Positions 1-32,542 of a stretch of 32,542 nucleotides of DNA are shown one piece after another. A program made the position numbers and the translations under genes. Location: the NCBI GenBank assembly GCA_031415535.1, contig JANORY010001020.1, forward strand, positions 1 through 32,542, in the 5' to 3' direction. The notes below the pieces were generated by a model. That model did not search any database, had not been told where the DNA came from, and worked only from the letters and a program-made list of their open reading frames with translations. The DNA comes from Burkholderiales bacterium (GTDB lineage: Bacteria; Pseudomonadota; Gammaproteobacteria; Burkholderiales; Burkholderiaceae_E). How positions within the stretch are numbered: the first letter of the stretch is position 1; each line of letters begins with the position of its first letter.

Positions 1-225
1 CTCAACGCCATCATTCGCCCGATCCTCTTCATCTTGACTCTGCCGATCACACTCTTGACCTTGGGGCTTTTCACACTGGTTCTGAACGGCCTGATGTTCT
101 GGCTGGCAGCGCGCCTGATTGACGGCTTTGAGGTTACCAGCTTTGGCTGGGCGATGGTCGCAGCGCTCGCTTACAGTCTTGTCAGTTGGGCGGTTTCCTC
201 ATTGCTGATGCGCAATAAAGTCTAG
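1..225 (+). CDS. C-terminal part of a small polytopic membrane protein (DUF360 / phage-holin-4_2-like family); the 5' end lies outside the window
   Basis: Frame 1 is open from base 1 to TAG at 223-225. The translated tail LNAIIRPILFILTLPITLLTLGLFTLVLNGLMFWLAARLIDGFEVTSFGWAMVAALAYSLVSWAVSSLLMRNKV consists of hydrophobic helices resembling the YvlD/DUF360 family. The family name is from memory only. Confidence 0.5.
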   Translation, partial: LNAIIRPILFILTLPITLLTLGLFTLVLNGLMFWLAARLIDGFEVTSFGWAMVAALAYSLVSWAVSSLLMRNKV

Positions 226-229
226 GAGC

Positions 230-1690
230 CTAGCGCCGCCCACCTGGCAGTTTGGTGCGGATAAAGTTTTCGGCATCATCAAGCGCGTACGGCAGTTGAA
301 AACCACTGGTGTGGCTCATTTCGTCGAAGAATAGAAAATGCCGATCGCCCTGCCAATCCTTTTTGCCGGGGTGCGCACCGTCGGCCCACTGCATATCCGG
401 TCCGCCGCACTCATTCGGATGCGAATTGACGGTACGTTCCGACAAGCGCGGTATGTAGCGGAAATTCATGTGCGAATTTCGAAAACCGCCGACCGCGCGC
501 ACCAGATCGCAGGACTGTTTCGGCGGAATCACCTCATCGCGTGCGCCATGAATGATCAGCATAGCGCCAGAAAAGTTGCTCAGCGCTGCAGCGGAATACA
601 GCGGAGAACGCGAGCGAAACGCAGCCGGGTTGCTGCGCGGCGTACCGACGCTGGCGGTCGCTTCGGCCAGAAACTTACCCAGATCCGGATAAGCGCCGGG
701 CTGGGTCACCCTGATTGACGCGTAGTCATACAAAACCGACCATTCAGACGGGCCGAAAACATCGACCATGACCTGAGCTGGCGCGCCGCGCGCGATCATT
801 TGCAAGCTGATGCAGCCGCCGTGCGAGAACCCCAACAGGGCGATCAGATCCGGCACAACATACGACTGGGTTTGGGCGATGGCGAGCAATCGCAACGAAT
901 CATCAACCTCACCGGCGCAGTACTCGACCACGCCTTGCGAGTTATCCTCGCCCCGATACGCCGACATGAACACCGCGTATCCGCGATCGGACATGTATTG
1001 GCACAAACCATCGCCACTGAGGTCGGCACCAAAGCCGTTGAAGCCGGCATGCTGGTACATCAGAATCGGAAACCGGCCGTCCTCATTCGGGCGGCAAATC
1101 AATCCCGCAATCAGCAGACCGTCACTCAAGTAGCTGACCCGTTCGCGAATTGTTCGGCTGGTACGCTGCAGCAGTTCAACCTGCAGGAACGCCGGCGGCA
1201 CCGGCGCAGCGACGGGCGCGGGCGCTGCGGCAACCGGCGCTGCGACGGGTGCTGCGACCGGTGCTGCGACCGGTGCTGCAACGGGCGCGGCCACCACTGC
1301 CGCCACCGGTGGAGCGCTGACGGGTGCAGAAACGGGTGCGGTTGCGGGCATCGCCACGATGGGCGACGGGTCAGACACGGCAGGCGTGCTGGCAACGGGG
1401 GTACTAATGACCGGGGTGCTGGCAACGACAGTGTTTGAGGCCGGCGCGCCAGTCACTGCCGATCCGGCTGCAAGCGCAATATTGGCGCTGGCGCTGGCGT
1501 CGGTGCTAATTGGTGCCGGCACCGGACTAGCCGACGAAACGACGGTGGCCGATGCCGACGGCTCGGTTGTTGTCTGGGCACTGACGCCAGCAGCACTGTC
1601 ACCACCGCTGCCACATCCAGTTACAGCTCCAGTCAGTTGCAATGCGACCAAAAGGGCAATCGTGCGAATAAAACTGAACGAACTGAACAT
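230..1690 (-). CDS. Secreted lipoprotein with a long Ala/Pro/Val/Ser/Thr repeat linker and a C-terminal alpha/beta-hydrolase domain (dienelactone-hydrolase / S9-type esterase-peptidase)
   Basis: ORF 230..1717 is trimmed to the ATG at 1690; the codon at 1717 is TTG, and AGGA lies about 9 nt upstream of 1690. MFSSFSFIRTIALLVALQLTGAVTGC is a signal peptide plus lipobox. A low-complexity linker of about 160 aa contains (APVA)n. The hydrolase core has the nucleophile elbow GFSHGG, the acid loop IIHGARDEVIP and a late His (EMSHTSG). Confidence 0.75.
   Translation of the reverse strand: MFSSFSFIRTIALLVALQLTGAVTGCGSGGDSAAGVSAQTTTEPSASATVVSSASPVPAPISTDASASANIALAAGSAVTGAPASNTVVASTPVISTPVASTPAVSDPSPIVAMPATAPVSAPVSAPPVAAVVAAPVAAPVAAPVAAPVAAPVAAAPAPVAAPVPPAFLQVELLQRTSRTIRERVSYLSDGLLIAGLICRPNEDGRFPILMYQHAGFNGFGADLSGDGLCQYMSDRGYAVFMSAYRGEDNSQGVVEYCAGEVDDSLRLLAIAQTQSYVVPDLIALLGFSHGGCISLQMIARGAPAQVMVDVFGPSEWSVLYDYASIRVTQPGAYPDLGKFLAEATASVGTPRSNPAAFRSRSPLYSAAALSNFSGAMLIIHGARDEVIPPKQSCDLVRAVGGFRNSHMNFRYIPRLSERTVNSHPNECGGPDMQWADGAHPGKKDWQGDRHFLFFDEMSHTSGFQLPYALDDAENFIRTKLPGGRR
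1195..1300. repeat. Imperfect 12-bp tandem repeat (ggtgctgcgacc-like units) encoding (APVA)n inside the hydrolase linker
   Basis: Consecutive units are readable at 1221-1292: ggcgctgcggcaacc, ggcgctgcgacg, ggtgctgcgacc, ggtgctgcgacc, ggtgctgcaacg, ggcgcggccacc. On the minus strand they translate as AAPVAAPVAAPVAAPVAAPVAA. Confidence 0.75.
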
Positions 1691-1775
1691 CAAAGGTTTT
1701 CCTGAGAACGGCACCAAGCACCATTATCCCTAAGTCGGCCGCGCTGGAGCAAAACAGGGAATAGCATACCGGGCA

Positions 1776-1976
1776 GTGCATAAAGATAGTCGAGATGAGC
1801 GATGGTCGCAAGTCTTGAGCATCGCTCATACCGATCCGGTCCGCGCGCTGAATATTTCGGGTGACCAACGTCGATTCATTTCGGGAGGCGATGGAGGTGA
1901 TCCTTCGGTGAAACTGTGGTCTTTCGATGCCGACCGCGGGCCACAGAGGCCTGATCATGCTAGCGGATCTCGATAA
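1776..1976 (+). pseudogene. Relic of a WD40-repeat protein gene (a single recognisable repeat, no intact gene)
   Basis: The 66-aa ORF contains IAHTDPVRALNISGDQRRFISGGDGGDPSVKLWSFD. This fits the WD40 consensus H..pV..l.fSpDg..l.SGs.D.t.kLWd. It has a GTG start and no credible N- or C-terminal context. A shifted frame downstream (about 1960-2090) reads LDNGTTCCWDE...HRIWNE, which may be further degraded repeats. Confidence 0.4.
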
Positions 1977-2108
1977 CGGCACCACATGCTGCTGGGACGA
2001 GGTCGTATCGATCGTTTCCTACCCAGGATTGGGGATGCGACGAACAGGCTATCGCCATAGAATTTGGAATGAAAGTGTCAGATAGGTTCGTGAGCGAGGA
2101 GAAGACTT

Positions 2109-3815
2109 GTGGCGGCAAACTTGGCAACAGCGAAAGTCCGCAATCGACGCTCATGTTCGAACGTTCTGTCGAAGTGGGCTTTGGTCGCATGTGCCGCGCA
2201 AGTTGGTCTTTCCGGGTGCGCGGGTCTTTATCCGCACGATGCCGAGCGCGCGGCCGCGACGGCGGGGATCGCCAAGAACCTGGACGCCGTCAGGCCGGAA
2301 CTGTTCGCCAAGGACCGGCGTTCGGATTTGCAGAAGCTCCTACAATACGAAGTCGATGCTCTGGCCGAGCGTAAGAAGGCCTCGCTCGCGCTGTACGCAC
2401 ACGTGATCAGCCAACCGTCGGCCGAGGTGGGTGTTGAATCGCCGTCTCCCTGGTTCACGGGGTTCTTCAGAGACACCAGGGCGCGTTTCGGCGATTCGTC
2501 GAAGCCGATCGACATCGGGGCACTTCTCGCAAGCGGGCGAATTCCAGCGTCCGTTGAAATGCGTCAGAAAGCGCTCGCCGAATCGATTGAAGAAATTTTC
2601 GGGTCTGCCGCGCTCGACAGTTCTTGCCCGAAATCGGATAAGTTGAGTGAGTACATCGACCAGCGCAAGCGGGCACTGCAGGGTACGCCGGTACCCGGGG
2701 GAGGACAAGTCTGGACAGCCGAGCTGCTGGATGAAGAGTTGGAAACGTATAAGGCCGAATGCGAGGGTATTAACAAAGCCCGCGAAGAGGTCATGATCGT
2801 GGGTCCAGAACTGAAATCCACGGCCAATGCCTTGGCGGAGGCGAAGGCCAAAGTCAGTGCCAGAGTCAACGTGTCAAAAAGCCGGCAGAAGGCCCTGCAG
2901 TCGGCGAAGAACGCCTTTGACAAGGCGATGATAGAGCTGGAGACCGCGCAAGGCACCGGCGCGGCGACCGAAAAGCGCTTGCGTGATTCGGCCGCACGAA
3001 TTAAGCGGCAACTCGATCGCCTCGCTAAGGTGGCACCGGAGGCTGCCTCCGACTCGAGATTATCCGCGTTGGCCGATTTGCTCGGCGCCGCCGGCGACGG
3101 CTCCGAGAGTGCGGCGAAGTCCGCCTCGTCGTCACTGGTCGTCGCCTCCGCGATACCTGGCTTGGCTAATGCCTGGCAGCAGTCGCGCACGGTGTTGCCG
3201 CCCGTTTCGCATCTGTTGCTCGCGCTGAACCACGAACTCGCCGAGGCCGAAAAGATACGCGCGATCCTGGCGGTAGAGAAGCGCGAACTCGCTCTGCTTG
3301 AAGAGCGTGGGCGTCTGCTGCGTTCTGAGTTGTCGAGTCGCGTGCGGACGCTACGCTTGGTTTGCAAAATGCACACCGGTTCGACCAACGCGTGCCAGCA
3401 GATCGACCTGATCGATGATGAAAAACCGAATGCTCGATTCGAATTGACGGCGAAGGATCCGCTGAACGGTAGCGCCGTTTCCGGCGTGTTCAAGAAATCA
3501 CTTCCCGAGCTCGAAAGCGGTCCCCCAACCGGAAAAATGACCGCAGGTGAGGTTCGCGAGTTGGCGATATCATTGCTCGAAAGCTATCAGAGCGCATTCG
3601 ATATCGCGCTGAACGGTCTATACGCGACAAATCTGATACACGAGAAGATGGGAATCGAGCACGAATCGGCTTATCGGCAGTGGTTCAATTTGACCCAGGT
3701 GCCGACCAAGCAGTTGGAGCACTACTACGCTGGCGGGGTCAAGCCGGCAGAGATCGCGGATCTGCTGCTCAAGGCCCTCGGGGTAACCGGTATCGCCATT
3801 GGAGTGAGCAAATGA
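2109..3815 (+). CDS. Hypothetical 568-aa predicted lipoprotein, largely helical/coiled-coil, with a short hydrophobic C-terminal tail; no domain recognised
   Basis: This is the longest ORF in the region, and its composition is protein-like (rich in E/K/L/A), whereas the antisense 309-aa ORF is Ser/Arg-rich. The start is GTG at 2109, with AGGAGA about 8-13 nt upstream. The N-terminus KVRNRRSCSNVLSKWALVACAAQVGLSGC is a signal peptide plus LSGC lipobox. The protein ends ...IADLLLKALGVTGIAIGVSK. Its stop overlaps the next gene's ATG (ATGA at 3812-3815). Confidence 0.7.
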   Translation: MAANLATAKVRNRRSCSNVLSKWALVACAAQVGLSGCAGLYPHDAERAAATAGIAKNLDAVRPELFAKDRRSDLQKLLQYEVDALAERKKASLALYAHVISQPSAEVGVESPSPWFTGFFRDTRARFGDSSKPIDIGALLASGRIPASVEMRQKALAESIEEIFGSAALDSSCPKSDKLSEYIDQRKRALQGTPVPGGGQVWTAELLDEELETYKAECEGINKAREEVMIVGPELKSTANALAEAKAKVSARVNVSKSRQKALQSAKNAFDKAMIELETAQGTGAATEKRLRDSAARIKRQLDRLAKVAPEAASDSRLSALADLLGAAGDGSESAAKSASSSLVVASAIPGLANAWQQSRTVLPPVSHLLLALNHELAEAEKIRAILAVEKRELALLEERGRLLRSELSSRVRTLRLVCKMHTGSTNACQQIDLIDDEKPNARFELTAKDPLNGSAVSGVFKKSLPELESGPPTGKMTAGEVRELAISLLESYQSAFDIALNGLYATNLIHEKMGIEHESAYRQWFNLTQVPTKQLEHYYAGGVKPAEIADLLLKALGVTGIAIGVSK

Positions 3816-4429
3816 AGCGATCGATCGTATTAGCTTGTTCGCTGGTCGCGGCGGGTTGTGCGACACCACCGGCCGTCTTTCAGCTTGCCGAAAAGACCGC
3901 CGAAGGCGCCGGCCAGTTCGTCGTACATTTGAATCGTCTCGAACAACACTATCAGGATATCGCCCGACAGCGCATGGATCTGGTCGTTCGGCGGGAGGCT
4001 GGGACCCGACAGTTCCAGGCGGATCTCGCCCGATACCGCGCGATCAATGCTGGCGGCGGTGGTCAGACCGATCAGAGCCGTTGGGTAGATTCCAAACTGC
4101 AGTTGTTTTCGCAGTTGGAGACGATTCAGCGCGAGGCGCTCAAGGATGATGCTTCGCGCAGCCGCGACCTGTTGGGAGGTCTCGTGCCCATCAAACCGTA
4201 CAGCGAAAAGCTGATGGAGATCGGCAGCGCGCTGGCGACACAAGGCACCGCCGACTCAAAGGAGCAGCGTTTGCGGTTTTTGGCGGGGTACCTGAAAGAG
4301 GTCCGAACGGACCTTAAATCGGCGCTGAACGAAGACAACGCGCTGGCGCAGTCTGCTTCCACCCTGATCGACAGCGCGAAGGCCGACCTGGAGTCGGCTT
4401 CGGCGAAATTGAAAATCGAGAAAAAGTAA
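3812..4429 (+). CDS. Hypothetical 205-aa predicted lipoprotein, helical; no domain recognised
   Basis: ORF 3680..4429 is trimmed to the ATG at 3812, which overlaps the upstream stop (ATGA). MKRSIVLACSLVAAGCATPP is a textbook signal peptide plus lipobox. The rest is rich in charged helix-forming residues. Confidence 0.7.
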   Translation: MKRSIVLACSLVAAGCATPPAVFQLAEKTAEGAGQFVVHLNRLEQHYQDIARQRMDLVVRREAGTRQFQADLARYRAINAGGGGQTDQSRWVDSKLQLFSQLETIQREALKDDASRSRDLLGGLVPIKPYSEKLMEIGSALATQGTADSKEQRLRFLAGYLKEVRTDLKSALNEDNALAQSASTLIDSAKADLESASAKLKIEKK

Positions 4430-4432
4430 ACG

Positions 4433-4840
4433 ATGAACGCAACTGCGACCAAACCGAACCCACAGGAGGCTGCGATGGCCACACCCCCAGAAGAACGAGA
4501 ATCCTTCGATCGACTGCGGCGAACCTCACGGACCCGGCATTTAGTACAAATGCAGATCATGGGGCTCCAGTTGTCGAAATTCGGTGCTACCGCGGCCGAG
4601 ACGATCGGCATCGACGCGCAGATCGCCCCGCTGGATTTGAAGGCTGACGATTTAAAGCAGCGCTTGATCGCAATGCAGGCGAATCGATTCCAATTCCCGG
4701 GTCCGAGCGGCGCAACGTTGACCGAGATTTCAAATCTACTGAAAGCCGTCGAATCGGCAGCGAACGCCGGTGAGAGCGCGAACAAAAAATTGAAGTTGAC
4801 CGCCTCGGTACTCGAATTGGCCGCTCGCGTGCTGGCTTAG
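4433..4840 (+). CDS. Hypothetical 135-aa protein without a signal peptide; third gene of the orphan operon
   Basis: The ATG at 4433 lies 3 nt after the upstream TAA (4427-4429) on the same strand. The composition is plausible for a helical protein, but I see no motifs. The start could instead be the second Met (MATPPEER). Confidence 0.55.
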   Translation: MNATATKPNPQEAAMATPPEERESFDRLRRTSRTRHLVQMQIMGLQLSKFGATAAETIGIDAQIAPLDLKADDLKQRLIAMQANRFQFPGPSGATLTEISNLLKAVESAANAGESANKKLKLTASVLELAARVLA

Positions 4841-5817
4841 GCACTTAATCCGACCTCGGATAGTCCCTGGTGCACGTTCGAGCGACCCAAGATGATCCGT
4901 TCGTTGCTCAACCGCTTCGACGGATCTGCGCCGTCGCGAGCTCAACGATCTGCTCTGGGATTGGCACATGTATGCAGAAAGTTTCCGTAGTGATGACTTT
5001 GCCAGCCACTTACTTGGAACTCGCTAAAGAGGCGGAAACGTCCAAGAACCGCATCTGTCCAAGAACAGGATCTTGACAAACCGACAACCTCTTTTCGAAT
5101 CGGGCGGTTCGAGCCGTTCACCTCTTTCAGGGTCTCGGCTCGCTGTGCCACTGCATAGAACGCAAATGGTCCGCTGGACCATACGGCCAGCAGCATCTGC
5201 ATCTAGTTAGAGCGCCCGCCGCTCTGGAGCCTCAAGTTCGATTCATCAGTTTTGGGGATGTCAATCTCGCGCTTGGGGTGCATACTCAGAGTGCCATTCT
5301 CCGAACAATTCGCGCGGCGTGTCGGCATCGAGTAAAAGCTGAAATCCACTGCGAATACCCGTTTGCGTGGGCCGAGCGGCACACCGATTCGAGCGCGAAA
5401 AGTTCATTCAGTCTCGGGCCTGCGGGCTGAGTCCCTGCGCTTGGCAATCAATCCACGCGCCGGTTACTGCCGACAGGTAGCGACACCACGCAAAGCATCG
5501 GAGAAATTCTTCGGAAACGAGCACCGGTCAGCACTCCCGGGGACCGATTCGAACTTGAGGCCGATCGAGCGACCCGCGCCGCACCGAAAATGCGAACCGA
5601 AAGTTGCGCTGACCCAATTGAACACAGTACGTGGGACGTACTGTTGTAACGTTCAGTCCAGTAGGGGATGCCTGAGCCAAACGGTTCACCGAGGTGGCCT
5701 GATCCGATGAATCCAATTCGTGCATTCAGGTTCTCGGTGTGGCTTCCGTTGTTGCACTTCGGATATTGATTCTCCGGCAGTCTTGATTGCTTGCGATATC
5801 AATCATGCAGCCTTAAT

Positions 5818-6426
5818 TTAGGCGAATTCAACTTCATTTGCCGCCAATCGTCTGCGCAGCTCCGCCAGCATTTCCTTCTCCGTGAAATTCATTGCCCAAG
5901 CCGGTCGCAACTGAAAGTGCGGCTGATCGACAAACGAAGTCCAGTTTCCACCCCACTCCAGCCCGAGGTCAACGCCGAGCACGCCCACCGCTTTGTATTT
6001 GGGCGATTCGCCCAGGTACCTGTTGCCGGCGAACACGCCGACGTCAAAGGCGATGCCAAAGTTGTGGTTGGAGAATCCGCCCTTGGCATTTGTCACAATC
6101 GGCCCTGGCTTGCTCCGGCCCTTAGCGAACAAGGCGTCTTGCTCGGCAAAGGTGCGCGAGCCGCCTATGATTTTGATTTGCACACCGACGCTCGCCGCCT
6201 TTTGCACTAGCGCACGCGCCATCGGTCTCACGACCGGCAGTAAGGTAGCGATGTTCAGTTCGCTTCGGTCGTCGACCTGCGTAATCGCCAGTTCGGGCGC
6301 TTTGCCGGCGATCGTCGGTTTGACGATTTTGGCGTAGATCGCGCCCCAGGTTTCAGCGCCGGCATGGCCATCGACCTGAACGCCCAGCTTCTTTTGCACA
6401 GCCGCAATCATTGCCTGGATTTCCAT
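5818..6426 (-). CDS. Phage-type endolysin: N-terminal peptidoglycan-binding domain (PG_binding_1-like) plus a zinc M15-family peptidase (L-alanyl-D-glutamate / D-Ala-D-Ala peptidase type)
   Basis: ORF 5818..6489 is trimmed to the ATG at 6426, with GGAGG (6435-6431) 4 nt upstream. MEIQAMIAAVQKKLGVQVDGHAGAETWGAIYAKI matches the PG-binding repeat (LxxDGxxGxxTxxA). The catalytic part has SNHNFGIAFD (His and Asp zinc ligands), WGGNW and DQPHFQL (second His), typical of M15 endolysins. There is no signal peptide. Confidence 0.85.
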   Translation of the reverse strand: MEIQAMIAAVQKKLGVQVDGHAGAETWGAIYAKIVKPTIAGKAPELAITQVDDRSELNIATLLPVVRPMARALVQKAASVGVQIKIIGGSRTFAEQDALFAKGRSKPGPIVTNAKGGFSNHNFGIAFDVGVFAGNRYLGESPKYKAVGVLGVDLGLEWGGNWTSFVDQPHFQLRPAWAMNFTEKEMLAELRRRLAANEVEFA

Positions 6427-6467
6427 AGGGCCTCCTTGACTCGGTGTTTGACAGACCATAGTAGTGC

Positions 6468-6739
6468 GTGCAGATCGCGGGCGCATCACCTGTCTTTGGG
6501 AGGTCTCGGCACCCTAAGCCGGTGAACTTCTTCAGCCGCGCCGATCTCGCCAAACACGTGCCCGAGTTGAGCGCCTCGGCGCTGTCGCGCAAATTGCTCT
6601 GGCTGCGCCAGCATCATCTGATCAAGAAGTCGCTCACACCTATCGCTACTACATCATTCGCATCGGTCGTGCCGCGATTGCCGCTGCCTGCTCGCTCACT
6701 GAATTCAACATCATTCCGGCAATCGCCCATGTTCGTTGA
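6468..6739 (+). pseudogene. Frameshifted, N-terminally truncated fragment of a conserved winged-helix-like hypothetical protein
   Basis: Frame A reads ...FFSRADLAKHVPELSASALSRKLLWLRQHHLIKK. A shift near 6629 puts the sequence in frame B, which reads VAHTYRYYIIRIGRAAIAAACSLTEFNIIPAIAHVR and stops at 6737-6739. The joined sequence resembles a C-terminal module (...LRLLR.HGLIKKV..THRY.LT..GR.AI.A...) that I recall from hypothetical proteins often found near mobile DNA. I cannot name the family. Confidence 0.35.
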
Positions 6740-6906
6740 ATTCTTCTCAGTAAACGTGATGATTTATTTGCTTAGAGACTCAGCTAGTTGATTTGCGGGC
6801 CGCAGGCTTGCTTTCCAGCAACCCCGCGAGTCCATCCGACACACTTTATGCTGGACATGTGTACAGTGTCGGTTTTCGAACGATCCGAAGCGTACACCGT
6901 TTCAGC

Positions 6907-7183
6907 TAGTGTAGTGTTTCATTAGTTCCGTGGCGAAAGATTCGATTCAAACGGCGATGAGCGCGCGGTCGATCCGCAGGGGTCGATATCGGGGATATCA
7001 ACCCCTGCGGGCGAGCGTGTGGGCGCGCCGTTTGATCGAACCCCTGCGGGGCGAGGTGAAATGGGGGCGACTGCGGCGTTACGAACCCGGGTCAATAGCC
7101 CCGCTCTTGACCCGGAACCGCGCCTTGCATTCGCCCCCATTGCACCTCGTCTTTCGCTACGGAACTAATGAAACACTACACTA
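6907..7183. repeat. 277-bp element bounded by a 34-bp inverted repeat (33/34 complementary) with nested long internal hairpins; MITE-like, inverton-like or structured-leader element overlapping the start of the downstream helicase gene
   Basis: The left arm is 6907-6940 (tagtgtagtgtttcattagttccgtggcgaaaga) and the right arm is 7150-7183 (tctttcgctacggaactaatgaaacactacacta). The only mismatch is G6932/T7158. Internal hairpins are 6974-6990/6994-7010 (17 bp, one mismatch, GGG loop) and 7052-7070/7131-7149 (19 bp, one mismatch). The motif aacccctgcggg occurs as a direct repeat at 7000 and 7039. Confidence 0.85.
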
Positions 7184-9549
7184 ATCCCCTTGAAGAAGCG
7201 ATCTACACGGTCGCCGTACGCGAGCTTTGCGAGTTCGCCGCCAAAGAGGGTGATCTCGACCTCAGGTTCACGCCCGCGCCAAATGCCCAGGAAGGTATAG
7301 CCGGCCATAAAGTGGTGGCGGCGCGGCGTGGTGCTTCCTATCGTACTGAACTCGCGCTGAGCGGCCGGTACAGACAGCTTTTGGTGCGCGGTCGGGCCGA
7401 TGGCTATGACGTCGAACGTAACCTGCTGGAGGAATTCAAGACCTTCAAGGGTGACCTGGAGCGCATGCCAGCCAACCATCGCGCACTGCACTGGGCTCAG
7501 CTCAAGGTATACGGCTGGTTACTGTGTGACCAGTCGGCATTGCCGACAGTTTCGCTCAGTTTGGTCTATTTTGAAATTGCCAGCCAGCAGGAAACCACGC
7601 TGACCCAGCAATTCACCGCCGCCGAGTTGAAGCACTATTTTGAGTCACTCAGTGAACGCTTTCTGGGCTGGGCGCACGGCGAACTCGAACATCGAAGCGG
7701 TCGGGATTGTGCGCTGAATGCGTTGCGCTTTCCGCACTCGTCGTTTCGCGCCGGCCAACGCAGTCTGGCCGAAAACGTATTCCGGGCCGCCCGGCACGGC
7801 CGCTGCCTGCTGGCACAGGCACCCACCGGTATCGGTAAAACCATCGGCACCCTTTTTCCGCTGTTTAAAGCCGCGCCGGAACAACAACTCGACAAGATAT
7901 TTTTTCTCAGCGCCAAGGGTACCGGCCGAGAAGTGGCCTTGCAGGCAATCGGCAAAATCAGCAACGATGAATCGGCAATCAAAATACGTTGGCTTGAGTT
8001 GGTCGCTCGTGAGAAAGCCTGCGAGCATCCCGACAAAGCCTGCCATGGTGATTCGTGCCCGCTTGCCGAGGGCTTTTATGATCGATTGCCGCGCGCACGC
8101 GCCGCCGCCGTGGCGAACGGTCGTCTGACGCAAGCGGTGTTACGCGACATTGCGCTGGCCCATTCGGTATGCCCCTATTATTTGAGTCAGGAACTAGTTC
8201 GTTGGAGCGACGTCGTCGTCGCCGACTACAACTACTATTTTGACGATAGCGCATTGCTGCATGCGCTGACCTTGACCAATGGCTGGCGTATCGCGGTTCT
8301 GGTCGATGAAGCACACAACCTGATCGAACGCGCCCGCACCATGTACAGCGCCACGCTGTCGCAGTCGGATCTGCACTCGATCAGCCGCTCGGCTCCCGAC
8401 CCGCTACGCTTGCCGCTGCAACGGCTCAATCGCGCCTGGAAAACCTTGACCAAGGACCAACTCGAAGACTATCGAGCGCACTCGGCGCTACCGCTTAAAT
8501 TCATCGCCGCATTGCACGCCGTTGCCGGTTTAATGGGTGATCTGCTGGCCGAACCTGGCCGGCAACCCGACGAAGCTGTGCTGCGCGACGACGCCCTGCC
8601 GCTCAACGACGCCCTGCTGCGTTTCCATTTTGACCTTCTGCACTTCATCCGGATGTCCGATCGCTTCGGCGAGCATTCATTATTTGATGTCCAACTCGCG
8701 CCAGACCCGGCCCGTGCAACGCGCCGTCAAGTATGCTCGACCGTGTGCCTGCGCAACGTCATTCCCGCGCCGTTTCTGCAACCGCGCTTTGCGGCGGCCC
8801 ATACGACCGTACTGTTCTCGGCAACCCTGACTCCGACCCGCTTTTATACCGATACGCTCGGATTGCCCGATGATGTTGCCAGCGTGGAGGTCGACTCACC
8901 GTTCGGGTCTGCGCAATTATCGGTGCAATTGATCAGTACAATCTCAACCCGATTCGAGCGGCGCGATCGGTCGCTGGAGCCGATCGCAAGCTTGATCGCA
9001 ACTCGTTACAGTGAACGACCCGGCAATTACCTGGCGTTCTTCAGCAGCTTCGATTACCTGCAGCGGGTTGCCAGTACCCTCGCGACTCAGCAACCCTTGA
9101 TACCGATCTGGCAACAATCACGCGCGATGAATGAAGCTGATCGGCAAGCCTTTCTAACGCGCTTTACGGAACACAGTTACGGCATCGGATTTGCAGTGTT
9201 GGGGGGACTCTTTGGCGAGGGCATTGACCTGCCAGGTACCCGCCTGATCGGCGCATTTATCGCGACCCTCGGTTTGCCTCAGTTTAATCCCGTCAACCAG
9301 GAAATGCGGCGACGAATCGACTCATTGCTGGGCAGCGGTTACCAGTACACCTATCTTTTTCCTGGCCTGCGCAAGGTTGTCCAGGCTGGCGGCCGCGTGA
9401 TTCGAAACTCGTCGGATCGCGGCCGACTTTTTCTGATTGATGATCGATACGCCCAACCAGAGGTGCGGGCATTGCTGCCTGCCTGGTGGTCGGTGGTCGA
9501 TCAAGTCAGCAGCCAGCAGCGGCCTTCAATCCCGCTCGCACAATCGTAG
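7168..9549 (+). CDS. Fusion protein: N-terminal PD-(D/E)XK (RecB/Cas4-like) nuclease domain plus a DinG/XPD(Rad3)-family superfamily-2 DNA helicase with a 4-Cys Fe-S module
   Basis: The ORF is 793 aa. Nuclease motifs are GRADGYD, LEEFKT (ExK) and QLKVY (QxxxY). The Walker A motif is AQAPTGIGKT. The four Cys residues lie in ACEHPDKACHGDSCPLAEG...VCPYY. The DEAH box is LVDEAHNL. C-terminal helicase motifs are GGLFGEGIDLPG and QAGGRVIRNSSDRG. Confidence 0.9.
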   Translation: MKHYTNPLEEAIYTVAVRELCEFAAKEGDLDLRFTPAPNAQEGIAGHKVVAARRGASYRTELALSGRYRQLLVRGRADGYDVERNLLEEFKTFKGDLERMPANHRALHWAQLKVYGWLLCDQSALPTVSLSLVYFEIASQQETTLTQQFTAAELKHYFESLSERFLGWAHGELEHRSGRDCALNALRFPHSSFRAGQRSLAENVFRAARHGRCLLAQAPTGIGKTIGTLFPLFKAAPEQQLDKIFFLSAKGTGREVALQAIGKISNDESAIKIRWLELVAREKACEHPDKACHGDSCPLAEGFYDRLPRARAAAVANGRLTQAVLRDIALAHSVCPYYLSQELVRWSDVVVADYNYYFDDSALLHALTLTNGWRIAVLVDEAHNLIERARTMYSATLSQSDLHSISRSAPDPLRLPLQRLNRAWKTLTKDQLEDYRAHSALPLKFIAALHAVAGLMGDLLAEPGRQPDEAVLRDDALPLNDALLRFHFDLLHFIRMSDRFGEHSLFDVQLAPDPARATRRQVCSTVCLRNVIPAPFLQPRFAAAHTTVLFSATLTPTRFYTDTLGLPDDVASVEVDSPFGSAQLSVQLISTISTRFERRDRSLEPIASLIATRYSERPGNYLAFFSSFDYLQRVASTLATQQPLIPIWQQSRAMNEADRQAFLTRFTEHSYGIGFAVLGGLFGEGIDLPGTRLIGAFIATLGLPQFNPVNQEMRRRIDSLLGSGYQYTYLFPGLRKVVQAGGRVIRNSSDRGRLFLIDDRYAQPEVRALLPAWWSVVDQVSSQQRPSIPLAQS

Positions 9550-9560
9550 TGTCCTGCCCA

Positions 9561-9884
9561 TCATCCGCGCACCGGGAAGAACGATACCGGCGACATCAGA
9601 CGATTCTCCTGCGCTTCGAGCGCGCCGAGATTGGCACTCTCCGCCGCGTACGCAAGCCAGTGCGGATCGGCCCAGAGTGCGGCGCGACGGCGCTCACGAT
9701 CGGCAGCATTTTCGTAGGTCCAGATGTGCAGATATTGGTTGACGTTGCCGGTCTCGGTCACCAGGTAGGCCAGCGGTTGTCCCAGGTGCTGCGTCTGCGG
9801 CGCTTTGCCAAGTTTTTCGTATAACGCGAGATGTTTGCCGAGCGTGCCAGGCCGGCAGGTATAGGTGCGAACGTCGAGCAACAT
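9561..9884 (-). CDS. NIPSNAP-family small alpha/beta protein
   Basis: The 107-aa ORF MLLDVRTYTCRPGTLGKHLALYEK...YLHIWTYENAADRERRRAAL fits the NIPSNAP pattern (elR.Y.l.pG ... .W.y.s...r). It converges on the helicase gene with an 11-nt gap. Confidence 0.7.
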   Translation of the reverse strand: MLLDVRTYTCRPGTLGKHLALYEKLGKAPQTQHLGQPLAYLVTETGNVNQYLHIWTYENAADRERRRAALWADPHWLAYAAESANLGALEAQENRLMSPVSFFPVRG

Positions 9885-9960
9885 GTAGGTCTCCAGTTGA
9901 TGAGCGAATCGGGGGAAGTCAGTACTCTACACCGAGCATTGCGTCGACGGAGCGGCCACT

Positions 9961-10773
9961 GTGTGGGTTACCATGCTCGCCGTTGATCGCGCCAGATTAA
10001 TCAGTCAATCATCAGGCAATCGTACCTTGGAGACTCCTGAATACGACCGTATGGATAACGCCGAGGACCATCTTTGGTGGTACCGCGCGCTGCACGCCTA
10101 CTTGCTCGATGCCTTCGCAACCAGTAATGCACTGCCCGGGACACCGGTTCTCGACGCCGGCTGTGGCTCGGGCGGTCTGTTGCGCACACTTGGCGCAGCC
10201 GAGCCGCAACGCCGTCGTGTCGGACTCGAGCGCCTTGAGCAGGCCGCCGCGCGCGCGCGGATCAAGAGCCGCTCCGAAGTGGTGGTCGGTACGGTGAACA
10301 CCTTGCCGTTTAAAGACAGCAGTTTCGGCGCAATCTTCAGCGCCGACGTCTTGTACCATCGTGACGTCGATCCGCAGCTCGCCGCTCGTGAGTCGCTGCG
10401 CTGTTTGATGCCAGGCGGTGTGCTGCTGGTCAACGTACCCGCATTCCAATGGCTGAGTTCCTATCACGACCAACGCGTGCACGGTGCCCGGCGCTTTAGC
10501 CGGCAACAACTCAAAGGCCTGCTGATCGACGCCGGCTTTACCCGCATCGCGCTGCATTATTGGAACAGTCTGTTGTTTCCGATCATGGTGGCGCGCCGCT
10601 TGCGCCCGTCCGCCAACCATACTGCTAACGATACCGCCAGCGACGTTGGGCAACTGCCCAACGCACTGAATACCGCACTGGCGAGTATCGTTGCCCTCGA
10701 GCGCAAGCTGATCCAGTGGGGCCTGCGATTTCCGGCCGGCGGATCATTACTCGCGATAGCATACAAACCATGA
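9961..10773 (+). CDS. Class I SAM-dependent methyltransferase
   Basis: Motif I is VLDAGCGSGGL and post-I/II is FGAIFSADVLYH. The start is GTG at 9961 with GGAG 8 nt upstream; an alternative ATG lies at 9973. The stop overlaps the next gene's start (ATGA at 10770-10773). Confidence 0.8.
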   Translation: MWVTMLAVDRARLISQSSGNRTLETPEYDRMDNAEDHLWWYRALHAYLLDAFATSNALPGTPVLDAGCGSGGLLRTLGAAEPQRRRVGLERLEQAAARARIKSRSEVVVGTVNTLPFKDSSFGAIFSADVLYHRDVDPQLAARESLRCLMPGGVLLVNVPAFQWLSSYHDQRVHGARRFSRQQLKGLLIDAGFTRIALHYWNSLLFPIMVARRLRPSANHTANDTASDVGQLPNALNTALASIVALERKLIQWGLRFPAGGSLLAIAYKP

Positions 10774-11792
10774 CGCAGGTCACGCTCCCGTCCCACTCAG
10801 TCCGAACCGAAGAGGCCGATGCCCGCAGCGCAAGCATAGCAGTCCGACGCTACGCGCTGTCGTTCGTCATTCCGGTGTATCGCGGTGCCAAGACCGTGGC
10901 CGCAGTGGTGGACGCCATCGCCACCTTGCGGGTTGAGGGCGGGCATGAAGTGGTACTGGTCAATGATGGCAGCCCGGACAATAGCGGCGAAGTCTGTCGT
11001 GAATTGGCGCGGCGCACGGATATTGCAGTCACGCTGGTCGATCTGTCGCGTAATTTTGGTGAACACAACGCCGTCATTACCGGTCTGCGTTACACCCGCG
11101 GCGACTATGTGGTGACGGTCGACGATGACCTTCAGAATCCGATTCACGAGGCCTTGCGCTTGTATCAGCACGCCCGAGCCGGTAGTTGGGATGTGGTCTA
11201 CACGCGCTACGCAGTCAAGCGCCACGCCGCCTGGCGTAATCTCGGCAGCCGTTTTGCGAACCTGGTGGGTGACTGGCTGCTCGACAAACCCAAGGGCCTG
11301 TACCTGTCGAGTTTTCGTTGCATGAATGCGCTGGTGGTGGGACACGTGATTCGTTATCAGGGACCGTTCCCGTACATTGACGGACTGGCCCTGCAGGTGG
11401 CCGGCCGCATCGACAGCATCGAAGTCGAACATCAGTCACGCGTACAAGGCCGCAGCAACTACACCTTGGCACGACTGATCCGGCTCTGGCTGAACTTGTT
11501 CGTCAACTTCTCGGTCAAGCCCTTGCGGGTGGCGACCATCGCCGGCTTGATCTTTACGGTGCTGGGCGCGATCGGCACAATCCTGGTACTGGCCGAGGCA
11601 CTGCTCGGCCGAACGCCAGCGGGCTGGGCCTCGCTGACCGCAGTGACCTTGGTACTGTCCGGCGTGCAGTTACTGATTCTCGGTGTGATCGGCGAGTACC
11701 TGGGCCATCTCGCGCTGACCAGCAACGGCAAGCCGCAGTCAATGGTGCGCGAGGTAGTACAACCGGCCGTTCACACAGCGCCCCCCTTATGA
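10770..11792 (+). CDS. GT2-family polyprenyl-phosphate glycosyltransferase (ArnC/GtrB-like) with two C-terminal TM helices
   Basis: ORF 10716..11792 is trimmed to the ATG at 10770, which overlaps the upstream stop. Motifs are FVIPVYRG, VVLVNDGSPDNS, LSRNFGEHNA and VTVDDDLQNP (the DxD region). Two hydrophobic helices lie near the C-terminus (IAGLIFTVLGAIGTILVL and LVLSGVQLLILGVIGEYL). Confidence 0.85.
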   Translation: MTQVTLPSHSVRTEEADARSASIAVRRYALSFVIPVYRGAKTVAAVVDAIATLRVEGGHEVVLVNDGSPDNSGEVCRELARRTDIAVTLVDLSRNFGEHNAVITGLRYTRGDYVVTVDDDLQNPIHEALRLYQHARAGSWDVVYTRYAVKRHAAWRNLGSRFANLVGDWLLDKPKGLYLSSFRCMNALVVGHVIRYQGPFPYIDGLALQVAGRIDSIEVEHQSRVQGRSNYTLARLIRLWLNLFVNFSVKPLRVATIAGLIFTVLGAIGTILVLAEALLGRTPAGWASLTAVTLVLSGVQLLILGVIGEYLGHLALTSNGKPQSMVREVVQPAVHTAPPL

Positions 11793-12124
11793 CACTACAT
11801 CACGCGGCGCTGGCCGCAGCAGTAATCGGCGGCATTTTTGGCCAACTGCTGCTCAAGGCAGGCTCGGTCGGTGCCACCGATTTGTGGACTCAACTCACGC
11901 GGTTGCCGACCTGGGCCGGACTGGCTTGTTATGGCGGTTCAGCGATACTTTATCTGGTGGCGCTGCAGGTCATACCGGTGTCGATTGCGTTCCCCAGCGT
12001 GGCGCTCAGTTATGCGGTGATCGCGGTGATTGGCGCCGTGTACTGGCAAGAGCCGGTGGGTTGGCAGCAAATGCTTGGAATCGCGCTGATTTTTGGCGGC
12101 GTGGTGATGCTCTATCGTCATTGA
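11789..12124 (+). CDS. Small 4-TM EamA/SMR-like membrane protein (ArnE/ArnF-like candidate flippase subunit)
   Basis: The protein is 111 aa and very hydrophobic, with 4 predicted helices. Its start overlaps the GT2 stop (ATGA at 11789-11792). Its position directly after an ArnC-like gene mirrors arnC...arnE/F logic. The 3' end overlaps the convergent aminotransferase gene by 7 nt. Confidence 0.6.
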   Translation: MTLHHAALAAAVIGGIFGQLLLKAGSVGATDLWTQLTRLPTWAGLACYGGSAILYLVALQVIPVSIAFPSVALSYAVIAVIGAVYWQEPVGWQQMLGIALIFGGVVMLYRH

Positions 12125-13272
12125 TCGCGCATGATTCGAGCCAGCGTCGTGCCCACTCGCACGACTTCGGCATCGGTCAGTTGCGGGAACATGGGCAGGC
12201 TCATCACTTGCGCTGCGGCCTGCTCGGTGCGCGGCAAACCGCCCGGTCCCTGCAAGGCATCGGCGTAGCCCGGTTGCCGATGCGCCGGCTCGGCATAGTG
12301 CACCGCTGTACCAATGCCTTGCGCGCTCAGCGCAGTTCGCAATCGATCGCGGATCGGCGAGGCCACCACGTATTGATGAAAAACTGATTCAGTCCCGAGC
12401 ACTCGAAGCGGCAATCGCAATTCGCTATCGGCAAGCAAGGCATCGTATTGCCCGGCGATCTGGACCCGACGTGTATTGTCGCGATCGAGATGTTCGAGCC
12501 GTACCCGCAGCATCGCGGCGTGCAGTTCATCGAGGCGACTATTGACCCCTGGCATTTCGCTGATCCGCGCGTGGCGCCAGCCATATTGGCGCAGGGCGCG
12601 TACCCGTTCGGCCACCCCGGCGTCGCGCGTAGCCACCAAACCGCCGTCACCAAAAGCGCCGAGATTTTTGGTCGGATAAAAGCTGAAGGCGGCAGCGTCA
12701 CCGACACTGCCAACGCGCCGCCCGCCCCACCAGGCACCATGTGCCTGGGCACAGTCTTCGACCAGCCAGGCACCGTATCGGCGGGTGATTGCTTCAATGG
12801 CATCAAGCTGCGCGGGCTGACCATAAAGATGTACCACCACCACCGCCGCCACGCGCTGCAACGCAAGGGTTTCGGCAAGATGCGCTGGGTCCATTGAATA
12901 ACCAGCGGCTTCGATATCAATCAACACCGGCGTGGCACCGATCATCTTGATGGCGGCGACCGTCGCTACAGCCGTGTGTGAGACGGTGGCGACGCCCTCC
13001 CCGGGCTTGACACCCAGTGCACGTAAGGCCAACGCTAGCGCATCGGTGCCGTTGGCGACACCGACCGCCTGCGCGACGCCGAGATATTGCGCGAAGGCAC
13101 GCTCAAACGCGTCGACCTGTTCGCCCAGCATATAGGTTCCGCTGAGCATTACCGTGGCGATCGCCGCATCGAGGGCCGAACGGTGTTGCAGGTAAGCGGC
13201 CCCTGGGGAAACCTGCGGGATTGTTGACGCTGCGGCTGACTCGCCGATCAGCGTCGAACCACCCCGGGTCAT
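12118..13272 (-). CDS. DegT/DnrJ/EryC1/StrS-family PLP-dependent sugar aminotransferase (ArnB-like)
   Basis: ORF 12118..13350 is trimmed to the ATG at 13272, which overlaps the upstream gene's stop (ATGA). Motifs are GVANGTDALALALRALGV and FSFYPTKNLGAFGDGG (the PLP lysine in YPTKNL). Confidence 0.85.
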   Translation of the reverse strand: MTRGGSTLIGESAAASTIPQVSPGAAYLQHRSALDAAIATVMLSGTYMLGEQVDAFERAFAQYLGVAQAVGVANGTDALALALRALGVKPGEGVATVSHTAVATVAAIKMIGATPVLIDIEAAGYSMDPAHLAETLALQRVAAVVVVHLYGQPAQLDAIEAITRRYGAWLVEDCAQAHGAWWGGRRVGSVGDAAAFSFYPTKNLGAFGDGGLVATRDAGVAERVRALRQYGWRHARISEMPGVNSRLDELHAAMLRVRLEHLDRDNTRRVQIAGQYDALLADSELRLPLRVLGTESVFHQYVVASPIRDRLRTALSAQGIGTAVHYAEPAHRQPGYADALQGPGGLPRTEQAAAQVMSLPMFPQLTDAEVVRVGTTLARIMRDQ

Positions 13273-14270
13273 GCCGATTGGGCGATCGGTTGGCGGAAGT
13301 ATTCGAGGGTTTGCGCAAGCCCTTGGCGCAAGGAGACTTTCGGGTGCCAACCGGTCAGGCTGCGTAGCAGCTTGTCGTCCGCGTAATAGTCACCGACGTC
13401 GATGCGCCGGCGGGCCGCCGGAAACTCGCGCACAACATACTGTCCACTACCATTGGCCTGCACCAGGGTGTCGGCAAGTTCCAGCAAACTCACCGGAGGA
13501 CAGCCGCCGACGTTATAAAACCGTCCGGCCATCGACGGTTCAGCGGCCGCCAAAAACGCGTCGACTGCGTCATCGACATAAGTCAAATCACGAAGCTGCT
13601 TGCCGCCCCAGACTTCAAACGGCTCACCGCGCAGCACACTGCTGATCCAGATTCCCAAAAACGTCTGCTTTGCGTCGCAGACTCGCATACGGGGGCCGAA
13701 GGTATTGGTCAGGCGCAGCGCGCTGGTCGCCAGACCATACACTCGACTGTACAACAGGTGATAGCCCTCGCCGGCCAGCTTGTTAAAGCCATTGACGTCA
13801 ACCGGATTGACGCTGTGCGACTCATCTACCGGCAAACTCTGGGCAACCCCGTACACCTGACGCGTACTGGCATAAACAATCATCGTCTCGGGGGCGTGCG
13901 CGCGGCACGTTTCCAACAGATGCAACTGAGCGGTGGCGTTGATTGACAGATCAGATTGCGGATCGGTCATCGAACCCTGATGACTGGTTTGACCGGCCAG
14001 ATTGAAGATGGTTTGTTGATCTTGTACCAGTGCCGGAAGAACACTGGCGTCGCGCAGGTCGAGCAATTCAATGCGAACCCGATTTGAAGCACCCTCCAAA
14101 TTCGCCAGATCGCCGCCATGTCCCGGCAGGAGATTATCGACGACCAGCACCCGCGCGCCCAGCGCATCGAGACGACGCACCAGGTTTGAGCCGATGAAGC
14201 CAAGCCCACCGGTTACCAAAACCTTGCGATTTCGCCAATCGATCGACTTATGAGGCGTTGCACTTAGCAT
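13269..14270 (-). CDS. NAD-dependent sugar-nucleotide epimerase/dehydratase (extended SDR)
   Basis: ORF 13269..14408 is trimmed to the ATG at 14270. The Rossmann motif is KVLVTGGLGFIGSNL, and the layout is that of a typical extended SDR (ASTRQVYG...). The exact substrate cannot be read from the sequence. Confidence 0.85.
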   Translation of the reverse strand: MLSATPHKSIDWRNRKVLVTGGLGFIGSNLVRRLDALGARVLVVDNLLPGHGGDLANLEGASNRVRIELLDLRDASVLPALVQDQQTIFNLAGQTSHQGSMTDPQSDLSINATAQLHLLETCRAHAPETMIVYASTRQVYGVAQSLPVDESHSVNPVDVNGFNKLAGEGYHLLYSRVYGLATSALRLTNTFGPRMRVCDAKQTFLGIWISSVLRGEPFEVWGGKQLRDLTYVDDAVDAFLAAAEPSMAGRFYNVGGCPPVSLLELADTLVQANGSGQYVVREFPAARRRIDVGDYYADDKLLRSLTGWHPKVSLRQGLAQTLEYFRQPIAQSA

Positions 14271-14376
14271 TTTGAACGGTTTATGGTCTTCAAGGGATTG
14301 TAGTTTAACGGCAACGCACATCCGCCGGATGACCGAGCTTGTGTCAAAAATTGCTAACGCCGGAAATCCGGAACGC

Positions 14377-15939
14377 TCACCGCTGCGGCGACTCGGCACG
14401 AACCACACGGGTGGCTTGCACCTGGCCGGCCCCGAGGATCATGTCGGTAACCCGCAAGGTATCACGTGCCCGATCCAGCAGATCAGCCAAGTCACCACGC
14501 TGCCAGGGGCCGTCGGTCAATATCCAATCACCGCTGTCGCCAGCCGGCGCGACCTGTGCTACCTCTATAGGTGCCAGCCGATTGCACAGCAAGTCGAGTC
14601 GCTGCCTGCTGCGAAAGCGCTGCCCGGGTCCCAACTCAAGGCGCAGACGCGGCAAGCTACGCAGTGCTCCTTGGGCGTAGTGGTCAAGCAAACAGGCGAC
14701 CTCGGGATCAATCACCAATATTCGGTCGCCGGCCCGCGCGCGCTGCGCAATATCAACGATGCTGTTGCTCCAGGGTCGCTGTTCGGCACGCCCGTTGACA
14801 TAGTCCCAACTGGTGAATAGACAGATTGTTACCCATGCAGCGCTGGCAATTCGGATTGCCGGACTCTGCCATTGCAGGGTGACGGCGGCACAACCCAACA
14901 ATATGGCCAGCGGAATCCACAGCCATAACGCGGTTCGGGACAATAAAATCGGCTGAACCAGCGCCGCCAGCACCAGGAACGTAGCACCGGTCACAGCCAT
15001 GACCACACCGATCGACATCACTGCGGCTTGCCTGCGCACTCGGTACGCGCTGAAAACCAAACTGGCCACGATCAAGGCGACCATCGGCCACGCGTACGTC
15101 AAGCCCCAGTAATGCGAACCCAGCATGATTTCGCGAACCAGCCTGGACAATACGATCGGGCTGAACGATGACGGAATCCAGGCGAGACCCAGTCGATTGG
15201 TTGCGAGTACGCCACTCGCCGCCATCACCTGCGGCAAACATAACAAGGCCACCACGCAGCAGGTAGCGAACCAGACCAGGAAGTACTGTTTGCCGGCTCG
15301 TGCGGCCCATCCAAAGTACAGACCGGCCACCGCCAGGCTGGTGATGAACACGATCGACGTGGTGTGCGTATAAAACGCCGCCACCGCCGCGAGCACCATC
15401 GGCCAGAGAAGCTGTAAAACCGCGGCAACGCCGTATGTTCGCTCGGAGCGCCACGCGGTCAACGCATTAACAAACGCCGAAATTGCAATCGCTATCCAAC
15501 ACTGCTGCAGTGCATAGGGGCGAATCTCAAGCGAAAATTCCAGCCCCAGGGCGGGCAGCAACCAGGCCAGCAACGCTACCGCCCCGGCGATCGGACCGGC
15601 CAGCCCACGCGTCGCCCGATAAACAAAAATGGCCGCCAGGCCGGTCAGTAGTAACGAGAACAAGCGGCTCGAAAGCTCCGAATCGCTGACCACCCGAATC
15701 CAGGCCCAAAGCGCTGAATAATACAGCGGCGGACTCGACTCCAGACGCCAACCTTCGCCCCACAATTGCGCCAACATCAGCCGCGCGTGATAGAGCGAAA
15801 ACGCCTCATCAATCCACAACGAAGGCATTGCGATCAGCGGCAGGCGAGTCAGCCATAACAAGACGGCGACCGAAATCAAGATCGCGAACAGCCGCGATGA
15901 TTGATGCGAGTGGTCTGCGCTCGGGGGTGCTGAAGGCAT
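14377..15939 (-). CDS. GT-C fold polytopic membrane glycosyltransferase (ArnT / PMT_2, GT39/GT83-like) with a C-terminal soluble domain
   Basis: ORF 14377..16065 is trimmed to the ATG at 15939, because the upstream part of the ORF reads through the tRNA-Thr gene and its terminator. The first loop carries WIDEAF (acidic DE motif) and PPLYY. About 11-12 hydrophobic helices are followed by a soluble tail of about 150 aa. There is no obvious SD, so the start is uncertain. Confidence 0.7.
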   Translation of the reverse strand: MPSAPPSADHSHQSSRLFAILISVAVLLWLTRLPLIAMPSLWIDEAFSLYHARLMLAQLWGEGWRLESSPPLYYSALWAWIRVVSDSELSSRLFSLLLTGLAAIFVYRATRGLAGPIAGAVALLAWLLPALGLEFSLEIRPYALQQCWIAIAISAFVNALTAWRSERTYGVAAVLQLLWPMVLAAVAAFYTHTTSIVFITSLAVAGLYFGWAARAGKQYFLVWFATCCVVALLCLPQVMAASGVLATNRLGLAWIPSSFSPIVLSRLVREIMLGSHYWGLTYAWPMVALIVASLVFSAYRVRRQAAVMSIGVVMAVTGATFLVLAALVQPILLSRTALWLWIPLAILLGCAAVTLQWQSPAIRIASAAWVTICLFTSWDYVNGRAEQRPWSNSIVDIAQRARAGDRILVIDPEVACLLDHYAQGALRSLPRLRLELGPGQRFRSRQRLDLLCNRLAPIEVAQVAPAGDSGDWILTDGPWQRGDLADLLDRARDTLRVTDMILGAGQVQATRVVRAESPQR

Positions 15940-15974
15940 TGGCAAAGTTAAAAAAAGCGGCAACCGATTCGTGT

Positions 15975-16002
15975 AAAAAGCCCCGCTACTGCGGGGCTTT
16001 TT
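15975..16002. terminator. Rho-independent, potentially bidirectional terminator just 3' of tRNA-Thr
   Basis: aaaaa-gccccgc-tact-gcggggc-ttttt: a 7-bp GC stem (15980-15986 / 15991-15997) flanked by an A-run and a T-run. Confidence 0.75.
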
Positions 16003-16004
16003 AC

Positions 16005-16080
16005 TGGTGCCGGCTACAAGAATCGAACTCGTGACCTTCGGTTTACAAAACCGCTGCTCTACCAACTGAGCTAAGCCGGC
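16005..16080 (-). tRNA. tRNA-Thr (anticodon UGU), with encoded CCA
   Basis: The reverse complement is GCCGGCTTAGCTCAGTTGGTAGAGCAGCGGTTTTGTAAACCGAAGGTCACGAGTTCGATTCTTGTAGCCGGCACCA. It folds into a 76-nt cloverleaf. The acceptor stem is GCCGGCT/AGCCGGC, the D stem is GCTC/GAGC, and the anticodon loop is TTTGTAA (TGT at positions 34-36). The T arm is ACGAG-TTCGATT-CTTGT. Confidence 0.93.
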
Positions 16081-16117
16081 GCATGGATTTCCGGGTGGAG
16101 CCGGAAGGGGGTGAAAT

Positions 16118-16876
16118 CTACTTGATTCTGGTCAGTTTGGCACGTCCTCGTGTACCGTTTCGACCACCGCTACGTTGACCAGGGCCAGACGGCCCATCGG
16201 TCGGGTCGGAGCCGTTGTCAATTGGCGTCGTTACGGTGACTTCGGCACCGGGTAGTGCGCTGGGTACAGCGCCGGGTACTGCTCCGGGTGCCGATCGCTT
16301 CGGCTCTTTCGAAGCAGTGTTTTTTTCGGCAGTCACCGTGCTGACTCGAGCCGCAACGGCTTTCGGCCGAGGTGCCGGCAAACTGGAAATTGACGCGGTT
16401 TTTTGAACGGTCCCTGGTGTCGGGCTGGCCGCCGGTGCAGTGCCAAGCATTGGCGAGATTCGTCGGTCGGCTTTCGAGATCGGTGCCACGATGGCCCGCG
16501 ACGGCTCAAGCTCGGCCGGCGCAAGTGATTGCGGACCGGTCGGATACTCGGCCAGGGGTTTCGCTACATCGAACGCCATGCCGTGACCATTCTCCCGCGC
16601 GTAAATCGCCGTGATGTTCTCGACCGGAATCGACAACTCGCGCACGACACCACTGAAGCGTGCCTGAAAATGAACCAGGTCATTGCTCAAGGTCAAATTG
16701 TGGGTCGCACTCACCGACAAGTTCAGCACGATCTCACCGGCCCGAACATGTTCTTGTGGCACCACGCATCGCTCATCAACCGACACTGCGATGTAAGGCG
16801 TGAAGCCATTGTCGTTACACCATTCGTAAATAGCGCGAATCATGTACGGACGTGTTGAACTGGCAGTCATTTTCAC
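16118..16876 (-). CDS. sspB: ClpXP adaptor SspB (stringent starvation protein B) with an unusually long Pro/Ala/Thr-rich C-terminal linker
   Basis: The N-terminal 110 aa (RPYMIRAIYEWCNDNGFTPYIAV...HFQARFSGV...IPVENITAIYARENGHGMAF) matches the SspB substrate-binding domain. It sits immediately downstream of sspA. The C-terminus ends in ...AKLTRIK. Confidence 0.88.
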   Translation of the reverse strand: MKMTASSTRPYMIRAIYEWCNDNGFTPYIAVSVDERCVVPQEHVRAGEIVLNLSVSATHNLTLSNDLVHFQARFSGVVRELSIPVENITAIYARENGHGMAFDVAKPLAEYPTGPQSLAPAELEPSRAIVAPISKADRRISPMLGTAPAASPTPGTVQKTASISSLPAPRPKAVAARVSTVTAEKNTASKEPKRSAPGAVPGAVPSALPGAEVTVTTPIDNGSDPTDGPSGPGQRSGGRNGTRGRAKLTRIK

Positions 16877-16943
16877 TCCTTTACGATTCGCGCACTACGC
16901 GCATTACGCGCATCGGGTCCTCGAGCATTGGCTTTGGCCGAGA

Positions 16944-17558
16944 TCAGCGACGCATGACCTTCTCTGAGGGTGTCAATGCTTCGATATACGCTGGGCGCGA
17001 AAAAATTCGCTCGGCATAACGCAACAGCGGTGCCGTTGTCTTGGGCATTTCGATACCGTAATGATCGAGGCGCCACAGCAAGGGCGCAATCGCCACGTCG
17101 AGCATTGAAAAATCTTCACCCAGCATGTACTTGTTCTTCATGAAGATCGGCGTGAGCTGGGTCAGGCGATCGCGAATCTGCAAACGCGCTTTCTCCATCA
17201 TGCGACCGGTGTCCTTGTTGTGGTCACGGCGCTCGAGCATTTGCACATGAACAAACAACTCGCGCTCGAAATTGAATAAGAACAAACGCGCGCGAGCGCG
17301 CATGACCGGGTCGGCAGGCATCAGTTGTGGATGCGGGAAGCGCTCATCAATGTATTCATTGATGATGTTCGACTCGTACAGAATCAGATCGCGCTCGACC
17401 AGAATCGGTACCTGGCCATAGGGGTTCATAATCGAGATGTCTTCCGGCTTGTTATACAAGTCGACATCGCGAATTTCAAAGTCCATGCCTTTTTCGAACA
17501 GGACAAAACGGCAGCGCTGGCTGAACGGACAGGTGGTGCCTGAGTACAGGACCATCAT
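16944..17558 (-). CDS. sspA: Stringent starvation protein A (GST-fold)
   Basis: MMVLYSGTTCPFSQRCRFVLFEKGMDFEIRDVDLYNKPEDISIMNPYGQVPILVERDLILYESNIINEYIDERFPHPQLMP is a close match to SspA. The petABC-sspAB synteny supports the call. Confidence 0.92.
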   Translation of the reverse strand: MMVLYSGTTCPFSQRCRFVLFEKGMDFEIRDVDLYNKPEDISIMNPYGQVPILVERDLILYESNIINEYIDERFPHPQLMPADPVMRARARLFLFNFERELFVHVQMLERRDHNKDTGRMMEKARLQIRDRLTQLTPIFMKNKYMLGEDFSMLDVAIAPLLWRLDHYGIEMPKTTAPLLRYAERIFSRPAYIEALTPSEKVMRR

Positions 17559-17619
17559 GGTAATAATCTCCCGAAAACTTGCGGTAAGTGCTCTAGCGCA
17601 TTCATTTCAGAAGAATGCA

Positions 17620-18498
17620 CTACTTGATGTCTTTCCAGAACACCCGATTCAGGTTCCAGGTAAACAGTGACAACAGACCCAGGAACAGCAGCACCCAAAC
17701 ACCAATGCGCGTGCGCGACTTGGCCGAAGGATCTGCCACGTAAGTCAGAAACGCCACTAGATCGGCGATGGTGTCATCGTACTGGGCTTGCGACAATATA
17801 CCGCCCTCGGCCTTGCCCAAGCTTACGACACTGCTTTCGTGACCACCTGCCAGCGGTAGCTTTTCGATCTGCTCGCTGCGATTGCCAGCGGTATCGAACT
17901 TAACGGTTGTCTTGGCAAATCCGGTGACAACACCTTTGTCATTTTTGCTGACGCGAACCTCTTCAAGCGTCGCACCCCGTGTGCCTTGCAATTCCCACAG
18001 CGCATGCGGCATACCGACATTCGCGAACACCGCGTTGTTCCATCCGGTTGCCCGGGTGTTGTCCCGGTAATAACTGCGCAAATAGGTGTAAAGCCAATCA
18101 GAGCCGCTGCCATCATGCGAGGACCGCGCGCGCGCGGTCAGTGATAAGTCGGGGGGCAAGGCACCGAACCAGGTCTTGGCATCTTTCGGATTGAGCGTAG
18201 TCTTCATCATGTCACCGACCTTCTCGCCGGTGAACAGCAAATTGTCCTTGATCTGCTTCTCGCTCAGACCAAGGTCGGTCAGACGGTTGTAGCGCATCAG
18301 GCTGACGCCATGACAGTTCAGACAATAATTGACGAATACCTTGGCACCGTTTTGCAGCGCCGCCTGATCGGTCAACTTTTCAGTCGGGAAATAATCAAGT
18401 GCAAAACTACCGCCCGCCGCCCTCGCCTCGCCGGTTATTGCACTGGCAAACATGGCAAGCGCTAAAACGGCCGCACCGAAGAATGATTTAAAACTCAT
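17620..18498 (-). CDS. petC: Cytochrome c1 subunit of ubiquinol-cytochrome c reductase
   Basis: ORF 17620..18570 is trimmed to the ATG at 18498 (signal peptide MSFKSFFGAAVLALAMFASA). The haem motif is CLNCHG, and there is a C-terminal TM anchor (IGVWVLLFLGLLSLFTW). It follows cytochrome b by 8 nt. Confidence 0.9.
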   Translation of the reverse strand: MSFKSFFGAAVLALAMFASAITGEARAAGGSFALDYFPTEKLTDQAALQNGAKVFVNYCLNCHGVSLMRYNRLTDLGLSEKQIKDNLLFTGEKVGDMMKTTLNPKDAKTWFGALPPDLSLTARARSSHDGSGSDWLYTYLRSYYRDNTRATGWNNAVFANVGMPHALWELQGTRGATLEEVRVSKNDKGVVTGFAKTTVKFDTAGNRSEQIEKLPLAGGHESSVVSLGKAEGGILSQAQYDDTIADLVAFLTYVADPSAKSRTRIGVWVLLFLGLLSLFTWNLNRVFWKDIK

Positions 18499-18506
18499 AG
18501 TCAATC

Positions 18507-19889
18507 TCAATGTGGGGTGAAGGTCACACGGTCGGGGACGGGTTTGAACGTACCCATCTCGCTCCACCACGGCATCAGCAAGAAGAACGCGAAGTAGACG
18601 ATCGTCAGCGTCTGCGAAATAAGCTGTCCGGCCGCCGACGGTGCTTGCACGCCGAAGTAGCCGAGAATCACGAATGACACCACGAATAGTCCATAAACGT
18701 AGGCGTGCCAGCCCGGCCGGTAACGAATCGACTTGACCGGACTGTTGTCGATCCAGGGCATCGCAAAGAAGATCATGACCGACGCGCCCATGCCGACCAC
18801 GCCCCAGAACTTGGCGTCAAACACAAAAAACCCCGCGCACATCGCCAAAATCGCCAGACTCGCCAGAACTTTGGTAAGGCTACTGCGCACCGTTAACCAG
18901 ATCAGCGCCAGATAGGCCAACAACACGGCTGTCAGCACCAACAGGAAATCGGGCGTCACCGCACGCAGAATGGAGTAGTACGGCGTGAAGTACCAGACCG
19001 GTGCAATGTGCGATGGCGTCTTTAGCGGATCGGCCGGTATGAAGTTGTTGTATTCGAGGAAGTATCCGCCAAACTCGGGTGCGAAAAATACCACCGCCGA
19101 GAACACCAGCAGGAACATCGACAAGGCAAAAATGTCATGCACGCTGTAGTACGGGTGAAACGGAATACCGTCAACCGGATTGCCGTTGGCGTCCTTGTTT
19201 GCCTTGATCTCGATACCGTCCGGATTGTTCGAGCCTACTTCATGCAGCGCAATGATGTGCGCCGCCACCAGACCCAGCAGCACCAGCGGAATGGCGATCA
19301 CATGAAATGCGAAGAACCGATTTAAGGTCGCATCGCCCACCACATAGTCGCCGCGAATCAGCAACGATAAATCCGGGCCAATAAACGGCACAGCGGCGAA
19401 CAGGTTCACGATCACCTGCGCGCCCCAATAAGACATCTGACCCCAAGGCAATAGATAACCGAAAAATGCTTCGCCCATCAGGCACAGGAAGATCAGACAA
19501 CCAAACACCCAGATCAGTTCACGCGGCTTGCGGTAGGAGCCGTACATGAGTCCGCGGAACATATGCAGATAGACCACCACAAAAAACGCCGAGGCACCGG
19601 TCGAATGCAGATAACGAATGATCCAGCCACCCGGCACTTCGCGCATGATGTACTCAACCGACTCAAACGCTTTCGCGGCGTCCGGTTTGTAGTGCATGAC
19701 CAAAAAGATGCCGGTCACGATTTGCAGAATCAGAATGAATAGCGACAGGCCGCCGAAGATGTACCAGATGTTGAAGTTCTTCGGCGCGTAGTACTGCCCC
19801 ATGTGCTCGTTCCAGAGCTTGGTCAGGGGGAAACGGGTGTCAATCCAGCCTAGCAGGCCGTTGGTGGAGACTTGCTTCGATGAAGCCAT
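18507..19889 (-). CDS. petB: Cytochrome b subunit of the bc1 complex
   Basis: The 460-aa polytopic protein has canonical cytochrome b segments (WNFGSL-like NIWYIFGGLSLF, RYLHSTGASAFF, PEWYF-like APVWYFTPYYSILR). Confidence 0.95.
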   Translation of the reverse strand: MASSKQVSTNGLLGWIDTRFPLTKLWNEHMGQYYAPKNFNIWYIFGGLSLFILILQIVTGIFLVMHYKPDAAKAFESVEYIMREVPGGWIIRYLHSTGASAFFVVVYLHMFRGLMYGSYRKPRELIWVFGCLIFLCLMGEAFFGYLLPWGQMSYWGAQVIVNLFAAVPFIGPDLSLLIRGDYVVGDATLNRFFAFHVIAIPLVLLGLVAAHIIALHEVGSNNPDGIEIKANKDANGNPVDGIPFHPYYSVHDIFALSMFLLVFSAVVFFAPEFGGYFLEYNNFIPADPLKTPSHIAPVWYFTPYYSILRAVTPDFLLVLTAVLLAYLALIWLTVRSSLTKVLASLAILAMCAGFFVFDAKFWGVVGMGASVMIFFAMPWIDNSPVKSIRYRPGWHAYVYGLFVVSFVILGYFGVQAPSAAGQLISQTLTIVYFAFFLLMPWWSEMGTFKPVPDRVTFTPH

Positions 19890-20037
19890 GATGATTCGAA
19901 ACTCCTCGGCGGGACGCCTTCTGCGCCCCTGGACATTTACATTAGCGCGGCAATGTTTTCAATCGCCGTTCAAGCTTAACTTCCAAGCTGATTATATAAA
20001 AGCACAAGCCAGCAATTCCGATACCATTACCGGACGC

Positions 20038-20685
20038 CTACGCTTTCTTGTCTTCCCCAATCAGCAGGCGCGAGTCGCTCAGGTAAACGTGTGGCGGCAC
20101 TTCCAGATTGTCGGGTGCCGGCTTGTTCTTGAATACTCGACCGGCAAAATCAAAAGTCGAACCATGGCAGGGGCACAGGAAGCCACCCTGCCAGTCATCC
20201 GGTAACGAAGGCTGTGCACCTGACTGGAACTTCTCGCTCGGCGAACACCCCAGATGCGAACAAATGCCGACCACCACCAGGTACTCTTCCTTGATTGATC
20301 GATAGGCATTCTTGGCATAAGCCGGTGTCGGATAGTCAGTGCGCAACGATTTCGGGTCGGCCAACTGAGCTTCCGTTTTGGCTAATGTCGCCAGCATTTC
20401 CTTGGTCCGGCGCACGATCCAGACCGGTTTGCCGCGCCACTCAACACGAAGCAGCTCACCCGGCGCCAGATCACCAATATCGACCTCGACCGGCGCACCA
20501 GCGGCCTTGGCGCGTTCGGAGGGCTGGAAACTGGCCACAAAGGGCAGCGCCGCAACCAATCCGCCGGCTGCACCCACGGCCGCTGTCAGACCAACCGCGC
20601 CGCGCCGACTGGCATTCGGTTCAGGGGCGTCGGCCCTGGCCTCAAGGCTGGAATTGCGCGCCATCGAAGATTGTTTGGTACTCAT
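20038..20685 (-). CDS. petA: Rieske 2Fe-2S subunit of the bc1 complex
   Basis: The Rieske boxes are CSHLGCSP and CPCHGSTF. The N-terminal region is Tat-type (SRRGAVGLTAAVGAAG). Confidence 0.95.
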   Translation of the reverse strand: MSTKQSSMARNSSLEARADAPEPNASRRGAVGLTAAVGAAGGLVAALPFVASFQPSERAKAAGAPVEVDIGDLAPGELLRVEWRGKPVWIVRRTKEMLATLAKTEAQLADPKSLRTDYPTPAYAKNAYRSIKEEYLVVVGICSHLGCSPSEKFQSGAQPSLPDDWQGGFLCPCHGSTFDFAGRVFKNKPAPDNLEVPPHVYLSDSRLLIGEDKKA

Positions 20686-20969
20686 AGGATGTGAGGTTTG
20701 ATGAGAAAGGAGTTCGTCTTAAAGAGTAGATTTTCGACAACCTTGCATTCTAGCAGCCTGCGACTTTGTCCTCTGCCGAGTTGACGCTCTGTGGCTTTGG
20801 GAAGACAAGCTGTTGTAAACCGTTGCCGATTTCACCTGCGACGCGACAACCCGAATTCTTTGCCCGCCGAGGCTTTTGGGTTGATGCTATAACCGCAGTT
20901 CGGTAAAACAAAAAACCGATATTCTGCTTTTGAAACAGAATCTTACAAATTAAATAGAGGGGTTTTAAC

Positions 20970-21413
20970 ATGGGAATGATGCAAGATTTCCGCGCCTTCG
21001 CGGTGGGCGGCAACGTCGTCGATCTCGCAGTCGGTGTCATCATCGGTGCCGCCTTTGGCAAGATCGTCGACTCAATGGTCAAAGACCTGATCATGCCAAT
21101 TGTTGGTGCCATTTTCGGCGGTCTCGATTTCTCCAATTATTTTATTCAACTAGGCAAAACGCCCGCCGGGTTCGCTGGACCGAACACTTATGAAGCCTTG
21201 TCCAAAGCCGGTGTACCGCTGTTTGCCTGGGGCAATTTCATCACGATTTTGCTGAACTTTATTATCCTGGCGTTCATCATTTTCCAATTGGTGCGGGTCT
21301 ATCAAAAAGCCAAAGCCAATATGATCAAGGAAACCCCGGCTGCGCCGCCCGCACCACCGCCGGCCAGCGAGCTCTACTTGAAGGAGATCCGCGACGCGCT
21401 GACCAAGCGTTAA
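20970..21413 (+). CDS. mscL: Large-conductance mechanosensitive channel
   Basis: [46 protein letters not shown] is the canonical MscL N-terminus/TM1. The protein is 147 aa. Confidence 0.95.
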
Positions 21414-21433
21414 TCCGCGATCACTGCACAAAA

Positions 21434-21459
21434 AGACCCGCACCTGGCGGGTCTTTTTG
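21434..21459 (+). terminator. Rho-independent terminator downstream of mscL
   Basis: agacccgc-acctg-gcgggtct followed by tttt: an 8-bp stem (21434-21441 / 21447-21454), a 5-nt loop and a T-run. Confidence 0.8.
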
Positions 21460-21615
21460 TTGGCCAGGGCGCACCGGCACCGCCCCACTTTCACCGTTGC
21501 GCGGTTTGCGCAATAATGTTTGTTGTGATCGGCCAAACCGAGCGCACGCTTAGCGGGTTCTCCCAAGGCACTTGTTGCTGCACATTAGGCCGTTTCGACG
21601 GTATTTGAATCATTC

Positions 21616-22959
21616 ATGTTACGCAGCCTCTGGTTGTTGTTTTCTCAAGCAGTCACCATCGGTTTAGCGCTGCTGTTTCTGGTGGCGGGCATAAAGCCCG
21701 ATTGGTTGAATGCATCGTCGGCGGCTGTGCGTGAATGGTTGCCGTCATTTTCAGGTAACTCCGCCACATCGCCAGCCCATCAGCCGCAAGCCCAAAACAC
21801 GGAGGTGGTGCCGGTCGTAAAAAATGGCGTGACGGACAAGGTATCAGACGCAGCGTCAGGCGGGGTCCTGGGCAAAGTCGAGGCGCCGAACGCCAGTGCG
21901 TCAGGTGAGGCGGTGCTGCGCAAAGACCCGGCGAGTCCGGCATTTTTGTCCTATAGCGAAGGTGCAAAACGCGCCATCCCCAGTGTTGTCAATATTGTTA
22001 CCGACAAGCAGCAGAAGCTGCCAGCCAATCACCCGCTGCTGAATGATCCGGCGTTCAAGCGCTTTTTTGGCAATCAAGCCCCGGGTGCGGCCCAACCCGG
22101 AACACGTCGGCCAGCGGCCAGCCTGGGCTCCGGTGTCATCATTGGCAGCGATGGCCTGATCCTGACCAATCACCATGTGGTTGATGCGGCCACCGACATT
22201 GAAGTTGTCCTCTCTGACGGCCAACGCGTACGAGCCAAAGTGATCGGTAGCGATCCGGAGACCGATCTGGCGGTCCTGCGAACCGACAAAACCAACTTGC
22301 CGGCGATTGCTCTGGGCGACGCCGAACAGGCGCGGGTCGGCGATGTCGTGCTGGCGATCGGCAATCCGTTCGGCGTCGGTCAAACCGTTACCATGGGTAT
22401 CGTCAGTGCGCTTGGGCGCAGCCAACTGGGTATCAACACGTTCGAGAATTTCATCCAGACCGACGCCGCTATTAATCCCGGCAACTCGGGCGGCGCGCTG
22501 GTCGATACCCAAGGCCGGCTGCTCGGTATCAATACGGCGATTTACTCACGCAGCGGTGGTTCGCTGGGCATCGGCTTTGCAATTCCCGTGTCGACCGTTA
22601 AACAGGTGATGGATCAGATTGTTGCCCATGGCAGTGTGACGCGCGGCTATATCGGTGTTGAGCCCCAGGACGTGACGCCCGAGATTGCCGAAGCGTTTAA
22701 CCTGCCGCGCAAGGACGGTGCCATCATCGCAGGCTTGGTGCGTGGTGGGCCGGCGGAGAAAGCCGGCGTCAAGGTCGGCGATATTCTGATTGAGATCGAC
22801 GGTGCGCCGGTCAAGAATACTGCAAGCATGCTCAATATGATTGCCCAGATTGCACCTGGCAGCCATGCACAGTTCAGCTTCGTTCGCGAACGCAAGGAAA
22901 CCCGGTTAAAAATTACCGTCGGCAAACGACCCAAAGCCAGCCCTCGACCGGCTGAATAG
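21616..22959 (+). CDS. HtrA-family (S1C) periplasmic serine endoprotease with an N-terminal membrane anchor and a single PDZ domain (DegS/AlgW-like architecture)
   Basis: The catalytic triad contexts are LTNHHVV (His), DLAVLR (Asp) and GNSGGALV (Ser). There is one C-terminal PDZ (GAIIAGLVRGGPAEKAGVKVGDILIEIDG) and an N-terminal hydrophobic helix (LWLLFSQAVTIGLALLFLVAGI). Confidence 0.9.
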   Translation: MLRSLWLLFSQAVTIGLALLFLVAGIKPDWLNASSAAVREWLPSFSGNSATSPAHQPQAQNTEVVPVVKNGVTDKVSDAASGGVLGKVEAPNASASGEAVLRKDPASPAFLSYSEGAKRAIPSVVNIVTDKQQKLPANHPLLNDPAFKRFFGNQAPGAAQPGTRRPAASLGSGVIIGSDGLILTNHHVVDAATDIEVVLSDGQRVRAKVIGSDPETDLAVLRTDKTNLPAIALGDAEQARVGDVVLAIGNPFGVGQTVTMGIVSALGRSQLGINTFENFIQTDAAINPGNSGGALVDTQGRLLGINTAIYSRSGGSLGIGFAIPVSTVKQVMDQIVAHGSVTRGYIGVEPQDVTPEIAEAFNLPRKDGAIIAGLVRGGPAEKAGVKVGDILIEIDGAPVKNTASMLNMIAQIAPGSHAQFSFVRERKETRLKITVGKRPKASPRPAE

Positions 22960-23007
22960 GCGCTCACTAAAACGCCGCAGCGTTCTCAAGAAAACGCCCG
23001 GACGCGC

Positions 23008-23850
23008 CTAGCTGCCGTCGGCCTTGGCGGCAGCGGTACCGTCGGCATTAACATCGGGCTGAGACGGCGCGCGGCTCACCGAGGTAATGAAGCCGGCCAG
23101 AAAAATTCCCAACTCATACAGAATGCAGAGCGGGATCGCCAGCATGAATTGACTAAGCACATCGGGCGGGGTCAAGACGGCGGCGACCACAAACGCACCC
23201 ACCACGACATAACGTCGCGCGTCTTTCAGTTGCTGGGTAGTAACCATGCCCAATTTGACCAGCAACATTTCGACCACCGGCACCTCGAAGGTCAGCCCGA
23301 AGCCAAAAAATATGGACAAGGTAAAGTCCCAGTACTTTTGCAAATCCTGCATCGTCTCCGCTCCGGTACTGGCCGAGAACGAGATAAAGAACTTGTAAGC
23401 CGCTGGCAGAACGAACAGATAAGCAAAGGTTATGCCCACGACCATAAAAAACACACTCGACACAATCAGCGGCAAAGCGAAGCGCTTCTCATGTTCGTAT
23501 AGCCCCGGCGCAACGAACGCCCAGGCCTGGTACAGCACCCACGGCAACGAGCACAGCAAGGCGGCCAGAAAGGACATTTTTGTCAGGGTGAAGAACGCCC
23601 CAGCCTGATCAGTAAAGATCGGTTTGGTTCCTTTGGGCAGGGCCTCGTAAAGTGGCTGCGATAAAAATCGCATCAACTCACCAGAGAAGTAGAAACAAAC
23701 ACCAAACAGGATCAGCACCACGATCAGTGACTTGATCATCCGATCGCGCAGCTCGACCAGGTGCGACAGGAAACTTTCATCGCCGGCCGTGCCTGCGCCA
23801 GTGCCGGCAGCGTTGCCGCTCTTACGATTTCCAAGCCACTTCAATGCCAT
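23008..23850 (-). CDS. tatC: Twin-arginine translocase subunit TatC
   Basis: It is a six-TM protein. HLVELRDRMIKSLIVVLILF is the conserved TatC N-terminal motif. It sits downstream of tatA-tatB. Confidence 0.95.
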   Translation of the reverse strand: MALKWLGNRKSGNAAGTGAGTAGDESFLSHLVELRDRMIKSLIVVLILFGVCFYFSGELMRFLSQPLYEALPKGTKPIFTDQAGAFFTLTKMSFLAALLCSLPWVLYQAWAFVAPGLYEHEKRFALPLIVSSVFFMVVGITFAYLFVLPAAYKFFISFSASTGAETMQDLQKYWDFTLSIFFGFGLTFEVPVVEMLLVKLGMVTTQQLKDARRYVVVGAFVVAAVLTPPDVLSQFMLAIPLCILYELGIFLAGFITSVSRAPSQPDVNADGTAAAKADGS

Positions 23851-23862
23851 GCGTTTCTGCCT

Positions 23863-24480
23863 TTAGTGCGGCGCTGAAGCCATTGGCGCTGAGGCGAGCG
23901 GCTTGGCCTCAAGTGCAGCGGAATCGTACCGAGCAGCCTCATTGGCCATCGCTTCGAACAGCTTTGGCTGCGCCGCTTCGACGCTCGCCTCGACGGGGGT
24001 TGCCAGCGGGGTCGCCAGCACGGGTTCAGGCTCGGGTCGGGTAAAGCGCAAGTAGGCGCGCTTCGGGCGCTTGTGGCCCAGCTCTTTGGAGCGCTCAATG
24101 CGGCGATCCTTGATCCGCTCGCGGACTCGGCGAGCGGCGTAAATTCGATCCCAGTCGGTTCGAGGTTCTTCGGTTGTTGTACTGGCAGCACCTTCGAAGG
24201 CGGCATTCAGCGACGACAATTCACCGGCGGTTTCAGAGACCACGTTGTCGACCGAATTCTTCAGGCTCTGAGCCGCCTCCTTGACATCGTCCTGGATCTT
24301 GCGCAATTCGTCGATCTGCATCTGCCGGTTGATATCACTTTTGACATCGTCGACATAACGACGCAATTTGCCCAGCCACTCGCCGGCCTGGCGCGCCACC
24401 TTCGGCAATCGCTCGGGGCCGATGACAACCAGCGCCACCACGGCGATGATCATCATCTCAGTAAAGCCAATATCAAACAT
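23863..24480 (-). CDS. tatB: Twin-arginine translocase subunit TatB
   Basis: MFDIGFTEMMIIAVVALVVIGPERLPKVARQAGEWLGKLRRY is the TatB TM plus amphipathic helix. It is followed by a long acidic/Ala-rich tail. Confidence 0.88.
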   Translation of the reverse strand: MFDIGFTEMMIIAVVALVVIGPERLPKVARQAGEWLGKLRRYVDDVKSDINRQMQIDELRKIQDDVKEAAQSLKNSVDNVVSETAGELSSLNAAFEGAASTTTEEPRTDWDRIYAARRVRERIKDRRIERSKELGHKRPKRAYLRFTRPEPEPVLATPLATPVEASVEAAQPKLFEAMANEAARYDSAALEAKPLASAPMASAPH

Positions 24481-24544
24481 GTGAAGTGGACGCTAGGATT
24501 TCAAGGCGGTCAGCAACCCGTGCAGCCGTCGAAAAGAGAGGCTC

Positions 24545-24766
24545 CTAACGCTTTTCCCGTGCTTGCACGTCAATCGTTTTGGCAGCGGCCGAGCTGGTGT
24601 CGTCGACGGCCTTTTCGACCGAGGCCGCGCCGTCCTTGACGCCTTCCTTGAATCCCTTGACCGCACCACCCAGGTCGGAACCTATGTTGCGCAACTTCTT
24701 AGTACCAAAAATCAGCATGATGATGACCAGCACAATCAGCCAGTGCCAAATACTTAACGAACCCAT
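24545..24766 (-). CDS. tatA: Twin-arginine translocase subunit TatA
   Basis: [42 protein letters not shown] matches TatA/E. The protein is 73 aa. Confidence 0.92.
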
Positions 24767-24804
24767 TGTTCGCTCCTGAAAATTCGAGATTAATCCTTAA
24801 CGGA

Positions 24805-25170
24805 TCAGGCCGCCGGAGGTTTCATCCCCGAGCGTAACGGCTCCGATCCGGACATCAGATGAGCGTGTAGATGATACACCTCCTGCCGCCCGACCCGCCC
24901 ATTGTTGATGACAACCCGAAAACCGTCGTTGCAAGCTTGCGATTTCGCCAATTCGCCGGACATTCCGAGCATTTTGCCCAACATTAACTGATGTTTCATG
25001 TCGGCATCGTAGAGATTTTCGACATGCAGCTTCGGGATCATCAGCAGGTGTACCGGTGCGGAAGGGTTGATGTCATGAAAAACCAGAATGTCATCATCTT
25101 CGAAGACTTTCCGGCTGGGAATCTGGCCTGCCGCAATTTTGCAGAAGATACAGTCGGGCTTAAAACTCAC
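24805..25170 (-). CDS. HIT-family (histidine triad, HinT-like) nucleotide hydrolase
   Basis: [13 protein letters not shown] is the N-terminal motif, and the histidine triad is YHLHAHL. The GTG start overlaps the hisE stop (GTGA at 25167-25170). Confidence 0.9.
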
Positions 25171-25520
25171 GGTTGCTCCTTACTCGGCAGTGTACGCAGG
25201 GCAAATTCATCCAATCCGGACAAGCCCTCGCGGCGCGCCAACTCGCCCAAGACATCGGCCGCCGACAGATCATAGTGCGCCAGCATGACCAGGCAATGAA
25301 ACCACAAATCAGCGGTCTCGGAAACAATCCGCGCATGCGCGCCGTCCTTGGCCGCCATGATTGTTTCGCAAGCTTCTTCGCCGATCTTTTTCAGAATGGC
25401 GTCTTCGCCTTTGCTGAACAAGCGGGCAACGTAGGACTGCTCGGGATCAGCACCTTTGCGCGACTCGATCACCTTACCCAACCGGCTTAAGGTATCGATC
25501 GCTTTAGCTTCCTGGTTCAC
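25167..25520 (-). CDS. hisE: Phosphoribosyl-ATP pyrophosphatase
   Basis: [32 protein letters not shown]...[18 protein letters not shown] matches HisE (MazG-like). The start is GTG at 25520, at the end of the his operon. Confidence 0.88.
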
Positions 25521-25535
25521 TCTTCCTGGTTCACT
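25508..25535. repeat. Perfect 14-bp tandem duplication (cttcctggttcact x2) spanning the hisE start codon
   Basis: Copy 1 is 25508-25521 and copy 2 is 25522-25535, and they are identical. On the minus strand each copy carries GTGAACCAGGAAG. Confidence 0.9.
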
Positions 25536-25568
25536 GATTGCCGGCCTCTGTTTGTAAAGAATGCCGGC

Positions 25569-26105
25569 TTATTTGTAAATAAGCTCGGGATCCTTGACGA
25601 CCGGATCGGTAATCACCCACTGATTATTGGCCAGTTTGTGAAAGAAGCAGGCCTCACGACCGGTATGACAGGCCAGGCCGCCGACCTGATCAACCAGCAA
25701 CAGAATCACATCGCCGTCACAATCGAGCCGCAATTCGTTGACCAGTTGAATATGCCCGGACTCCTCGCCCTTGTGCCAGAGCCGTGCGCGTGATCTCGAC
25801 CAATACACCGCCTTGCCGGTCACTGCCGTCAATTGCAAGGCCTCGCGATTCATCCAGGCGACCATCAGGATTCGTTTGCTGCTCGCATCCTGGGCAATCG
25901 CGGTGCACAGCCCCTTCGCGTCCCATTTGACGGCGTCCAACCAGCCCGGCGCGTGCGCTACCGGCCGCGCACCGGGACCGTCGGCGCTATCGGACTCTTG
26001 GGCGAGCGCAACCGCAGCAGTAGTAGCGGAAGCAGTAGCACCACTAGTAGTAGCGGCAGCATTACCAGCAGCAGTAGCGGCAGTATTAGTAACTAGGGTG
26101 GTCAT
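25569..26105 (-). CDS. hisI: Phosphoribosyl-AMP cyclohydrolase with a Thr/Ala-rich N-terminal extension of about 50 aa
   Basis: ORF 25569..26222 is trimmed to the ATG at 26105, 17 nt after the hisF stop. The conserved core is [19 protein letters not shown]...[10 protein letters not shown]...[16 protein letters not shown]...DCDGD. It is preceded by [30 protein letters not shown]. The true start is uncertain. Confidence 0.85.
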
Positions 26106-26121
26106 GATAAAAGTACCCGGA

Positions 26122-26883
26122 TCAGTCGAGGCGGACGGCAATGCCCTGGTCGGCCATGAACCGTTTTGCCTGCCCCACAGTGTACTCGCCGAAGTGAAAG
26201 ATACTGGCCGCCAATACGGCATTGGCCCGACCTACGGTCACGCCGTCCGCCAGGTGTTGCAAGCTACCGACTCCGCCAGAGGCAATCACCGGAATTCCGA
26301 CCGCATCGGCAACGGCACGGGTGATCGCCAGATCAAAGCCTTGTCTGGTACCGTCGCGATCCATACTGGTCAAAAGAATCTCGCCCGCGCCCAGGCGCTC
26401 AAGCTCGCGAGCCCAATCGATTGCGTCGAGCCCGGTATTGTTTCGCCCACCGTGGGTAAAGACCTGCCAATGACCGGCCTGAGTCTCCTTTGCATCAATG
26501 GCGCAGACAATACACTGCGCGCCGTACCGTTCGCTCGCGTCGCGAATCAGCGCCGGGTTCTGGATGCCAGCGGTGTTGATTGAAACCTTGTCAGCACCGG
26601 CATTGAGCAGCCGACGTACGTCCGCAACGCTGCGTACCCCGCCACCGACCGTCAAAGGAATAAAAACCTGATCGGCGACTGCTTCGATGACATGCAAGAT
26701 CATGTCACGCGCATCGCTGGAAGCGGTAATGTCGAGAAAAGTCAGCTCGTCGGCACCTTCGCCGTCATAGCGCCGGGCAATTTCGACCGGATCACCAGCA
26801 TCGCGCAACGCGACGAAATTAACGCCCTTGACCACCCGCCCCGCAGTGACATCAAGACACGGAATAATTCGCCGCGTCAGCAA
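26122..26883 (-). CDS. hisF: Imidazole glycerol phosphate synthase cyclase subunit
   Basis: [34 protein letters not shown]... is the canonical HisF sequence. The protein is 253 aa. Confidence 0.96.
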
Positions 26884-26970
26884 AGCAATAACCTAGGCGT
26901 CAGGCCGATCGATGTGAGCCAGTTGTGCTTGCCCATGACACTGTCGGGCTTAACGATGACCCCGACAGCC

Positions 26971-27711
26971 TTAGCCATTGAGCTCGTCGGCGCGGGCCTG
27001 CGCGTCAACAAAATTGATTTGCCCTTCATACAGCGCGCGGCCAAGGATCGCCGCCTGCACGCCGTCGGCTTCAAGCGCGCAGAGTTTTTCGATATCGGCC
27101 ATGGCTGCAATGCCACCGGAGGCGAACACCGGCACCTTCAGCGCCTTGGCCAGGCGCTGGGTCGCTTCAACGTTAAAGCCGGTGAGCATGCCGTCGCGTC
27201 CAATGTCGGTGTAGATGACGCCTTCAATACCGTAGTCTTCAAACTTGCGGGCCAGATCAAGCACATCATGCCCGGTCAGTTTGCTCCAGCCGTCGGTCGC
27301 CACCTTGCCATCGCGCGCATCGAGGCCGACCAGCACACTACCCGGGAACGCGCCGCAGGCATCATGCAGCAAGCCGGGATTCTTGACCGCTGCGGTACCG
27401 ATGATGACAAACTCCAGCCCGCCATCCAAGTAGCGCTCGATCGTGTCAAGATCACGGATACCGCCACCGAGTTGCACGGGAATCGCACCGTCCACCTCCC
27501 TGAGAATGGATCGGATCGCCGCTTCGTTCTTCGGTTTGCCGGCAATCGCGCCGTTCAAATCGACCAGGTGCAGACGTCGCGCACCTTGCTCGAGCCAATG
27601 CCTGGCCATCTCGGCCGGATCTTCGGCAAATACGGTAACGTCGTTCATGTCGCCTTGGCGCAAGCGCACACAACGACCATCTTTGAGGTCAATAGCAGGT
27701 ATCAGCAACAT
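26971..27711 (-). CDS. hisA: ProFAR isomerase
   Basis: [22 protein letters not shown]...LHLVDLNGA...QLGGGIR matches HisA. The protein is 246 aa. Confidence 0.95.
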
Positions 27712-27750
27712 GGGCGCAAATCTTCAAGTGATCTTAAGTCCAGCGGCCGG

Positions 27751-28389
27751 TCAGGGTCGCCAATCGACGAAGTTTTGATAAAGGCGGAGGCCGGCGGCAG
27801 CACTTTTTTCCGGATGAAATTGCGTAGCGAAAATATTATCGCTGGCGACCGCGCAGGTAAAGCTCAAACCGTATTCGCAGCGACCAACCGTCTGATTTTT
27901 CTGCTCGGGCGCTGCAAAATAGCTGTGCACAAAGTAAAAGTAGCTGTCCTGCCGGATCCCTTCCCACAAGGGGTGCGCGGCACACTGGTGAACCCGGTTC
28001 CAGCCCATGTGCGGCACCTTCAAGCGCTGGCCGTCGGCCAAGCGCATGGATTCGGCGGGAAATTTCAGCACCGGTCCGGGTAACAGTCCGAGCCCTCGGG
28101 TATCGGCCTCTTCGCTCCAGTCGAACAACATTTGCTCGCCGACACAGACGCCAAACAGGGGTTTGCTGGCCGCCACCTTGATGACGGTGTCGCGCAGGCC
28201 GGACTGATCCAGGTAACGCATGCAGTCGCGCATCGCGCCCTGACCCGGCAGAACCACGCGGTCTGCAGACAGTATTTCTTCGATCGAACTGGAGATGATC
28301 ACCCGATGTTTTGGCGCAACCTTCTCGAACGCTTTGGCTACCGAGCGCAAATTTCCCATGCCATAGTCAACCACTGCAATGCAGCTCAT
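27751..28389 (-). CDS. hisH: Imidazole glycerol phosphate synthase glutamine amidotransferase subunit
   Basis: ORF 27751..28539 is trimmed to the ATG at 28389, 10 nt after the hisB stop. Motifs are [33 protein letters not shown] (nucleophile Cys) and ATQFHPEKS. Confidence 0.93.
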
Positions 28390-28399
28390 AAGGTATGTG

Positions 28400-28987
28400 C
28401 TAGAGCGTTTCCTTGGTCGAGGGTATGCGGCCGGCAGCGCGCGCATCTGGTTCGACCGCCATCCGCAGCGCCCGCGCGAACGCCTTGAAAATCGTTTCAC
28501 ATTGATGATGCGCATTTTCGCCGCGCAAATTATCGACATGCAGGGTCATCAGCGCATGATTCACCAGACCTTGAAAGAACTCATGCGCCAGATCGACGTC
28601 AAACGCGCCGATCATCGCGCGCTTGAATTCAACATGCCACTCAAGGCCCGGTCGACCCGAAAAGTCAATCACGACTCGCGATAAAGCCTCGTCAAGCGGC
28701 ACATAGGCATGGCCATAACGCCGAATGCCTTTTTTGTCGCCGATCGCCTGGGCGAGTGCCTGACCCATGGTGATGCCGATGTCCTCAACCGTGTGGTGTG
28801 CATCGATGTGCAGATCGCCGACCGCGCGAATTTCAAGATCGATCATGCCGTGACGGGCAATCTGATCGAGCATATGATCCAGAAACGGCACACCCGAGGC
28901 GAGCTGTTGCTGGCCGGTGCCGTCCAGATTCACCGAAACGGTAATCTGGGTTTCGGCGGTGTTGCGGGTAACCGTCGCTTTGCGCAT
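28400..28987 (-). CDS. hisB: Imidazoleglycerol-phosphate dehydratase (monofunctional)
   Basis: ORF 28400..29212 is trimmed to the ATG at 28987, 11 nt after the hisD stop. Motifs are [41 protein letters not shown] and [19 protein letters not shown]. Confidence 0.93.
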
Positions 28988-28998
28988 AGGCCTTGATT

Positions 28999-30294
28999 CT
29001 AATCGAGACGTAACTCGGCGCTGCGCGCATGCGCCGCCAGCCCTTCGCCGTGCGCCAGGATTGCCGCCAGGCTGCCGAGGGTTTGTGCGCCCGCCGCCGA
29101 CACTTCGATGATGCTGGAGCGCTTCTGAAAGTCGTAAACACCCAAGGGCGACGAAAAGCGCGCGGTCCGCATAGTCGGCAACACATGGTTCGGCCCGGCA
29201 AAATAGTCGCAAATCGACTCTGAAGAATAGGGCCCGAGAAACATCGCGCCAGCGTGGCGAATGTGTTCGGACAGCTCGCGCGCGTTAATCGTTGAGATCT
29301 CCAGGTGCTCGGCGGCAATTTCATTGGCAATCGCGCAGGCCTGCGCGAGATCGCGGACCTTGATCAGCGCGCCGCGATCGGCTAATGATTTTCGAATGAT
29401 GTCCTGCCGAGGCATGGTCGGCAACAACTTTTCGATCGAACCATATACGGCCTCGATAAACGCGGACTCCGGGCACAACAGGATGGACTGCGCCAGTTCG
29501 TCATGCTCGGCTTGCGAGAACAGATCCATCGCGATCCAGTCGGGATCGGTCTTGCCATCGCAGATGATCAAAATTTCGCTCGGACCAGCGATCATGTCTA
29601 TGCCAACCACACCAAACACCCGACGCTTGGCCTCGGCGACATAGGCATTGCCAGGTCCGACGATCTTGTCGACCTTGGGCACCGACTTGGTACCGTAGGC
29701 CAGGGCCGCAATCGCCTGCGCACCACCCAGCGTAAATACCCGATCAACCCCGGCGATCGCCGCTGCCGCCAGAACCATCGGATTGCGCACGCCATCCGGG
29801 GTTGGCGTCACCATGACAATTTCTCCGACGCCGGCCACCTTGGCCGGAATCGCGTTCATCAAGACCGATGACGGGTAGGCCGCCTTACCGCCCGGCACAT
29901 AGATGCCGACCCGATCAAGCGCAGTGATTTTTTGGCCAAGCCGCGTGCCGTCGCTTTCAACATAAGACCAGGACTCGGCCCGCTGCCGATCGTGAAAACT
30001 GCGCACCCGCGCTGCCGCCTGCTCAAGCGCCTGGCGTTGCGCGACCGGCAGCTTGTCTCGCGCGGACTTGAGCTCAGGGCGCGGCAACTCGAATTGGCTG
30101 GCCGCCGCCAGGCTCATACGGTCGAATCGAAGGGTGTATTCCAGCAGCGCGGCATCGCCACGCTGACGCACATCGGCGATGATGTCGGCGACCACGCGCG
30201 CAACCGACGCGTCTTGCGACGGCTCATAGGCCAACAAAGCTGCCAACTGGTCATTGAAGTCGGCAGCGCTTGAATCGAGTCGATTAATCAACAT
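28999..30294 (-). CDS. hisD: Histidinol dehydrogenase
   Basis: ORF 28999..30363 is trimmed to the ATG at 30294, 10 nt after the hisG stop. It contains conserved HisD blocks ([47 protein letters not shown]). Confidence 0.95.
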
Positions 30295-30304
30295 AGCGTT
30301 GATT

Positions 30305-32250
<1,946 letters not shown>

Positions 32251-32493
32251 TCAGGCGCGCTTGGCCGCATATTCGGCAGGCGTGAGCGTCTGCATCGACA
32301 AGGCGTGAATTTCAGCACGCATCCGGTCACCGAGCGCGGCGTAGACGAGTTGATGTCGCTGGATCAAGCGCTTGCCCTCGAATAAGCCGGAGACAATCAC
32401 CGCCTCGAAATGTTGCCCGTCGCCACTGACTTCAAGTTGTTCACAGGCCAGGCCTTCGGCAATGTAGCTGCGAACGTTTTCAGGTGTAACCAT
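32251..32493 (-). CDS. ibaG: BolA-family protein (IbaG/YrbA-like) upstream of murA
   Basis: The 80-aa protein contains GDGQHFEAVIVSGLFEGKRLIQRHQLVYAALGDRMRAEIHALSMQT, which matches BolA-family signatures (F.G....RH..V...L...IHAL). Its position directly upstream of murA is the same as for E. coli ibaG. Confidence 0.8.
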   Translation of the reverse strand: MVTPENVRSYIAEGLACEQLEVSGDGQHFEAVIVSGLFEGKRLIQRHQLVYAALGDRMRAEIHALSMQTLTPAEYAAKRA

Positions 32494-32500
32494 GTGCTTG

Positions 32501-32542
32501 GCGTTTCAGGAGGTTCTGCGTTTCAGGGGTTCTACGTTTTAG
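32501..32542. repeat. Tandem direct repeats of about 17 bp (gcgtttcagg[a]ggttct) upstream of the ibaG-murA unit, cut by the window edge
   Basis: The copies are 32501-32517 (gcgtttcaggaggttct), 32518-32533 (gcgtttcaggggttct) and a partial third copy at 32534-32542 (acgttttag). A related acgttttcaggtgt lies at 32474-32487 inside the first codons. Confidence 0.7.

Follow-up and report, generated by a model that had tools for sequence, protein, structure and literature searches.

A conserved and so far unnamed three-gene module of two predicted lipoproteins and a small protein, with a Burkholderiales locus as its most divergent member

Described systems and the layout of the locus

The u-spanins of the phage T1 gp11 type are small, predicted beta-rich proteins whose genes come last in phage lysis cassettes, and periplasmic cysteines are absent from all 58 known members (PMC6139136). 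SlyB and YfgH, as described in the available parts of two bioRxiv reports (10.64898/2025.12.22.696046, 10.64898/2026.06.08.730324), are lipid-anchored proteins that carry an extra glycine-rich hydrophobic segment embedded in the membrane and that stabilise the envelope. OPX proteins of the Wza type are, in the available part of the source (PMC9601211), outer-membrane lipoproteins that form oligomers in which the helix at the extreme C-terminus is inserted into the outer membrane.

Our analysis concerns three genes, g1, g2 and g3, in a window that is the whole stretch of Burkholderiales DNA analysed, 32,542 nucleotides long. Their features are as follows.

2096-2101, plus strand: GAGGAG, Shine-Dalgarno-like, 7 nt 5' of the g1 GTG, read directly from the sequence
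2109-3815, plus strand: g1, 568 aa from a GTG start, a predicted lipoprotein precursor with a mature chain of about 531 aa
2109-2219, plus strand: predicted g1 signal peptide and lipobox (..VGLSGC), with the Cys37 codon at 2217-2219
3516-3812, plus strand: conserved C-terminal domain of g1, aa 470-568, defined by column conservation
3744-3812, plus strand: terminal segment P546-K568 of g1 (PAEIADLLLKALGVTGIAIGVSK), a Gly/Ala-rich hydrophobic tail of fixed length
3801-3804, plus strand: GGAG ahead of the g2 start, seen in the sequence
3812-3815, plus strand: ATGA start/stop overlap of g1 and g2 (g2 ATG 3812-3814, g1 TGA 3813-3815), indicating translational coupling
3812-4429, plus strand: g2, a predicted 205-aa lipoprotein with lipobox AAGC and the Cys16 codon at 3857-3859
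4433-4840 (or 4475-4840), plus strand: g3, a Cys-free helical protein of 135 aa or 121 aa
4464-4469, plus strand: AGGAGG, 5 nt 5' of the internal ATG 4475

A first-pass annotation of this DNA had described three same-strand reading frames with operon geometry and an ATGA overlap, and both are present; its description of two translationally coupled lipoproteins with a small protein lacking an export signal is likewise supported, by the lipoboxes (LSGC and AAGC) and by the overlap. The spacing of 3 nt that it gave between g2 and g3 is true for a start at ATG 4433 but becomes 45 nt for a start at ATG 4475. On sequence grounds ATG 4475 is probably the true start of g3, because a perfect AGGAGG precedes it and because the 121-aa public form (P0004) starts there, and the gap may be 45 nt rather than 3 nt. 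GC3 of the three genes is 0.66-0.69, equal to that of the window's housekeeping genes, as seen in the codon-position GC pattern.

Conservation of the genes and of their products

An exhaustive profile search found 475 relatives of g1 at E<=1e-3 (counted as clusters at 50% identity), 209 at E<=1e-10 and 56 at E<=1e-30. We aligned g1 (alignments A2 and A3) and compared the window (W) with 31 further loci (L001-L031), which span Burkholderiales, Polaromonas, Sulfuritalea, Sneathiellales, Syntrophobacteraceae, other "delta" MAGs, Binatia, Rokubacteria and soil metagenomes. The order and strand of g1-g2-g3 are identical in all of these loci; HMM matches place a g2 homologue in 32/32, g3 is found in each of the 30 loci that extend far enough to reveal it, and g2 starts 4 nt before the g1 stop (ATGA or GTGA overlap) in every one of the 32. 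All 32 loci are chromosomal, and their flanking genes differ and are unrelated between loci. The three genes diverge in step, with dN/dS between 0.07 and 0.40 across all three and, in the least saturated pair, 0.16 for g1, 0.20 for g2 and 0.23 for g3. Thus the genes are real, under purifying selection and inherited together as a unit, and the two grounds on which the functional-module idea of the first-pass annotation might have failed, genes that are never co-conserved and sequences without purifying selection that are not genes, turn out the other way.

That annotation could assign none of the three proteins to a known family, and this holds: searches of Pfam, NCBIfam, PHROGs, PADLOC and PDB sequences gave no match for g1, g2 or g3, and 60 members of the g1 family gave none in Pfam (E<=0.01) or NCBIfam. 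The homologues in Polaromonas carry the RefSeq label "hypothetical protein", and the triad is a module without a name in any library searched. No relatives were found in 2.9 million viral contigs, phage records or plasmid records, and no conserved promoter of the envelope-stress type was seen upstream of the triad. Phage, defence and toxin readings were also considered, and the searches supported none of them.

The N-terminus of g1 has a positive n-region (K9/R11/R13/R14/K22) and a hydrophobic h-region, continuing as ..WALVACAAQVGLSG-C, with an L-S-G-C lipobox of the form [LVI][ASTVI][GAS]C at Cys37, as in bacterial lipoproteins processed by Lgt and Lsp, and lipidation is predicted. Cys37 is kept in 58/59 aligned members and a strict lipobox in 97/115 full-length relatives; one relative (P0078) has an N-terminal TM segment in place of the lipobox. 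The residue at +2 is mostly Ala, Ser or Gly in the relatives and Asp in one only. Family members are about 500-580 aa long, and their mature chain has six Cys columns, each kept in 51-57 of 60 members. Conservation is highest in the C-terminal ~100 aa and lowest in the middle; outside the Cys columns, conservation peaks at W525, P532, Y539 and G543, all within aa 470-568, and the majority of profile matches extend precisely to the C-terminal end of the matched protein. Cys, Gly, Pro, Trp and Leu make up the best-conserved columns, with no catalytic motif, and g1 is therefore expected to be a scaffold or tether rather than an enzyme.

The hydrophobic end of g1 that had been noted at first sight is confirmed, with a Kyte-Doolittle 19-residue mean (KD19) of 1.71 in the window and 1.75 in the relative P0002, which makes the window segment a borderline TM candidate. 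Its distance to the C-terminus is fixed and a 14-residue sequence within it is near-invariant across the family, with Lys at -14, counted from the end, in 51 of the 52 tails that are in register and Gly at -11 and -4 in 50/52. The invariant Lys is followed by no more than 12-13 uncharged residues, the terminal segment itself contains Asp551 and Lys555, and its hydrophobic moment, 0.35-0.63, is low beside a mean hydrophobicity of 1.3-1.6. Small and bulky residues alternate along the tail, a pattern that is compatible with a beta-strand as well.

The second gene, g2, begins with MKRSIVLACSLVAAG-C, with an A-A-G-C lipobox at Cys16 and the features of a bacterial lipoprotein, and its lipidation is predicted in the same way. 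In the g2 family (alignment A4) every member has the lipobox, directly after whose Cys a C-A-T-P..V..LAEKTAAN block is conserved; the mature chain has 189 aa. The AF2 models of g1 and g2 are of low confidence (mean pLDDT 42 and 55) and all-helical, with helices of 60 and 76 residues: DSSP assigns only helix to g1, and g2 has four predicted long helices. Their Foldseek matches are generic coiled coils, and with models as poor as these there may therefore be a remote kinship with a known fold. For g3, documented by alignment A5 and by an alignment of 23 sequences, we found neither a hydrophobic N-terminus nor a signal peptide, and all 23 are free of Cys.

In the window the triad stands beyond the point where traceable synteny with ~80%-identical relatives ends, in a variable region that the nearest relatives apparently lack. 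Near it lie the remnant of a WD40 repeat (E 9e-5, which falls short of the Pfam cut-off) and an ORF-poor tract, an M15 peptidoglycan peptidase is found 1 kb downstream, and a gene fragment of the holin family (PF04020) occupies 34-225; the peptidase and the fragment are on other strands, 1-2 kb from the triad, and are not conserved at other loci. The decayed or mobile-looking setting that had been proposed is partly borne out, by the remnant, the ORF-poor tract and the peptidase, whereas the suggestion of a defence or envelope-attack island is not, since PADLOC gave nothing and the flanks at other loci are ordinary and mutually unrelated.

A putative envelope complex and the alternatives to it

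What could such a module do? What is well documented for this conserved module is that its genes are real, co-conserved and coupled with a constant geometry, that export signals are present and that the Cys pattern and the tail are kept; from these features we infer its localisation, complex formation and the roles of the tail and of g3. We tentatively propose, giving it not quite an even chance, that the triad encodes a lipid-anchored, disulfide-bonded helical envelope complex together with a cytoplasmic accessory protein; our guess is that this complex has a structural or maintenance role in the cell envelope of certain uncultured diderm bacteria living in soil. Both g1 and g2 would be exported by Sec and then lipid-modified, at Cys37 and Cys16 respectively, and would probably reside in the outer membrane, facing the periplasm, because the Asp(+2) signal for inner-membrane retention is absent; this is the E. 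coli sorting rule, which is not valid in all phyla. The universal 4-nt stop/start overlap implies that g1 and g2 are made together, and the simplest reason for such co-production would be that they assemble into one complex. Within it, g1 would be long and mainly helical, with probable disulfides, two in the window and three in the family, and its Gly/Ala-rich tail may be buried in a membrane or in an oligomer interface. Since g3 lacks a signal peptide and its homologues are all free of Cys, it is expected to stay in the cytoplasm, most likely as a dedicated accessory, either a chaperone for export or assembly or a regulator. A cytoplasmic partner is awkward for a periplasmic complex and counts against the envelope-complex reading, as do the upstream regions, in which no conserved envelope-stress promoter was seen.

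A bolder form of this proposal, which we consider unlikely, is a new trans-envelope lipoprotein machine. Here an outer-membrane-anchored hetero-oligomer of g1 and g2 would extend a disulfide-braced helical rod across the periplasm, its Gly/Ala zipper tail placed in the inner membrane (or forming an oligomeric bundle in the outer membrane), while g3 would govern assembly or activity from the cytoplasm. Such a machine, if it exists, would represent a new type of tether or conduit, with no kinship to Lpp, Tol-Pal, spanins, OPX or Mce systems.

It is quite unlikely, in our estimate, that g1 is a spanin-like trans-envelope tether or fusion device, with its N-terminus lipid-anchored in the outer membrane, a C-terminal stop-transfer anchor in the inner membrane and g2 as an o-spanin-like partner, which would set or hold the distance between the membranes or fuse them in a domesticated process resembling lysis or type-10 secretion. 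Such a device would account for the joining of a lipobox to a hydrophobic C-terminus, with the KD19 values given above for the window and P0002, for the long predicted helices and, in the window, for the nearby M15 peptidase and holin-family fragment; moreover, L009 and L010 have two extra genes after g3, one of them with an E..GLFQ motif that is lytic-transglycosylase-like by eye only. However, this candidate transglycosylase has no PDB sequence match, and peptidoglycan hydrolases are not conserved as neighbours. The short uncharged stretch after the invariant Lys and the charges at Asp551 and Lys555 sit poorly with a stop-transfer anchor, of which merely 1-2 residues would reach the cytoplasm, and the tail sequence is conserved far beyond the need of a mere anchor. 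Moreover, g1 is ~4 times the size of a u-spanin, is helical and has 4-6 conserved Cys, and viral, phage and plasmid relatives were not found. The spanin or tether analogy of the first-pass annotation is thus topological only.

We regard as improbable a lipoprotein toxin cassette, SitA-like or a bacteriocin operon, in which the hydrophobic C-terminus of g1 would do damage to membranes, with g2 assisting in delivery and g3 conferring immunity from the cytoplasm. A gene for a small cytoplasmic protein directly 3' of genes for exported lipoproteins, a Gly/Ala-rich hydrophobic tail resembling membrane-active peptides and a triad seemingly absent from close relatives would all suit such a cassette, and lipoprotein toxins with cytoplasmic immunity proteins exist, as the available part of one source describes for SitA (PMC8546572). 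The conservation of g1 points the other way, the C-terminus being most conserved and the middle variable, whereas polymorphic toxins show the opposite pattern; the searches turned up no toxin domain, and each locus has a single copy and no array of orphan immunity genes. Pore-forming toxins are usually countered by an immunity protein that lies in the membrane, whereas g3 is soluble.

It is decidedly improbable that, in a family that is itself real, the copy in the window is decaying or has become a non-functional relic. The window g1 diverges more than any other member, sharing on average 23% identity with them, and of the 6 conserved Cys and about 100 consensus residues it is missing 2 and 47, respectively; the window g3 lacks the NP[ST] motif, and the WD40 remnant and the ORF-poor tract surround the triad. 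Against decay, all three ORFs are intact across 2.7 kb, the copy retains its two lipoboxes and its C-terminal tail as well as the Shine-Dalgarno sites and the ATGA overlap, and the codon-position GC pattern matches that of housekeeping genes. With two of the conserved Cys and about half of the consensus residues lost, the window copy may nevertheless work unlike the rest of the family.

Very improbable, too, is a periplasmic carrier or transporter accessory, for example a binder of hydrophobic or metal ligands working with a nearby MFS_3 exporter. A transporter of that family lies 3-5 kb away in five lineages, helical lipoproteins are often binding proteins, and there are noise-level matches to the helical part of Mce proteins; but the MFS gene is missing at most loci, the window included, is non-adjacent and of variable strand where found, and g1 has no conserved ligand-type motif, its His columns being kept in only 39-42/60 members. 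An anti-phage defence or surface-exclusion module of envelope lipoproteins is highly improbable: the variable context of the window, a sub-threshold TIGR04320 match (22.7 bits against a cut-off of 70) and a weak LmuB match (E 0.28) speak for it, but both matches are in the coiled-coil region and far under threshold, PADLOC-DB 2.0 has no family for g1-g3 (g2 and g3 being without any match), neighbours elsewhere are solute-binding proteins, MFS transporters, Usp and DoxX with no defence genes, and the module was not found on plasmids or phages.

If the envelope-complex reading is right, an envelope component unnamed in databases would be common to several little-studied phyla of soil and sediment, the lineages sharing it including Burkholderiales, Desulfobacterota-type lineages, Binatia and Rokubacteria, and the module could bring to light a novel means by which the Gram-negative envelope is anchored or bridged. 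More generally, defining the three families would clear three "hypothetical protein" labels in hundreds of genomes, and in a module this compact and strictly syntenic the 32/32 overlap and the near-invariant 14-residue tail are tractable features.

Comparison with known systems

Like a u-spanin, g1 combines in one polypeptide an N-terminal outer-membrane lipoprotein signal and a hydrophobic C-terminal segment. However, its mature chain of 531 aa is predicted to be helical, a call that comes from a low-confidence model, and has 4-6 conserved Cys; its tail has only ~12 uncharged residues, and the gene is chromosomal, belongs to no lysis cassette and is always accompanied by g2 and g3. The two-component spanin of lambda, Rz/Rz1, resembles the triad in its overlapping genes for envelope proteins, one a small outer-membrane lipoprotein and the larger partner helical or coiled-coil. 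There, however, the i-spanin has an N-terminal TM domain where g1 has a cleavable lipoprotein signal with its lipobox, and Rz1 is embedded in or extensively overlaps Rz, while g1 and g2 overlap by only 4 nt. As an o-spanin counterpart, g2 is a predicted lipoprotein too, but with a helical mature chain of 189 aa, and the triad has neither a phage context nor sequence similarity to Rz/Rz1.

The SitA cassettes of myxobacteria (PMC8546572), so far as the available part of that source describes them, share with the triad a lipoprotein, an accessory and a small cytoplasmic protein. SitA is polymorphic at its C-terminus, the most conserved part of g1, and the triad has no toxin domain and a different gene order. 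With Wza, in the similarly partial account available, g1 would share the outer-membrane lipoprotein with a C-terminal segment that may enter the membrane, whereas the Poly_export and SLBB domains and polysaccharide export loci are Wza's: Pfam finds no such domains in g1, the neighbours of the triad are unrelated to polysaccharide export, and the C-terminal helix of Wza is amphipathic while the hydrophobic moment of the g1 tail is low. The glycine-zipper outer-membrane lipoproteins SlyB and YfgH, as far as the available reports go, have a lipid anchor and a Gly-rich hydrophobic segment, as does g1. Those proteins are small, with a two-helix GxxxG zipper domain recognised by Pfam, whereas g1 and 60 relatives have no Pfam glycine-zipper match (E<=0.01), and g1 carries instead a single terminal segment, its Gly residues 7 apart, after a 500-aa helical body.

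Gene layout and conservation of the triad

Our analysis of the window and of 31 further loci, L001-L031, places the two lipoprotein genes g1 and g2 and the small gene g3 in a real, ancient and self-contained three-gene unit, which encodes two exported, lipid-anchorable, helical proteins, their translation coupled, together with a small protein of cytoplasmic type. The three ORFs lie in the sequence exactly where the first-pass annotation had placed them:

2109-3815, forward strand: g1, with a GTG start and GAGGAG 7 nt upstream
3812-4429, forward strand: g2, its ATG overlapping the g1 TGA (ATGA at 3812-3815)
7 nt upstream of g2, forward strand: Shine-Dalgarno-like GGAG of g2, within the last g1 codons
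4433 onwards, forward strand: g3 ORF, opening with ATG 3 nt past the g2 stop

A second g3 ATG lies at 4475, preceded by a perfect AGGAGG (4464-4469), and the 121-aa g3 form in the public protein collection starts there. To judge from these signals 4475 is the likelier start, and the linkage of g2 to g3 is tight whichever of the two applies. The GC3 of the three genes (0.66-0.69) equals that of the bc1, tat and his genes in the window. Scanning upstream of g1 for sigmaE, sigma54 and ECF patterns revealed no conserved promoter, and the promoter and terminator counts across the window were no more than chance level. We also observed, at 3800-3815 in the window and at the equivalent sites in L001-L031, that the last conserved g1 codons (..I-G-V-S/A-x) are the purine-rich Shine-Dalgarno of g2, which in the window reads GGAGTGAG; the same bases encode the g1 tail and a ribosome-binding site.

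At all 32 loci, the window included, a lipobox protein of 194-217 aa begins exactly 4 nt before the g1 stop, the overlap taking the form ATGA or GTGA. HMMs built from the three alignments find the order g1, g2, g3 on one strand at every locus, g3 being absent only from two contigs, both of which end too early. The three proteins diverge in parallel, and Nei-Gojobori dN/dS for the least saturated pair, L015/L016, is 0.16 for g1, 0.20 for g2 and 0.23 for g3. In the other pairs the ratios are 0.07-0.40. Of the two outcomes that, by the first-pass annotation, would have spoken against a functional module, genes never conserved together and a lack of purifying selection, neither was seen. Genes beyond the triad vary by locus (solute-binding proteins, MFS transporters, Usp, DoxX, AI-2E transporters); the sole recurring neighbour, an MFS_3 transporter 3-5 kb from the triad, occurs in five lineages and was judged weak as a conserved partner.

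Two related 'delta' MAG loci carry two extra genes after g3 (L009 11911-12974; L010 12117-13153), neither of which was found at the other loci searched. One encodes a protein of ~175 aa with the motif ..AIQESLL..GPALGLFQMEP.., which looks like a lytic transglycosylase by eye only and was set aside as such for want of a Pfam or PDB sequence match; the other encodes a protein of ~180 aa with a hydrophobic N-terminal segment.

A word-indexed search gave no relatives of g2 and g3 and a single relative of g1, P0002, which is 28% identical and whose 2.8-kb contig shows the three genes in the same arrangement. It took an exhaustive profile search to bring the g1 family to light: HMMER, with a profile of g1 and P0002 against 1.84 billion representatives, returned 475 proteins at E<=1e-3, of which 209 remain at E<=1e-10 and 56 at E<=1e-30. 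These relatives are mostly of 500-580 aa, and the profile match typically reaches the relative's own C-terminus. Pattern scans found 10 loci in GTDB species genomes, all of them MAGs (two Burkholderiales, Polaromonas, Sulfuritalea, Sneathiellales, two "delta proteobacteria", Syntrophobacteraceae, Binatia and Rokubacteria), and 20 further loci in metagenomes. The same scans gave no g1-type locus in 2.9 million viral contigs, and tblastn against plasmid and phage records gave no match. Apparent domain fusions in long g1 relatives proved to be only insertions within the variable middle, and a 1038-aa ORF in L011 is an artefact of ORF extension. Among the g1 homologues, P0020 (1134 aa) is joined in frame to an upstream, unrelated membrane protein of ~600 aa that has no counterpart at other loci, and P0078 has an N-terminal transmembrane segment where the lipobox would be expected.

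Anatomy and relationships of the three proteins

In the window, the positively charged n-region of g1 leads into a hydrophobic core and an L-S-G-C lipobox (Cys37); g2 has MKRSIVLACSLVAAG-C (Cys16), and g3 lacks a hydrophobic N-terminus. Directly after the acylated Cys, g1 proteins share a conserved block, C-x-G-x-x-LYD ... E..NLD.LL..EL, followed by a helical middle that is poorly conserved and variable in length. Beyond this middle lie a further conserved block, AP.VS.LLIEL.HQ, and a Cys-rich knob; the C-terminal domain that follows ends in W..NL..VP..QL.AYY..G-I-K-P-A-E-I-A-D-L-I-V-K-A-L-G-F-T-A-I-A-I-G-V-S-x. In the mature protein, six columns are Cys in 51-57 of 60 members; Gly, Pro, Trp, Leu and Tyr make up the remaining best-conserved columns, and two His columns hold in only 39-42 of the 60. 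This pattern is characteristic of a structural protein with disulfide bonds, residing in an oxidising compartment, rather than of an enzyme. We rejected ExxH/DxxH as a metal site, the His being present in only ~65-70% of members and the acidic partners being absent from the window copy. At the +2 position, next to the lipid-modified Cys, most members carry Ala, Ser or Gly and a single one carries Asp; under the E. coli sorting rule this predicts targeting to the outer membrane.

The g1 tail (..PAEIADLLLKALGVTGIAIGVSK) is the sole hydrophobic stretch besides the signal region, with a Kyte-Doolittle 19-residue mean of 1.71. Lys stands at -14 in 51 of 52 in-register tails and Gly at -11 and -4 in 50 of them; small and bulky residues alternate, and the final residue is polar. 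The hydrophobic moment is low, which excludes an amphipathic surface helix. Only 12-13 uncharged residues follow the Lys, and the tail is a marginal transmembrane candidate. Its conservation goes far beyond the needs of a mere anchor, which suggests that the tail packs specifically, be it within a membrane-embedded oligomer or onto a partner.

The conserved block of g2 likewise follows directly on its Cys (C-A-T-P..V..LAEKTAAN.G), and g2 has no Cys besides that of the lipobox. Three helices are predicted for g3, with an NP[ST] turn and a P[ST]..QV cap between them; Cys is absent from all 23 g3 sequences, and the family has no signal peptide.

Searches with the three window proteins against Pfam, NCBIfam, PHROGs and PADLOC gave only sub-threshold coiled-coil noise. 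The same was true, far under the cut-offs, of Pfam on 60 g1, 12 g2 and 11 g3 relatives and of NCBIfam on the 60 g1 relatives, such noise matches including ALIX, tape-measure, Rad50, Mce and PgrA. Against all PDB chains, neither single-sequence nor profile searches gave anything beyond coiled-coil or designed-helix noise; a match to OutS is restricted to the signal peptide. The Polaromonas homologues of all three are each a "hypothetical protein" in RefSeq/PGAP, and other sources give the same or no name; the automatic name YlbF-family regulator, in one JGI record, finds support in nothing else. Searching the literature with the g1 tail motif and a RefSeq accession matched no papers in the library searched. 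Structure prediction gave low-confidence models, for g1 from a two-sequence alignment (pLDDT 42; helices of 60 and 76 residues) and for g2 from a single sequence (pLDDT 55; four long helices), and Foldseek matches against the PDB (BAR, SMC, dynein-stalk) were generic, with E of at least 0.01 and TM below 0.45, and were discarded as meaningless. Profile-profile comparison shows the three families to be unrelated to one another. Neither as sequence families nor as a type of gene cluster does the triad correspond to anything described in the libraries searched. It is new in being unnamed and unassignable, with no claim of a new way of working; links to a known superfamily were judged on folds from shallow-alignment models only.

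The window copy and its setting

The window g1 is the most divergent member of its family: its mean identity to the other loci is 23%, where these show 25-39% among themselves. It deviates at 47 of ~100 consensus columns and is missing two of the six Cys, and the window g3 is without the NP[ST] turn. Despite this divergence, no ORF is broken, and the two lipoboxes, the overlap and the tail are retained. Around the triad and beyond it we find:

34-225, forward strand: C-terminal half of a Phage_holin_4_2 (PF04020) "holin" family membrane protein (E 3e-17), truncated because the window begins within the gene
230-1717, reverse strand: S9/S15 serine hydrolase, lipoprotein-type, with a long Ala/Pro/Val-rich linker
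1734-2082, forward strand: WD40 repeat remnant (..ISGGDGGDPSVKLWSF..), Pfam WD40 E 9e-5, 23.3 bits, under the 27-bit cut-off
4841-5817: 1-kb tract without recognisable coding, between g3 and the M15 peptidase gene
5818-6489, reverse strand, opposite to the triad: Peptidase_M15_4/VanY-type peptidoglycan peptidase
6907-7183: MITE-like element of 277 bp, whose terminal inverted repeats are 34 nt long (97% complementary) and enclose a further inverted repeat of 23 nt
9961-15950 and 16005-16080: sugar/lipid modification cluster, adjoining tRNA-Thr(TGT)

Core chromosome makes up the right two-thirds of the window (his, tatABC, a DegP-type protease, petABC, sspAB, tRNA-Thr, the sugar-modification cluster and a DinG-type helicase), and between the his genes and the helicase start it is syntenic with relatives of ~80% nucleotide identity. 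One relative's record runs 13.6 kb further on the triad side, synteny having been traced only to the helicase start; exactly there, the 277-bp element overlaps the start of the helicase gene. Word-indexed search of a 5.8-billion-cluster collection gave no protein more than 28% identical to g1, though the collection contains core proteins of these relatives, and hence the triad is probably absent from, or not conserved in, the nearest relatives. The modification block (a methyltransferase, a GT2, a DegT-type aminotransferase, an epimerase/dehydratase and a polytopic membrane protein of ~517 aa) is syntenic in relatives and is therefore no island. Its polytopic protein has no Pfam match and appears GT-C/ArnT-like by eye.

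Nearer to the triad, the hydrolase linker is partly encoded by 12-nt tandem repeats at 1225-1311. The WD40 remnant has no start codon or full ORF, with a possible frameshifted continuation downstream. The 1-kb tract has only short stop-free frames, and none of its ORFs matches Pfam; a tandem duplication of 17 nt lies at 5040-5073. The M15 peptidase likely starts at MEIQAM.. rather than at the first GTG, has an N-terminal stretch that by eye resembles a peptidoglycan-binding repeat, and is not conserved next to the triad in other genomes. The variable, partly decayed neighbourhood described in the first-pass annotation is a reasonable view of the window, but does not extend to the module elsewhere.

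Possible roles and known systems

What could such a module do? We propose that g1 and g2 may assemble into a single complex on a membrane surface, probably the periplasmic face of the outer membrane. g1 would contribute an elongated, disulfide-braced helical body, as its models of pLDDT 42 hint, with its tail buried in a membrane or in an oligomer interface, and g3 could serve as a cytoplasmic chaperone or regulator. Tentatively, then, we read the triad as a structural or maintenance envelope complex, to which we give slightly less than even credence. A spanin-like variant bridging the envelope shares this topology, and u-spanins too combine a lipobox with a C-terminal hydrophobic segment; however, u-spanins are small, beta-rich, Cys-free and phage-borne (PMC6139136), the tests run came out against this variant, and we regard it as unlikely and the likeness as topological analogy without membership. 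That the triad is a toxin/immunity system, a defence system, a transport accessory or a relic is, in each case, highly improbable.

The triad is one among many conserved modules without assigned function, and the window copy is an atypical representative. The module itself is unusually clean, broadly distributed and sharply defined, and it offers two directly testable features.

Measured against u-spanins, SlyB/YfgH, Wza and SitA, the triad fails at least one tested defining feature of each. SlyB/YfgH-type glycine-zipper lipoproteins and SitA cassettes offer functional or topological analogies, with membership in neither case. The C-terminal helices of Wza enter the outer membrane (PMC9601211), and here too the likeness is functional or topological rather than one of membership.

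Follow-up and report, generated by a model that had tools for sequence, protein, structure and literature searches.

The 32,542-nt window (the whole stretch of DNA that was analysed) is a core-chromosome segment carrying the his operon, murA, tatABC, petABC (cytochrome bc1), sspB, and a gene for a DegP-type protease. It also encodes a nuclease-helicase whose nearest named relatives belong to Betaproteobacteria/Burkholderiales, and the start of this gene lies in one arm of a long inverted repeat with a folded interior. The features of the region are listed below from left to right; L001, L002, L015, L016, and L017 are orthologous loci.

6851–6866, + strand: conserved box CTGGACATGTGTACAG, LexA-box-like (CTGN-N8-ACAG), now separated from the open reading frame (ORF) by the MITE
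6899–6901, + strand: position of the ancestral GTG start, now GTT; L001, L015, L016, and L017 have GTG at the same spacing from the conserved box
6907–6908, no strand: left copy of the target TA; C6906, just before it, is the C of the CTAG target
6909–7181, no strand: element proper, 273 bp, read as a non-autonomous MITE; absent from the orthologous site of L001, L002, L015, L016, and L017
6909–6940, + strand: left terminal inverted repeat, GTGTAGTGTTTCATTAGTTCCGTGGCGAAAGA; its minus-strand outward ATG (6922–6920) gives MKHYTS* only
6941–7149, no strand: GC-rich interior, with no second copy in the window and no relation to the interiors found in other family members
6941–6957/7026–7040: interior stem enclosing the hairpin 6974–7010
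7041–7051: small interior hairpin
7052–7074/7127–7149: interior stem enclosing the hairpin 7087–7115
7150–7181, + strand: right terminal inverted repeat, holding a weak Shine-Dalgarno-like GGAA (7161–7164) and an outward ATG
7168–7170, + strand: presumed present start codon of the helicase, provided by the transposon end; element plus TA make up codons 1–5 (MKHYT)
7168–9549, + strand: nuclease-helicase of the DinG/Rad3 (XPD-like) type, 793 aa, intact ORF (Pfam DEAD_2 and Helicase_C_2; NCBIfam rad3/DinG)
7182–7183, no strand: right copy of the target TA; the next base is A7184, where L001 has G

The arms at 6907–6940 and 7150–7183, described in the first-pass annotation as complementary at 33 of 34 positions, were reproduced by a repeat finder (34 nt, 97%, spacing of 209 nt). 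The outer TA of each 34-nt arm belongs to the target duplication described below, and the terminal repeats of the element proper are 32 nt long. It had also been claimed that such a repeat could not arise by chance. In agreement with this, when a 25-nt arm probe was used with up to three mismatches, the two arms were the only matches in the window, and none was obtained in 100 dinucleotide-preserving shuffles. In the interior, the 17-bp hairpin at 6974–6990/6994–7010 (94%, loop of 3 nt) and the direct repeat at 7000 and 7039, which reads AACCCCTGCGGG, were found again. Two further stems were present but longer than first described. The stem given as 19 bp (7052–7070/7131–7149) extends over 23 nt at 7052–7074/7127–7149 (91%), and the stem given as 7 bp (7087–7093/7109–7115) extends over 13 nt at 7087–7099/7103–7115. 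The minus-strand mirror mini-ORF MKHYTS* in the left arm was also present, as was the ATG at 7168 within the right arm, which opens the 793-aa ORF. None of the ORFs inside the element matched Pfam. For the plus and minus strands of a 291-nt stretch, folding energies of −197.8 and −187.5 kcal/mol were obtained, with z scores of −17.0 and −16.6 vs shuffles, respectively. Such strong folding on both strands is expected of a DNA palindrome and, alone, is no pointer to an RNA function.

A search of a 5.8-billion-protein collection returned one close relative of the helicase, P0002 (91% identity), the next being at 70%. Public assemblies contained no exact match to the helicase or to the peptidase encoded upstream of it. 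The contig of P0002, L001 from a JGI metagenome, was used for comparison of the site, with a separate alignment for each of the two window flanks. Left of the element, the sequence up to 6908 aligned through L001 3921 (...CCAGCTA), and the right flank (from 7182) started at L001 3920 (TAGTCAGCTT...). On removing 6909–7183 from the window, one unbroken alignment with L001 was obtained. The uninterrupted site of L001, ...CCAGCTAGTCAG..., contains a single TA inside CTAG (3919–3922), while the window reads C-TA-(273 bp)-TA-A, with two copies of the TA that L001 has once. The TA target duplication, which had been suspected from the outer ends of the arms, was thus confirmed by the single TA in L001 and the TA on both sides of the element in the window. 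Aligning the orthologous helicase loci, a check proposed earlier, further revealed that the element, left arm included, is absent from all five loci, namely, L001 and the more distant L002, L015, L016, and L017. Because L001 and these four loci lack the element, its insertion is derived in the lineage of the window. The contig carrying the NIPSNAP neighbour (L018, 4.4 kb) ends within the helicase, short of the insertion site. With terminal inverted repeats, a TA duplication against an orthologous empty site, and a small, transposase-free body, the unit has the properties of a MITE. The 273-bp unit is very probably a MITE inserted into the helicase gene, with the ATG of its terminal repeat now supplying the start.

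The insertion site lies at the very beginning of the ancestral gene. In L015–L017, the called start is a GTG located 32–33 nt past the conserved motif, and in L002 an ATG takes this position. In the case of L001, reading from GTG 3912 yields GTG CCA GCT AGT CAG... (M-P-A-S-Q-L-K-E-V-I-Y-T-V), and the CTAG target is GCT-AGT, codons 3–4 of the ancestral ORF. The old start has been lost in the window, where the old frame reads GTT TCA GCT AGT GTA GTG TTT CAT TAG, with the stop inside the MITE at 6923–6925. The right repeat runs ...GGAACTA ATG AAA CAC TAC AC/T A/AT CCC CTT GAA GAA GCG ATC TAC ACG, which gives MKHYTNPLEEAIYTV in frame with the gene. Downstream, no further in-frame ATG, GTG, or TTG occurs before codon 49. 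In a 15-sequence alignment, invariant residues appeared from Y13 (Y13, V17, R18 ... H47), and the D78/E89/K91 nuclease motif is among them. As no other in-frame start precedes codon 49, yet conservation begins at Y13, ATG 7168 is the only usable start. Judging from the sequence, the helicase protein, if made, would start in the transposon end. The possibility that MKHYTN... was the native N-terminus, raised in the first-pass annotation, did not hold, as the orthologs start at GTG and MKHYT is derived from the transposon.

From these results, the following course of events emerges. The MITE entered the TA of CTAG at codon 3/4 of the DinG/Rad3-like gene, duplicating the TA and severing the ORF from its GTG start, its short native leader, and the LexA-box-like upstream motif. 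Each terminal repeat of the MITE family bears an outward ATG (ATG AAA CAC TAC AC/TA), and with the CTAG target in the frame xCT-AGx, this ATG automatically comes to lie in frame. MKHYT- now stands in place of M-P-A-, the conserved protein from Y13 on is untouched, and translation would begin at ATG 7168.

The sequence upstream of the insertion was compared among the same loci. The motif CTGGAYATGTGTACAG was found in five of them (window 6851–6866, L001 3864–3879, L015, L016, and L017), 32–33 nt before the GTG start, and L002 keeps only its core, ACATGTGTAGAGTGTCGG. This conserved box is probably the native operator/promoter region. Apart from one deviation, CTGGAYATGTGTACAG looks like the LexA box of proteobacteria, CTGT-N8-ACAG, and the LexA-box-like motif suggests SOS control of the helicase, as for E. 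coli dinG. The proteins P0002 (820 aa, L001) and P0003 (777 aa, L002) were called from upstream ATGs inside this conserved regulatory motif, the called-start regions being L001 3861–3911 and L002 4881–4922. Their N-termini are probably over-extended, with the true starts at GTG 3912 in L001 and ATG 4923 in L002; the L001 start was placed there because of the N-terminal alignment and the spacing from the motif. Further upstream, a terminator-like hairpin at 6792–6806 (TTTGCGGGCCGCAGG, then a T-rich tail) lies right after a 107-aa ORF (6468–6791) with no Pfam match, and its position points to separate transcription of the helicase.

The expression of the helicase is uncertain because a read-through leader would bury ATG 7168 in the 34-bp helix. 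The native leader is about 30 nt long; thus, a transcript from the native promoter region must include the whole element. Transcription would still start from the upstream native promoter, giving an mRNA leader of about 300 nt that contains the whole element, and the 34-bp terminal-repeat stem would sequester the ribosome-binding region. In a modelled transcript (6867–7257), the mean unpaired probability of positions −15 to +6 around the ATG was 0.001, compared with 0.34 in the native leader of L001 and 0.72 when the left arm was left out. The weak Shine-Dalgarno-like GGAA stands just 3 nt before ATG 7168. A consensus scan of 6400–7400 on both strands found no sigma-70-like promoter, which is weak evidence in a genome of 58% GC. 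The folding model makes structure-limited, reduced translation likely, and expression would be either reduced or reliant on co-transcriptional ribosome loading or on cutting of the stem by RNase III. Transcript hairpins of the Correia elements in Neisseria are known RNase III substrates (PMC2649163; PMC10969869).

The same features bear on a different explanation, in which the insertion did no more than inactivate the helicase. That the ATG is in frame would then be a coincidence of the target frame, translation would be blocked by the helix and the loss of the native leader, and the ORF would be intact through recency. The fully paired ATG region in a read-through leader, the weak and closely spaced Shine-Dalgarno stretch, and the absence of a predicted promoter in or near the element agree with a knock-out. 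So does the age of the event. As the arms are still complementary at 33 of 34 positions, the insertion is recent and young relative to the split from L001, from which the helicase is separated by a dS of 0.20. Unique changes at otherwise conserved sites numbered nine in the window and five in L001, a trend in the same direction without significant excess. Against a knock-out, the gene runs for 2.4 kb without a stop or frameshift, and the old GTG has already decayed to GTT, while the new ATG and its frame are intact. The dN/dS of 0.19 between the helicase and its L001 counterpart also speaks against it, but this low value reflects mostly the time before the insertion, so the figures are no proof of selection after it. 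The helix itself could be bypassed by co-transcriptional translation or RNase III processing. Weighing both sides, a plain knock-out was considered possible but rather unlikely, and an insertion whose terminal repeat furnishes the start codon remained the preferred reading.

To find further elements with the same ends, an exact 19-mer scan with TAGTGTAGTGTTTCATTAG was performed on one genome per species from 185,579 species. Five loci were obtained, each with an inverted partner of the 17-nt end, either 138 bp away (the four Nitrospira copies) or 271 bp away (L006). Their positions are as follows.

L004 4977–5114; L005 2183–2320; L007 405–542; L008 2053–2190: 138-bp elements on four separate contigs of the MAG Nitrospira sp. 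UW-LDO-01
L006 4588–4858: 271-bp element in the Thermoanaerobaculia MAG ant_bin.664

The L006 contig is truly Thermoanaerobaculia-like, as the best named matches of its lysS lie there. With the single copy in the window's own 32.5 kb, the same ends surround three unrelated interiors in three phyla; the match to the window's element is confined to the terminal 18–21 nt (GTGTAGTGTTTCATTAGT..). The outward ATG was kept in 12/12 ends examined, including a Nitrospira arm that differs at 3–4 of the 17 other positions. All four Nitrospira copies are flanked by C-TA...TA-G, while the two sides of the L006 copy read TA-G and CA; over all copies, the outer base fits C-TA...TA-G on 11 of 12 sides. On sequence grounds, this pattern fits a MITE family that is defined by a putative transposase-binding end and mobilised in trans. 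The MITE reading offered in the first-pass annotation was therefore supported both by the empty site in L001 and by five elements with the same ends and flanks in other genomes. As for the search for copies elsewhere that it had recommended, these five same-ended elements were the positive outcome, while a metagenome scan with a 20-mer gave no true copy; BLAST of the whole element against plasmids gave one short, irrelevant match only.

Several other matches to the end sequence were rejected. The metagenome match L003 to the 20-mer GTGTAGTGTTTCATTAGTTC was attributed to chance, as it lies in an AT-rich coding region and has no partner. BLAST of the arm against plasmids gave a 22/23 match to TAGTGTAG-GTTTCATTAGTTCC in Vibrio chromids, at L009 3000–3022 in the case of Vibrio sp. 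THAF64. This match is solitary, with no inverted partner within 3 kb, and is either a chance match or a decayed solo end. A viral scan with a 17-mer yielded five solitary matches in phage contigs of 29–35% GC, again with no partner; these appeared chance-like, though one follows TA. In addition, the 138-bp Nitrospira element contains a GC-rich segment, GTTCGCCCTGAGCTTGTCGAAGGGC, which we take to resemble a repeat motif that gives spurious 'FDKLRANG' peptides in many environmental genomes.

Understanding which transposase could have moved the element requires a closer look at its target. Elements of the IS630/Tc1-mariner group use TA as their target and duplicate it on insertion (PMC2170065), and IS630 prefers the TA in 5'-CTAG-3', according to Tenzen & Ohtsubo (1991) as cited in PMC2170065. 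Flanks of the form C-TA...TA-G/A border the element in the window and four of the other five copies. Duplication of the TA inside a CTAG site is an IS630/Tc1-mariner signature, and the transposase was probably of the IS630 type, an assignment made from the target and the duplication only. The 273-bp MITE would have been mobilised in trans, most likely by a transposase of this IS630/Tc1-mariner type. The earlier statement that the window has no recombinase or transposase gene was upheld, as no such domain was detected in its 26 larger ORFs. Likewise, no autonomous element with these ends, and hence none with a matching IS630-family DDE transposase, was found in the genome, metagenome, and viral scans (exact 17–20-mers) or by plasmid BLAST; exact scans of this kind could miss a diverged parent element. 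The end sequence GTGTAGTGTTTCATTAGTTCC had no match in the searchable literature or in the plasmid and phage collections. The GTGTAGTGTTTCATTAGTTCC-type end thus appears to be an undescribed MITE end common to a betaproteobacterium-like genome, a Nitrospira MAG, and a Thermoanaerobaculia MAG, and its presence in three such genomes implies a widely travelling transposase.

With G as the first base of the element and C as the last, the flanks cannot separate a TA duplication from a 4-bp CTAG duplication, and C-TA-G...C-TA-G also parses as the latter around TGTAG...CTACA. The MITE could accordingly belong to an IS5-type (or other CTAG-duplicating) family, with the element at 6910–7180 and a 4-bp CTAG/CTAA duplication. 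IS5 duplicates 4-bp YTAR targets, and IS5-family ends typically start with G. CTAG stands directly before TGTAG in 6/6 copies, and the sequence after CTACA is CTAG in four copies and CTAA and CTGG in the other two, which speaks for this parsing. However, the G and C beside the TA are invariant in 12/12 ends, as if they were the element's own, where a YTAR target would give some A or T. Moreover, the element would start with T rather than the G typical of IS5-family ends, and the preference for TA within CTAG is documented for IS630, as far as the reference list of PMC2170065 indicates. An IS5-type origin was thus considered unlikely, and a 6-bp NCTAGN duplication (IS481 type) was excluded by the mismatch between its outer N bases. 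The IS630-type MITE remained the working assignment.

Two other readings of the repeat had been offered in the first-pass annotation, namely, an inverton-type switch and a structured leader RNA that locks the ATG. The corresponding rival explanation is that the repeat forms an invertible promoter switch or a dedicated cis-regulatory leader under selection for control of the gene. Although 209 bp directly upstream of the gene lie between the arms of a 34-bp inverted repeat, the structure is extreme (z = −17), and the ORF would survive inversion, both are highly improbable as explanations of the repeat, since the element is absent from five of five orthologous loci, a target duplication flanks it, the same transposon end surrounds unrelated sequence in other phyla, no recombinase in the window and no promoter-like site inside the element would serve an inverton, and no Rfam family reached its gathering score in the window, as a known leader RNA would. 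A permissive E-value over 6700–7300 brought up only spurious microRNA-hairpin matches far below that threshold, and the orthologous leaders are about 30 nt long and lack the element. Regarding the proposed leader RNA that locks the ATG, the physical locking is predicted if transcription reads through, but the RNA is not a conserved one. The predicted structured leader would be a side effect of the MITE insertion.

The Thermoanaerobaculia copy allowed the start-supplying role of the repeat to be considered in a second gene. This copy (L006 4588–4858) lies directly upstream of lysS (4845–6470), whose deposited product, P0121 (541 aa), is read from the in-frame ATG of the terminal repeat. The lysS homologs are shorter by 12–20 residues, and their lengths are 505–530 aa. 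An in-frame GTG at 4881, codon 13 of the L006 lysS ORF, has GGAG upstream and fits the homolog length better. Based on this comparison, GTG 4881 is likelier to be the native lysS start than the terminal-repeat ATG. Both ends of the family carry a short purine-rich stretch followed by ATG-AAA-CAC-TAC-AC/TA. Since an intragenic CTAG lies in frame only as CTA-G or xCT-AGx, about half of the insertions, in either orientation, would give an in-frame start. If the terminal repeats were portable outward translation-start cassettes, downstream gene fragments would gain an in-frame start and the cost of insertion would be lowered; we regard this generalisation to the whole family as doubtful.

In its overall properties, the element resembles bacterial MITEs derived from IS630/Tc1-mariner transposons. 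Like those, the family members are short (138–273 bp), end in long inverted repeats, encode nothing, and duplicate the TA of a CTAG target, and in the Nitrospira MAG four copies occur in one genome. They differ from those MITEs in that no cognate IS630-family transposase was found and in that the same ends enclose three unrelated interiors in three phyla. The Correia repeat-enclosed elements (CREE) of Neisseria offer a second comparison. They likewise have a TA duplication and terminal repeats that pair in mRNA, and they lie beside or at the starts of genes whose expression they affect (PMC2649163; PMC10969869), but there is no sequence similarity. Correia ends together with TA create outward promoters, whereas the end of the window's element supplies an ATG. 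The stem is also longer in the window's element (34 bp vs about 26 bp), and its interior is GC-rich with multiple hairpins. Third, Rickettsia palindromic elements and intragenic ERIC are MITEs incorporated in frame into genes (PMC10969869). As in those cases, a mobile repeat joined a host coding sequence without destroying it. The Rickettsia and ERIC elements are translated through as internal peptides, whereas only the last 14 nt of the window's element are coding, replacing the start and the first three residues. A terminal repeat that takes the place of a start codon is thus a variation on the known in-frame incorporation of MITEs and involves no new principle.

The helicase insertion is an ordinary kind of event and leaves the current understanding of MITEs unchanged. 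It would nevertheless provide a clean, dated case in which a MITE decapitated a DNA-repair gene that was then re-capped by the transposon end, with the empty site in a sister lineage. For annotation purposes, the MKHYT N-terminus of this helicase is to be treated as derived from the transposon.

Two minor observations were made in the window. A tRNA gene at 16008–16080 on the minus strand (Rfam, 69.4 bits) is overlapped by a 562-aa ORF with no Pfam match (14377–16065, minus strand). In addition, P0002 carries a 12-residue insertion, ALLPDNALLRDK, relative to the helicase of the window, at residues ~500–505 of the latter (about 8665–8685 in the window). This segment is absent from all more distant homologs and has the character of a variable, repeat-like, clade-specific linker.
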